Part shown: piece after piece, positions 1 through 64,000 of the stretch
Layout of the letters: every line of letters starts with the position of its first letter
Numbering within the stretch: position 1 is the first letter of the stretch
Program-made: the position numbers and the translations under genes
Notes under the pieces: generated by a model
Told to the model about the DNA's origin: nothing
The model's input: only the letters and a program-made list of their open reading frames with translations
Databases searched by the model: none
Origin: Centroscyllium fabricii
Taxonomy: Eukaryota
Assembly (NCBI GenBank): GCA_051313645.2
Contig: JBNRSN020000005.1
Location: forward strand, 312,728,001 to 312,792,000
Length of the DNA: 64,000 nucleotides
Direction of reading: 5' to 3'

Positions 1-79
1 CCCCCTTCATGTTTTAAATGTATGAAAGCAAGTCATGTTTTTATTGTGACTCTGGCAATGCTTTCAACTTTGAGAGACA

Positions 80-477
80 TAGAAACATAGAAACTAGGAG
101 CAGGAGTAGGCCATTCGGCCCTTCGAGCCTGCTCCGCCATTCAATGAGATCATGGCTGATCATCCAAACCCAGCACCCCGCCCCTGACCTCTCCCCATAT
201 CCCTCGATCCCTTATCGAGCCTCCATCGACACATATCCCACCCTATCCCCGTAACCCCACATATTCAAACCCCCTAACACTAAGGGTCAATTCATCATGG
301 CCAATCAACCTAACCCGCACATCTTTGGACTGTGGGAGGAAACCGGAGCACCCGGAGGAAACCCACGCAGACACGGGGAGAATGTGCAAACTCCACACAG
401 ATAGTACCCGAGGCTGGATTTGAACCCGGGTCTCCAGTGCTGTGAGACAACAGTGCTAACCGCTGCGCCACCATGCC
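80..477 (-). mobile_element. tRNA-derived SINE (HE1/V-SINE-like) with CR1-derived 3' tail
   Basis: Minus-strand head GGCATGGTGGCGCAGCGG (A box) ... GGTTCAAATCC (B box). The 3' end matches the CR1 3' ends in this window and finishes in TTTCTATG repeats. Flanked by GAGACA at 74-79 and 478-483. Confidence 0.9.
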
Positions 478-1094
478 GAGACAGTAACTATTTAAGGGGA
501 ACTGGTAATCCAGATACTGGTACTGATAGACTACAATGTGGGGGCAGCACACCCAGTTATACTGTCAGTACTGTCATTGCTGTTAGATTGCGGCAATGGA
601 GCTCGCTGCACGTGCCCTTGCACTCACACGCAGAGCTGTGCTCATCAGCTTCCAAATGCCAGTTGAATGCTAAATCGAGGTGAGAACTGGTGCCAAGGTG
701 AGAGCAGCCGCCAAGAATATGTGAGATCTCTTTGGAGCAGAGCCTGGGGTAGTAGTGATTGAGAACAGGTCGAAGGCTTAATGGAAGGCAGCAGAGAAGC
801 AGAAGAGAAGCCAAACGTGAGAGCAGATGGAAAGCTGTAAAAATATTGGCTAGAGAAACATGATTGCACTTGCATGTGCTGCTGAGGATGAGAAAAAAAA
901 CAACATAAAGGTGTACTGATTTCTCAGGTTTTCCATTCATGGAAATATGGAAAACATTGAAAAGCAATAAGGATCAAGTCTATAAAAGTAGAGCAGAATA
1001 CTGCTCTAAGGTCTATGAAAGAGGGTGGGGGTAACGGATGGTTCACCACCCGCTTTGGCTCCCGCACCCAACAATTCCACCCTGAGTTAAAATC

Positions 1095-1545
1095 GGGGCA
1101 GGTGGATTTAGTAACCCAATGGCATACTCTACAGTAGTTCAATGGTAGCATAGATCTCATGGTATTTGCACTCTGCTGCTATGTGGTAGCTTCTAATTGG
1201 GATCATCAATCATGGCTGTAAAGGGTAGCCCTGGTCTCCCAATAGCCATCTGTTCATGATTTTCGGGGCCATCAAATGATGCAGATAAGGTGGAATGAAT
1301 CGAAATGATAGCATCACGGCTGCTCACTGAATAAAGGGCATCAACGTGCAAGATCACATTTCTGCGGTCTGAATCCCACACCTACACATTTATGGAGTGG
1401 TACCCTTCCTGTTGATATGTGCATTGGGGTTGGGATGCCTGCCAGAAAGTAAAAGTTCTGTGCCTTCTCCAGTTGGTAATTTTGTTCCACTAGATCATTG
1501 ATAAAGGTATATCTCCCGGCAAACCTGACTTCAATCACTTGTCAA
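1095..1545 (-). pseudogene. Degenerate PIF/Harbinger transposase relic
   Basis: Manual translation across frameshifts gives FYFLAGIP ... WLLGDQGYPLQP*LMIPIRSYHIAAECKYHEIYAT ... TTVEYAIGLL. This aligns with FARLAGFP ... [16 protein letters not shown] ... [11 protein letters not shown] of the transposase at 37852-38583. Confidence 0.8.
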
Positions 1546-1713
1546 TAAACTCCGGTACCTGCACGCCTGATAATGTACTTTACTGTATGCAATTTGCATT
1601 AAATTTATTTGCACTACTCTCGGGAGCGTCGAGTCTTCGTCTCGTTGTATTGTACTAGTACTCTGCAATGACAATAAAACTTGAATTGAATTGAATTGAA
1701 TTGAATTGAATTG
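1546..1713 (+). mobile_element. 3' end of a Rex1/Babar-like LINE with (TTGAA)n tail
   Basis: AATGACAATAAAA followed by about 6 TTGAA repeats, a terminus style typical of Rex-Babar elements. Confidence 0.55.
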
Positions 1714-2077
1714 TCTTATTTATACAGGAATAAACTGCAGACTGACTTATTTGGCAGATTGCCATGCTTCATTTTTGAAGTTTCTTTGCTCTTTTTTAGT
1801 GTATTTAATTTTGGCTTCTATGTCCCAGACTACTGTCATAGACAAGTCTTAGCTCCCTGTGTCCCAGAGAGTGTTTCCACTTGACTAAATATCTGGGTGA
1901 ATTTGTAACATGACCAGGGATTAAGCAGAGAACCCTCTTCAGTTTATTTCAGCTACTGGTTTTCCATGTGCGGTCATATGATCGTCCTTGTCTTTGGAAA
2001 GCAGTAAAATAACACTACACTAGAATTTTATTTAGGTATTAAATTCCAAGCACTAAAAGAACAAGGGAATAGACAGA

Positions 2078-2910
2078 AAGATCTTGCATACATATAGCGT
2101 CTTTGACAACCTCAGAATGCCCCAAAGCATTTTACAGCCAATCAAGTACTTTTTTGCAGTGCATTTTGTAATGTAGGAAATGCGGCAGCCAATTTGCGCA
2201 CAGCAAGATCCCACAAGCAACAATGTGAGAATGGCCAGATAATCTGTTTTTAGGTTGGGTGGCACGGTGGCACAGCGGTTAGCACTGTTGCCTCACAGCT
2301 CTGGAGACCCGGGTTCAAATCCGGCCTCGGGTACGATCTGTGTGGAGTTTGCACATTCTTCCCGTGTCTGCGTGGGTTTCCTCCGGGTGCTCCGGTTTCG
2401 TCCCACAGTCCAAAGATGTGTGGGTTAGGTTGATTGGCCATGGTAAATTGACCCTTAGTGTTAGGGTGATTGAATATGTGGGGTTACGGGGATAGGGTGG
2501 GATATGTGTCGGTGCAGGCTCGATAGGGATCGAGGGATATGGGGAGAGGGCAGGGGCGGGGTGCTGGGTTTGGATGATCAGCCATGATCTCATTGAATGG
2601 CGGAGCAGGCTCGAAGGGCCGAATGGCCTACTCCTGCTCCTAGTTTCTATGTTTCTAGGTGTTGATTGAGGGATAAATATTGGCCAGGACATAGTGGAAA
2701 TAGTGCCATGGGATCCTTTACGTCCACCTGAGGGCAGACGGGGCCTTGGTCTAATGTATCATGAGAAAGACGGCACCTCCACCAGTGCAGCACTCCCTCG
2801 GTACTGCACTGGCTTGTCAGCCTAAATTATGTGCTCAGGTCTCTGGAGTGGGACTTGAACTCGCAGCCCTCTGAGTCAGAGGCAAGTGTGCTACCCGCTG
2901 AGCCACGGCA
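2078..2910 (-). mobile_element. DeuSINE-like (SacSINE1/AmnSINE1-related) SINE, split by a younger SINE
   Basis: tRNA-like head (GTGGCTCAGCGGG ... GTTCAAGTCCC), central GGACGTAAAGGATCCCATGGCACTATT segment, and an L2-like tail ending TATATGTATGCAAG. Confidence 0.75.
2256..2655 (+). mobile_element. HE1-like tRNA SINE nested in the DeuSINE-like element
   Basis: A/B boxes GTGGCACAGCGG and GGTTCAAATCC; reverse complement of the 80-477 copy. Confidence 0.9.
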
Positions 2911-3907
2911 GACACTTTACAGTAACGGTAACGGAACATATATTTTTAACAGTTAAGCTTAGCTCATGCAGTAGAGAATACATAATTTGCATCTGCTGTG
3001 CTAAACTATTGTAAGTAATATTCTTATGTAACAGTTCTTTCCTCACCACCTACGTTGGTCGCGCCTCCACAGGTAGCTGGTCCAGGTGAAGAGATCAATG
3101 TTGGGCCATCTGCCTCATGGCAGCGGCCCTCAAACAAGGGGATTGGAGCGGGCTAAGGGGGAGGGGCGCAATCGCGACTCCTGTAGAGTCAAAGGAGCAC
3201 TCCTGCTGCTCCTGGCTCCACAGAAACAGTTTCCTCATGAAAAAGAATGAACTTACCTTTCCTTGGAGGCCACGGGACCGGTGAAGAAGCCTATGTGGGG
3301 TAGGCCCCACTCATTACCGACTAATTTCCAGATGGAGTTCCGTCAGCTGGCGTCAGGCCCCTAATGTACTTATTAAAAGGGCCTAACGTCTGTTTTAGGG
3401 TTCCACTCGAGACGTCTAAAAAAAGGGCCCCATAAATTTAACAGTGGGATTAATGACTGTGCAGATTGGGCGTAAGCTGCCCCACTGCTAAATTGGTATG
3501 CTTTGCGCCTGTTTTGCGCCCGAAATGTGGGCACAACGCATTACAATTTCTACCCCACTATATAGTAAAAGGCAGATTAGTAAATACTTTCAACAAAAAA
3601 AAATCAGACGGAGCAAAACTAAATCATTGTTAATTTTTTTTGAAACCTACCAACCACATATTTCATAAGGTGTCGGTATTTAAATTGAACGGCTTGGCTA
3701 TGCACTCAGATACTTGTCTTCAGGCAAACAGTGTATTGCTGCATTGTATCAAGTTAAGATGGATTATGATTTCTGTGAGTGCAGCTGGTTTTTAACCTTG
3801 ACAGAACTGAACAAGTCAACTCCCAGCTCAATCTTAGCAAATTTACATCATTTTTGTCACAGCCGCTTGGCTTGCAGTGGCCTGGAAGGAACATGTTGGA
3901 TAGAAGC

Positions 3908-4960
3908 TTACATAGATACATAGATACATAGATGATAGGAGCAAGAGTAGGCCATTCGGCCCTTCGAGCCTGCTCCGCCATTCATTGAGATCATGGCTGA
4001 TCCTTCAGTTCAGTATCCCGTCCCTGCCTTCTCTCCGTAACCTTTAACCCCTTTTGCCTGCAGAAATATATCTAATTCCCTCTTAAATATATTTAATGAG
4101 CTGGCGTCCACTGCCCTCTGTGGCAGTGAGTTCCACAGGTTCACCACTCTCTGGGTGAAGAAATTCCTCCTCATCTCTGTCCTAAATGGTTTAGCCCTTA
4201 TCCTTAAACTGTGTCCCCTAGTTCTGTACTCTCCTGCCATCGGAAACATTCCTTCTGCATCTAGTCTGTCCAGGCCTGTCAGAATTTTATATGTTTCTAT
4301 GAGATCCCCTCTCAATCTTCTAAACTCCAGTGTGTACATCCCCAAACTACATAGTCTCTCCTCATAGGTCATTCCTGCCATTCCTGGTATCAGCCTGGTG
4401 AATCGCCGCTGCACTCCTTCCATGGCAAGAACATCCTTCCTCAGATGAGGCGACCAAAACTGCACACAGTACTCGAGGTGTGGTCTCACCAGTGCCCTGT
4501 ACAGCTGTAGTAAGGTGTCCTTGTTCCTGTATTCTAACCCTTTTGATATGAAGGCCAGCATACCATTTGCCTTCCTGACCGCCTGTTGCACCTGCATGCT
4601 CGCCTTCAATGACTGGTGCACAAGAACACCCAGGTCTCTCTGTACTTCCCCATCTCCCAATCTATTGCCATTTAAATAATAATTTGCCCTCCCGTTTTTG
4701 CCCCCAAGGTGGATAACTTCACACTTATCCACATTATAGTGCATTTGCCATGTATCTGCCCAGTCCCCCAATTTGTCCAAATCGCTCTGGAGCTTCCTGA
4801 TCTCTTCTTCTGAGCCTACCCCCCCTCCTAGTTTAGTGTCGTCTGCGAATTTGGAGATGCTGCATCCGATTCCCTGATCTAGGTCATTAATATAAATTGT
4901 GAACAGCTGGGGACCCAGGACAGATCCCTGAGGTATCCCACTTGTTACTGCCTGCCATTC
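3908..4960 (-). mobile_element. CR1 LINE, 5'-truncated (RT C-terminus and 3' UTR)
   Basis: ORF 4010-4780 with LYRALVRPHLEYCVQFWSP; FADDTKLGG just upstream; octamer tail (TATCTATG)n. Confidence 0.95.
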
Positions 4961-5155
4961 AGAAGCTTAATGTCATAGTGACTTTCACAGCTATGGAAAG
5001 AGCTGTTCCAGTGCTTGAAGTTGGTGGTAAATCAGCCTGTAGCGGCTGGCATAGTCTGCCCTCTCAAGTGGACGTAAAAAATCTCAGGGCATTATTCGAA
5101 GCACAGGGGAGTTTCCCAGTGTCTTGGCCAACATTTATCCCTCAACCAACACTTA

Positions 5156-7085
5156 AAATAGATAACAACAGAGAATGCTGGAAACACTCAGCAGGTCAGA
5201 CAGCATCCGTGGAGAGAGAAACAGAGTTAAGGGGGTGGATTTTCGGAGGTCCCTGAGTGCAGGTTTCTGGCGGGGCTGGGAATAAAATTGCAATTCCGGT
5301 GGGCGGGAAGGCACCCTGCCGGATCCCCGCCCATTTGGGATTTTCGTCGGGCGGGTTTTGCTGCCCCGCATGTTTCCCGCCCGCCACCAGCGGGGATACA
5401 GATTGAGGTCATTGAGGGCCCTTAATTGGATGGCTAATCCTATTTTAAGGGCCCTCAGCTATTTTGACCCTCTTCCCACCCAAAACCCGCCTGGTGAAAA
5501 CCCCGCCATAAAAAAGGTGGTGGGAACCCAGGTGGCTGGGCGTCTACCACCTTCAAGGCATGGGCACAGCACCCACACAGCAGCTTGCTAGCCTCCACCA
5601 TGCTGGAGGTGCAGCTGCCACCCAAGGGTGAGAAACTTCAGAGCCCCAAAACATAGAAATCACTCACCTTCAAATCGCTCCTGTTCAGAGATCGGCGTGC
5701 TGCGCTGTGTCTGTGAGCCCAGCTGTCAATCACCCAGGGGATCAGTTTCTGTTTACATTCCATTGAAACCACAAACAAACAGTGACTCACTTCAACTGTT
5801 TGATTTGTGGTCTCAGTGTTCCTTTCATAGTCTGACTCTCAGAGGCTATGTAAACATAGAAACAAAGGCAACACTTCAGATCTGTCAATCAGGTTTAGTG
5901 AGTTCTTACTATTCAGGCCTGTCAATCAACAGCCCGCCCCACTCAAACTGTGAATGAAAAGGACTGAGTTGCCGTCCATTGGTGTGTACTGGAAGCCCGA
6001 CAGACCGGCGGCGATTTAATTGGCCACTTGAGCCAAAATTGTTCGGGCCTCCCAGGTCCTTGGGCGGGCGGGCGGGACAGAAAGCTGACCCGCCCACAAC
6101 CCAACAGCTTCCCACAGCTTTTTAAAAATTCCCCCTAACGTTTCAGGTCTGTGATCCTTTGTCAGAACTGGAAAAAGTTAGAGATATAACAGATTATAAG
6201 CAGGTGCAGAGGCAGGGAAAGGGTGGAGGGGAAGAAAGTACAAAAGGGACAGTCATGATAGGGTGGAAGGTAGGAGGGATCAAATGTTGCAAATGGGGAT
6301 GGCAGAATCACCAACAGCTGCTGTCTGAAAAAATAGGGGCAGAGGTTATAGTCTGAAATTGTTGAACTCAATGTTGAGTCCAGAAGGCTGTAAAGTGCCT
6401 AATAGAAAGATGAGGTGCTGTTCCTCGAGCTTATGTTGAGCTCCATTGGAACAGTGTAAGAGGCCGAGGACAGAGAGGTCAGAGAGGGAGTGGAGGAGAG
6501 AATTAAAGTGACAGGCGACCTGAAGCTCGGGGTCACCCTTACGGACTGAAAGGAGGTGTTCCGCAAAGCGGTCACCCAATCTGCGTTTGGTCTCCCCAAT
6601 GTAGAGGAGAACAGCGAATACAGTATGCTAAATTGCAAGAAATACAAGTAAATCGCTGTTTCACCTGGAAGGAGTGTTTGGGGCCCCGGAGAGTGGGAAG
6701 GGAGGAGGTAAAAGGGCAGGTATTGCATCTCTTGCGCTTGCACGGGAAGGTGCCGTGGGGAGGGGAGGGGCTGTTGGGGGTGATTGAGGAGTGGACCAGG
6801 GTGTCGCGAAGGGAGCGGCCCCTTCTGAATGCTGAAAGGGGAAGTGAGGGGAAGATGCATTTGGTGGTGGGATCATGCTGGAGGTGGCGGATGGTCCATT
6901 GAACGTAGAGGCTGGTAGGTGGAAATGTGAGGACATGGGGAATCCTATTGTGGTCCTGGGAGGAAGGAGAAGGGGTGAGCGCAGAAATGCGGGAAATGGA
7001 ACGGACACGGTCGAGGGCCGTGTGAACCATGGTGGAGGGGAATCCTCGGTTGAAGAAGAAGGAAGGCACATCAGAAGCAGATTAT
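5156..7085 (-). mobile_element. Penelope-like element 3' fragment (GIY-YIG region), interrupted by a MITE
   Basis: ORFs 6572-7069 and 6346-6579: GTFPCKRKRCNTCP, FTCISCNLAYCIRC, GDRFAEH, LQPSGLNIEF. Hammerhead-like motif at about 6136-6168. Confidence 0.9.
5231..6135 (+). mobile_element. Harbinger-type MITE, family C copy 1
   Basis: TAA target duplication; termini GGGGGTGGATTTT and AAAATTCCCCC; further copies at 23813-24712 and 53693-54608. Confidence 0.85.
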
Positions 7086-7377
7086 AACCTAAAATATTAT
7101 CTGCTCATTTACTTCATTACTGTTTGTGAAATCTTGCTGTGCGCAAATCGAATGCGGCCTTTCCTACCTTACAGTGGTGACTACACTTCAAAAGTACTTC
7201 ATTGGCTGTGAAGCTTTTTGGGACATCCTGAGGACGTGAAAGGTGCTATATAAATGCAAGTCTTCCTTTTTCTTTATTCCTGTTTCCTTGTAATGTGACT
7301 ATTTTCTATGGGCAAGGTGCAAGGCCTTTTGTCCAAAGTCATGACATTCAGCATAGGACCTTGTTTTCATAAATATA

Positions 7378-8136
7378 GGGGGAAATATTCAGTTGCTTTG
7401 CACCTCCTGTTAGTGCCCTAAGAGGACTAGCGCCCGGGCACGGTGCCGCCAACACCCTCTGTGAAATTCACCAGGAGGTTAGCGGCAGTGGTAACCGTTA
7501 GTGCCCCGTGGCGCTGTGCCGCCTGCGATGAGGTCATCGCCGTGCGCAGCGCCCCGCTCGCGCCCCGGCCACGATCTTCGGTAGCACCCCTTGACTTACC
7601 GCCAGACGCTATGTCCGACGGGGTCAGGGGTCCTATCTGCGGCCGGGGAAGCGCTACTTAAAGCATAGGTGCCGGGCAGCCATTTTTGTTGTTGGTCGCC
7701 TGCCAGCATCTGCCCCCGCTGCCGTCGCCGGCCTCCTGACCACCGCCCCCCCCCCCACGCGGTGTGCTGGTTGCACTCCGTGAGCCCTGCACTTCTCTTG
7801 AGTACCGGGCTCTTTTGCCGGCTCGCCGATCCCCAGTGGTCCAGCTGAGTCCTGGGTCATGCTGGGCAAGGCCACCCCCCTTTAATAACGGGAGGAAGGC
7901 CTGTAATACTGCGGCGCGATGTGCCACAGCACAAAGCGCTGCAGCACGTAACGTCGCGATATTCCCTTGCAGCGCCCCAAGAGGGAGGTGGGGGCGCTTT
8001 CAGTAGTGCCCCACTTCCCTCTTGGGGTGCTACAACTCAATTCTGGTTGTGGAGGTGCTAATTTTTCTGGGGCGTTAAAAGTAGCACCCTGGCGAAGTTA
8101 GCGCCCCAAAGGGGGCACGACTCCATTTTTTCCCCC
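7378..8136. mobile_element. Harbinger-type GC-rich MITE, family A
   Basis: GGGGGAAA ... TTTCCCCC termini with ATA duplicated; homologous to 10117-10851, 34551-35108 and 43981-44926. Confidence 0.8.
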
Positions 8137-8374
8137 ATACTATTTAAATAAGGTCGGTTCACACCTATAGCACATTCTCATTCAGACTCCCCAAAATCTC
8201 ACATTATAAAATTGAGCGTGCCACATGTCAGTGACTGATGAGGCTCTGCATCACTGACAAAGCCTCAAATGTTCAGAGCTTAGGTCTCAGTTTCATCAAG
8301 TTGCTTCCAACCAGTCAGAAATATCACAAGGAGTTACTGGCTTCTACAATTGATTTTCTATTGAATAATACCTA

Positions 8375-8478
8375 TTAAAGAAGGCAGCTCACCACCACCT
8401 TCTCAAGGGCAACTAGGGATGGACAATAAATGCTGGCTTTGCCAGTGACACCCACATCCCACGAATGAATAAAAAAAC
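8375..8478 (+). mobile_element. 3' tail of a CR1-group LINE (second family)
   Basis: CTCACCACCACCTTCTCAAGGGCAACTAGGGATGG ... GAATGAATAAAA, same terminus as 26870-26970. Confidence 0.7.
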
Positions 8479-9125
8479 ATATAACACTTATACTTATAAA
8501 TATATCCAAACTTGGAACAATTCTACACCATTACATCAGGGCAAAATACCATAACGTCGATGCCCTGATTTTTATTAACATCATTAATAAGACCGTTATT
8601 GACAGCTATTAATTATGCTCTGACTGAGACCTCAAACAGCAATATCAAAAGAAATGTGAGCAGTTTGTAGAGAAAGGAAGCATGCTCTTACTGGAGATAT
8701 TGAAGGGCTAAGTGGGGTGATACCGGGGTCTCCCAGGCTTTTAGCTGGCGATGAGTAAGTTGAAGAGACATTTTCTGTAGGGAGAAATAAGCATCATTAG
8801 GCCATGGTTTAATCTTTCAAAAAAACTGCAAAGAGAATACAGTAAACAAAATTGGAAGTAAATTATTCTGATTTACTTATTGACATCTGAGAAATAATCA
8901 GTTTTTATTAGATTTATAAGTTCAAATTTTAAGGGGAAAAAACACTGTAAATGCTGTTTGGATAAAGGCTCTGCAACTAAAATGCTAACTTCTCTTTTCT
9001 CTTTATAGATGCTGAAGGACCTGCTGTGTATTTCCATCATTTTATCTTTTTATTTCAGTTTTATATGCTATTTGAACGATGTTCTAAGTCTTCTGAATTT
9101 TGAACTTGGATTCAGATTCGGTTCT

Positions 9126-9528
9126 AGAAACATAGATAGAAGATAGGAGCAGGAGTAGGCCATTCGGCCCTTCGAGCCTGCTCCGCCATTCAATGAGATC
9201 ATGGCTGATCATCCAAACCCGGTACCCTGTCCCTGCCCTCTCCCCATATCCCTCGATCCCTATCGAGCCTGCACTGACACATATCCCACCCTATCCCCGT
9301 AACCCCACATATTCAATACCCCTAACACTAAGGGTCAATTTATCCTGGCCAATCAACCTAACCCGCACATCTTTGGACTGTGGTAGGAAACCGGAGCACC
9401 CGGAGGAAACCCACGCAGACACGGGGAGAATGTGCAAACTCCACACAGATAGTCACCCGAGACTTGATTTGAACCCGGGTCTCCAGTGCTGTGAGACAAC
9501 AATGCTAACCACTGTGCCACCGTGCCGC
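9126..9528 (-). mobile_element. HE1-like tRNA SINE
   Basis: Full-length homolog of 80-477. Confidence 0.9.
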
Positions 9529-10116
9529 CTGAGACCTGAATCTGAAATTGAATTCAGTTTTTTTTACAGTGGAAAACATTTGTTCTGACAAGCAGGTTCG
9601 CAGAGTGACAGTCACAGCAGTGTCGCTGTGCTTGCCTGCAATGAGCAGAGATGCTGCTAAAAGTGACCAGGGTACAATCATTCAAATGGGCCAATTGTGG
9701 AAAAGAAAATCAGGAGAGATGAAGAACTGAATCGATATCACCCGTTTTACACTAACATCCAAATTCAAAATTACCCCCCAATAAGTATTCAAAAATCTGA
9801 CTCAGAACTGCTCATAACAAGGCAGCGAAGAGCCCAGGATCGCTGATTTCTTAGTGATCCAGTAAGTTTTATGACTTTTTATGGTATTGTTAGGGGCGCA
9901 TAGACCAGTGCCCAAGTGGATAGCCACAAACACTTGAAAATGCTGCCCTCCTGGTTTTTCCATGTTGTGTGCTGCTATTCCTATGTTCTTATGTTCTTAT
10001 TCCAGCCATGGGCTGTTAGAGGCCCAATAAAAATGGAGGCCCATGTTTGTACGCTGCCTTCAGCTGCAGCTCTCAAGCACTAAGAACATTTTAACTGAGG
10101 GCATAGTTGGAGTCAA

Positions 10117-10851
10117 GGGGCTAGAAATTCGGTGGCTTGCACCTGCCGTTAGCGCCCTAAGAGGGCGCAAGGCACTTAGCGCCTGGGCTGCCGCCTCCCG
10201 CGATATTCAGAGGGGTGCTGACGTGGGTGGTAGCGCCCCACTGAATATTACACACTGTTCGCCGCCGGGAATGACGTCATAAGTGCGCCACTCTCGTGCC
10301 AGGGATTGAAATTGGGTAGCGCCCACTGAATTTCCGGCGGGCACTGCCCGCGATTGCTTCATCCTGTCCCTACTGCAGCAGGGGAGCGCTGCTTAAAGGG
10401 GAGGGTGCCGGGTGGCCATTTTTGTTGCTGGCCGACTGCCAGCACCTTCCCCCTCTGCCGCGCCCGGCCTCCCCCGCTGCCACCCCTGCGGTGTGCTGCC
10501 CCTGCTCACTGAGCCCGGCACTTCCCTCGAGTGCCGGGCTCCTTCGGCGTCATGTTGTCCCCACGGGGCTCCGGTCGAAACCGCGCTAGGCCCCTCCTCT
10601 TTAATCGGGGAGGAAGGCCTGCAGTACCGTGGCACGGCACTCTGTATTGCGTGCCGCAGCGACCCACAGCGCCCGGAATTTCGGCTGCAGTGCCTAAAGA
10701 ACGAGGTCGGGCGCCTGTTTTAGCGCCCGACCTCCTACTATGGGGGCTACAACCGAATTTCAGTGCTAACGGCGCCAGCGGTCGGCAGGCGCTAAAAGTA
10801 GCGCGGCGCCGAGGTTACCGTGAGAAAACGTGCGAGACCCAATTTATCCCC
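10117..10851. mobile_element. Harbinger-type MITE, family A
   Basis: CAA duplicated at 10114-10116 and 10852-10854; termini GGGGCTAGAAATT and AATTTATCCCC. Confidence 0.8.
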
Positions 10852-11979
10852 CAAGGAGTTTGTATCCTTTCTATTGACAACTGCTGGCAACAGTGGCAGA
10901 GTACAGCATGGATACTGCCGACAACATATTGTGATGGTAAAACCACCTTTGCACATCCTTTTCCAGTGTGTGAATTTAGCAACAATGAAAGTAAATTGCC
11001 CAAAAGTAAAAAGAAAATCTACTCTTCAACCTCATCAGAGTTGTTAGTTTAGTGAGCGGGCCCAGTGCTATAAACTGTGACTAATGTATAAGCAGGAGCA
11101 AATGCTTCCTGCATGGGGATCCCTGTTTCATTTTGATGTCTTTGAAGCTGGAGAAATATGATCGTATACTTCCTGTCAGCTTCCTCTCGACTGAGGCCTC
11201 CACAAGCACAGTGTTTCGGAATGAAAAGCAGAGATTTTTCTGATAAGCTTTTTGAACATTTCAAGATGTATCATTCAGTTGTATAAATTTACAGCCATCT
11301 GAAGCAATTATATTGTTCTGTTAGTAACAAAGGAACCATCTGTAGCTGCCAGTTTCCAAAGCAGAACAGACTGCAAACGCTTACTTTCCAAAGCATACTT
11401 CCCAAAAGAAAATTGATAGTGTCACAGTCTACACAGAGCATTCGCCCCCCGCCCCCCGCCCCCCCACAATGCCTCTTTGTACTTGTGAAAATTGTGAATC
11501 CCAATTTTAAAAAAAATTAGAATTGGTTACAAAGAAATTGAGGTTTTTGTTTGTAAAAGCTAAGCTTATAAAATAAGTAGAATGATTGCTGTCTGATGAC
11601 CGTGCTGCAAAACGCCCATGTGTAGATGTTGGGCATGTTCTCAGCTGTGAAGCTTTCTCTAGCCAAATAGTCTACCGCCAGTGACAGTAAAGGAACACGT
11701 ACGAAGAATGAGGTCCTGGGGAGGTAACGGAGGATGGCGGCTTCTGTAGCACTGGAGCCAGAGCGCCCTCAGACGGGTGACAGGGAGAAAAATCAAGAAA
11801 AAAGGTCCTTTGAAAAAGCAGAAGCTCTCTGGTATTGATTGTTCCATGAGATAAAAGATCAGCCTGCTTGCTAACAAAGAGCTGGCGGTGTAGTGGTGCA
11901 GTGCACTATTGTTAGCATAAATTACAATATTTTGACTAAATGTCATTTGGATGCACTGCCTGGAATCAGCTCCAAATTG

Positions 11980-12393
11980 TAGAAACATAGAAGAAACATA
12001 GAAGATAGGAGCAGGAGTCGGCCATTCGGCCCCTCGAGCCTGCTCCGCCATTCAATGAGATCATGGCTGATCATCCAAACCCAGCACCCTGTCCCTGCCT
12101 TGTCCCCACATCCCTCGATCCCTATCGAGCCTGCACCGACACATATCCCAGCCTATCCCCGTAACCCCACATATTTAATCCCCCCTAACACTAAGGGTCA
12201 ATTTATCATGGCCAATCAACCTAACCCGCACATCTTTGGACTGTGGGAGGAAACCGGAACACCCGGAGGAAACCCACGCAGACACGGGGAGAATGTGCAA
12301 ACTCCACACAGACAGTCACCCGAGGCCAGATTTGGACCCGGGTCTCCAGTGCTGTGAGACAACAGTGCTAACCACTATGCTACCGTGCCGCCC
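11980..12393 (-). mobile_element. HE1-like tRNA SINE
   Basis: Full-length homolog of 80-477; TAGAAA at both ends. Confidence 0.9.
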
Positions 12394-12477
12394 TTAGAAA
12401 TGTATGTCAACATATATAACAAATAATTACAGTAAAAACTATTTTTTTTAAATCGCATACAGAAATGAGTTCTACTA

Positions 12478-13147
12478 CAGGTTGTGCACCGAAAATCCGT
12501 GTCCCGAAAAGCCGGCAGCTTCAGTCTGCCGGCACAAATTGGCCCGACTGCACTGCGCATGTGCAAGATGGCAGCCGCCATCGTGGCTTCGGCGAATGAT
12601 CTGCGCATGCGCCGAGCGCATGCGCAGATCATTCAAAACGGCTGCCGGGTGTTTTGAATGATCTGCGCATGCGTTGCCGGACGTCTAGCGCATGCGCAGA
12701 TAATTCAATACGGCCGCCGGTTATTTTCTCGACAGCTGAGCCCCGTGACTGAGGCGGACAGTCACTAGGCAACAGCTGTCAGCCTGAGTCCGGCTCGGCA
12801 GCAGCAGCAACCCGAAAGGCGATGGAGAGGGAAGGCGGACCTACTGGGCCCGACCCGCGCCCGCACAACCCTCCTTCCCCCCCTGCAAGACCGGCCTTTC
12901 ACTGCTGCCCGACAGCCCTAAAAGGCAAACGGAACGCCACACAAGCCTGAGCCCCTCAAAAACCTTCGCGGCGGCCATTATTGGTTGATCTGCGCATGCG
13001 CGCGCCAGCCAATCCCAATATTGTGCGCATGCGCGCGGCCATTTTGAATGGTGCGCATGCGCAGTGTCCAACTTCGTTCTCCCGGTTTTTTCAGTTTCCC
13101 GGCACGGGCCTGGTCCCGCCCGTGGCGGATTAATGGTGCACAACCTG
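12478..13147. mobile_element. Tc1/mariner (pogo/Tigger-like) MITE
   Basis: TA target duplication; TIR CAGGTTGTGCACC / GGTGCACAACCTG; no coding capacity. Confidence 0.85.
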
Positions 13148-14154
13148 TATAATGAAATGCAAACGTAAAAAATATCTTTAGATCAACTGTTCCTGAACAG
13201 TCAGAAGCACTATAACTGTGATAAAAGGAGGAGGATTTTAATTGTCAATTATCCTTGGACTGACCTAATAAATGGATATATGCCCTGCTTCACTCTAGAA
13301 CTGGCTCAATGTTCATCAACATAGTAAATATAACTGGAACAAGACGCTGTTGCTAATAATGGTTCAAGTTAACCTGTACTGTCAAGTTAACCTGTACTGC
13401 ATTTATTAACAGATAGATTCTGCCATTGAGAAGCCTCAAATCAGAGCCGACAGCTTGTTCTTAACAAAAGGCTTTTATTTACAAGAGACAGAACCATGCC
13501 CTCGGTGAGCCCGCCTGGAATGAGAGATGAGTGGGCGGAGCATTCTCCTTTATACTAGTACCCAGAGGCGGGGTCAGCCGGTACAGGTCCTTGCAGAAAT
13601 GTACAGATATTAACAGGTATATTAACCCAAACTATATACAATAATCGCACAGTGTGAACCACACTAAAAGGTTCATCACATTCACCCCTTCCTTAAAAAC
13701 AAGTCCCGCGGGGCGAATATCAGCACTGTGTTATCAGTCTTAGTGGGGGTTTAACAGTCCGAGTAGTTCTGCGAGGCAGTGTCGGTTCTGGCGAAGAAGC
13801 GGGAGCAGTCATAATCGGAAAAGACGCTGACGGGGCTCCCGACGTGAACAGGGACTCCACCGGTGGAAGAGGTACCTCAGGCACAGGAAGATCTGGTGGA
13901 GGTGTAGCAGCCGCCGGAAGAGTAGGCTGAGCAACATGATGAGCTCTGTCGTGCATTGTGAGTGACGAGGGCCCCGATGTAGTGTGCGCAGGTGAATGGA
14001 AAGACGGCCCCTGTTGTGAAAATGCGACCTGGGAGGGCAAGGGCTCCGCCAACGACTCTAAGTGAACGTCTCCAGCGGGCGCAAGGTCTCTAATCGAGAC
14101 AGTATCCTCACGCCCGTCTGGGTACTCCACGTAGGCATACTGAGGGTTGGCATG

Positions 14155-14443
14155 TGACGTATCGTCAATATCTTCGATTAAAAGAGTCGACGAGTAGTTG
14201 CCGAAACTAAAGGCTTTTAATTGCTAAGAACGGAGCTACTCTCCAGACGAACTACAGTACAGGAATGAAGGAGCCTCGGTCAGATCTCACCTATAACGGG
14301 GCCTCACCTGGGGGAGGAGTTGGAGGTGTGGCTGACCTGGCTCCCAACAGTGTCACAGTATACAGGGCTGTGCCTAACATCAGCACAGCCCATCATTAGC
14401 CATAATGGTACAGTGGTATGGTAGACATACAATGGTTACCACA
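14155..14443 (-). mobile_element. Solo LTR inserted in the integrase region of Gypsy 1
   Basis: TG...CA ends; TSD GCATG at 14150-14154 and 14444-14448; similar to the LTRs of Gypsy 3. Confidence 0.9.
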
Positions 14444-16689
14444 GCATGCAGCAGGCGCACACGTTTAACAAGAGGGTCCGTCTTGTGTCCACGGACATGC
14501 CGTCGAAGCAGAACCGGCCCCGGGTTGGTAAGCCACGTCGGCAGAGACGTCCCCGAAGTCGATTTCCGGGGGAAAGAGAAGAGTTTCTCGTGAGGCGTGC
14601 AACTGGTGGCTGTACACAAGAGGGAACGGGTAGCGTGGAGCGAATCCTGGAGGACCTGCTGCCAGTGGGAGTTTGGAAGGCCTTTGGATCGAAGGGCCAG
14701 GGTGATGGCCTTCCAGATGGTCCCATTACAACGTTCTACCTGACCGTTCCCCCGGGGTTGTAACTGGTCGTTCTGCTCGAGGCAACCCCCCGCACGAGCA
14801 GAAAATGACGCAGTTCGTCACTCATAAATGAGGACCCCCGGTCGCTGAGTATGAAGCCGGGAAGGCCGAAGATGGCGAATAGCGTGATAAAATGCTTTAT
14901 CACTGTTGCACTCGTCATCTCTGGGCATGGGAATGCAAAAGGGAAACGGGAGAACTCGTCGACCACAGTGAGAATGTACGAGTTACGGTTGGTAGAGGGG
15001 AGGGGACCTTTGAAGTCCACACTCAGGCGCTCGAATGGTGGCCTTGATGAGGTGCGCCCTGTCAGGCCTGTAAAACTGGGGCTTGCACTCAGCACAGACA
15101 GGGCACTCCTGCGTCATCGCCTTGATCTCCGCAATGGAATAAGGGAGATTGCGTGATTTGACGAAGTGAGCGAGCCTGGTGACCCCCGGGTGGCAGAGAT
15201 TAGCGTGGAGGGTGTTCCGACTACCCGACTGGGCACTGGCACACATTCCTCGGGACAGGCCGTCCGGGGGGACGTTAAGCTTCCCTGGCCGGTACAGAAT
15301 GTCGTACTCAAAAGTGGAGAGTTCGATCCGCCACCTGAGGATCTTGTCATTCTTGATTTTACCCCTCTGTTTATGGTGGAACATAAACGCTACTTACCGC
15401 TGGTCAGTAAGAAGGGTAAATCGTTTACCGGTCAAATAGTGGCGCCAGTGGCGCACTGCTTCCACGATTGCTTGGGCCTCCTTTTCCACTGAAGAGTGGT
15501 GGACTTCAGGGCCCTGTAGGGTACCGGAGAAGAAAGCGACGGGCCTGCCTGCCTGGTTAAGGGTGGCGGCCAGGGCGAAGACTGAGGCGTCGCTTTCGAC
15601 CTGGAAGGGGAGAGATTCATCAATGGCGTGCATGGTTGCCTTGATGATGTCTTGCTTGATATGCGAAAAGGCAATTTGGGCCTCTAACGGGAGCGGGAAG
15701 GAGGTAGCCCTGAGGAGAGGCTGGGCCTTATCAGCATAATGGGGAACCCATTGTGCATAGTAAGAGAAAAACCCCAGGCATCTCCTCAAAGATTTGGGGG
15801 AGTGCGGTAGAGGCAGCTCCTGAAGGGGGCGCATACGTTTGGGATCGGGGCCGAGGACCCCGTTCTCAATTACGTAGCCGAGGATAGCCAACTGGTTAGT
15901 GTTGAAAACGCACTTATCCTCATTGTAAGTGAGGTTCAGACGCTGGGCCGTACGGAGAAACCTGTCCAAATTGGCATCATGATTTTGCTGGTCATGGCCG
16001 CAGGTCGTGACATTGTCCAAATACAGGAATGTGGCCTGCAAATGATACTGGTCAACCATTCGCGGCTGCTGACCGTGAGAGGAGGCAGGGGACCGCTGTA
16101 CGCCATCGTCATGCTCTGCAGATGGCACTGGAAAACCAGGCCAAGCAACACAGGGGCGCAGAGCTGTGGGAGGACGTACAGTGGAAAGTTGCGGTATGTC
16201 GTCCCCTTCACAGTAATGGTGACTGTACAGCAGCCGATGACGTCCACAGTCTGGGACTCGGAGGGAAGGGAGATTTTACGATGTGTGGGCCTAACCCTGA
16301 GGGAATAACGGCACACCGTATCAGGGTGTATGAAGCTCTCCGTACTCCCAGTGTCGAACACACATCGGATGAGGTGCCCCTCTACCCGGATGGGCATCAT
16401 CGATAACATGAGAGACTGGTTGAGGGCCGTAGAGGCAAGTGTGGTGTGCGCGCTGGGGCCCTTGTGCAATGCAGAGTCCGCGGGTGATGGCGGCGCCCGT
16501 GATTCGCACGCGGCGGGCCACGGTGGCGTTTTGGTGAGTCGCCGAGAAAGCCGTTGGGAGGACCGAAGGGCTCGTGGCGCACAAGCGCCAGAATGCTGAA
16601 TTGCTCTGGAGTTGCCTGTTGCTGCTGCCAGAATCATTGTAGTTTCTTCTAATCTACCTGTTACTTCTGCAGCCTGTATAGGTAAGTTT

Positions 16690-17160
16690 GTCCTATACAA
16701 AGATGGCGGTGTCACGTGATGGGGCTGGGCCGCTGCTGCCGGGATGCGAGTTGTCCTATACAAAGATGGCGGCGTCACGTGATGGGGCATGGCCGTTGCT
16801 GCCGGGATGCGATTTGCCCCACACAAAGATGGCGGCGTCACGTGATGGGGCAGGGCCGCTGTTGCCGTGATGCAGGAAGATGGCGACGTCATGTGATGGG
16901 GTGTGGCCGTTGCTGCCGGGATGAACGACGGTGGCGGCATCACGTGATGGGGCGGGTCCTCTGCTGCCGAGATGCGAGTTGCCCGCATCAAAGATGGCGG
17001 CGCCCTGTGTGCCGCTGCTGCCAGGAGGCCCGACGGCGCCCACGTTTCACGCCGAAACGCCAATGAAGAAGAAGGCCGCGCCCCCAAAGATGGTCGAGTG
17101 CGGGGAACGACCGTGGAGAAAGACGCCCGCGCCCCCAAAGATGGCGGAGCACGGGAAACG
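16690..17160. repeat. Degenerate tandem repeats (about 50-63 bp) between gag and protease of Gypsy 1
   Basis: Recurring AAGATGGCGGCGTCACGTGATGGGGC; encodes HHVTPPS repeats in ORF 15936-17459. Confidence 0.85.
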
Positions 17161-18188
17161 ACGTTGGGAGGCCGCATCTGAGGCAAGGTAGGTCTCAATT
17201 GTTCTGAGGGCCGCTGTTGGGGGGCGCTAGGTACCTGAAGCCTCTCTGTGGCGTGGAATTCACAGGCTGCTGCCGTTTTCCTTGCTGATTCCGGGGCCGA
17301 CCGGCCGACCTTCGCAAAATGGCCCTTCTGGCCTTTGCTGGGCAGGAGCTTCGTGGATGGCGTTTCTGGCCACAAAAAAAGCATTTCAGAGGTGCTGGCT
17401 GTCCAGATGGCGCTGTGGCCGCCACAGTCGTCGTCGAGGGCGTCGAGCGCGAGTCCCAAGGCCCAGGGGAAACTGCGTGGGAGCCGTGCCCCGTGTACGA
17501 ATCCAGGCTCCGGAGGGCCCCATCCACCGCGTTGGAAAGCTTCACCGCCTCATTCAGGGACAAATTATCCTGCTCGAGCAGGCGGGTGCGAGCTGGGGCC
17601 GATCTGATGCCTGCCACATAGGCATCGCGGACAAGGAGGTCCATGTGCTCCTGGGCGTTAACAGGGGTGCATCCGCAGTGCAGAATGAGAGCTTGAAGAG
17701 CCTCCAGGTACTCCTCATTCGACTCACCATGCTGTTGCCTCTGCGTGGCGAGTAGATGGCGAGCATAGACGGCGTTGACTGGCTGGAGGTATCGAGCCTT
17801 CAGTAGCTCCATCGTTGTGTGGCGACACGCCCACCAAAGGCATCGAATCCGCCTCGGGAGTACTGCGGGGCACAGCCCCGCCCATCGGGTGACGTGATGA
17901 CATCACCGCGACTTCCGGCGTGATGACGTCACCGGGACTTCCGGCGTGATGACGTCACCAACCGCGGGCACTTTAAATAAGCCTGCTCCAGGTGGATCAG
18001 TCTCTTTCCTACCTGGCCATGCAATGTAATAAACAAGTGTTTTCTGTCCTACTGGCTCCCGCGTGGTTCTTCAGGCCTGCATGCACTACAGTGGTGACCC
18101 CGAAATTGGAACGTCTTCCAAGAGAACAGAAATGAAGCAGTTGCTGCAGGACTGAGGGCCAAGCTGCCTCAGAGCACTTCCAACCTAC

Positions 18189-18929
18189 ATGCCTTCAGGA
18201 AGCCAAGCTGCACGACCTCAAAGACTGGGCCAGAACTCCGGCCACCGATTAACTCTACTGGAGTTTTGGGAGCTACGCCCAGCGGCCTGGGTCCTGTGTA
18301 TCGAAACCAGCTGCCGCATCCATGGCGTCCAGGGGGATGATCGCTACGACCTGCTCTTCTCGGCCCTACCGCAGACCACGGTCGATCGGATGTGGCCGAC
18401 GTTACAGCGTGCACCAGCAGCAGGCAGGTACGAATTCCTTAAGGCCGCGCTGCTTAAAAAATTCACCCCCTCCCAATTTGAGTGCGACTGCGAGCTCATC
18501 AACCTCCCCGAACTCGGGGACGCAGACCCATCGGACCTTTGGGCCCAAATGGAAGCACTGAACTCAGACCCAGCCTCCATCAAGCGCACCTTGTTCCTCC
18601 TCAAACTGCCCCCCTCCGTCAGACCGGCTCTGATGGCCCTCTGCCACTGCAGCGGAGAACAGCTGGCTGAGGAGGCCGACAAGCTCATGACGGCTGAGCG
18701 CTCCCGCTCCGCCACGTGCGAGCCCGCTGCTACGGCAGCCGAGCCCCGCTACGCGCACCCCAGGTCCGACCCCAGGCCTGAACACAGGCCAACGCGACCC
18801 GCAAAAGGCCGCGCACATCGGGCACCGGCTGGTGCTACTACCACACCCGGTTTGAATCCAAAGCGCAACGCTGCGTCCAGCCCTGCACTTTCAAACCCCA
18901 GCCCGGCTCAAGCCCCACCATGTCTGTAG
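18189..18929 (+). CDS. gag: Gag of the nested CsRn1-like element (frameshifted before the CHCC motif)
   Basis: [12 protein letters not shown] ... [10 protein letters not shown]; the CHCC motif lies in another frame. Confidence 0.8.
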
Positions 18930-19011
18930 GCCACTCTGGAGCACTGCTCTACGTCACAGATGCGGCACAGGCCTCCGGTTCCTCTGCGACACAGGCGCGC
19001 AGCACGGCATT

Positions 19012-22011
19012 GTGCCAGCCTCCACTGCAGAAGCCAAACAAGGCACCCGGGGCCCGCCACTCGAAGCCGCAAACGGCTCCGAAATAAAGACGTACGGCAC
19101 CCGCAAGCTCACCATCAAGCTAGCAGGCCACACGTACCACTGGGACTTCATCACCGCCCAGGTCAAACTACCCCTCCTCGGGGCAGATATCCTCTGCGCC
19201 CACGGCCTCCTGGTCGACATGACCCGGCGCCGACTGGTCAACATACACAACATGTCGACCATCCCATGCTCCACAGGGCCGGCACGCCAGGCCCACGCAG
19301 CGGCACACTGCCGAGCCCGTAACTCCGACACGTACGGCACGCTCCTCGCGGAGTTCCCAGCCCTCACCAACCCCACCTTCACAGCCCGCACGGCCAAACA
19401 TGGGGTGGAGCATTTCATCACCACCACTGGCCCTCCCGTCCATGCCCACGCCCGCAGGCTGGACCCGGCCAAACTGGAGATCGCGCGTACCGAGTTCCGC
19501 ACCATGGAACAACTCGGCATAATCCACCGCTCCAACAGCCCCTGGGCCTCCCCACTCCACATCGCCCCCAAGCCGGGCGGTGGTTGGCGCCCCTGCGGAG
19601 ACTACCGCCGCCTCAACAACGCCACCACCCCAGACAGGTACCCCGTACCCCACATCCAAGATTTCTCCACCAGGCTAGCGGGCTGCACGATCTTCTCTAA
19701 GATCGACCTGGTACGGGGCTACCACCAGGTACCAGTGCACCCGGTGGATGTCCCTAAGACAGCCGTCATCACCCCTTTCGGACTGTTCGAATTCCTCCGA
19801 ATGCCCTTCGGACTTAAAAACGCGGCCCAGGCCTTCCAACGCCTCATGGACTCAGACCTACGGGACTTGCAGTTCATGTTCGTCTACCTAGACGACATCC
19901 TCGTGGCCAGCACCTCCCCCCAGGAACACCTCCTCCATCTCAGGACCCTGTTCCAACGCCTGACCGAACACGGTCTCATATTAAGCCCCTCTAAATGCCA
20001 ATTTGGCCTCGAGACGATCGACTTCCTCGGCCACCGCATTTCCCAAACCGGGGCCATACCCCTGCCCTCCAAGGTGCAGGCGGTCCAGGAATTCCCCCGC
20101 CCGCACTCCATCAAGGGGCTGCAGGAATTCCTAGGGATGGTTAATTTTTATAACCGCTTCATCCCAGGAGCAGCCGTTCTCATGGCACCCCTTTACCAGG
20201 CCACACGCGGGCAGTCCAACAAAACTGCGGTCGAGTGGACGGCCGAAGCCACCACCGCCTTCACCGCAACCAAAACCGCCCTGGCCAACGCCACGCTCCT
20301 AGCCCACCCTAGGCCCAACGCCAGAGTGGCCCTCACCACCGACGCCTCCGACCACGCTGTCGGAGCGGTCTTTGAGCAGTGGACCGGCAACTCCTGGCAA
20401 CCCCTGGTCTTTTTCAGCCGGCAACTTCGGCCCCCAGAGGTCAAGTACAGCGCCTTCGATAGGGAGCTACTCGCTCTCTACCTCGCAGTGCGCCACTTCC
20501 GCTTCCTCTTGGAGGGCCGCCATTTCACAGCATTCGTTGATCACAAGCCACTCGTGTCCGCAATAGCTAAGATCGCCGAACCCTGGTCGGCCAGGCAGCA
20601 GCGCCAGCTCGCGGCCGTGTCGGAATTTACCACCGACATACAGCACATCGCCGGCCGCGACAACGTGGTTGCTGACTGCCTGTCACGTCCCGCCATCAAC
20701 GCCGTACAAACGGCGGTCGACTACGCCAAACTGGCAACCGACCAACTAACAGACCCAGACCTGCTCGACCCAGCTACCAACCTCCCCGGCCTGCACTTGG
20801 CCAGCGTAGCACACGGGCCCACAGCCACTGCGGTCTGCTGCGACGTCTCCCTCCCGCAGCCCAGACCCATCGTCCCCCACGCATGGAGGCGACACATTTT
20901 CCACACACTCCATGGCCTGTCCCACCCTGGCACCCGCGCGTCCACCAAGCTGATTTCGGCACGTTTCGTCTGGCGCGGCCTGCGCAAGGATGTCCGCGCC
21001 TGGACCAACGCCTGCACTGCCTGCCAGCGCGCCAAGGTGCACAAGCACATCAAGGCACCGCTGGAAACGTTCACCATACCAGCTAGACGCTTCGACCACG
21101 TCCACATCGACCTGGTCGGACCACTACCGCCATCACGGGGACACACACACATCATGACCATGGTCGACCGCATCACTCGCTGGCCAGAAGCGGTCCCACT
21201 CGTCGCTACCAGCACCAAGGACCTGGCCAGGGCTTTCATCGCCACCTGGGTCGCGCGTTTCGGCGTACCCACCGACATCACGTCGGACAGAGGCCCCCAA
21301 TTCACGTCGACACTATGGGCGACCATCGCCCGCGACCTTGGGGTAACCCTACACCGAAACACCGCTTACCACCCACAGTCCAACGGACTCTGCAAACGGT
21401 TCCACCGCTCCATCAAAGCATCCCTGCGGGCCAGTTTTAAGGACTCAACTTGGACAGACCGCCTGCCCTGGGTAATGCTCGGCCTACGCACAGCGGCCAA
21501 AGAAGACCTGCACGCCTCAGCAGCGGAACTCGTCTACGGCCAAACTCTAACCGTGCCAGGCGAGTTCCTCGCAGAGCCAAACGCTCCCTGGTCAGCAGAC
21601 CAATACCTGAAGGACTTTAACAACCAGGCACGAGCGTTCAAACCGCTACCGGTGGCCCGGCACGGAGAGCCGGCAGCACGTGTACCGGACGGCATTAAAA
21701 AGGGCAAATATGTGTTTCTCCGCCACGACGCACATCGATCGCCACTACAGCCACCGTATGATGGACTGTACAGAGTGCTTCGGGCGGGAGCTAAAGCTTT
21801 CGAACTGAAAATGGCCAACAGGACTGAAACCGTCTCAATAGACCGGCTGAAGCCGGCACACGTAATAGCGGGTGAGACAACAGTCCCCGCGCAGCCACCA
21901 AAACGCGGACGCCCTCCCGCACCAAAAAATGCCCACACTCCACCGCAGAACAAGGAGCAGCGCACGACACGTGCCGGCCGCATCATCCGGCCACCTCAAC
22001 GCCTCTCATGA
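19012..22011 (+). CDS. pol: Pol (end of protease, RT, RNase H, integrase), 999 aa without stops
   Basis: LCDTGA in frame just upstream; [22 protein letters not shown]-CxxC and integrase core (IDLVGP, SDRGPQF). The usual integrase Glu reads K (NGLCKRFH). Confidence 0.95.
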
Positions 22012-23204
22012 GACTCATTTTTTATTTTTACTTTATTCTCCCTTACAGCATAAGACTCTTTTATATTTTATTTTATTCTCCCGTACAGATTCTGGGGGGG
22101 GAGCTGTGTGGCGACACGCCCACCAAAGGCATCGAATCCGCCTCGGGAGTACTGCGGGGCATAGCCCCGCCCATCGGGTGACGTGATGACGTCACCGCGA
22201 CTTCCGGCGTGATGTCGTCACCAGGACATCCGGCGTGATGACGTCACCAACCGCGGGCACTTTAAATAAGCCTGCTCCAGGTGGATCAGTCTCTTTCCTA
22301 CCTGGCCATGCAATGTAATAAACAAGTGTTTTCTGTCCTACTGGCTCCCGCGTGGTTCTTCAGGCCTGCATGCACTACAGTTGCATCGTATTCCGTGGCA
22401 CTCTTGATGATGGAATACACCCTGCCACTCACGCAGGAGACCAGGACTCGTCTCTTGTGCGTGTCGCTGACTCCGGCCACCACAAGGAACGATTCAAAAC
22501 AGCTCAGCCAGTGTTCAAAATCATTGGACACATTCGGTGCCTGGGGGTTGAGGTCGAGAGTTTGGGGTTTTAGGTCTGTCTTCCAACTCTCAGAAGTTGC
22601 TGGCTGTTGCTGATTCATTTTAAAAATTCTTGTAAATAAAATTGAGAAGTCTCAAATCAGAGCCGACAGCTTGTTCTTAACAAAAGGCTTTTATTTACAA
22701 GAGACAGAACCGTGCCCTCGGTGAGCCCGCCCGGAATGAGAGATGAGTGGGTGGAGCATTCTCCTTTATACTAGTACCCAGAGGCGGGGTCAGCCGGTAC
22801 AGGTCCTTGCAGAAATGTACAGATATTAACAGGTATATTAACCCAAACTATATACAATAATCGCACAGTGTGAACCACACTAAAAGGTTCATCACAGCCA
22901 TGCAGTGCTTACATGAGAAGGCAGGCACTGGGTGCAGAGGGCTGCAGAATTTGGCGAGCAGGCCTTGCTTCCTGGGTTGCTGTTCTGCAGTCTGCTTCAT
23001 TTAGTGCGCTGAGGTGCACCTTCCTATTTTGTACCTTAGCTTCATTAAGGCCGCAGATTTGGTGCATAACTATTTAAGGAAATGTCTAGTTCAATTAGGT
23101 GGCTTTTTCCACCAGGCTTGTTTGTTTTACCTTGTGCATCTACTTGGAATGAGAGTAAGGGAAGCTCCATGTGAAAAATAGTCCTTAAAGCGCCTCAGAC
23201 TTTT

Positions 23205-24786
23205 GTTTTTCCTGCAATCTAGTATACTGTATTCGCTGCTCACGATGTGATCTCCTCTACATCGGGGAGACCAAATGCAGATTGGGTGACTGCTTTGCGG
23301 AACTTTTCTGTTCAGTCCATAAGGGGGACACCGAGTTCCTGGTGGCCTGTCACTTTAATTCTCCACTCCACTCCCATTCAGACCTCACTGTCTGTGGCCT
23401 GTTGCATTGTTCCACGAAAGCTCAGCGTAAACTCGAGGAACAGCATCTCATCTTTCACTTAGGCACTCTACAGCCCTCTGGACTAAACATAGAGTTCAAC
23501 AATTTTAGACCATAACCTTAGCCCCTACCACACTTTTTTTATATATATATATATATTTTCTCTCTTTTTTCAATCCACACTTTCATCTGGGCTTTTTTCT
23601 TTACTCTGCCAGAGCCGTTCACACGTATCCAGAGCCATCCTGTGTTCCTTGAATTTCTCCTAATATCTCTTATTGCCCCCGCCTTTGAGCCTGTTGCTGA
23701 TCTTTCATTTGTTCTTTCAGCCCCCCCTCCCCCTAGCCCCTACTAGCTTTAAAATCTATCCCCCCTCCTGGCTTCTCCAGTTCTGAAGAAAGGTCAACGA
23801 CCTGAAACGTTGGGGGGAATTTTTAAAAAGGTGTGGGAAGCTGTCGGGCTTTGGGCGGGTCAGCTTTCTGTCCCGCCCGCCCAAGGACCTGGGAGGCCCG
23901 AACGATTTTGGCTCAAGTGGCCAATTAAATCACCGCCGGTCTGCTGGGCTTCCAATACATACTATTGGGTCGGGAACGCAGCCCTTTTCACTCACAGTTT
24001 GAGTGGGGCGGGCTGTTGATTGACAGGCCTGAATAGTCTGAGTACTAAGACACCACTAAGCCTGATTGACAGTGCTCAAGTGGTTCCTTTGTTTCCATGT
24101 TGACACAGACTTTGTGAGTCACATTATGAAAGGGAACACTGAAACCACAAAACAAACAGCTGAAGTGACTCACTGTTTGTTTGTGGTTTCAATGGAATGT
24201 AAACAGAAACTGATCCCCTGGGTAATTGACAGCTTGGCTCACACAGACGGCACAGCAGGCCGATCTCTATGAATAGCAGGGATTTAAAGGTGAGTGATTA
24301 CTATTTTGTGGGGCACTGCAGTTTTCACCCTTGGGTGGCAGCTGCACCTCCAGCATGGTGGAGGCTAGCAAGCTGCTGTGTGGGTGCTGTGCCCATGCCT
24401 TGAAGGTGGCAGACACCTAGCTGACTGGGTGCCCACCACCTTCCACCGGCGGGGTTCCCACCAGGCGGGTTTTGGGTGGGAAGAGGGTTAAAATAGCTGA
24501 GGGCCCTTAAAATAGGATTACCCATCCAATTAAAGGCCCTCAACAACCTCAATCTGTATCCCCGCCCGCGGCCGGCGGGAAACATTCGGGGCGGCAAAAC
24601 CCGCCCGATAAAAATCAGAAATTGGCGGGGATCCGGCAGGGTGGCTTCTCGCCCGCCGGATTTACGATTTTACCCCCCGCCCCGCCGCAACCCCGCACTC
24701 ACGGCCCTCCGATAACTCTGTTTCTCTCTCCACCGATGCTGCCTGGCCTACTGAGTTTCTCCAACGTTTTCTGTTGTTATTTCAGA
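23205..24786 (+). mobile_element. Penelope-like element 3' fragment, interrupted by a MITE
   Basis: YCIRCSRCDLLYIGET and LQPSGLNIEFNNF; hammerhead motif 23779-23811; sequence resumes at TAACTCTGTTTCTCTCTCC (24713). Confidence 0.9.
23813..24712 (-). mobile_element. Harbinger-type MITE, family C copy 2 (one terminus clipped)
   Basis: Reverse complement of 5231-6135. Confidence 0.85.
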
Positions 24787-24899
24787 CTTTTGTTTATGTT
24801 GCAGTGTTCAGAAGATTATTTTATATATTTCTGCTATTTTTATTGTTAATGTATTTTGCAACAATGGTTGGGGCCAATTTTCTTACTCCTTATGGCAAA

Positions 24900-25625
24900 T
24901 TTGTTTTTAAAAGTATCTCAAATACGGTTTCTCATGACTGAAGTGGTGCAAGATGAAAGTAGGTATGCCAGGGAGATCAGCAGGCACCAGACCATATCTG
25001 CAGACCTTGGCACACCTACATGCTAATGACCTAGGACAGCTGCCACAGCTTGCTCCAGTTCAGTAGGGAGCCAGTTGTAGAGATTTGCCATCTGCAGCAA
25101 GGGCACCTACAGTCAAGTAACAATATATTGATAACTCTGCAATTGGCTTTCAAGATTACCACTGCCCTCAACATTTATGTTTCTGGTTCATTCCCAGTCG
25201 CACTATAATATCAGCTAGTGTGTTGTTGTCCAGAAAACATCAAACAAGTGACTGGTATGTTAGTCAGCATGGCCACTGCTTTCATCTTCTTTCTTACTTT
25301 AATAGAATAACGTGACTGTCCAATGTCACCACACTGCTGAATTTCCCAATGTACATGGCGTCATTGATGGCTGTCATGTGCCAACCTGGCTGATCGGGAG
25401 ATACTATTTTATGAAGCCATTTGACATGTGAAGCTCTTGGGAGATGAGTATGGCCGGGTTCAATTGTAAGGTACTGCTCAGCTGTATGCCATGCTGAGGT
25501 ATGGGCACACATGAGGCGCAATGAAAGTGCTGCAAGGTTGTATGATGATTAGGGAGGAGCAAGCAACAAAGGTTGATGAGCAACACTTTGTGTCATGGAA
25601 TCTGGTCAATTAGATGCCATCTGTT
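24900..25625 (+). pseudogene. Degenerate PIF/Harbinger transposase relic
   Basis: Manual translation VVEICHLQ ... FKITTALNIYVSGSF and FPNVHGVIDGCHV matches VVTDICAM ... VKVTTALNFFTSSSF and [13 protein letters not shown] of the 37309-38583 transposase. Confidence 0.8.
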
Positions 25626-25641
25626 GAGAGATGTTTCTGAG

Positions 25642-26013
25642 AAACACAGAAGATAGGAGCAGGAGCAGGCCATTTGGCCTTTCGAGTCTGCTCTGCCATT
25701 TTGATGAGATCATGGCTGATCATCCAAACCCAGCACCCCCCCTCCTACCCTCTCCCCATATCCCCCGACACCCCCAACTCTAAGAACTATATCTCACACA
25801 CGTACTCATGGACAATTTTTTTTTTTAGTATCTCCAATTCACCTAACCTGCATGTCTTTGGGTGGTGGGAGGAAACCGGAGTACCCGGAGGAAACCCACA
25901 CGAACACGGGGAGAACATGCAAACTCCAGGCAGAGAGGTCCCGGGTCAAGCAGGATTCGAACCCAGGAGTTCCTTATTGCGAGGCAGCAGTGCTAACCAC
26001 TGCGCCACCGTGT
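25642..26013 (-). mobile_element. tRNA SINE, divergent HE1-like subfamily
   Basis: A box GGTGGCGCAGTGG, B box GGTTCGAATCC, shared core and CR1 tail. Confidence 0.85.
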
Positions 26014-26057
26014 CGTCCACCGCTATTTGTAGAGTAGCAAATATTCATAAATGCCTA

Positions 26058-26970
26058 GCCAATTCAATTCACTCCACATGATATCAAGAAACAGCTGAGT
26101 GCACTGGACACAGCAAAGGCTATGGGCCCTGACAACATTCTGGCTGTAGCACTAAAGACTTGTGCTCCAGAACTAGCCGCGCCTCTAACCAAGCTGTTCC
26201 AGTATAGCTACAACACTGGCATCTCCGCAACAAAGTGGAAAATTGTCCAGGTATGTTCTGTCCACAAAAAGCAGAAACAAATCCAAGTTGGCCAATTACC
26301 ACCCCATCAGCCTACTCCCAATCATCAGCAAAGTGAAGGAAGGAGTCATCAATAGTGCTATCCAACAACCTGCTCACCAATGCTCAGTGTGGGTTCTGCC
26401 AGAACCACTCATCTCCAAGCTTAGGCTGATAAGTGACAATTAACATTTGCGTAGCACAAGGCGCAAGTCAGGAGTGTGATGGAATACTCTCCACTTGCCC
26501 GGATGGGAGCAGCTGCAACAACACTCAAGAAGCTCAGTACCATCCAGGACAAAGCAGTTTGTTTGATCAGCATCCCATCCACCACCTTAAACATCCACTC
26601 CCTTCACCACCAGCGCACCATAGCTGCAGTGTGTACTATCGCAAGTCAGCAAGGCTTCTTCGGCAGCACCTCCCAAACCGCCACCTCGGATAAGGACAGC
26701 AGGTGAATGGGAACACCATCACCTTCAAGATCCCTTCCAAGTCAAACACCAAGTCCCGACTTGGACATATATCACCGCCGTTCCTTCATCGCCGCTGGGT
26801 CAAAAATATGGAGTTCCCTACTTAACAACATTGTGGGAGTACCTTCACCACATGGACGGCAGTGGTTCAAGAACAAGACTCATCACCATCTTCTCGTGGG
26901 CAACTAGGGATGGACAATAAATGTTGGCCTTGCCAGCAACGCCCACATCCCAAGAATGAATTTTAAAAAG
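26058..26970 (+). mobile_element. CR1-group LINE fragment with internal deletions
   Basis: KAMGPDNI ... LKTCAPELAAPL ... ANYHPISLL motifs; 3' terminus shared with 8375-8478. Confidence 0.85.
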
Positions 26971-27365
26971 CCTATGTTGTGGGGAAGAGAGGTCAGGTTA
27001 TCAAGGTTAGGAATGACTTTTTAAAAATTCTTTTGACATTTGTAGTGTGACAGGTGGTTAAAATTCACAATCAGGCTCTGTATAGAAGATTCCAGTTTTG
27101 CTGATATGCTTTCTGTTTTGCCAGTGGTTAAATTACTCAAAGCCACAGATTTCCGAGAGTTGTCCATTGGTGTTTCGTTACATAATCTTGATCAGTTTCC
27201 AGCTGCAAGTTAATGATTAACTGATGAATAGCACAAATGTGTGCGTGTATAGATCTATATATGTAACAACAGATAGGTAGGTTTGTAACACATATATAAA
27301 AATAAACATGCTATTTGCTATGCAGAACTGGCCATGCTGTTCTGCGGCTTTCGTCAGCCTATGCT

Positions 27366-30300
27366 CCCAGGAATACCTGTGCTATCAGGGGCAATCCCAG
27401 GAATACCTGTGCTATCAGGGGCAATCCCAGGAATACCTGTGCTATCAGGGGCAATCCCAGGAATACCTGTGCTATCAGGGGCAATTCCAGGATTACCTGT
27501 GCTATCAGGGGCAATCGCAGGAATACCTGTGCTATCAGGGGCAATCGCAGGAATACCTGTGCTATCAGGGGCAATCCCATGAATACCTGTGCTATCAGGG
27601 GCAATTCCAGGAATACCTGTGTTATCAGAGCAATCCCAGTAATACCCGTGCGATCAGGGCAATCCCAGGAATACCTGTGTTATCAGAGCAATCCCAGTAA
27701 TACCCGTGCGATCAGGGCCAATCCCAGGAATACCTGTGTTATCACAGCAATTCCAGGATTACCTGTGCTATCAGGGGCAATCCCAGGAATACCTGTGCTA
27801 TCAGGGGCAATCCCAGGAATACCTGTGTAATCAGGGCAATCCCAGGAATACCCGTGTTATCAGGGGCAATCCCAGGAATACCTGTACTATCACGGCAATC
27901 CCAGGAATACCCGTGCGATCAGGGGCAATCCCAGGAATACCTGTGTTATCAGAGCAATTCCTGGAATACCTGTGTTATCAGCGGCAATCCCAGGAATACC
28001 TGTGTTATCAGCGGCAATCACAGGAATACCTGTGTTATCAGAGCCAATCCCAGGAATACCTGTGCTATCAGGGAAATCCCAGGAATACCCGTGCAATCAG
28101 GGGCAATCACAGGAATACCTGTGCTATCAGGGGCAATCCCAGTGTGGTAAACCACTCTCTGTATATATATGTATATATTACTGTAATCACCTTTAACCAT
28201 GTTGTATAATAGTTCTCTGTGTGTGGTTACCTGGACATGCCCATGCTGGCCCTGCCTGTGACTCCTCCCTCCCAGGACCAGGTACATAAGCGGCCGTCTC
28301 CCTTCCCCAGCCATTCCTGGGGACGGTCGACTAGCTGGTGCATGTCCACCTTTAGCTAATAAAAGCCGATTGTTTCACCTCTTAATATCTCGTCTCTGAG
28401 GTCGTTAATTCGGTAACAATTTTATTAGCTAAAGGTGGACTTGCACCAGCTAGTCGACCGTCCCCAGGAATGCTAATAAAATTGTTACCCGGTTCACCCA
28501 GTTAGACGCGTATCCCCTCCCCCGTATAGCGGACATGGTAAATCAGATCGCGCAGTTTCGGGTCTTCTCGACTATAAATCTGAAGTCCGCATATCACCAG
28601 CTCCCCATCCGCCCAGAGGACCGTCTCTATACTGCCTTCGAGGCTGACGGCCGCCTCTATCACTTCCTCAGGGTTCCGTTTGGCGTCACCAATGGGGTCT
28701 CGGTCTTCCAAAGGGAGATGGACCGAATGGTCGATCAGTACGGGCTGCGGGCCACCTTCCCGTATCTCGATAACGTGACCATCTGCGGCCACGACCAGCA
28801 GGACCACGACGCCAACCTCCAGAAATTTCTCCACACCGCCAAAACACTAAACCTGACCTATAACATGGAAAAATGTGTGTTCAGGACCACCTGCCTCGCC
28901 ATCCTCGGCAGTGTTGTGGAGAATGGGGTCATCGGTCCCGACCCGGACCGCATGTGCCCCCTCCAGGAGCTCCCCCTCCCCCACTCCCTCAAGGCCCTCA
29001 AAAGGTGCCTGGGGTTCTTCGTCTATTATGCCCAGTGGGTCCCCAACTATGCGGACAAAGCCCGCCCACTACTTAAATCAACCTCATTCCCCCTGTCAGC
29101 AGATGCCCGCACGGCGTTCTGCGGCATAAAGGACAACATCGCAAAGGCGACGATGCACGCCGTGGACGAGACCGTCCCGTTCCAGGTCGAGAGCGATGCA
29201 TTGGACTTTGCCCTGGCCGCCACACTCAACCAGGCGGGCAGACCCGTGGCCTTCTTCTCACGCACCCTCCAGGGCCCCGAGACCCGTCACTCTTCCGTTG
29301 AGAAGGAGGGCCAGGCCATTGTTGAAGCAGTGCGACACTGGAAGCACTACCTGGCCGACAAACGATTTACCCTGCTGACTGACCAACGCTCAGTCGCTTT
29401 TATGTTCAACAACAAAGAGCGGGGTAAAATCAAGAACGACAATATACTGAGGTGGAGAATTGAGCTCTCCACTTTCAATTATGATATCTTGTACCTGCCC
29501 GGGAAATTCAATGAGCCCCCAGATGCCCTATCATGCGGTACATGTGCCAGCGCACAAGTGGACCGTCTCCAAACCCTGCACAATGACCTCTGCCACCCGG
29601 GGGTCACCAGGTTGGTCCACTTTGTGAAGTCCCGCAACCTCCCCTACTCCATCGAGGAGGTCAAGACCATGACCAGGAACTGCCAGGTCTGTGCGGAGTG
29701 CAAGCCGCACTTCTTTTGGCCAGACCGGGCGCACCTGATCAAGGCCACCCGCCCCTTTGAGCGACTCAGTGTCGATTTTAAAGGGCCCCTCCCCTCGTCC
29801 AACAGAAACGTGTACTTTTTCAATGTCATTGACGAGTACTCGCGTTTCCCCTTCGCCATCCCCTGCCCGGACATGACCTCTGCCACAGTCATCAAGGCCC
29901 TCCATAGCATTTTCTCCCTGTTCGGCTACCCCAGCTACATCCATAGCGACTGGGGGGCCTCTTTCATGAGTGACGAGCTGCGTCAGTTTCTGCTCGCCAA
30001 AGGCATCGCTACTAGCAGGACTACCAGCTACAACCCCCGGGGGAACGGATAGGTAGAGAGGGAGAACGCCACCATCTGGAAGGCCATCCTGTTAGCCCTA
30101 CGGTCTAAAGGCCTCCCAGTCTCCCGCTGGCAGGATGTCCTCCCCGAAGCGCTCCACTCCATCCGGTCACTCCTGTGTACGGCCACTAACGCCACCCCTC
30201 ACGAGCGACTTTTTACCTTCCCTAGGAAGTCGGCTTCCGGGACCTCGCTGCCGTCATGGCTATCGTCCCCAGGACCAGTCCTACTCCGGAGGCACGTGAG

Positions 30301-31431
30301 GGGCCACAAGTCGGACCCCCTGGTCGAACGGGTCCACCTCCTGCACGCCAATCCCCAGTACGCCTACGTGGCATACCCTGACGGGAGGGAGGACACAGTG
30401 TCCATCAAGGACCTGGCACCAGCGGGTGCCCCCGAGACCAGCCCTGCCCAACAGCCCGCGCCTGCCCACCACCCCCCCGGGCCACCGGCACCAAGGTACG
30501 TCGCTCAGCACGAGGCTCCAGCACCACGGTACGCCCACCCAGCACCTGCAGGCAGCACAGCATGGCCCCCGGCATGGCTCCATAGTGCACGCGCCCAAGA
30601 GTCGGACGATGAATGGGAGAGCGCGTCGCTAACCGTTACCGCAAGGGCACCGACGAGGAACCGAACGCCCCCGCCGACCCCGCTACAACCAACTCAACCG
30701 ACAACAGTACGTCCGCCGACCCCACCACCAGCGGTGCGCCGATCAACCAGGCAAACCAGGCCACCCGACAGGCTGGACTTGTAATAATAATAAAAAGAAC
30801 TGTCGCATTCACCCCGCCGGACTTTCGTTTTAAAGAAGGGGTGAATGTGGTAAAGCACTCTCTGTATATATATGTATATATTACTGTAATCACCTTTAAC
30901 CATGTTGTATAATAGTTCTCTGTGTGTGGTTACCTGGACATGCCCATGCTGGCCCCGCCTGTGACTCCTCCCTCCCAGGACCAGGTACATAAGCGGCCGT
31001 CTCCCTTCCCCCAGCCATTCCTGGGGACGGTCGACTAGCTGGTGCATGTCCACCTTTAGCTAATAAAAGCCGATTGTTTCACCTCTTAATATCTCGTCTC
31101 CGAGGTCGTTAATTCAGTAACACCCAGGAATACCTGTGTTATCAGGGGCAAGCCCAGGAATACCTGTGTTATCAGAGCCAATCCCAGGAATACCTGTGTT
31201 ATCAGAGCCAATCCCAGGAATACCTGTGCTATCAGAGAAATCCCAGGAATACCCCTGCGATCAGGGGCAATCCCAGGAATACCCGTGCGATCAGGGGCAA
31301 TCCCAGGAATACCTGTGTTATCAGAGCCAATCCCAGGAATACCTGTGCTATCAGGGGCAAGCCCAGGAATACCTGTGCTGTCAGGGACAATCCCAGGAAT
31401 ACCTGTGCTATCACCAGCAGCCCCAGGAATA
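27366..31431. repeat. 30-bp minisatellite (27366-28142 and 31123-31431) split by Gypsy 2
   Basis: Unit CCCAGGAATACCTGTGCTATCAGGGGCAAT with 29-bp variants; roughly 26 plus 10 units. Confidence 0.97.
28143..31122 (+). mobile_element. Gypsy LTR retrotransposon 2, gag-protease deleted
   Basis: LTRs 28143-28418 and 30846-31122; TSD CCCAG; PPT AAAGAAGGGGTGAA; ORF 28535-30052 (RT YLDN, RNase H, integrase) continues past a stop to 30784. Confidence 0.95.
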
Positions 31432-32457
31432 CATTCGCCCTCCTTAAGCACCAAATGTCGCCACTCCAAGTTACCAGATAACAGGAGGCTGAGCCCACTC
31501 CGTCCCTGCTTCCACTTGGACGTTGTGCCCACCCATCCTGCGGCTTCTCACTTCGCCCATGTGCTCCACTCCTGGCCCTATGTTCCGCCTTACAGAACTT
31601 GCTGGGAACAGCACGGGAGGTCCATTAGTTAGTAAATAGTGACAATTAACAGTAAAACAATGACAAAATTCTGTTATTGACTGATCTAAATTATAATACT
31701 CCCGCTTGACATTCAGCCTCTGGGATGTGCTGACATTGACATTTGAGGCCTGTGTAGATCAAAAGCTCCCAGATTAAAAGCCAATTAACTGATTTAAGAA
31801 TGTAGTTGTTTCTTTTCGGTTTCCAATTAACCAGATAAAACAAAACTCACAAAAGGGTAGAAGACTGTATAGAAGGCTTAGCCTTTCTAAAATGCATTCT
31901 GTTATGTCACTCCCGATAGTTCCACAAATCCATGTGATTTCAGCTATTTTACCGAAAAGGTGCTTTGTTAAATGATTTCTTTCAGTTTCCAGTCGCACTT
32001 TAATGATTATCGCACTTCACACATCATTCATGAATAGTAAATTAAAAACTAATTACTTGCAATACAAGCAGTCAGTTAATACTTTTTGTTTCTCAAAAGA
32101 ATGTTAACTAATTGACCAAAACAAATACCTATTTAAATGTAATTCTTTTGATCACAAATAGCAATTATTTTCATTCAATGCAATCAAGTGAAGATTGCTT
32201 TTTAGTAGCCCGAGCAAGCTGTGAAATTACTTTCTATTCATCGGGTGTATTTTTAATTAACTAAATAAAATACTGTAAAAATGTTATGAATAATTTGATT
32301 AAAGAGCTCTTTTCGATTCTAGAAATATCTCATATAATAGACAAGGAAAATAAATACACAGGCTTTCATTTTTTTACTGTCACGAAAAGGACATACACAA
32401 AAGCCAGAAATTATTTCAGGAAAAGTGTATCAAAAAGTGATAAATCAAGGAATTTCA

Positions 32458-33645
32458 ATCATAAGAACATAAGAATTAGGAGCAGGGATAGGCCATTCGG
32501 CCCTTCAAGCCTGCTCCGCCATTCAATAAGATCATGGCTGATCTTCTACATCAACTCCACTTTCCCACAGTCTCTGGGATGATACCTGGGATGGCAGGAA
32601 TGACGTATGCGGAGAGATTGGGTCGATTGGGCTTATACTCGCTGGAGTTTAGAAGAATGAGAGGGGATCTCATAGAAACTTATAAAATTCTGACAGGTCC
32701 GGCCAAACTAGATGCAGGAAGGATGTTCCCGATGATCGGAGAGTCCAGAACCAGGGGTCATAGTCTGAGGATAAGGGGTAAGCCAGAGATGAGAAAGAAT
32801 TTCTTCACCCAGAGAGTGGTGAACCTGTGGAATTCTCTACCACAGAATGTAGTGGAGGCCAGTTCATTAAATATATTTAAGAAGGAGTTGGATATATTCC
32901 TTAAGGCTAAAGGTATCAAGGGATATGGGGAGAAAGCAGGGACGGGGTACTGAGTTTGGATGATCAGCCATGGTCGCATTGAATGGTGGAGCAGGCTCGA
33001 GGGGCTGAATGGCCTACTCCTGCTCCTATCTTCTATGTTTCTATGTTTCTATCCCCAAATCCTTTGATTCCCTTAGTATCCAAAAATCTATCAAACTTTG
33101 TCTTGAATATGTGCGGGTTAGGTTGATTGGCCATAATAAATTGACCCTTAGTGTTAGGGCGATTGAATGTGTGGGGTTACGGGGATAGGGTGGGATATGT
33201 GTCGGTGCAGGCTCGATAGGGATCGAGGGATATGGGGACAAGGCAGGGGCGGGGTACTGGGTTTGGATGATCAGCCATGATCTCATTGAATGGCGGAGCA
33301 GGCTCGAAGAGCCGAATGGCCTGCTCCTGCTCCTAGTTTCTATGTTTCTATGTTTCTATATACTCAACAACTGAGTATCCACAGCTCTCTGGAGGTAGAG
33401 AATTCCAAAGGTTCACCACCCTCTGAGTGAGAAAATTTCTCCGCATCTCAGTCCTAAATGGTTGACCCCTTATTCTGAAACTGTGACCCCTGGTTCTAGA
33501 CTCCCCAGGCAGGGGAAACATCCTCCCTGCATCTACCCTGTCAAGCCCTGTAAGAATTGTATATGTTTCAATGAGATCACCTCCCATTCTCCTAAACTCT
33601 AGGGAATATAGGCCTAGTCTACTTAATCTGTCCTCATAGGACAGT
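32458..33645 (-). mobile_element. CR1 fragment interrupted by a plus-strand CR1 fragment (about 32577-33052) and a 5'-truncated SINE (about 33110-33358)
   Basis: ORFs 32534-32953 (+) and 33348-33587 (-) are both CR1 RT C-termini; the SINE 3' half matches 2420-2655. Confidence 0.85.
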
Positions 33646-34550
33646 CAATCTTGTCATAGTTTGAAGGTAGTGCTTACTATATGGTGTGCATTCTACTATT
33701 ATGCACAGACACACATTCTGGTGTGGTTGTATCCAGTTACCACCGCATGGGACAGTAGATCAATGATTGAATTTAAGTGTCGACATTTGGGCTTGTACAA
33801 ATACCAACTGAAAGGAAATTTCCTCAGAGCTCCATCGCTGTAACTTTGCCGGAAGTGTGGCACGAATCCCATTTATGCGCTTAAGTGGGGTTTGTACCGT
33901 GCTTTGCAGCAGAGTTATGGCAGGCAAGAGCACATCCGAAGAAATTCTGGGCCCAGCTGGTGTGGTTTGATGGCACGTTTGCTTTTGAGGAGGTGGGGGT
34001 GCCCTCGCCTGTAACTCCTGTCCCTTACAAACAACAGTGACTCCACTTCCAAGTAATCACTTGGCTGTGAAATGTTTTGGGATGACCTGAGGAATGTGAA
34101 AAGAGCTATATCAAACGCAAGTTCTTCTTTAGTGAGAAGGGAAAATTATACAGCACAGGCTGGAAGCATAGCCTCACCCCAACGTGAGGCCATCCACCCC
34201 TTACAAAGTGCCGCAGTGCTAGCTTTGTAGGACAACAAGGGTATCTGAGCTGTGCCAGTACAGCCACTACTCTGCTGATTACATCAAAGAAATATAGAAG
34301 TACCCTGTGTAAACAACTGGCATACAAATATGGGGTTTAATTCCTGCGGGAGTTCTCCCCTTGTTGCTAAAGCTTCTGTGGAAGATTTACAGAAACCCTG
34401 GAGAAATGATGGACATTCAACCCCGATGTCGAGAACACTGCTTAGTTTAAAATTCTTGGCTTTCAAGCCGTCCCTATATAAAATAAACTTTAATACAGCA
34501 TAATAAATCTCAGGGAAAAATTCAGATTATGACACTGCTGCACAAATTGT

Positions 34551-35108
34551 GGGAAAAATTGGTTTTGGGGTGCAAACCTCGGCGGGGCGCCCTGAAAAAG
34601 TTAGCGCTGTTCCGTCTGAAATTGGGTTTTAGCGCCCCAAGTAGGAGCTGAGGCGCTACTGCAAGCGCCCGACCTCGTTCCTTGGGCGCAACAACTCAAT
34701 TTCGGCCATTGTGGGTCGCTGCGCCACGCTCTGCAGCGCGCCACGGTACTGCAGACCTTCCTCCCCTTCTTAAAGGGAAATGGCAGTTGGCCAGCAAGAA
34801 AAATGGATGCCCGGCACCCCCTCCTTTAAATAGCGCTGGCCCGGCTGCATCTGCGTCCCCCTGACCCTGTCGGTGAAAGCGTCCGGTGCTACGTCAGGGG
34901 GCGCGACTGAGGTTCGTGGCCTTGGCGTGAGCGAGGCGTTGCGCATGGCGATTACGTCATTGCCGGTGGCGCAGCGCCACAGGGCGCTACCGGCTGCCAA
35001 CGCCGCCAGCGCCCCGTTGAATATAAAGGGAGGCGCTAGGTGCCTTGCGCCCCATTAGCAGCCCTCTTAGGGCGCTAACGGCTGCCGCAAACAACCCAAT
35101 TTTTCCCC
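34551..35108. mobile_element. Harbinger-type MITE, family A (internally deleted)
   Basis: GGGAAAAATTGG ... CCAATTTTTCCCC termini; homologous to 43981-44926. Confidence 0.8.
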
Positions 35109-35397
35109 ACATTGGATTTATCAATGGAACCTTTATTCACCTTAGGAACATTAAGGACTTGACAGGACACACTTTGTCATAGAAGCACAAGTCACCTTAT
35201 TTTATTACATCTATGACATACTACAATACAATTTAAAATGTTTTAAGCCCGAGAAACTAATCGTCACAGTCATGCTCATGTTCATATAATTTGATTGAAC
35301 TATTCGTGAAAAAGGTAGCTTCCATAAAGTCACTACTTCACTATTTTGTTTGAGAGGGAAAAGAGATATTTTATGAGGGATATTTACTGGTTGAATA

Positions 35398-35610
35398 TGT
35401 TGAGTCCGTGCTATAGACCTATTATAACAACGGACCAGACTTCAAGGTATGAAACCAAGAGATTTTTATTCAACCATTACAGAGTCTGGAACTGAGCATA
35501 TTGCTCCACGTACGAACGTATATACACTTGTGGCAGACCGCGGTACTGCAGTATTATGGCACTACACAAAGTAGTGCCCAGTACAATTTCTTAAAGGCAC
35601 ATACACCACA
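35398..35610 (-). mobile_element. Solo LTR (213 bp), family not otherwise seen in the window
   Basis: TGTTG...CCACA ends; 5-bp TSD GAATA; TATA-like motif and AATAAA on the minus strand. Confidence 0.8.
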
Positions 35611-35629
35611 GAATACAGATCGCAGTCAT

Positions 35630-36035
35630 CGGAACATAAGAACATAAGAACATAAGAAATAGGAGCAGGAGTAGGCCAATCGACCCCTCGAGCCTGCTCC
35701 GCCATTCAACAAGATCATGGCTGATCTGATCCTAACAACCAACCTACTATCACAGAAGCATCTCCTACATCTAACAGAATTCGACACACAAAATAGGAGC
35801 AGGATCAGGCTACACGGTCTCTGGGCCCGCTCCACTACCCACAGGGCCATGACCGATCTGAACCTAGACTCATGTCCAAATTCCTGCCCGCTCCCCGTAA
35901 CCTTTAATCCCTTTTACTACTAGGAAACTGTCTATTTCTGTTTTAAGTTTATATAATGATGTAGCTTCTACAGCTTTTTGGGGCAGCATGTTCCATGGAC
36001 CTACCACCCTCTGAGAGAAGTAGTTTCTCCTCACT
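35630..36035 (-). mobile_element. CR1 3' fragment(s)
   Basis: (AACATAAG)n tail and RRNYFSQRVVGPWN motif. Confidence 0.8.
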
Positions 36036-36082
36036 TTGTAGACCACTGCCTGTCCTTCAAGAACCATTATGACCGTAGTAAA

Positions 36083-36214
36083 TTGTAAGAAGTCACACAA
36101 CACCAGGTTATAGTCCAACAGTTTTATTTGAAATCACAAGCTTTCAGCTGTAACCTGGTGTTGTGTGACTTCTTACAATTGTCCACCCCAGTCCAACACC
36201 AGCACCTCCACATC
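36083..36214. mobile_element. Short Penelope terminal-repeat insertion with inverted arms
   Basis: 14-bp TSD ATGACCGTAGTAAA; same family as 40715-40829 and 51901-52568. Confidence 0.8.
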
Positions 36215-37308
36215 ATGACCGTAGTAAAGAGTGCAGCTTTCAATATTCACACACTGACTCGCTCCAAAAGATTGCAATGCCGCACATTCATTCACAACAA
36301 CCAACGTACTTTAGAAAATCACAGGCAGCAGCCGTTGTTTTTGCGAGTAAGTGGCTTGGTTGTACAATAATGGCAAACAGATACATTTTTTTGTTCCAAT
36401 TATGTTATTTCAATTGCAGTAGGATAGCTAATTTTAGCATTTGGCTTGGCTCCACATCCATGTAGATTTGACTGTCTTTTTTATTTAGCAGATCTCTGAA
36501 CTGGGACTGGTTTTGCCCTCCTAGAAGGATGTAATCGCATTACAACTGTTGTGCCAGTTATAGGGAATGCAGCTTGAAACCAGAATAAGACCCAACCTGA
36601 CACCACAGCACAGCAGAGTGAGATTCCCCAGAGGCAGGAGACACATTCAGCTTTGGTTCAGAGTCTGATTGGGCCGTAACGCTCAATTGACACTACATAA
36701 ATTCAGTGTCAGTGTGAAGTCAAAGCCACTTCACACTGACACTAAACTTGCACTGTGAATGCCCCGTAAAAATATATATAGGGCAGAATTTTCATGGAGC
36801 CGTGAGGTGGGGTTTTGGGCGAGACTGCAACGAAAATAGCAAAAACAGGGGTCTGCAACCCGTCCCGCCGGTTTCCCGCCCTCTTGTCAGTTTCACCCAG
36901 CAGGACCAATTGTCCCGCCTCAGTCCCGCCCGGCATCGGTGGGGATGGTCATTAGGGCCCTTAATCAGCAATTAATGGCATGTATGATCCTATTTTAAGG
37001 GCCCATTGCTAGATTGAGGCCTTTCCCACGCGAAACATGCCTGGGGAGAACACCGCCGTTGAAACCTGGCGGATACACTGTTGAGCTGGTGACTAACAGC
37101 AGCAGGACACTCATAAATGAAGATTTGTAAGCAGCCATCATTTGCAGGTGGCAGTATTTAGCTGTTTCAGGCCTGGGGCACCTTGCTGCAGACTTAACCA
37201 GACCTGCAGAAGGCTGCAGCCACACACAGTTCTCCACTGTGACCTCCCGGGAAAGCCCTCTCGCCACCCCCACTCAGTGCATCCTCAGCGGAGGCATCCA
37301 CCAGAAGC

Positions 37309-38583
37309 ATGGGAGGCCTTTTTTATCTTCCCTTCTTGGCGTTAGAGGATTTCCAGCAGCAGAGGTGCCAGCAACAGATCCAGCACCAACAACAGCAACA
37401 GCAACACCAGCAACAGCAGCACCAGCAACAGCAGCCACAGGCTCCTGCTCACCCTCCGGAGGCCGCACATGCCAGAGGGGGCCAGCGCATGGAAGGCCGT
37501 CGGCGCAGGAGATACCTCCCAAACAGGGTGTACAGACGCAGGGTCAGCTATCTCAATACGACTGAGCGGCAGTGTCAAAGGCGGCTTCAACTTCCCCAAC
37601 AGGTAGTGACTGACATCTGCGCTATGGTACAGCGAACCCTGGAGCTCAGAGCACCAGGTAGACACTCCTTACCAGTGGCTGTCAAAGTCACCACCGCTCT
37701 CAACTTTTTCACCTCAAGCTCATTCTAGGGGTCAGCAGCAGACATCAGTGGCATTTCCCAATCGGCCGCATACACTTGCATCACGTAGGTAACCGATGCC
37801 CTCTTTGCCCTCGCGCACAATCACATCCATTTCACCAGGGATCTGGCTAGTGTGAGGGCGCAAGAGATTGGATTTGCTCGTCTGGCAGGCTTTCCAAGGG
37901 TGCAAGGCATCATTGACTGCAGACATGTGGCCCTTAAGGCACCCCATGCCAACCCAGTTATTTTTGTCAACCGCAAGGGCTTGCACTCCCTTAACGTTCA
38001 ACTGATGTGTGACCACAAGAAGGAGATTATGCATGTTTGTGCCAAGTACCCAGGCAGTTACCATGACTCTTTCATACTGCATCAGTCTACTGTGCCTCCG
38101 CTCTTCAGTCCGCCAGGCGAACTTCAGGGATGGCTACTTGGAGACAAGGGATATCCCCTGAGGACTTGGCTAATGACGCTGTTGAGTAGGCCAGGCAACG
38201 AAGCAGAGGAGTGCTACAACTCCAGCCACAGTTCCACCAGATGCATTATCGAGCAAACCATCGGCTTGCTGAAGATGCGATTCAGATGCCTGGATAGATC
38301 AGGTGGAGCCCTCCAGTACTCAGCAGCTAGGATCTCCAAAATGGTCGTGGTTTGCGATGCGCTTCACAACATGGCACAGCGGCATGGCTTGCAGATTCCT
38401 GAGGACCAACTGGCTCCTCGTATACCCTCCTCAGATGATGATGATGATGATAATGAGGAGGAAGAGAAAGAGGACGATGAGAACGAGCATCCTGAAGAGG
38501 CCCATCAACCAGCGCCGGCTGTGCATCAGAACATTGCTGCCCGGGATGCAAGGAACGCACTTATACTGGCCAGATTTGGTTAG
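37309..38583 (+). pseudogene. Harbinger DDE transposase with in-frame stops near 37726 and 37786
   Basis: [39 protein letters not shown]; Gln-rich N-terminus and acidic tail. Confidence 0.93.
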
Positions 38584-38893
38584 CCTTGTGCAGCAAAGAC
38601 TTTAGCCTCACTGCTTCTTCCCTGAGCATTGACAATGGCTGAACCCTGCAGATCCCCAGCTATTTCAGCAGCAGCCTCACAACTGCAAGTAAATCTAAGC
38701 CCTCACAGTAAAAGCGCCATTCGCGCAATGACACACGCCAGAACTGCAGCGGTTGCCATTAGAATTTTTATGTACAATAACCAACTGATGGCCTGGACAC
38801 ATTAAACAACTTTCACCCAAGTGACAACCCCTGTGACTATTTGTGCTTTATTTTCCTCTTACGAGTGCTCCTACGTAGCGGTTCCCCGATGGC

Positions 38894-40980
38894 TTAAGCA
38901 GATGTGGAGGCCCCTTGCTCACTTTCCTGCTGCTCCTGTCTCAGCACCTTTGGCGGGCGTCCTCTGGGGTGGCAGGCCTGTGAGGGCTCGCCAGCAGTCT
39001 GCTCCTCCTGAGGTTGTGCAGGAGTGCAGACCTCTATCTCATCTGGGTGCAGACTCTGGCAGGGCTCTGACCGAGGGCTCTGCAGTGGCATGGAAGTGTG
39101 AGCACTTGGAGAGGAGCCCCCACTTCCTGAAAGTCTGCCACCAACTTCCCTCTCATGGGTCAGGTCCCCCTCAGCGCTTGCAAGTGGCTTGAGAGCACCT
39201 TGCTGCACATCAGTGGGGCCACGGGGACCCGAATCTGCACTGGCAGTCCTACTCAGAAGGACTTCCATGAAGGGCTGGTTTCTCTGTTCAATAGATGCCC
39301 ATCGCTCCTCAAGAGATGTCATTCTATTTTGAACACTGACCATGTTTTCCATTCCCCGGCGACTAACCTCCTCCATGGCCATAGCCCTTCTCTCCTCTAC
39401 GGCAGCCATCATCTCCTCTACGGCAGCCAGCCTTGCCATGGAGGCAGCAATCATTTCCATGTAGGTTGCCATCCTTTCCATGTTGATCCGTTGATGCTCC
39501 ATTGACTCCACAAAGGCTCTGCTCATGTTCGCTATGGACTCCTCCATTCGCTCCACACTTGCAGCGACCCTGGAGACAAAACCTGCCAGAGACCCCGGCA
39601 TCTGGTCATGGAGTCCCATCACCTCTGCTCTAGCAGATGGACCCAGAGGCTGAGGGTCGACATGCAGCTGAGCTGAGCTGGCAGAGTCCTGCGCCCTCCG
39701 ACTAGGACTTTCCACTGCTGTCCCTGTCTCCACAATCTGCTGATGCTCACTTGTGAGCTGTGATACACCTGGTGACAACACTACTCTATGTCGCGAAGGT
39801 CCCACCGAGGTGTGAGTGTCTGCGCTGGTGCTGGGTGTGCTGAATACTGCTGACACTGCACCCTCAGAGGTTGGATGTTCGTCTGAGGAGTCGCTCTCCT
39901 CAGCCTCTTCCTCCTCCACTGTGGGGGCAGGGGTGCTCGATGGTCCTGTGGGGGAGTAAAGGAAAGAGTTAGAGATGTGATGGCAATGTCACATGCACCT
40001 TGCACTTTGCAGATGAGCATAAGTTCATATGATGTAGCCTCAGAATCATTATCAGTGACTCATGCAATATCAATGTGAAAGATGGAAAACTATTCTGTCA
40101 CCAGCTTGCGGGGATGCACCTGTCTCTCCGGCTCCAACTTCCGCAGCAGCATCATCCCCGGTAATTTGCTTGGCCGCCGCCTCCTCCTAGTTCAACTACC
40201 GATGGGAGCCCTCCTCCGATCCTGGCTTGCTCTCTTTTATTGTGAGCTCTCTTCTCCTACAATGAGGGAGACAAGAGGAGGTGGAGTGAGAATTAAGGAG
40301 TGAGTGTAGAGATTGCCTAGCATAGATACTTAGAGGGAGAGAAAGATGGAGTGAGGTGGCAAGACCAAGGGCCCTCCCTGTGTGTTGTCAGTTGTGTTCA
40401 TAGCAGCAGAGTGATAGGGAGTGTGAGGGCTGCATAGTGGAATAGTTCTGTGAATGTGAGCATAGAGAGAAAGGGAATGGGTAAGGGTGCATGGATGTCA
40501 GTGTCAAGTGGGATGTGAAGGAAGGGATTGCTAAAGCTGAGTGCTGCTGAGCAAAGGCAAAGGGGATCAGATTGAGGGTGATGGAAACCTCAAACTTACT
40601 TTTCCCGTTCGACGTAGGTCATTGAAGTGCTTGCGGCACTGGAGCCAAGTCCGAGTACTCATTGCCATCGCGCTGACATTCTCGGAGATCTCCAGCCAGG
40701 CCTCCCTCATTACATGATGTAATGAGCGCTGCTCACTTCACCTGAGGAAGGAGCAGCGCTCCAAAAGCTTGTGATTTCAACTAAAACTGTTGGACTATAA
40801 CCTGGTGTTGTGTGACTTCTTACATTTGTCCCTCATTACACTTGCAGGCCACCTCTTTCCCGATGCAGGGAACAGAACTTCTCGGTGGGCCCTCGCCCCG
40901 TCGACAAGAGCCTGCAGTGAGGCATCATCAAATTTGCGCGAGGGTCTGGCCCTCCCTCTGGATGCTGGCTCCTGGTCCAT
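38894..40980 (-). pseudogene. Harbinger Myb/SANT-like accessory protein, three predicted exons (about 40980-40600, 40256-40102, 39945-38894)
   Basis: RKFDDASLQALVD ... EVLFP, then REAWLEI ... RTWLQCRKHFNDL; canonical GT-AG boundaries (gtaagt, cattgtag, ccccacag); exon 1 is broken by an insertion. Confidence 0.85.
40715..40829 (+). mobile_element. Short Penelope terminal fragment with hammerhead-like core, inserted in the Myb exon
   Basis: 11-bp TSD CCCTCATTACA; CTGAGGAAGGAGCAGCGCTCCAAAAGCTTGTG (core mutated). Confidence 0.8.
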
Positions 40981-41353
40981 CGTTTCTCAAGATTCTGGAA
41001 AGTTGCAGTCAGGAAGGCTTTGTGGCTGCTTTAAAAGCACCGGCAATGATCACAGCAAGCTGGGGCAGTTATGGCTCAAAAAGCTCAATTATCAACGGCC
41101 CCGACACACTGGAAATTGATTAGCCAATTTAGCAAAAATTGCGTGGGGCTCCCGCACCCTTTACAAAGCGGGAAGAAAACGTGTTCAGCGGGAACTCCAC
41201 CAATTCCCCACACCTTGAGGAAAATCCTGCCCATAGACATCCAAATTTCCACTCGGGCCCAGGGTGCAGCTCCGGAAGGGGAATTGGAAACTCGGTCAGA
41301 ACCCGGTTCTGCCAGAATTCTGGATAAGAGGCTTGGAAATTCTGGTGGCGGGG

Positions 41354-41635
41354 TGTGGTAACCGTCATTACCATCTGTATATAGTTGTGGGTTCATCGGC
41401 GGGCCTTGTACACTGTGGGGTCACATATGGATGTATTCACCTGTATACTGCATGTAAGGCCAGGTCAGCCACACCTCTAACTCCTCCCCTCAGGTGGGAG
41501 CTTATAGGTGAGGGCCGCCCTGCCCCCGCTCATTCTCGCCTTGAACTCGACTGGAGACTAGCTCCATTATAAGTTAATAAAAGCCTATAGTTAAGGTAAC
41601 TACTCGTCTTTCTTGTCTTGATTGACGATACGTCA
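41354..41635 (+). mobile_element. Solo LTR related to Gypsy 3
   Basis: TGTGGTAACC...TACGTCA; TSD CGGGG; contains TTAATAAAAGCC. Confidence 0.92.
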
Positions 41636-42599
41636 CGGGGAAGGGCGAATCTTCCACCTGCCCACCCTGCTGCATCAGGGGGATTTATTTGGGAGTTCCC
41701 CAGGCAATTCCACGCAGTGTGCCACCTGTTAAGCCCAAATGAACCTACGCCTGATGGGAGCAGGAAAACACTCCATTATGGGACTTCATAAGGTGCAAAG
41801 ATGCCTCAGGAAAAACATAATTGAACCTAGGGCACGCGATTACCTTAAAGAGCCACCTTTGGGTGCTGAAGAGTTGTACAGATCCATTTCTGTTAGGCCC
41901 CGCCCAGGCTGCCCATGCTCTGTCGTGGCGACATGATGCCACTGATGCACCCTTACAGGTGCAGTGTGATTTGGGACATGATCGGCATTGTTCTGAGTTG
42001 GCGGACTTGGGGCCCCCCACCACCATACTTCCACCAGTGAAGCAGAGCCATCAGCATTACAGTATTACAGCCCCATATTATTTAATATACACATGAAAAA
42101 TTCCCAACTTAAAGTGAAAAATGCTCTAGCTTTCCTCAGAGCTGTTCCTGATCTGCTGCCGTAACTTCATCGGATGTGCGGTGGGGTGGATTTTCAACTG
42201 ACGTGGACTGACCACCCATTATAGAAACCGGCCAATTTAAATTTTCATTTAAATCAAAGGAATGAAAATTGGGCTGTCTTTACAAAGGATGACCGATTCA
42301 CAATGCCAGTTTTACATCGAGGTGCGAATTTGAAAATCTACCCCCAGTATGTCCTAAAATAAAATGTTGTGGCTGGTCCACCATCCGTTGTTTCTAGCTG
42401 TGTATAATTTATGTATATAATTCTCTTTAACAGACTCCTAACACCCTTTGGACATTCTACCAGGGGGTTAGGCACAAATGTAACTGTTATTGTATCTTTT
42501 CACTGTACAAGGTGTTCCCCCTAACTGTTATTGTATCTGTTTGGAGTAAAGACCTTTGTTTAATCGTTCCTGCGTGTGGACCTCATTTCTTTGGGTAGG

Positions 42600-43300
42600 A
42601 ACAGGTTCCTACAATGTCATGTTTATTGAAGCTTTTTAATGAGTGCCTTAAGCCCTGTACCAAGTTGGAGCTGGACTCCTCTATGCTTGTTGACATTGTG
42701 CACAGGCTTTCTCGAAGGCTTTCCAGTGCACCTAGCATTAGGTTATGTAGACATGTCAGCCTTCTTCTGTAGCCTGGGCCATCGACGTCCTCATCTGATT
42801 CCTCTGCAGCAGAACTAGTGTGCGATCTCTCCCGCTGGCGAGCTAGCACCTAAGCTTTCCCCTTGCCCTGCCTCCTGCGCACATGCGTCCGGTATCTCAC
42901 CACGTGCAGATCCCTCCTAGTGTCATAGAGCCATAGATTTATACAGCACAGAAAGAGGCCCTTCGGCCCATCATTTCCACGCTGGCCATCAAGCTCTCTC
43001 TATTCTAACCCCATTTTCCAGCACAAAGATTATGCCCCTCATAATTCTGTACACCTCAATCAGGTCCCCCCTCAGCCTTCTCTGCTTTAAGGAAAACAAC
43101 CCCAGCCTGTCCAGTGTCTCTTCATAGCTGAAGTGCTCCAGCCCAGGTAACATCCTGGTGAATCTCCTCTGCACCCTCTAGCCTAGCCTTTAAAATCTGT
43201 GCAGTGTCAATCTCTGAGCTGGTGGCTGCGAGTGTAAAATCGAGCAATGGTGACTCTTCACCTTCACTGTCTTCTTTCTCTTCCTCCTCTGACTGGGAAG
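42600..43300 (-). pseudogene. Relic resembling a Harbinger accessory gene, with a CR1 fragment (about 42923-43180) inserted
   Basis: SEEEEKEDSEGEE ... ATSSEIDT and MSTSIEESSSNL parallel the 38894-39919 protein; the CR1 piece reads QRRFTRMLPGLE. Confidence 0.55.
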
Positions 43301-43980
43301 GAAAATCAAAGCAATCAATAGTAAAGTCCTTGGAAGAAACTTGTTGTTTTGTCTGATGGTCCATGGAATTATGCCCTCCCTTACTCAAACAGATTGATTT
43401 CCTTTCCAGCTGCCTTACATTAGTCAATCAAGGTAATCACATTTGTTGGATATTGGACACGATATATGTTGGAAGAATTAGTTTCTGAAGTGGATTTTAC
43501 AGATAATTTAACATATAGTAATTGTACTGTTCAATCTGCATATCACCTGCCAATCCTAATGAAGGAGATCATGTCAGATACCCATCATACCAAAATGTTG
43601 TCAGTGCTGATACTAATATCAGCTCTACTGTTCATCCTATGCTATTTTATCCTCCGGAAGAAGTAAAAGTCAACAAAGATACTAATGACATAATGTAGAT
43701 ATAAAAGAGCACATGTTGAATGACAAAATGGCCCTGAATTTGTGGTCAGCAGCAAAGCGAAGGCATTCGTTGCTGGCTCCGAAGTACGCTCCGCACAAGG
43801 ATCTCGCAATCTCTGTGTCGAGAACTTCAGGTTTTCCGACACTGAATTCAATTCAACGGAACTTAATGGGAATCGCCTGGTTCGCACTGCTGTGACATCA
43901 ACCGGCTGTCTAAGCAGCCAATCAAAAGGCAGAATTCTCGCAGAGCAATCAAGGAAGTGAGGAAGCCCTTCAAATTCTAA

Positions 43981-44926
43981 GGGGGAAAAATTGGGTTGCG
44001 CCCGTTTGGGGCACTAACCTCAGAAAGTAGCGCCCCAAAAAAGTTAGCGCCGTTGCGCCTCAAATTGGGTTTTAGCGCCCCAAGTAGGAGGTGGGGTGCT
44101 ACTGCAGCGCGCAACAACTGAAGTTCGGGCCACTGTGGGTCGCTGCGCCACGCTCTGCAGCACACCGCGCCGCGGTACTGCAGACCTCCCTCCCCTTCTT
44201 AAAGAGGAGTGGCCTAGCGTGGCGCAGCCCGGAGCCCCGCTGGACCGCCGGGGATCGGAGTGCTGCCAAAGGAGCCCGGCACTCGAGGGAAGTGCTGGAC
44301 TCACGGAGCACAGCCAGCACTTTGCGGGGGGGCATCGGGAAAGGCCGGGGACGGCAGAGGGGGAAGGTGCTGGCAGGCGGCCAGCAAGAAAAATGCCCGC
44401 CCGTCATCCTCACTTTAAATAGCACTGGCCCGGCTGCAACTGCGTCCCCCTGACCCTGTCGGTGACAGAGTCCGGCGCTAAGTCAGGGGGCGCGAGTGAC
44501 GTTCGAGGCTGGGGCGCGAGCGAGGTGCTGCACATGGCGATGACATCATCACTGGTGGTGCAGCACCACGGGGCGCTACCAGCTGCCGCCAGCGCCCCGC
44601 TGAATATAAAGGGAGGCGCCAGCCCAGGCGCTAGGTGACTTGCGCCCCATTAGCAGCCCTCTTAAGGCGCTAACAGCTGGCGCAAGCTGTGATGATATTG
44701 AACAAACTTCCGGGGGAAGGTCGAATGGTGAACACTGTACATGTCACTTCCTGTGCCCAGATAGTATAAATACTAGAACTGCTCAGTATGGGGTGGATGC
44801 TTCATCTGGAAGCATGGTAAAACCCACCTTTGTAAATAGTGACAATATAGTCGATTAAAACTTTACTTTAAAGTTATTGATGTATCAGACTCATTTATTA
44901 CATCACAAGCCACCCAATTTTCCCCC
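43981..44926. mobile_element. Harbinger-type MITE, family A
   Basis: GGGGGAAAAATTGGGT ... ACCCAATTTTCCCCC; flanks TAA and CAA. Confidence 0.85.
44688..44907 (+). mobile_element. Solo LTR (220 bp) inside MITE A
   Basis: Perfect terminal inverted repeat TGTGATG/CATCACA; TATAAATA and ATTAAA; (A)AGC duplicated. Confidence 0.8.
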
Positions 44927-44952
44927 CAAACTCTTTAAAATAGTTAGAGAGA

Positions 44953-47900
44953 TGAGGTATTGTCAATTAAAACGCAAAGACGAGTAGTTACCCAAACTAT
45001 AGGCTTTTATTAACTAACAATGGAGCTGGTCTCCTGATGAGTTCAAGGCGAGAGTGAGCGGGGGCAGGGCAGCCCTCACCTATATGCTCCGACCTGAGGG
45101 GAGGAGTTAGGGGTGTGGCTGACCTGGCCTAACATACAATACCAGGTGAGAACATCAACTATATACAATGATAATTACACGGTTACCACATACACCCCTT
45201 CTTTAAAAACAAGTCTGGCGGGGTGAACGTGCCTTCTGGTGAGAGGAAGAAAGAAAAAAAAACTCAATATGTCCATTAGCAATCAAATTGCGTTATTAGT
45301 CTCTCCGGCGGTCGCATCTGCCTGGGGGACCGCTGGGGTGCCGGTAATGGTGGTGCCGGTTGCAGGGCCGGGATTGAGCTCTCCACCAATGGTGCTGGCG
45401 GTGCAGTGTCCGATCCCAGGTCGTCAATCGGTGGTGTTGAGGGCCCCGGTGTGTATATGTATGGGGGCCAGTATTCGGTGGGTGGTGGCTGGTCGGGCTG
45501 AGGCTCGACTGGGGGTTCTGCCCTAGTGCTCCCAGCGGGCGCCAGGTCCCTGATCGACACTGTATCCGCGCGCCCGTCCGGGAATGCCACGTAAGCGTAT
45601 TGCAGGTTGACGTGGAGCAGGTGCACCCGTTCCACCAGGGGGTCAGTCTTGTGGCCGCGGACGTGCTTCCTAAACAACACCGGCCACTGCGCTGTGAGCC
45701 ACAGCGGGAGTGCTGTCCCCGAAGTCGACTTCCTGGGGAAGGAAAACAACAGGTCATGAGGTGTGGAGTTAGTGACGGTACACAACAGAGAGCGCATGGC
45801 ATGGAGCGCGTCTGGGAGGACCTCCTGCCAGCGGGAAACTGGAAGGCCTCTGGACTTCAGGCCCAGGTTGACCGCCTTCCAGATGGTCCCGTTCTCCCTT
45901 TCTACCTGGCCGTTCCCCCGGGGGTTGTAACTGGTCGTTCTGCTTGAGTCAACCCCTTTCTGAAGCAGAAACTGACGCAGTTCGTCGCTCATGAACGACG
46001 ACCCCCGGTCGCTATGGATGTAGCTGGGCAGACCGAAAATGGCGAACAGCGTGGTGAAGTGTTTGATCACCGTTGCGCTCGTCATGTCTGGGCAGGGGAA
46101 GCGTGAGAACTCGTCTATGACCGTGAGGAAATACGAGTTGCGGTCAGTGGAGGGGAGGGGGCCTTTCAAGTCCACCCTCAGGCGTTCAAAGGGGCGGGTG
46201 GCCTTGATTACGTGCGCCGTGTCTGGCCTGTAAAATTGGGGTTTGCACTCGGCACAGACAGGGCACTCTTTGGTCATAGCCTTTATCTCCGTGATGGAGT
46301 AGGGGAGGCTACGGGATTTGATGAAGTGGGCGAGTCTGGTGACACCCGGGTGGCAGAGGCGATCGTGGAGGGCCTTCAGCCGGTCAAGCTGGGCGCTGGC
46401 GCACGTTCCCCTGGACAGTGCGTCCGGGGGTTCGTTGAGCTTGCCTGGACGGTAAAGAATGTCATACTCGTAAGTCGAGAGTTTGATCCACCACCGCAGG
46501 ATCTTATCATTCTTGATCTTACCCCGTTGTTTATTATTAAACATAAATGCCACCGACCATTGGTCAGTGAGCAGGGTAAAACGCTTGCCGGCCAGGTAAT
46601 GACGCCAGTAGCGCACTGCCTCCACGATGGCCTGGGCCTCCTTTTCCACCACTGAGTGGCGAGTTTCGGGTCCCTGTAGGGTCCGGGAGAAAAACGCTAT
46701 GGGCTTGCCTGCCTGGTTCAGTGTGGCGGCAAGGGTGAAGTCCGAAGCGTCACTCTCCACCTGGAAGGGGATGGACTCAGCAACGGCGTGCATGGTCGCC
46801 TTGATGATGTCTTCCTTGATCCGAGTAAATGCCGTTTGGGCTTCTTCCGAGAGGGGGGAAGACATCGGCCTTGAGGAGATGTCTGGCCTTATCCGCGTAC
46901 TGGGGGACCCATTGCGCGTAATAAGAAAAGAACCCTAGACATCTCCTCAGGGCTTTGGGGTTGTGAGGTAAGGGCAGCTGTTGCAAGGGGCGCATACACT
47001 GTGGGTCGGGGCCGAGGACCCCGTTTTCCACCACGTATCCGAGGATAGCGAGCCGATCCGTACTAAAGACACACTTGTCTTTATTGTACGTTAGGTCCAG
47101 CCGTTTCGCCGTGTGCAGGAATTTGGCGAGGTTGGCATCGTGGTCCTGCTGGTCATGGCCGCAGATGGTCACGTTGTCCAAGTAGGGGAAGGTGGCCTGC
47201 AACCCGTTCTGGTCAACCATGCGGTCCATCTCCCTCTGGAACACCGACACCCCGTTGGTCACACCAACGGTGACCCGGAGGAAGTGGAAGAGCCGGCCGT
47301 TCGCCTCGAAGGCGGTGTACTGGTGGTCGACTTTCCGGATGGGGAGTTGGTGATACGCCGACTTGAGGTCGATTGTGGAAAAGACCTTGTACTGGGCGAT
47401 CTGGTTTACCATATCCGAGATGCGGGGGAGGGGGGAGGCGTCGAGCCCGGTGTAGCGGTTAATCGTCTGGCTATAGTCGATGACCATGCGCAGTTTCTCG
47501 CCCGTCTTAACCACTACGACCTGGGCCCGCCAGGGGCTGGTGCTGGCCTCAATGATCCCTTCTTTCAGCATGCACTCAACCTCCGACCTGATGAACACCT
47601 GGTCCCCTGCACTGTAACGTCGACTTTTGGTAGCAATGGGCTTGCATTTAGGGTTGAGATTGGCGAACAGTGCGGGGGGGTCGACTTTAAATGTGGACAG
47701 GCCGCAAGTTGAGTTCCGCGTTAAGTTGGGATTCTCCCGGCTACTGACGGTGAGGGGGGCCAGGGTTTCACCGAAATCCATCGTCACGCTCTTCAGGTGA
47801 CACTGGAAATCCAGTCCCAGTAAGACTGGGGCGCACAGCTGCTGGAGTACGTACAACTTAAAGTTGCGGTAAATGCGGTCCCTGATCGTGAGCGTGATGC

Positions 47901-49567
47901 TGCAGTAGCCGGTGACGTCCGCCGTGTGGGACTTTGAGGCAAGGGAGACTTGGTAGTGCGTGGGCTGGGTCTGCAGCGCGTAGCGCCGCACTGTGTCGGG
48001 ATGTATAACGCTCTCTGTGCTACCGGTGTCGAACAGGCAGTTAGTGGCGTGCCCGTCCACCTTAATCGCCATCATGGAGTTGGACAAGGTGTGCGGCCTA
48101 GCCTGATCGACGGTGGCTGAGGCCGAAGTGTATGTGTGTGAGTGGGTGCCCTCCGCTAGCTGGGGCCCCGGCCGCGGCAGTTGGCAAGATGACCGCTCAG
48201 AAGATGGCGGCGCTGGCGATGCGCCCGTGTCCGGCTGCTGTGGACAAGATGGCGGCGCCCGTGGTTCGCACGCGGCCGACCGCTGTGGATAAGATGGCGG
48301 CGCCCGTGGTTCACACGTGGCTGACCGCAGTGGACAAGATGGCGGCGCCAGGGGGTCGCACATGGCCGGTCGCGGTCGCCTTTGGAGTGGCAGCGCCTGT
48401 GCCGCACGCGCGGCCGTCCTCCGCCGTACAGTTAAAAGGGATTGAGGCGCCCGCGATTTACCCCCGGCTGACCACTGCTGGGTTGCGCTGCAACACCGTA
48501 CCTGGAGCCATGGAGTGGCATCGCTGTTCTCACTGTTGGGTCTGGAGGTGGAGGCTGGGCTGGACTTGCACACCTTCGCGTAGTGCCCCTTCTTCGCGCA
48601 CCGCTCACAGGTCGCATTCTTCGCGGGGCACTGCGCCCGCGGGTGCTTCCCTTGGCCGCAGAAGTAGCATCTGTGCCCCACCGGTGTCTTCGCAGTCGCC
48701 GCTGCCATCATGGGGGTCTCGGCCTGTCGCTGTGTCGCCCGGGGGTCAGGGATACCGTGTGAGCCGTGGTCTCCGTACGCGTCTAGCTTTCGGAGCGCTC
48801 CATCCACCGCATTAGAGAGGGTTATTGCGGACTCGAGCGACAGTGTGTCCTGCTCCAGTAGCCGCTGGTGGGCCTGGCTGGACCTGAGTCCAGACACATA
48901 GGCATCTCGGATTAGGAGGTTCGCTTCTTCCTCCGCCGTCCTTGCCTGGCAGTCGCAGGCCCGTGCGAGGGCTTGAAGTGCTAGTAGGAACTGTTCGTTC
49001 GACTCACCGAGTCGTTGTCTTCTGGTCGCCAGAACATGCCTGGCATAGACCGAGTGGGCCGGGCGCATGTAGCAGTCCTTTCATTTCTTGACCGCTGCCT
49101 CGTAAGTGTTGAGGCCACGGATAAAAGAATACACCCGGCCGCTGATCCGTGATGAGAGTACCTGGAGTTTGTCCTCATCACTCGTAGCCTTTACGGCCTT
49201 CATGTCGGCCTCGACCAGGCCAAACCAGTGTTCGAAGTCGTCAGCAGCATCAGGTGCCTGAGGGTTTATGTCGAGGCGATCCGGTTTCACTGCGTTACTC
49301 TCCATGTTTTAAAATGTAGTTAATAAAATTGACGTATCATCAATTAAAACGCAAAGACGAGTAGTTACCCAAACTATAGGCTTTTATTAACTAACAATGG
49401 AGCTGGTCTCCTGATGAGTTCAAGGCGAGAGTGAGCGGGGGCAGGGCAGCCCTCACCTATATGCTCCGACCTGGGGGGAGGAGTTAGGGGTGTGGCTGAC
49501 CTGGCCTAACATACTATACCAGGTGAGAACATCAACTATATACAATGGTAATTACACGGTTACCACA
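44953..49567 (-). mobile_element. Gypsy LTR retrotransposon 3, near full length
   Basis: 238-bp LTRs at 49330-49567 and 44953-45190 (about 6 differences); TSD AGAGA; PPT AAAGAAGGGGTGTA. Confidence 0.96.
45276..49305 (-). pseudogene. gag-pol of Gypsy 3 in three pieces (49081-49305, 46777-49068, 45276-46865)
   Basis: Two CCHC knuckles (CYFCGQGKHPRAQC, CERCAKKGHYAKVC), FDTGS, YLDN, SDASD, integrase with GQVERENG; no chromodomain. Confidence 0.93.
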
Positions 49568-50503
49568 AGAGAGCAAAAGAAAGATTGGGATTCTCACATG
49601 GAGAAAAGGCAAACTTAACAAAGATGCACAAACTTACACCTGCCAATCCTAATCAAGGAGATCATGTCAGATATCCATCATACCAAAATATTGTCAGTAC
49701 TGATACTAATATCAGCTCTACTGTGCATCCTACATTATTTTATCCTCAAATGCTAAACTCCGGAAGAAGTAAGAATCAACAAAGACACAAAATTTTAATT
49801 TGAAAAGTTTCTTAAAAATGTAAATTTTTAGTAAAATGGGAAACCTTCACATTGCACAAAATTAAAATTCGTTTTCCAGGCCCTTAACCTTTGGTTTGCA
49901 GTCAATACACTGTTACAACCCCAGTTGCACCCAATCCCTTTGGGTCTAACTATTAGTGGGGAATTTAACAGTGTAATTACTGCAGATGAGCAGAAGTGTT
50001 TGTCAGTTTTCAGTGATTTACGAGATTTCACTGAATGCCGGCTCTGTTGGGTGTGGGGGGGGGTGGGTGTGAGGGGGGGGGGGGGGAAGCAGCACAGCCA
50101 GTTTCGCAGCTGTCATTGACAAACCGCAACTTTAGGATTTCCTCGTGCGTTTGCACGTGCACCAAATCCCGGAGTTGCGGTCAGTTTCAAAGGCGGTATG
50201 ACGGTGTACTCTGACAGTTCGCCATCATACCGATCGTAAATTCAGGGCCAACATGTGCATGAAACTAACTAGAACAGATTATTTGTAATTGCAGAATCAT
50301 TTGGGCCAAACACTCATTTACATCTTCAATTTTAATTGCGCGTGAGGATCTTTTATCTCTGCTCGAAGGGCACTTTTTGCCTCTTCCTATGTTTTGGGTG
50401 TACTACATGGTACACTATCCTCAGCCAAAACAATGGGTAAATAAGCAGCTCCAAGACCTCAAACAATGAAGCCACTGCCAGGCAGTGTGCAAGAGAACTT
50501 GTA

Positions 50504-51116
50504 CAGGTTGAGTCGGCCGGTAATCCGGCACCCGATAGTCCGGCACCTTCAGTGGTCCGGCACGAATCGAAACCGGCGGTCTTCAGTTTGCAGCGCCACC
50601 GTTGCCCGCTGTAAAGCATGTACATTTTTTTTTTTTTTTATTACATTTTTGTTTTAAATATTAAATGCCATTTTAATTAATTTTAAATATGTGATTATTT
50701 TTATTTATTTGATGTCTAGGTATATTTTCTGGGGTCTTCCAATTCATACTTATGGGGTTTCCATACATACGGAATACCGATAAGAATGAATGGGGATTCC
50801 CTTCTCTCTTTCGTTAGGTCGGCCCACGTGATCCCAGGGACGCTGGCGAACCGCCTGCACCCCGGGATACGCGGGCCTCCACCCATCAGCACCCGGAGAG
50901 TCCCAGGACCGCGAATCTCCGTACCTCCTGGACCACCAGGAAGGCGGGCAATTTATCTGTGGAAGCCTCTGACCACAAATTCAGCCCCAACAATTATCTC
51001 TGCCATTCCCTCACTCAAGGTAGCTCTGCTAATCAGTAAGTTTTCGATCCCTTCTTCAACCTTCAGTGGTTCGGAATTTTCAGTGGTCCGGCACCTGATT
51101 ATCGGAGCTCAACCTG
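50504..51116. mobile_element. Tc1/mariner-type MITE, with part of another MITE inside
   Basis: TA duplication; TIR CAGGTTGAG / CTCAACCTG; 50790-50850 is shared with 55465-55525. Confidence 0.7.
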
Positions 51117-51669
51117 TATTGCAAGAGAAGCAGCCTGACTCTCAGAGTATGAAGTTTTTTGGCTTCCACTTGATACTTCCCTAGACTGCCACCAGTGAGA
51201 CGGCGAAGTCAGTAATAGATGTTTTTGTTCAGTTTGTACTACAGGGGGGGACTTGTCAGTGGACAACACGCAGTGACATCAGAAAAACTGGATTTTGTTT
51301 GTTCTTTTTGTGCCTCATCCAACTGTAACTAATTGGAAATAAGCCAACAGTAAACTACTGGTAAAAACAAAATCAGAGAATCGTAGAAACACTTAGCTGG
51401 TCAGGCAGCAACTGAGGCGAGATCAGAGGAGTTGACGTTTTGAATGAAGTTCCTTTGCCAAAGGGTCCACGCCCGAAAGGCTTTCTTTTCTGTTCATGCC
51501 ACAGCTGCTGCCTGACCAGCTGACTATTCCCAGTATTTTCTAGTTTTGTTTGAAATTTCCAGCATCTGCATCTTTTTGCTTTTCGTGAGAATGGTTAAAC
51601 AGTGCCAGCTGAAAGATTGCTTGCCAACTGATAACTTTCATACTTGTTCATTGTTTTGCACCTCCCAAG

Positions 51670-52950
51670 TGGCCTTTATTACAAGAGGATTTGGGTATGA
51701 GAGTAAAAACGTCTTGCTGCAGTTATACAGGGCCCTGGTGAGACCACACCTGGAGTATTGTGTACAGTTTTGGCCTCCTTACCTAAGGAAGGATATACTT
51801 GCCTTAGAGGGAGTGCAACAAAGGTTCACCAGACTGGTTCCTGGGATGGGGGGATTGTCTTATGAGGAGAGATTGAGTAGACTGGGCCTATATTCTCTGG
51901 TGTGGAGGTGCCAGTGTTGGACTGGGGTGGACAATTGTAAGAAGTCACACAACACCAGGTTATAGTCCAACAGTTTTATTTGAAATCACAAGCTTTCGGA
52001 GCATTGCTCCTTCATCAGGTGTACTAGAGATGCATAAAGACACAGCATATATAGACGGAGAACAATGTAATCTTTCCAACTGCCCTTCATCACACCATGG
52101 CAGAGCGACATTCATAGCAATCAAAGGTGTGAATGGTGTTCAAACAGGTCAGTCAGGCAGGCACCATCCGAAGGACAATGAAGTGGAGTCACAAAGGGTC
52201 AAATGTTGCACAGTCTGGGGTCTGTGTGAAAACCAACACAGAACAATTAAAAAAGATTTTTCTTGCTGGAAATCGCAGCCGGTGCAGCCGCATCTGTGTA
52301 GTGAGGACAAGCCAAAGACGACTCAAGTCTGGATGACTCTACGTCAGGTGGAGTTACATGTTGTTCCATGCAGTACCTTTGATTGCTATGAATGTCTCTC
52401 TGCCGAGGTGTGATGAAGGGCAGTTGGAAAGATTACATTGTTCTCTGACTATATATGCTGTGTCTTTATGCATCTCTGGTACACCTGATGAAGGAGCAGC
52501 GCTCTGAAAGCTTGTGATTTCAAATAAAACTGTGGACTATAACCTGGTGTTGTGTGACTTCTTACAATTATATTCTCTGGAATTTATAAGAATGAGAGGT
52601 GATCTCATTGAAACATAAAATTCTTACAGGGCTTGACAGGGTAGATGCAGGGAGGATGTTTCCCCCTGGCTGGGGAGTCTAGAACCAGGGGTCACAGTCT
52701 CAGAATAAGGGGTCAGCCATTTAGGACTGAGATGAGGAGACATTTCTTTGGAATTCTCTACCCCAGAGGGCGGTGGAGGTGCAGTTGTTGAGTATATTCA
52801 AGACAGAGAGCGATAGATCAAGGAATACTGGGGTAGTGCAGGAAGGCGGAGTTGAGGTAGAAGATCAGCCATGATCTTACTGAATGGCGGAGCAGGCTCG
52901 AGGGGCCAAACGGCCGACTCCTGCTCCTATTTCTCATGTTCTTATGTTCC
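51670..52950 (+). mobile_element. CR1 3' fragment split by a Penelope insertion
   Basis: LYRALVRPHLEYCVQFWPP; resumes at 52569; TTCTTATG tail. Confidence 0.9.
51901..52568. mobile_element. Penelope-derived insertion with about 195-bp inverted arms, each carrying a hammerhead motif
   Basis: 12-bp TSD TATATTCTCTGG; arms about 51934-52129 and 52376-52569; CTGATGA...GAAAGCTTGTG at 52485-52516 and on the minus strand near 51987-52021. Confidence 0.88.
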
Positions 52951-53459
52951 TGACTAAAGGGAACTCAATTATTCCACATTGTTTACCAAGATCATTTTGT
53001 TTTCCCAACAAGCATTATGCTACTTTTCTGACCGAATGAACACATGGACATTGCTGAGATTCCAAACACATAACCACAGCTCTGAACTGCCAGAAATATT
53101 TCACCAGCTGTTGAACTGCAACTGCTTTGTTTAATGTTGATCATTCACTTAATCTGCCCCTTTAAAGCCAACATGTTGGGTCAAAAAAATGTAATCACTC
53201 TTAGTGGTGGCTGAGTCATTGCTAAAAATTGTTAACAGTTTGTATGTTCATCTAAAAGTATTTTTAACGGCAATGCAGGAAGCTATCTATTGTCTAGATG
53301 AGCACATCTCCTCTGTTTGCACAGTGAGAAAATGAAAGGCATGGTCTGATCATAAACCATATAGACAATAAAGTCCTCAGTCTGATCCATGGGGGTGAAT
53401 TTCTGTGAAGGTTCCCTGACTCGCCCGCCTGAACTTCAGAGGAAGATCAAGTTCCACTT

Positions 53460-54620
53460 GATTTGAACTCCTAATCTAGACTGACGTTTAACTTCAGTAC
53501 TGAGGGTGTACTACATTGCCGGAGGTTCTATCTTTTAGAGTGGAGTGCCATCTTGTCCTGGCAAACATTTCTTCCTTAACCAATGCCACCAAAAGCAAAT
53601 CAACTGGTCATTTACCATGTTGCTGTTAATGTGATCTTGCTGTGTGCAAAATTGCTGCTGCACTTGTCATATTTTCCTACATAGAAACAGTGGGGGGAAT
53701 TTTTTAAAAGGTGTGGGAAGCTGTCGGGTTTTGGGTGGGTCAGCTTTATGTCCCGCCTGCCTAAGGACCTGGGAGGCCCGAACGATTTTGGCTCAAGTGG
53801 CCAATTAAATCCCCACTGGTCTGCTGGGCTTCCAATACACACTATTGGGCAGGAACCCAGCCCTTTTCATTCACAGTTTGAGTGGGGCGGGCTGTTGATT
53901 GACAGGCCTGAATAGCCTGAGTAGTAAGAAACCACTAAGCTTGATTGACAGTGCTCAAGTGGTCCCTTTGTTTCCATGTTGACACAGCCTTTGAAATGTC
54001 AGAGTCTGAAAGGGAACACTAAAACCACAAAACAAACAGTTGAAGTGAGTCACTGTTTGTTTGTGGTTTCAATGGAATGTAAACAGAAACTGATCCCCTG
54101 GGTGATTGACAGCTTGGCTCACAGGCAGCGCAGCACGCCGATCTCTGTATGAATAGCAGGGATTTAAAGGTGTGATTTCTATGTTTTGGGGCTCTGAGGT
54201 TCGTCACCCTTGGATGGTAGCTGCACCTCCAGCATGGTGGAGGCTAGCAAGCTGCTGTGTGGGTGCTGTGCCCATGCCTTGAAGGTGGCAGACACCCAGC
54301 CGACTGGGTGCCCACTACCTTTTTGACGGCGGGGTTCCCACCAGGCGGGTTCTGAGTGGGAAGAGGGTTAAAATAGCTGAGGGCCCTTAATATAGGATTA
54401 CCCATCCAATTAAGGGCCCTCAACGAGCTCATTCTGCATCCCCGCCGGCGGCCGGCGGGAAACATTTGGGGCGGCAAAATCCGCCCGAGGAAAATCGCAA
54501 ATGGGCGGGGATCCGGCAGGGTGGCTTCCCGCCTGCCGGAATTGCGATTTTACCCCCCCCCCGCCCTGCCGGAAACCCGCCCTTACTACCCTCTGAAAAT
54601 CCCCCCCAGTGACTGCATTA
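53460..54620 (+). mobile_element. DeuSINE-like SINE interrupted by MITE family C copy 3 (53693-54608)
   Basis: SINE text ...TTTCCTACATAGAAACA|GTGACTGCA is split; the MITE is colinear with 23813-24712. Confidence 0.8.
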
Positions 54621-54931
54621 TGGGAGAATTTCCTGACTTGCCTGAACACAGCGAATATCTAAAAATCATGTGGATTAAAGTGCATACCTGAAAAGGAACC
54701 TGGCCAACTTTTCAGTTATTCTGCCTATACCCAAGAACATGTACTATTATTTGAGAAATGCTATAGGTCAACCTGAGAAATGTGACCTGATAAGGCGATG
54801 CCAAGTTCTTTCTATACCCTAATCTCTCTTTATAACATTGTTAAAAACTTGCATCTGCTGCAGAGATGCTCTCCTATTCAGTGGGGTCAATTTCTTATTT
54901 CAATCAATGAAACTTAGCTTTGTGTAATGCT

Positions 54932-55687
54932 GGCCCATAAATTCCGTTCCCTACGGGTGTGTACGCGCTGTGTACTCACCCGTCGGGCCAAAGGAAGTGC
55001 CGGTTTTAGGCAAGCACTGCGCATGCGCTGGAAACCGGAACTTCCGTTCTTTGAAGAAAGGGCTTCACAGGTCATAGAAACATAGAAACATAGAAGATAG
55101 GAGCAGGAGTAGGCCATTCGGCCCTTCAAGCCTGCTCCGCCATTCAATGAGATCATGGCTGATCATCCAAACCCAGCACCCTGTCCCTGCCTTGTCCCCA
55201 TATCCCTCGATCCCTATCGAGCCTGCACCGACACATATCCCACCCTATCCCCGTAACCCCACATATTCAATCCCCCTAACACTAAGGGTCAATTTATCAT
55301 GGCCAATCAACCTAACCCGCACATCTTTGGACTGTGGGAGGAAACCGGAGCACACGGGGAGAATATGCAAACTCCACACAGATAGTACCCGAAGCTGGAT
55401 TTGAACCCGGGTCTCTAGTGCTGTAAGGCAACAGTGCTAACCACTATGCCACCGTCAAATCTATGAATGGAGATTCCCTGCTTCGATTGGCTCCCCATGG
55501 CCCATGTGATCCCAGGGACGCTGTGAACTACCTGTGCCGCTGGGATACGCGTGCCCTGCACATCGGCAGTTTGAAGAGGCACAGCAATGGAATTCAGCGC
55601 CTCCCGGGAGTCCTCCGGTCTAGGCGGAGATTTCTCCAAATCGCAGCCCTCCGCCCGTGGGAGGGCTGTGAACGGAACTTCTGGGCC
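54932..55687. mobile_element. Harbinger-type MITE containing an HE1-like SINE (55073-55455, minus strand)
   Basis: Termini GGCCCATAAATTCCGTTC and GAACGGAACTTCTGGGCC. Confidence 0.75.
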
Positions 55688-55751
55688 AATATGAATAAAT
55701 GCACTACTCTCCCTCAGCTCACTGGGTTGTCTTATTGAACTTTAACATAAT

Positions 55752-56655
55752 GGGCCCTGTTTTCCTGTGCTCCAGAAGAGCTGCACCCCCACGAAGGGGG
55801 GTCAGAAATGCCTCGTGGGGGTGCAGCTCGGGTGATTACCAGAAACGTGAATTTCCTGTGCTGATGGGCAAGGGGCTTCAGCTTCCTACCCAGGAAGACT
55901 TTGAGCTGCCGATTTCCTGTGGCAGCTGCTCAAAATGCGTGTGTATCACGTGGGCAAGTCTCTCTTCAGCTGCACATTTAAAAAGCAGTCTTAGAGGTGC
56001 TGCAGCAGCTTTGAGAAGTGGAGAAACATGTTTAAAGGTAAGGTTTTTTTTGATTCCTTTGCAGATATTTGTCTGTGGTCTTTCAGCTTGTAAATGGGTA
56101 GGGTTTTTTTTTGGTGAAAGTGAAAAAAAAACGGGTTTTTAACACGATGTCAGCAGCTCTGGGCCATCAGAGCTGCTTAATTCGCGTTAAAAACCCGTTT
56201 TTTTTTCACTTTCACCAACAAAAAAAAACCCTACCCATTTACAAGCTGAAAGACCACAGACAAATATCTGCAAAGGAATCAAAAAAAATCTTACCTTTAA
56301 ACGTGTTTTTTTCACTTCCACCAAAAAAACCAAGGTGCTCCCTAGAAACTTAAAAAAAACAAGGTGCTTCCTAGAAACTTAAAAAAAACAAGGTGCTTCC
56401 TACCCGATATTCTTTATCCTGAGGCCGATTCTGTGCTTTGTGCGGGGGGAAAGCCGACCTCAGTGGGCGGGGCCTGCTCACAACCTAAGCACAAAGCACC
56501 TCGCACCAAAAAAAACCAGACCCCTACGCAGAAAAAAACCCCGGCATTTTCCACAGGAAATTGCCGTCAGAAAAAAAAAAAAATTACGTGCGCGTGCGCC
56601 GCGGGTGCACGTGAGCGCGCACCCGCAGCAATCGGGCCACAGGAAAACAGGGCCC
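55752..56655. mobile_element. Harbinger-type MITE with a long internal palindrome
   Basis: Perfect 18-bp TIR GGGCCCTGTTTTCCTGTG; TSD AAT. Confidence 0.88.
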
Positions 56656-56844
56656 AATATCTCTCCTGAGTTCTGCCCTACAACAGAACCTCCCCTCTCT
56701 GAAGTCTCCATTCTTTTTTGGAACCTGTTTTTTGCTGTCTGACCACCTGAACAAGAATCAGACACCAAGAGGTAGATCTTGACTTTGTGCGCTAGTGTAA
56801 AATGGATGACAGTGAGTCGGCAGCTTGCTTTACATGTCTCTCGA

Positions 56845-57400
56845 TTTTTATTTTCATTGGAGAGCCAGTGTAGGTCAGTGAGCGCTAGAGTGATGGGTGA
56901 ATGGGATTTGGTGCCAGTTAGGATATGGGCAGCAGAGTTTTGGATGAGTTCAAGTTTATGGTAGGTGAGGAGAGCATTGAAATAGTTGAGTCCGGAAGTA
57001 ACAAATGCGCGGATGATGATTTCAGTCGCAGATAAGCTGAGGCAGAGGCAGAAACGCACAATGTTACGAAGGTGGATGGAGGCGGTCTTTGTGATGAGAG
57101 GACATGGGTTCAGAAACTCAGCTCATGTTTAATTAAACATCGAGGTTGCGAACAGTATGGTTCAGCCTGAAACAATGGTCAGGGAAGGGGATGGAATCGG
57201 TGGCAAGGGATCGAAGTTTGTGACGTGGGTCGAAAACAATGGCTTCAGTCTTCCCAATTATCAACTGGAGAAAACTGTGGCTCATACAGGACTGGATGTC
57301 AGACAAGCAGTCTGACAACACAGAGCCAGTGAAGAGGGCGAGAGAGGTGCCGGTGAGGTAGAACTGGGTGTCTTCGGCGTACATGTGGAACCTGATGTCG
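56845..57400 (-). mobile_element. L2 LINE fragment
   Basis: FHMYAEDTQFY and KLELIQNSAAHILT motifs. Confidence 0.85.
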
Positions 57401-59800
57401 CCACTAAAACAATTACTCTCTCTCACCCTGGCTGGTCCCCTGGTACGGCTCTCATCTTCGCTCCCGTAAGTCCAAGGGACGCAGACTTGAACGGATATGG
57501 CGGACAACTGGGTTGGCCATTCACCGCCAGATCTGGCTGGACCACATAAAGCATTAACGGGTCCTGCTCTTGTCTGCCAAAATTGCTCACTATTCCCGAA
57601 TCAGTCTGGAATGCAAAGATAAACCCCGGCTCCTACTCACCACTGCTAACCGTCTTCTTAAACCCCTCTCCCCTGTCTCCTCCACCCTCACCTCCGATAA
57701 CAAGTATGAAGAGCTCATGGGATTCTTTGTCTCTAAGATTGAGACCATCTATTCAGCTGCCTCTGCCACTTCCCTTCCTTCCCCTAGCCCACTGAGCCAA
57801 ACTTCATCTAAGGTTCCCCCCGCCCTGGCCCTGAACACACATCTTTCTCCAGCTTTTCTCCAATCTCCTCTCATTACCTCTCTGCGCTCATCTTGTCCAT
57901 GAAACCCACTTCCTGCTCCCTCGACCCGATTCCCACCAAACTGCTGACCACCCAACTTTCTTTTCTGGCTCCCATGTTAGCTGACATTGTTAACAGTTCT
58001 CTCTCCTCAAGTACTGTCCCCCTCTCTGTCAAATCTGCCGTTATCACCCCTCTTCTCAAAAAAACAACCTTTGATCCTTCCGTCCTTGCAAACTACCGCC
58101 CCATCTCCAACATCCCTTTCCTCTCCAAAGTCCTTGAACGTGTTGTACCCTCCCAAATCCGTGCCCATCTTTTCCACAATTCCATGTTTGAATCCCTCCA
58201 ATCAGGTTTCTGCCCTTGCCACAGTACCGAAACGGCTCTCATCAAAGTCTAAATGACATCCTTTGTGACTATGACAAAGGTAAACTATCCCTCCTCATCC
58301 TTCTTGACTTGTCTGCAGCCTTTGACATGGTTGACCGCTCCATCCTTCTCCAATGACTCTCCACCATCGTCCAGCTGGGTGGGACTGCACTCGCCTGGTT
58401 CCATTCTTATCTATCTAATCGTAACCAGAGAATCACCTTCAATGGCTTCTCTTCACGCATCCGCATCGTTACCTTTGGTGTCCCCCAAGGATCTATCTTT
58501 GGCCCCCTCCTATTTCTCATCTACATGTTGCCCCTTGGTGACATCATCCGAAAACACAGCATCAGTTTCCACTTGCACGCTGTCGCCACCCAGCTCTACC
58601 TCACTGCCTCTTTTCTCGACCCCTCCACAGTCTCTAAATTGTCAGACTACTTGTCCGACATACAATTCTGGATGAGCAACAATTTTCTACAATTAAATAT
58701 TGGGAAGCCGAAGCCATTGTTTTCGGTCCCCGCACAAACCCTGTTCCCTAGCCACTGACTCCATCCCTCTCCCTAACATCTGTCCGAGGCTGAACCACAT
58801 TGTTTGCAATCTTGGGACTAGGGACAGGGTCACTGGCAAGGCTTGGAAGCTAAGCAGAGCCAGGCCTGGTTAGTACTTGGATGGGTGAATACCAGGTGCA
58901 GAAGGTCACGAAAGAAGCCCCGGGAAGGGGCGGTTGGCTGAAGATTGACGGAATGATGGAAAGATGGAATGGCGGCACGCACAGACGCAACGGCTTTGCT
59001 GGACTCTTGGGAGCTTGCAAGATCACATTTTGTTGTTCATGTACTTGTACATTGTATAATGACAATAAAAGTTTAATTATTTGTGTCATATTTGACCCGA
59101 AAATGAGCTTCCGACCACATATCCGCAACATAACAAAGGCCGCCTACTTCCACCTCCGTAACAACACCCATCTCCGCCCTTGCCTCAGCTCATCCGCTGC
59201 TGAAATCCTCATCCATGTCTTTGTTATCTCTAGACTTGACTATTCCAACGCACTCCTGGCTGGTCCCACATTCCACCCGACGTAAACTTGAGCTCATCCA
59301 AAACTCGGCTGCCCGTGTCCTAACTCGCACCAAGTCCCGTCCGCCCATCTCCACTGTGCTCGCTGACCTACATTGGCTCACGGTTAAGCAGCACCTCGAT
59401 TTCAAAATTCTCATCCGTGTTTTCAAATCCCTCCATGGCCTCGCCCCTCCCTATCTCTGTAATCTCCTTCAGCCCCACAACCCCCCGAGATATCTGCAGT
59501 CCTCTAATTCTGCCCTCTTGAGCATCCCTGATTATAATTGCTCAACCTTTGGTGGCCGTGCCTTCTGTTGCCTGGGCCCTAAGCTCTGGAATTCCCTGCT
59601 CAAACTTTTCCGCCTCTCTACCTCTGTTTCCCCCTTTAAGACGCTCCTTAAAACCTACCTCTTTGACCAAGTTTTTGGTCACCTGCCCTATTTTATCCTT
59701 ATGTGGCTCGGTGTCTCATTTTCTGTCTTACAATACTCCTGTGCAGCTCCTTAGGACGTTTTACTACGTTAAAGGCGCTATATAAATACAAGTTGTTGTT
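57400..59800 (+). mobile_element. L2 LINE, 5'-truncated and degenerate
   Basis: KPTSCSLDPIPT, NYRPISNIPFLSKVLE, HSTETALIKV, LELIQNSAARVLT; terminus GGCGCTATATAAATACAAGTTGTTGTTG. Confidence 0.93.
58816..59082 (+). mobile_element. Insertion in L2 with a 5S rRNA-derived segment (SINE3-like)
   Basis: 58845-58905 GGAAGCTAAGCAGAGCCAGGCCTGGTTAGTACTTGGATGGG matches the vertebrate 5S internal control region; ends AATGACAATAAAAG. Confidence 0.75.
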
Positions 59801-59989
59801 GATGTCATTTCAATAGATAAGGTTGCCGAGGGCTCATATGTAGTTGAGAAATAGGAGGGGGCCAAAGTTAGAAGACTCCAGAGGTAACAATGCAGTAATA
59901 TTAGCCGTCCATCATCTAGGTGGCATTTCTTTTTAAAACTCATGAGAGTACAAACTGCTGTCAAAAAACACAACAACAAAAGTAATAGG

Positions 59990-61120
59990 TAAGAGCCCAT
60001 GGGATCCAGGGCACCTTGGCTCATTGGATCCAAAACTGGCTTAGTGGCAGAAGGCAGATGGTGCTGGCCGAAGGTTGTTTTTGTGACTGGAAGTCTGTGT
60101 CCAGTGGGGTACCGCAGGGATCGGTGCTGGGTCCCTTGCTGTTTGTAGTCTACGTTAATGATTTGGATATAAATGTTAAAGGTATGATCAGTAAGTTCGC
60201 AGATGACACGAAAATTGGTGGGGTGTTAAATAGCGAGGAGGGAAGCCTCAGTCCGCAGGATGATATAGATGGGTTGGTCAGAAGGGCGGAACAGTGGCAA
60301 ATGGAATGTAACCCTAGAAAGTGTGAGGTGATGCATTTTGGAAGGACTAACAAGGCAAGGGAATACACAATGAATGGTAAGACCCTAGGAAAGACAGAGG
60401 ATCAGAGGGACCTTGGTGTGCATGTACATAGATCCTTGAAGGCAGCAGGACAGGTGGATAAGGTGGTTAACAAGGCATATGGGATACTTGCCTTCATTAG
60501 CCGAGGCATAGAATATAAGAACAGGGAGGTTATGATGGAGCTGTACAAAATGCTAGTTAGGCCACAGCTGGAGTACTGCGTGCAGTTCTGTTCGCCACAC
60601 TATAGGAAGGATGTGATTGCTTTGGAGAGGATGCAGAGGAGATTCACCAGGATGTCCTGGGCTGGAGCGCTTCAGCTATGAAGAAAGACTGGACAGGCTG
60701 GGGTTGTTTTCCTTGGAGCAGAGAAGGCTGAGGGGGTGACCTGATTGAGGAGTACAAAATTATGAGGGGCATAGATAGGGTAGATAGAACAGAACTTTTT
60801 CCCTTAGTAGAGGGGTCAATAACAAGGGGACATAGTTTCAAGGTAAGGGGCAGGAGGTTTAGAAGGGATTTGAGGAGGAACTTTTTCACCCAGAGGGTGG
60901 TTGGAATCTGGAACTCACTGCCTGAAAGGGTGGCAGAGGCAGGAACCCTCACAACATTCAAGAAGCATTTAGATGAGCACTTGAAATGCCATCGCATACA
61001 AGGCTACGGACCAAATGCAGGAAAATGGGATTAGAATAGACAGGGCTTGATGGCCGGCGCGGACACGATGGGCTGAAGGACCTCTTTCTTTGCTGTATAA
61101 CTCTATGGCTATGATTCTAT
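59990..61120 (+). mobile_element. CR1 LINE 3' fragment
   Basis: ORF 60016-60681 with GVPQGSVLGP and FADDTKIGG; 60762-61034 is the C-terminus. Confidence 0.95.
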
Positions 61121-62394
61121 AATACTTTTTCCAAATCGTTTCGGTGCAAAAATGGTCAATACATCTTGAAATGTGAGAAACGCCCAATTGTAATTTGGAC
61201 ACGACCAATGTTTGTGTCTGGAATATTACTCCAAACATTTAGCAGCCTTTGGACTAAAGTAGTTCTTCCTGATATTGTTCTAAATTTACTTTTCACTATT
61301 TTCCATTTATGTTTCATTGGCATCTTTTGAATGATATGTTGTTGTAACTGTTATTGTGCATACGGTCTTGTGATGCAAGTGCTTTGGCAAAGATCTGTAG
61401 TCACGTCACAGGCCAGAATATTTCACAAAAGACATCCAATCATTTGCTCAACAGAAGCTGCACTCTCTGAAAACCCAGAAGTTTGAATTCTGAGAATCGA
61501 AGGGGCTCGCTGCATTGCAATTTTCTTCAATGGAAAGTGGCTTCAGCCTCATATCTACGGAAACTGTGTGATGTAATTTTGGTGTGAAACTCAACATTAA
61601 AAGGTTAAAGAAAATGTTTAAAGTTGGCAGGTAGTCCAATGGGGAATTTTGGAACTTAGCTTCACACTGGGTTACAGTTAATTGCAACCAGTGCAAAGTT
61701 GAAGCAATGTGAGACTACCTAATTAACTAAAGTAGGTGAGCTGGCCAGTCCCCAGTTTCCAGGCAGTCCAGAAGGTATCATCAGGGAATGTTAGGCATTA
61801 GGCTGAGCTAATTGGGGCATAATTTCTCCTTTGAAGATTAGCGTAGCTGTAAACAAAAAAATGCGCTGTCCACTTCAACTCCGATCAACATACATTATGA
61901 TGAATTTGGTTAATAGCTGTCAGTAGAATATGTTGACTTTGTGCAATGTCAGTTGCCTATGGTGAGAGATACTACTGTGGACTAAATAGTTAAAGCAGAC
62001 TTGTGTCCGGTTGTAAAGTGTATGCAAATACTACTTCCTTTTCTTTGGATTACATGGGAAGTCTGCGATCTATAGGATTGAACTCTTTTCCATGGAAACA
62101 CAATGATATCACAATTGGTCGCTGCCCTAATAGGCGGCAATCCAATGCTAGTTAAAGCTGACTTCAGAACTTGCAGACTCCGCAGTACTGCACTTTCAGA
62201 TAGCCTTTAGCACCATTGACCATTATTAATTGTAGCTCTTCTCTTGAGAACAGGGCAGACACCAGAATTCAATTTAATTTGTTCCTGTTGGCTTGCTAAT
62301 CTTGTTATCTGTCAGTAGAGTGTTAAAGGAACCAGAAAGGCAAACATTCTTACTGCTTCAGCAAACTCTAAAAATATTGAGGGTTAGAAACTAA

Positions 62395-63193
62395 GGGGGG
62401 GATTTTCTTCGGTCCGTGAGGGCAGCTTTCCGGCGGGGCAGGGCCTAAAATCGCGGAGCCAGGTGATCCCGCCACCCCACCAGGTCGCCGCCAGCTTGTC
62501 AGTTTCGGGCGGCGTGTCCTGCCGTCCCGAAACGTTCCCGCCCGCTGCCGGCGGGGATGCTCGTTGAAGTAATTGAGCGCCCTTAATTGGTCTGGATAAT
62601 GCCATTTTAAGGTCCCTCACCTATTTTAAACTCCTTCCCACCCAAACCCCGCCATCCTGAAACCCCGCTGGTGAAACCCAGCAGTAGCACAGTGACCTTG
62701 GTCACTTTCTCCTTCAAGGTATTGAAGGACCTACAGCAGAATGCTTTCCCGGCCTTCAATACCCTGGAGTTGTAAGTGACTCCCTTGGGTGAAGACCAGC
62801 TGTGGAGAAAACAGTTAAAAACATTACCTTGACAGATCAATTCAGAGACGCTCCCTAGCTGTCAAAGATTTGCAGCCCGCCCATCCACCTGTCAGTCAAA
62901 GCACTTGGCCTTTCCGATTGGTTGCACTCCATTGTGATGTCACAATGGAGTGTTTCCATGGGAACTGTCAACAGTCAGTCCCTGGAACTGTCTGTCAAGC
63001 TCCTCGCACCCCGCTCCAGCGCCTTGATTGCCGACTCGACTCAGGCAATTACAAGGGGCTCCCTGCATGCGGGGATTTAATTGATCAATTTCAGCAAAAT
63101 TTCGTCGGGTTTCCAGGCCCGCGGGCGGACGGGACAGAAACCCGACCCGACCAATCCCCGCCAGGTTCCTGCACCTTCGGGGAAATCCCCCCC
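62395..63193 (+). mobile_element. Non-autonomous Harbinger related to 36781-41232
   Basis: TSD TAA; TIR GGGGGGGATTT / AAATCCCCCCC; both subterminal regions resemble the full element (e.g. CAATTT(C)AGCAAAA). Confidence 0.85.
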
Positions 63194-63678
63194 TAATTGC
63201 CTATTACTTTTTTTTTTAAGAACTCAATTTTTTTCAGATATCCTTCAAGGCAGCTAATAATTTCTTTACAGGCTCTATAGTATGCTTATTTAGAAAGCCA
63301 AATCGCAAATTTTCCTTTAACATACAAAGCACATACAATTAATAGATAACTCTGCTAAGCTCAAGATGAAGATAGCGCAAAACAGATAGGAACCAAGAAC
63401 TAATAAATAAGTAAGAGAATACAGAAATGTCATTACATTGCTAAATATCATCAGCCTCTTCAAGAAATACTCAGTATGAGATGCTTCATTATGCCAATAT
63501 ATTTGCAGTGTTGTTGCTGAATCATGGCTCCTGAATATTTCATGTTACATTTACACTGTTGTATAAAACATTCAGACCTCATTATAACAAGCAAGATGTG
63601 CGATTCCCAAGGAACATGTTGCAATAACGATGGAGTCAGCCTATATTAATTAAATAAGTATTGAGGCTGTTATGTACT

Positions 63679-64000
63679 ACATAGAAACATAGAAGATAGG
63701 AGCAGGAGTAGGCCATTCGGTCCCTCGAGCCTGCTCCGCCATTCAGTGAGATCATGGATGATCATCCAAACTCAGTACCCTGTCCCTGCCTTCTCCCCGT
63801 ATCCCTTGATCCCTCTAGCCTTAAGAAATACATCCAGCTCCTTCTTGAATATATTCAATGAACTAGCTTCCACCGCCCTCTGTGGTAGAGAATTCCACAG
63901 GTTCACCACTCTCTGGGTGAAGAAATTCCTCCTCATCTCTGTCCTAAATGAGTTACCCCTTATCCTTAGACTATGACCCCTGGTTCTGGACTCTCCGATC
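63679..64000 (-). mobile_element. CR1 LINE 3' end, runs off the window
   Basis: Near match to 3930-4240 and the reverse complement of 32735-33045. Confidence 0.92.

Follow-up and report, generated by a model that had tools for sequence, protein, structure and literature searches.

To our knowledge, self-priming of reverse transcription has been shown experimentally for Tf1 only, and is assumed for its chromovirus kin and for one plant Copia lineage. Named Mag elements are known as tRNA-primed. HIV-1 RNase H leaves the last rA, a likeness to the elements described below, which have a one-base spacer and a primer that would end in A. In Tf1, the RNA's first 11 bases pair with the primer site (PBS) and RNase H cuts between bases 11 and 12, according to the available part of PMC7175516. 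About half of the Tf1 cDNA retains a single-stranded copy of the PBS (PMC11042837, available text). Self-priming of the Tf1/sushi group is treated in the accessible portions of PMC10085805, PMC4600332, PMC6317226 and PMC11042837. For the TAR lineage of plant Ty1/copia elements (Houba, Osr-1), self-priming was predicted from PBS-LTR complementarity (PMC6317226, in the part available). Fungal GalEa Copia elements contain a "conserved hairpin site", with no tRNA PBS and a hairpin at the PBS position (PMC5445492, in the part available).

The Gypsy lineage reported here was found in sharks, corals and other animals. As in Tf1 and Tf2 of Schizosaccharomyces pombe and in the Tf1/sushi chromoviruses Tj1, Tosmo and Tcn1, its PBS complements its own LTR and a tRNA site is absent. 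The Tf1 primer consists of the first 11 nt, whereas the arm of the shark families would end about 50 nt into the RNA, as judged from TATA/Inr motifs and from fossil copies. Also unlike Tf1 are an arm end that is often a poly(A) hexamer, the one-base spacer, the boundary AAA|RCC and two CCHC knuckles, and the chromodomain at the integrase C-terminus, a feature of the Tf1/sushi group, is absent. TAR shares self-priming, but belongs to the Copia superfamily without common ancestry with the Gypsy group described here. The GalEa hairpin differs in that both of its arms lie downstream of the LTR and no LTR complement was found (PMC5445492, accessible text). The animal Ty3/Gypsy clades Mag, Cigr-1 and MolGy are likewise short, single-ORF elements of aquatic hosts without a chromodomain, which makes them candidate relatives. 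The two CCHC knuckles together with the 5-bp TSD are presumably Mag-like.

The preferred reading, to which a probability of about 0.62 is assigned, is that a separate lineage outside the chromoviruses self-primes in the manner of Tf1, by means of a long 5' primer that would be cut at AAA|RCC. It is a known mechanism in a new variant, for which the genomic evidence appears unusually direct; the first-pass annotation had proposed a new self-priming system, of which the self-priming is supported and the new principle is not. The literature covered, in the parts available, included PMC3601003, PMC2864245, PMC10886601, PMC6238403, PMC2774666, PMC6934838, PMC5006619, PMC5445492 and bioRxiv 10.1101/2023.10.26.564294, with subscription papers and Repbase notes outside its scope; neither self-priming in an animal Gypsy lineage of this kind nor LTR palindromes were described there. 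The available text of PMC6238403 and its five supplements contained nothing on the PBS and no sequences with the lineage motif. An earlier mention in subscription papers or Repbase is unlikely, though its probability is far from negligible.

Three Gypsy elements and their leaders

The window, i.e. the whole stretch of 64 kb that was analysed, contains the following features.

13427-22896, minus strand: Gypsy 1, whole element; TG...CA LTRs, 5-bp TSD ATGGC
22643-22896, minus strand: 5' LTR of Gypsy 1 (TG...CA), 98% identical to 13427-13680
22764-22770, minus strand: TATA box of Gypsy 1, recognised by motif only, 82 nt before the arm end
22689-22737, minus strand: predicted primer of Gypsy 1, between +1 (Inr-like A, 22737) and the arm end, based on the Inr motif and on 2 of 19 extended copies that stop there
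22689-22702, minus strand: LTR arm of Gypsy 1 pairing with the PBS, 3' end AATAAAA; predicted cut 22689/22688
22643-22688, minus strand: loop of Gypsy 1 from arm to PBS (GCC..., rest of R, U5)
22642 and 22628-22641, minus strand: spacer A and 14-nt PBS of Gypsy 1
22618, minus strand: gag ATG of Gypsy 1
13427-13680 and 13685-13694, minus strand: 3' LTR and polypurine tract of Gypsy 1
17818-22379, plus strand: unrelated Gypsy nested inside Gypsy 1; 4-bp TSD GTTG, TGG primer site at 18092
44953-49567, minus strand: Gypsy 2, whole element; LTRs 49330-49567 and 44953-45190 (TG...CA), 5-bp TSD TCTCT
49317-49432, minus strand: leader of Gypsy 2, with Inr-like A 49432, arm 49382-49393, spacer 49329 and 12-nt PBS 49317-49328
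28143-31122, plus strand: Gypsy 3, whole element; TG...CA LTRs, 5-bp TSD CCCAG
28143-28418, plus strand: 5' LTR of Gypsy 3, with TATA-like box 28283-28289, Inr-like A 28313 and arm 28351-28364
28419-28472, plus strand: spacer A and inverted copy of LTR +52 to +1 in Gypsy 3, reading as a DNA copy of the entire predicted primer
28472-28489, plus strand: inverted PBS start and U5 end of Gypsy 3, then pol; read as a second template jump, with gag-protease missing
30846-31122, plus strand: 3' LTR of Gypsy 3, followed by TSD CCCAG

TG...CA LTRs, a TSD, a polypurine tract and the order protease-RT-RNase H-integrase assign these elements to Ty3/Gypsy, and the best solved-structure match is Ty3 Gag-Pol (E 3.9e-102). 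The two arms of Gypsy 1 (22628-22641 and 22689-22702) are exact complements over 14 nt, separated by 47 nt, and those of Gypsy 2 (49317-49328 and 49382-49393) over 12 nt. All three LTR arms terminate AATAAAA|GCC. The arm end follows the TATA-like box by 82 (Gypsy 1), 82 (Gypsy 2) and 83 nt (Gypsy 3), and the Inr-like A by 49, 51 and 52 nt. On the two strands of the 64 kb taken together, inverted repeats of at least 10 bp in which one arm has AATAAA and the other lies no more than 200 nt away occur exactly three times, namely in Gypsy 1-3. In Markov-shuffled LTR/leader regions the best inverted repeat averaged 6.8 bp, and none of 96 reached 11. The first-pass annotation had described the exact 14-nt complement in Gypsy 1, the AATAAAA-GCC boundary with a single spacer base, the arm end about 49-52 nt past the predicted start, two CCHC knuckles, 5-bp TSDs and the absence of a chromodomain. 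All of these were found again, the knuckles in Gypsy 2 and in a sister copy of Gypsy 1, and the lack of a chromodomain by Pfam. Its statement that Gypsy 2 and Gypsy 3 share the design holds for the 12-nt site of Gypsy 2 and for the Gypsy 3 arm, but the Gypsy 3 copy in the window is abnormal, with a 52-53-nt complement and no gag.

The gag of Gypsy 1 is split by the nested element and its pol is broken. The family is young, with 1095 candidate copies in the genome, the best 40 of them at 99% identity. Among 30 sister copies fetched, 28 were compared for the PBS, which the query contained; it is identical in 27, and the remaining copy has a G-U-compatible change. Tandem repeats of 63/51 nt occupy the gag-protease linker of Gypsy 1 (16697-17009) and are also present in sister copies. 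A lone LTR at 41414-41635 is related to Gypsy 2 (87%) and has the same arm and AAAA|GCC; a PBS is absent there, and a matching TSD was sought and not found. Searches of the 64-kb window with Rfam at the gathering threshold and with ARAGORN gave no matches and no genes, respectively.

The nested Gypsy serves as an internal control of the ordinary type, as its TGG primer site begins one base past its LTR. We take this site to match tRNA-Trp and the element to be of the CsRN1 type. Its RT is about 30% identical to that of Gypsy 3 and forms a long branch in the RT tree, in which it was the only outgroup and from which L196 was left out. Its left end fits the CsRN1 motif of Table 3 in the available part of PMC3601003.

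Pairing in relatives of the window elements

Homologs with single gag-pol frames of about 1200 residues and two CCHC knuckles were found in rays, sharks, corals, sea anemone, jellyfish, mussel and nematode. The closest named relatives, from catsharks and rays, are 72-80% identical where the query is nearly fully covered, and the DNA thus probably belongs to a cartilaginous fish. The group is compact, most relatives being 50-67% identical to Gypsy 3 over RT-RNase H-integrase, and the knuckle pair is almost invariant in 23 aligned proteins. A chromodomain was found neither in the integrase frames of Gypsy 2 and Gypsy 3 nor in the precomputed Pfam annotation of 120 listed homologs.

Metagenome and genome collections supplied 88 outside loci. 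A gag profile located a gag start in 42 of them, and 37 of these had at least 130 nt upstream; LTR ends were checked from direct repeats. In 35 of the 37 testable loci the sequence after the LTR forms 10-19 perfect pairs with an arm within the LTR, and 32 of the 35 have an LTR end CA plus one spacer base. Pairing is absent in L115 and L122, both of which appear decayed. After removal of 13 near-identical kin, and with the nearer of two duplicated PBS copies used for L077, 25 non-redundant families were counted. All 25 keep pairs at positions -1 to -11, and two to four pair types occur at ten of the eleven positions. The PBS matches its own arm over a mean of 14.8 bp and the arms of other families over a mean of 4.25 bp, with 4 of 600 such comparisons reaching 11. 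The covariation check that the first-pass annotation had proposed for PBS and R is borne out here by complementarity kept across 25 families that differ in sequence. In every family a single base separates the duplex from the LTR end. The arm ends in AAA in 23 families, RCC follows directly in 22 and G stands at -10 in 23; family L104 lacks AAA|RCC. Arm and PBS are 24-68 nt apart, and in computationally folded leaders their pair probability is 0.86-0.92. A second helix, RCC...GGY, of at least 4 bp lies directly past the arm in 19 of 25 families (6.8 expected) and may correspond to one of the extra helices, termed "pretzel", beside the Tf1/sushi primer duplex (PMC10085805, available part). Complementarity, covariation and geometry are established at the level of sequence. 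The design is real, is shared across the lineage and very probably has a function.

It is scarcely probable that the duplex merely hides the 5' poly(A) signal or aids packaging while a host RNA primes. An AATAAA or ATTAAA hexamer is present in the arm of 16 of 25 families, as such a role would suggest, but is missing from the other nine, so that hiding this signal is secondary; the first-pass annotation had proposed the same occlusion, which stands where the arm holds a hexamer but is not the conserved feature. The constant distance of one base between duplex and LTR end also speaks against this explanation, as do the lack of TGG in a genome whose nested Gypsy retains it, and extended copies (see below) that go on with R sequence of the LTR and not with host RNA. 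Since the pairing is kept with different letters in each family, any host RNA used as primer would need to vary along with each LTR, and a host RNA that tracked the LTR of every family is not credible on this comparison. Priming by the element's own R, in whatever form, is highly probable.

Several observations were made beside these counts. Loci L190-L197 are animal retrotransposons on contigs filed under bacterial metagenome-assembled genomes, and probably represent host contamination. In L084 (2786-7200), pol is on the strand opposite to that of gag and the LTRs; this internal inversion is perhaps another product of template switching. In the family made up of L067, L068, L069 and L084 the PBS complement is 13 or 19 nt long, depending on a single polymorphic base. 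A scan of IMG/VR for the pattern gave 42 hits, none of them related.

Copies with an extended complement

Normal copies of the Gypsy 3 family have a 14-nt PBS, whereas the complement in the window copy runs for 52-53 nt (28420-28472) with one mismatch. It ends at the A of the Inr-like CCATTCC, 30 nt past the TATA-like box. The bottom strand reads R (+1 to +52), one T and the complement of U5, an order that corresponds to minus-strand DNA still joined to its primer.

Exact matches to such extended junctions in the 7.2-Gb genome numbered 267 for family 3 (Gypsy 3) and 19 for family 1 (Gypsy 1); reversed-control junction queries in the same genome matched nothing. A search with the LTR only yielded 30 loci: four extended copies (one being that of the window), 11 normal 5' LTRs, eight 3' LTRs and seven solo LTRs. 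Thirty family 3 loci fetched with the extended query comprised 26 extended and four normal copies; because that query held the 53-nt extension, shorter extensions are under-counted, which favours long over short extensions but not among long ones. The complement ends at extension nt 46-57 (+1 being nt 52) in 9 of the 26 and reaches the U3 end in 17, while none ends inside the 160 nt of U3. A donor with microhomology to the copy tail was found for six of the nine stops, and since the next template there shares a few bases with the tail, the true end would be +1 itself or a position a few bases away from it. Donors for L040, L054 and L060 were sought and not found; L040 may be a later SINE insertion. 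The 19 family 1 loci were selected solely on 18 nt of complement and are free of the 53-nt query bias. Two end exactly at C-1/A+1, six end earlier and 11 run on, with none ending in the next 18 nt; early stops outnumber +1 stops in this less biased set. Short contigs of four unlabelled runs, compared with the Gypsy 3 LTR, provided no usable ends or joints, and for Gypsy 1 no RNA data set containing the element was listed.

The 17 long family 3 copies are palindromes of about 500 bp with the order U3-R-U5-A-inverse R-inverse U3. Exact 5-bp TSDs flank seven of them and TSDs with one mismatch two more; L035/L038, L043/L048 and L049/L051 are duplicates or neighbours and not independent. Two palindromes extend beyond U3, cross the polypurine tract and enter internal sequence, L036 for 42 nt and L051 for 844 nt. 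In L036 (1501-2044, minus strand; G000:C224), the 42 bases consist of the inverse polypurine tract and 3' UTR, with a CA end and an exact 5-bp TSD, and the integrase seems to have used a substitute end. L049 and L051 (G000:C822) lie in a tandem array with internal pieces and a period of about 1.33 kb.

The extended copies look like DNA copies of the primer, a likeness to Tf1, whose primer is copied into a single-stranded plus-strand end (PMC11042837, in part). They could also have arisen by fold-back at the DNA level or as assembly chimeras, with the short inverted repeat as seed, and would then carry no information on the primer. Plus-strand DNA that snapped back on its own R would yield palindromes ending at U3, and arms within one palindrome are more alike than those of different palindromes (1.7 vs 3.2 differences, with microsatellite and CpG noise). 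The palindromes have their own 5-bp TSDs at separate loci, however, so they integrated as such; moreover, +1 is not an end on a DNA template, but nine of 26 copies stop there, none stops in U3 and the same stop recurs in family 1. An origin by fold-back or chimerism is judged highly improbable.

The same stops bear on where the RNA starts. With the classical geometry of Tf1, transcription would begin at the arm and the primer would be merely 12-19 nt long. This has its precedent in the available parts of PMC7175516 and PMC10085805, and the families outside the sharks leave the start site unconstrained, a TATA or Inr at a fixed distance having been sought there without success. It is judged very unlikely. 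The TATA-like boxes of Gypsy 1-3 precede the arm end by 82-83 nt and not by about 45 nt, and fossils accumulate 52 nt from it. An RNA start about 49-52 nt before the arm end is supported by genomic fossils of shark families 1 and 3, the two in which primer length appears constrained; the length of about 50 nt, predicted by the first-pass annotation from TATA/Inr alone, finds support in aberrant copies whose complement ends there. The sequences themselves likewise establish that the extension is continuous with R and that the template ended about 52 nt from the arm end.

A further alternative keeps the 5' leader uncut, which would leave longer homology for the transfer, and takes the arm from the 3' end of genomic RNA or of a short R-only transcript, once the R and tail downstream of it had been removed. 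Most extended copies enter U3 (17 of 26 in family 3, 11 of 19 in family 1), as this alternative would have it, and it directly explains how L036 and L051 pass the polypurine tract, but a primer copy that paired with the 3' R of a second RNA would explain these two equally well. The 5' arm is just 24-68 nt from the PBS and should pair first, and the jumps begin at +1 to +38 and never within U3 (0 of 26), suggesting a template that ended at +1. Use of the 3'-end arm is regarded as unlikely; +1 stops with none inside U3 fit the 5' piece better. A cis origin of the primer is favoured here, but a stop at +1 would equally result if a 14-nt primer copy had switched to the 5' end of another RNA, so that 5' piece and 3'-end arm are not fully separable by such data.

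Proposed priming and its implications

For the preferred reading, self-priming by a long 5' piece, the following course is proposed. The RNA would start about 49-52 nt before the arm end and its 5' leader would fold during synthesis, the 11-19-nt arm in R pairing with the PBS one base past the LTR. Judging from Tf1, the RT/RNase H of the element is the most likely nuclease for a single cut at AAA|RCC, which would release a capped 5' piece of about 50 nt that primes the minus strand; the whole stretch would head this strand and could be copied into DNA. For the first strand transfer, just the 10-30 nt of R past the cut would remain. In the second transfer, plus-strand synthesis would normally use 14 nt of the primer copy. 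When more is copied, the 3' end may jump by microhomology into the element and give deleted copies such as Gypsy 3 of the window, or it may pair with another R and run through U3, giving LTR palindromes that integrase could insert. Hiding of the poly(A) signal would be a side benefit where the arm contains the hexamer.

A wider version is considered only slightly more probable than its opposite: that tRNA-free priming by a capped fragment of about 50 nt cut at AAA|RCC is animal-wide and independent of Tf1, that over-copying routinely leads to palindromes of about 500 bp that could be a source of hairpin RNA, and that hundreds of such copies map RNA start and primer straight from the genome. 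If true, this would be a second, independent Gypsy case of different geometry, found in sharks, rays, cnidarians, a mussel and a nematode, and RT/RNase H would have been turned repeatedly to cutting an RNA:RNA junction. It would raise the questions of what makes plus-strand synthesis stop after 14 of 50 primer bases when there is no modified tRNA base to do so, and of how strand transfer proceeds on a very short R. Elements of this kind would be beyond silencing by tRNA fragments and would be missed by tRNA-based annotation of the PBS. Fossil copies could provide a general route from genomes to primer identity and start sites.

Some minor features of the window are recorded here. In Gypsy 1-3 the polypurine tract forms a hairpin that ends at the start of the 3' LTR, with an inverted repeat of the form TTCACCCC-like ... 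GGGGTGAA, at 13681-13730, 45191-45240 and 30798-30847, respectively; it is less clear in outside families. Gypsy 3 was inserted into a 30-bp minisatellite, which extends over 27273-28142 and continues past 31122. A fragment of a Harbinger/PIF-type transposase (Pfam DDE_Tnp_4) is located at 37789-39988, facing a second frame on the opposite strand.

Follow-up and report, generated by a model that had tools for sequence, protein, structure and literature searches.

A lineage of Ty3/Gypsy retrotransposons without a detected chromodomain probably primes its own reverse transcription with a capped primer of about 50 nt, and the inverted arms found behind some of its 5' long terminal repeats (LTRs) would be copies of this primer that ran on too far. 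The primer-binding site (PBS) pairs with the LTR over 14 nt ending in AATAAAA, and where the sequence differs between families and hosts, compensating changes preserve this pairing. From sequence, we infer that transcription starts at about A28313, that the RNA is cut after AAUAAAA and that the attached primer is used as a template; by analogy with Tf1, RNase H may be the nuclease that makes the cut. Evidence against a primer template comes from arms that run on through U3; these make up 42 of 100 copies measured for family 1, 12 of 30 for family 4 and 18 of 30 for family 5. A wider reading, which we regard as tenable without quite favoring it, is that a widespread animal Gypsy lineage uses a capped primer of about 50 nt cut after its own poly(A) signal, with the pairing masking that signal, and that failed copies archive the start site and primer end for many families and seed palindromic LTR insertions.

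The window element and its inverted arm

The window, meaning the whole stretch of 64,000 nt of Centroscyllium fabricii DNA that was analyzed, holds a Ty3/Gypsy element at 28143-31122 on the plus strand, whose 5' and 3' LTRs differ by four substitutions and one indel. Its features are as follows.

28138-28142, plus: left target-site duplication (TSD) CCCAG, inside a 30-bp minisatellite (27365-28142)
28143-28418, plus: 5' LTR (TG...CA)
28283-28290, plus: predicted TATA-like motif TACATAAG; similar motifs lie in related junctions
28311-28317, plus: initiator-like CCATTCC; A28313 is the candidate transcription start and primer 5' end
28351-28364, plus: 14 nt pairing with the PBS, ending in AATAAA plus A; putative primer 3' end, cut before G28365
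28419, plus: lone spacer base (A) between LTR and PBS
28420-28433, plus: normal 14-nt PBS, complement of the element's own LTR, no TGG
28434-28472, plus: abnormal extension, an antisense copy of R back to the initiator
28472-28489, plus: 18-nt fold-back copy of the LTR/PBS junction, in the sense of the primer/minus-strand junction
28490-30784, plus: pol remnant with 5'-truncated reverse transcriptase (RT), RNase H and integrase; in-frame stop near 30050
30832-30841, plus: polypurine tract, 4 nt ahead of the 3' LTR
30846-31122, plus: 3' LTR
31123-31127, plus: right TSD CCCAG; the minisatellite runs on to 31432

The hallmarks of Ty3/Gypsy elements are present, namely direct LTRs with TG...CA ends, a polypurine tract and a short TSD. 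Pfam detects RT, RNase H (RH) and integrase (rve) in the window element, protease (PR), RT and RH in the family copy L083, and all four domains in the related copy L082; the order PR-RT-RH-IN holds across the three, and the top PDB match is Ty3. No Pfam Chromo match was obtained at E 0.001 in the C terminus of the window element or in the 1,425-aa frame of L082. The family element measures 4.55-4.66 kb, with a 277-bp LTR and a single gag-pol frame. Its nearest named homologues are found in rays and sharks (77-81% identity), followed by a sea anemone (63%) and a nematode (58%), and relatives were not found in viral contigs. Rfam hairpin matches were below threshold only, the best being MIR9563 (59 bits versus 90).

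Two further elements of the same lineage lie on the minus strand of the window, with 5' LTR ends at 49330 and 22643. Their pol remnants (45532-47867 and 14444-16192) are 72-77% identical to L083, and both carry a normal self-complementary PBS; the second (22643) was used as family 5. The unit of the minisatellite that surrounds the plus-strand element (27365-28142 and 31123-31432) contains CCCAGGAAT, which equals 9 nt at the arm end (28463-28471) and is probably a coincidence.

An earlier note on this DNA had described an antisense copy of R behind the 5' LTR, and indeed the reverse complement of 28312-28364 matches 28420-28472 everywhere but at 28441, or at 52 of 53 positions. The fold-back reported to follow it is equally clear, as 28472-28489 is the reverse complement of 28412-28429. 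Since G28472 is compatible with both the arm and the fold-back, the arm ends at 52 or 53 nt. Compared with the natural copy L083, about 1.63 kb comprising gag, protease and the start of RT is then absent and the sequence resumes in RT, in agreement with the proposed loss of gag and protease. Normal integration, likewise proposed, is borne out by the duplication of CCCAG at both ends of the element, in register within the 30-bp minisatellite.

A primer-binding site complementary to the LTR

The normal junction, formed by the LTR, an A, the 14 nt and TTTAAC, is present in 3,263 exact genome copies with the gag start close behind, and its 14 nt, read in antisense, match the LTR up to and including AATAAAA. 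An arm of 10-14 nt had been anticipated for intact copies; 14 nt is what they have, so the 53 nt of the window copy are not the normal structure. Between the LTR and the gag start, a TGG-type tRNA site was present in none of the 20 normal copies read, a test that covered sites complementary to a tRNA 3' end.

Sixteen junctions of the family and its relatives in the same genome, taken from fetched loci and the window, share this layout, with the 1-nt offset and GCC always next. Compensating changes in the PBS/LTR pairing occur at positions 6 and 8-13. In this table the search itself determined pairs 1-10, leaving only positions 11-13 free; at these, 47 of 48 cells are paired. In 12 of the 16 junctions a TATA-like motif is found 81-94 nt upstream of the poly(A)-signal end. 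The predicted fold of the leader, computed for one family only, combines the primer duplex with a stacked U5 stem (z -2.7, equaled by 4 of 200 shuffles).

The pairing extends to other hosts. From other assemblies, 88 loci were selected by RT similarity alone, and the 48 with at least 1.6 kb upstream were scanned. A complement of at least 10 nt was present in 27 of the 48, and in 23 it ended on a poly(A)-like TAAA motif with the 1-nt offset, compared with 1 of 48 in a control region. The feature can therefore be regarded as lineage-wide. The 23 loci come from 11 assemblies, nine of them from a single one, and carry about 17 different PBS sequences. Where an LTR pair lay at the expected distance, 18 of 20 loci were positive, and most negatives are loci without an LTR pair. 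Across the 16 junctions of the shark and the 23 positive outside loci, the pairing is 13-19 nt long and ends at the poly(A) signal. As a separate observation, eight contigs from bacterial genome bins (L316-L323) carry these retrotransposons, three of them with the LTR/PBS pairing, probably as host DNA contamination of the bins.

It could be argued that the conserved pairing merely hides the poly(A) signal of the 5' LTR and that something else primes, as a poly(A)-like motif almost always closes the paired stretch. We consider this most improbable. The pairing begins 1 nt from the LTR end, the 20 normal copies offer no TGG-type tRNA site in its place, and the arms would be left unexplained. In addition, one locus (L307) has, some 1,430 nt upstream of its RT match, a 15-nt PBS pairing whose target ends in GAAGA before GCC, and the pairing thus persists without a poly(A)-like motif. 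Hiding of the signal could still be a second role of the pairing beside priming.

Extended arms recur and stop at the initiator

The earlier note treated the arm as a single fossil. The arm is real, but it is a recurrent product of the family: 269 exact extended junctions are present genome-wide, or 7.6% of the 3,532 exact junctions of family 1, against 0 for a reversed-pattern control, so chance does not account for it. Arm lengths were measured on the first 100 of the 269 copies; an initial DNA search, ranked by score, over-samples long arms and was left out of the counts. Of these 100 arms, 52 end at 19-54 nt, none at 55-67, six at 68-161 and 42 at 170 nt or beyond. Twenty-seven end at 50-53 nt, with a mode of 52 that corresponds to A28313, 30 nt after TACATAAG. 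Dropping one member from each of four pairs with identical junctions leaves 54 non-long events, distributed as 24 at 50-54 nt, 24 at 19-49 and six at 68-161, and the clustering at 50-54 compared with a uniform distribution has a scan-corrected P of about 4e-19. The endpoints in other copies are thus not random, which the earlier note had named as an outcome that would count against its reading. Its claim that the arm ends at the predicted start describes the modal end well but not the 42 arms that run past it. A tail on the short side and a cliff on the long side are what an RNA 5' end predicts.

The base that follows an arm of 50-53 nt is C in 14 of 24 cases, compared with 3 of 20 for the other arms (Fisher P 0.005). 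Reverse transcriptases add C in a reaction directed by the cap, and the excess, noticed post hoc, fits such an addition. The earlier interpretation, an over-copied self primer whose copy ends at the start site, is supported by these results.

Beyond the arm, landing sites vary: some copies resume just past the PBS and others far into pol, while further ones land on the antisense strand, at the polypurine tract, or in the last 7-60 nt of U5 with the TSD directly behind; automatic mapping of these sites is blurred by subfamily differences. The proposal that the arm causes the deletion is thereby narrowed, as large deletions are frequent but not obligatory, with L046, L089, L090 and L147 resuming within about 25 nt of the LTR. 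A TSD is present in 22 of 30 copies with short or intermediate arms and a candidate right end, which identifies these copies as integrase products rather than later rearrangements.

These features bear on whether the arms could be assembly or long-read fold-back artefacts, or rearrangements made after insertion. The window junction itself is bridged by none of the contigs listed from four public runs, and the contigs of these runs that cover the arm can also fit the LTR. Against this stand hundreds of distinct junctions, intact 5-bp TSDs around the abnormal products and ends tied to the initiator in several families, so that the artefact envisaged in the earlier note is not upheld and its probability is negligible.

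A different template is also conceivable. As the main alternative, self-priming could be true while the arm is copied from the 5' end of another transcript that had not been cut, or from a short LTR-only transcript acting in trans, in which case it would record the start site and not the primer length, and the attached primer might be short. This reading likewise predicts the cliff at the initiator and the C bias. An extra strand transfer would be required, however, whereas the arms join the PBS seamlessly and, of the short arms compared, a single one departs from its own subfamily at position 20. We regard this second template as unlikely; mismatches between an arm and its own LTR do not separate RNA from DNA templates.

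Initiator positions predicted in related families

The initiator positions of related families were listed first and the arm searches run afterwards. For family 2 (predicted 53; 21 matches and one earlier locus), eight arms end at 52/53, all with one common landing site and 7-nt homology and hence counted as one event; other arms end at 24-49 and 93, and four are long. Family 4 has a tandem initiator at 52 and 56, and the first 30 of its 120 copies include three ends at 52 with one landing, three at 53, and one each at 56 and 57, the remainder being seven shorter, three intermediate and 12 long arms. The first 30 of 53 copies in family 5 (predicted 49) gave ends at 50, 50 and 54, together with seven shorter, two intermediate and 18 long arms, and none at 52-53. 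Family 3 (predicted 63) yielded arms of 31, 49 and 90 nt and one long arm, with none at 63 in these small numbers, and family 6, a small family, yielded long arms only; one of its arms, which measures 64 nt when set against its own LTR but about 194 nt when set against a sister copy, was scored as a miss. Pooling these families gives 31 events of 19-66 nt, of which 9 coincide with the initiator A or the preceding base, compared with 1.8 expected (P 1.5e-5); the test collapses shared landings and omits a second family-5 candidate at 60, the inclusion of which would slightly raise the expectation.

These predictions also help to judge whether all arms could be fold-backs of plus-strand DNA on its own R, the short ones halting at a structural pause. 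The family-1 initiator does lie within a DNA hairpin of -8.5 kcal/mol. The 3' foot of that hairpin is at about 43 nt, however, whereas the mode of 52 falls in the loop, and families 2, 4 and 5 fold weakly (-0.8, -0.1 and -2.6) yet still stop at their own initiators. The C bias would also be left without a reason. The long palindromes described below do show extension on a template other than the primer; as an account of all arms, DNA fold-back is quite unlikely.

Extended junctions are far rarer in family 2 than in family 1 (21 versus 7,500 normal, compared with 269 versus 3,263), a gap of about 25-fold for which the difference in search pattern length (31 nt versus 26 nt) is an unlikely cause. 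A family-2 count of 759 from a first pattern was dropped, as 28 of 30 loci turned out to belong to a normal subfamily; a longer pattern gave the 21. In a tree, one normal family-2 copy sits inside the arm-53 group, which, with one copy and unsettled bootstrap, favors recurrent arms rather than a clonal subfamily. Four family-2 copies (L189 and L196-L198) have arms of 49 nt whose end lies within a short palindrome, where the sequence turns back into sense R-U5, a sequence-driven switch that is distinct from the initiator stop.

Long arms and palindromes

Many long arms form palindromes of the layout U3-R-U5-A-R'-U3', about 500 bp in length, of which L002 is an example; 24 of the 42 long arms are without a recognizable own LTR start. 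Among 15 palindromes with both ends, a TSD is present in 10. In 14 of the 15, across several subfamilies, the copy's own U3 is the closest or second-closest match to the U3 of the arm, a point in favor of DNA fold-back. As they run through U3, beyond the 52 nt of the primer, a second template that is not the primer must also be used. The palindromes are evidence that the antisense R end can find a partner and be extended on it, whether this is its own R, another plus strand or the RNA 3' end. Three of the 15 run on into the antisense polypurine tract, which indicates that the end can transfer to another template and is a point in favor of a second transcript as template. With several U3 subfamilies, TG...CA ends and 5-bp TSDs, the palindromes look like repeated by-products and not like one amplified family.

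A possible course of priming and failure

Returning to the over-copied primer, the following course can be hypothesized. A transcript starting at about A28313 would pair with the PBS through its nt 39-52, and a cut after AAUAAAA would release a capped primer of about 52 nt. All that would then be left as a repeat for the first strand transfer is the brief segment between G28365 and the poly(A) site. Plus-strand synthesis would usually retain a 14-nt copy of the primer, and occasionally RT may read on along it, as far as the cap. The extended 3' end, now without a proper partner for second strand transfer, would land elsewhere in the element by short homology; in the window copy it would have formed the 18-nt fold-back first, then jumped into RT, and the product would have integrated normally. 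Alternatively, the antisense R end may anneal to a copy of R that runs on into U3, giving the palindrome U3-R-U5-A-R'-U3', which would also be integrated.

Comparison with known systems and implications

Self-priming has precedents, and among Gypsy elements it is described for the Tf1/sushi chromoviruses. The lineage resembles Tf1/Tf2 and the Tf1/sushi group, including Tcn1, in a PBS that adjoins the 5' LTR and pairs with the element's own RNA, with no tRNA involved. Tf1/sushi elements have a three-duplex pretzel structure; here a primer duplex with a U5 stem beside it is predicted for one family. The Tf1 self primer is said, in the title of one paper, not to be removed. In Tf1, as described in PMC7175516, the PBS is paired with nt 1-11 of the RNA, which RNase H then cleaves between nt 11 and nt 12, whereas here nt ~39-52 would pair, given the putative start, and the cut would follow the poly(A) signal, leaving a primer of about 50 nt. 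According to two reports, Tf1/sushi chromoviruses, Tcn1 and the copia TAR lineage all share self-priming (bioRxiv 10.1101/2022.12.06.519325; PMC6317226). Unlike the Tf1/sushi chromoviruses, the lineage studied here has no detected chromodomain, and its paired stretch, given the putative start, is internal and not at the 5' end; it is therefore not a member of that group. Similarly, TAR-lineage Ty1/copia elements such as Houba and Osr-1 are predicted self-primers with a PBS complementary to their own 5' LTR (PMC6317226, in part), but they have the copia domain order and plant hosts.

By size and layout, with short LTRs, about 4.5 kb and one gag-pol frame, the lineage can be likened to Mag-lineage Gypsy elements; the teleost Mag1 and Mag2 are given as 4.7-4.8 kb with LTRs of about 210 bp and 1,330-1,365 aa in PMC11117352. 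Mosquito Mag elements differ in having tRNA-Leu/Ser/Arg PBSs, according to an excerpt of PMC3286476. For many marine Gypsy clades, passages of PMC6238403 give no PBS description. In the open full-text literature, no account of a PBS paired to a poly(A) signal or of such arms was found, and a prior description is possible, for example in subscription journals, Repbase Reports, or primary Tf1/sushi papers or their supplements.

A different self-priming geometry in an abundant chromodomain-less lineage would, if true, imply an independent origin or a much older mechanism. It bears on whether hairpin priming came before tRNA priming, which a passage of PMC3601003 treats as an open question. Annotation that relies on tRNA-based PBSs would miss such elements, and tRNA fragments presumably could not silence them through the PBS. 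The same passage states that U3/R boundary information is missing for most LTRs (PMC3601003); the arms let these boundaries be read from DNA alone. On the wider reading given at the outset, failed copies would constitute a genomic archive of start site and primer end for which RNA is not needed, and palindromic LTR insertions, made by integrase in large numbers, would allow LTR elements to give rise to foldback-like DNA and to long hairpin transcripts.

The palindromic copies of about 500 bp do resemble inverted-repeat elements of the foldback or MITE-like kind, and L058, with an LTR-arm-PPT-LTR structure and a TSD, resembles TRIMs. Unlike TRIM or foldback families, the palindromes comprise several U3 subfamilies and have TG...CA ends and 5-bp TSDs. 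L058 and L148 have different flanks and share this TRIM-like layout with an arm of 50 nt, L148 being cut off within its second LTR; the layout is possibly mobile in trans. Lastly, L018/L021 and L095 form tandem units of partial pol and a palindromic LTR, which suggests local duplication of arm-bearing copies.
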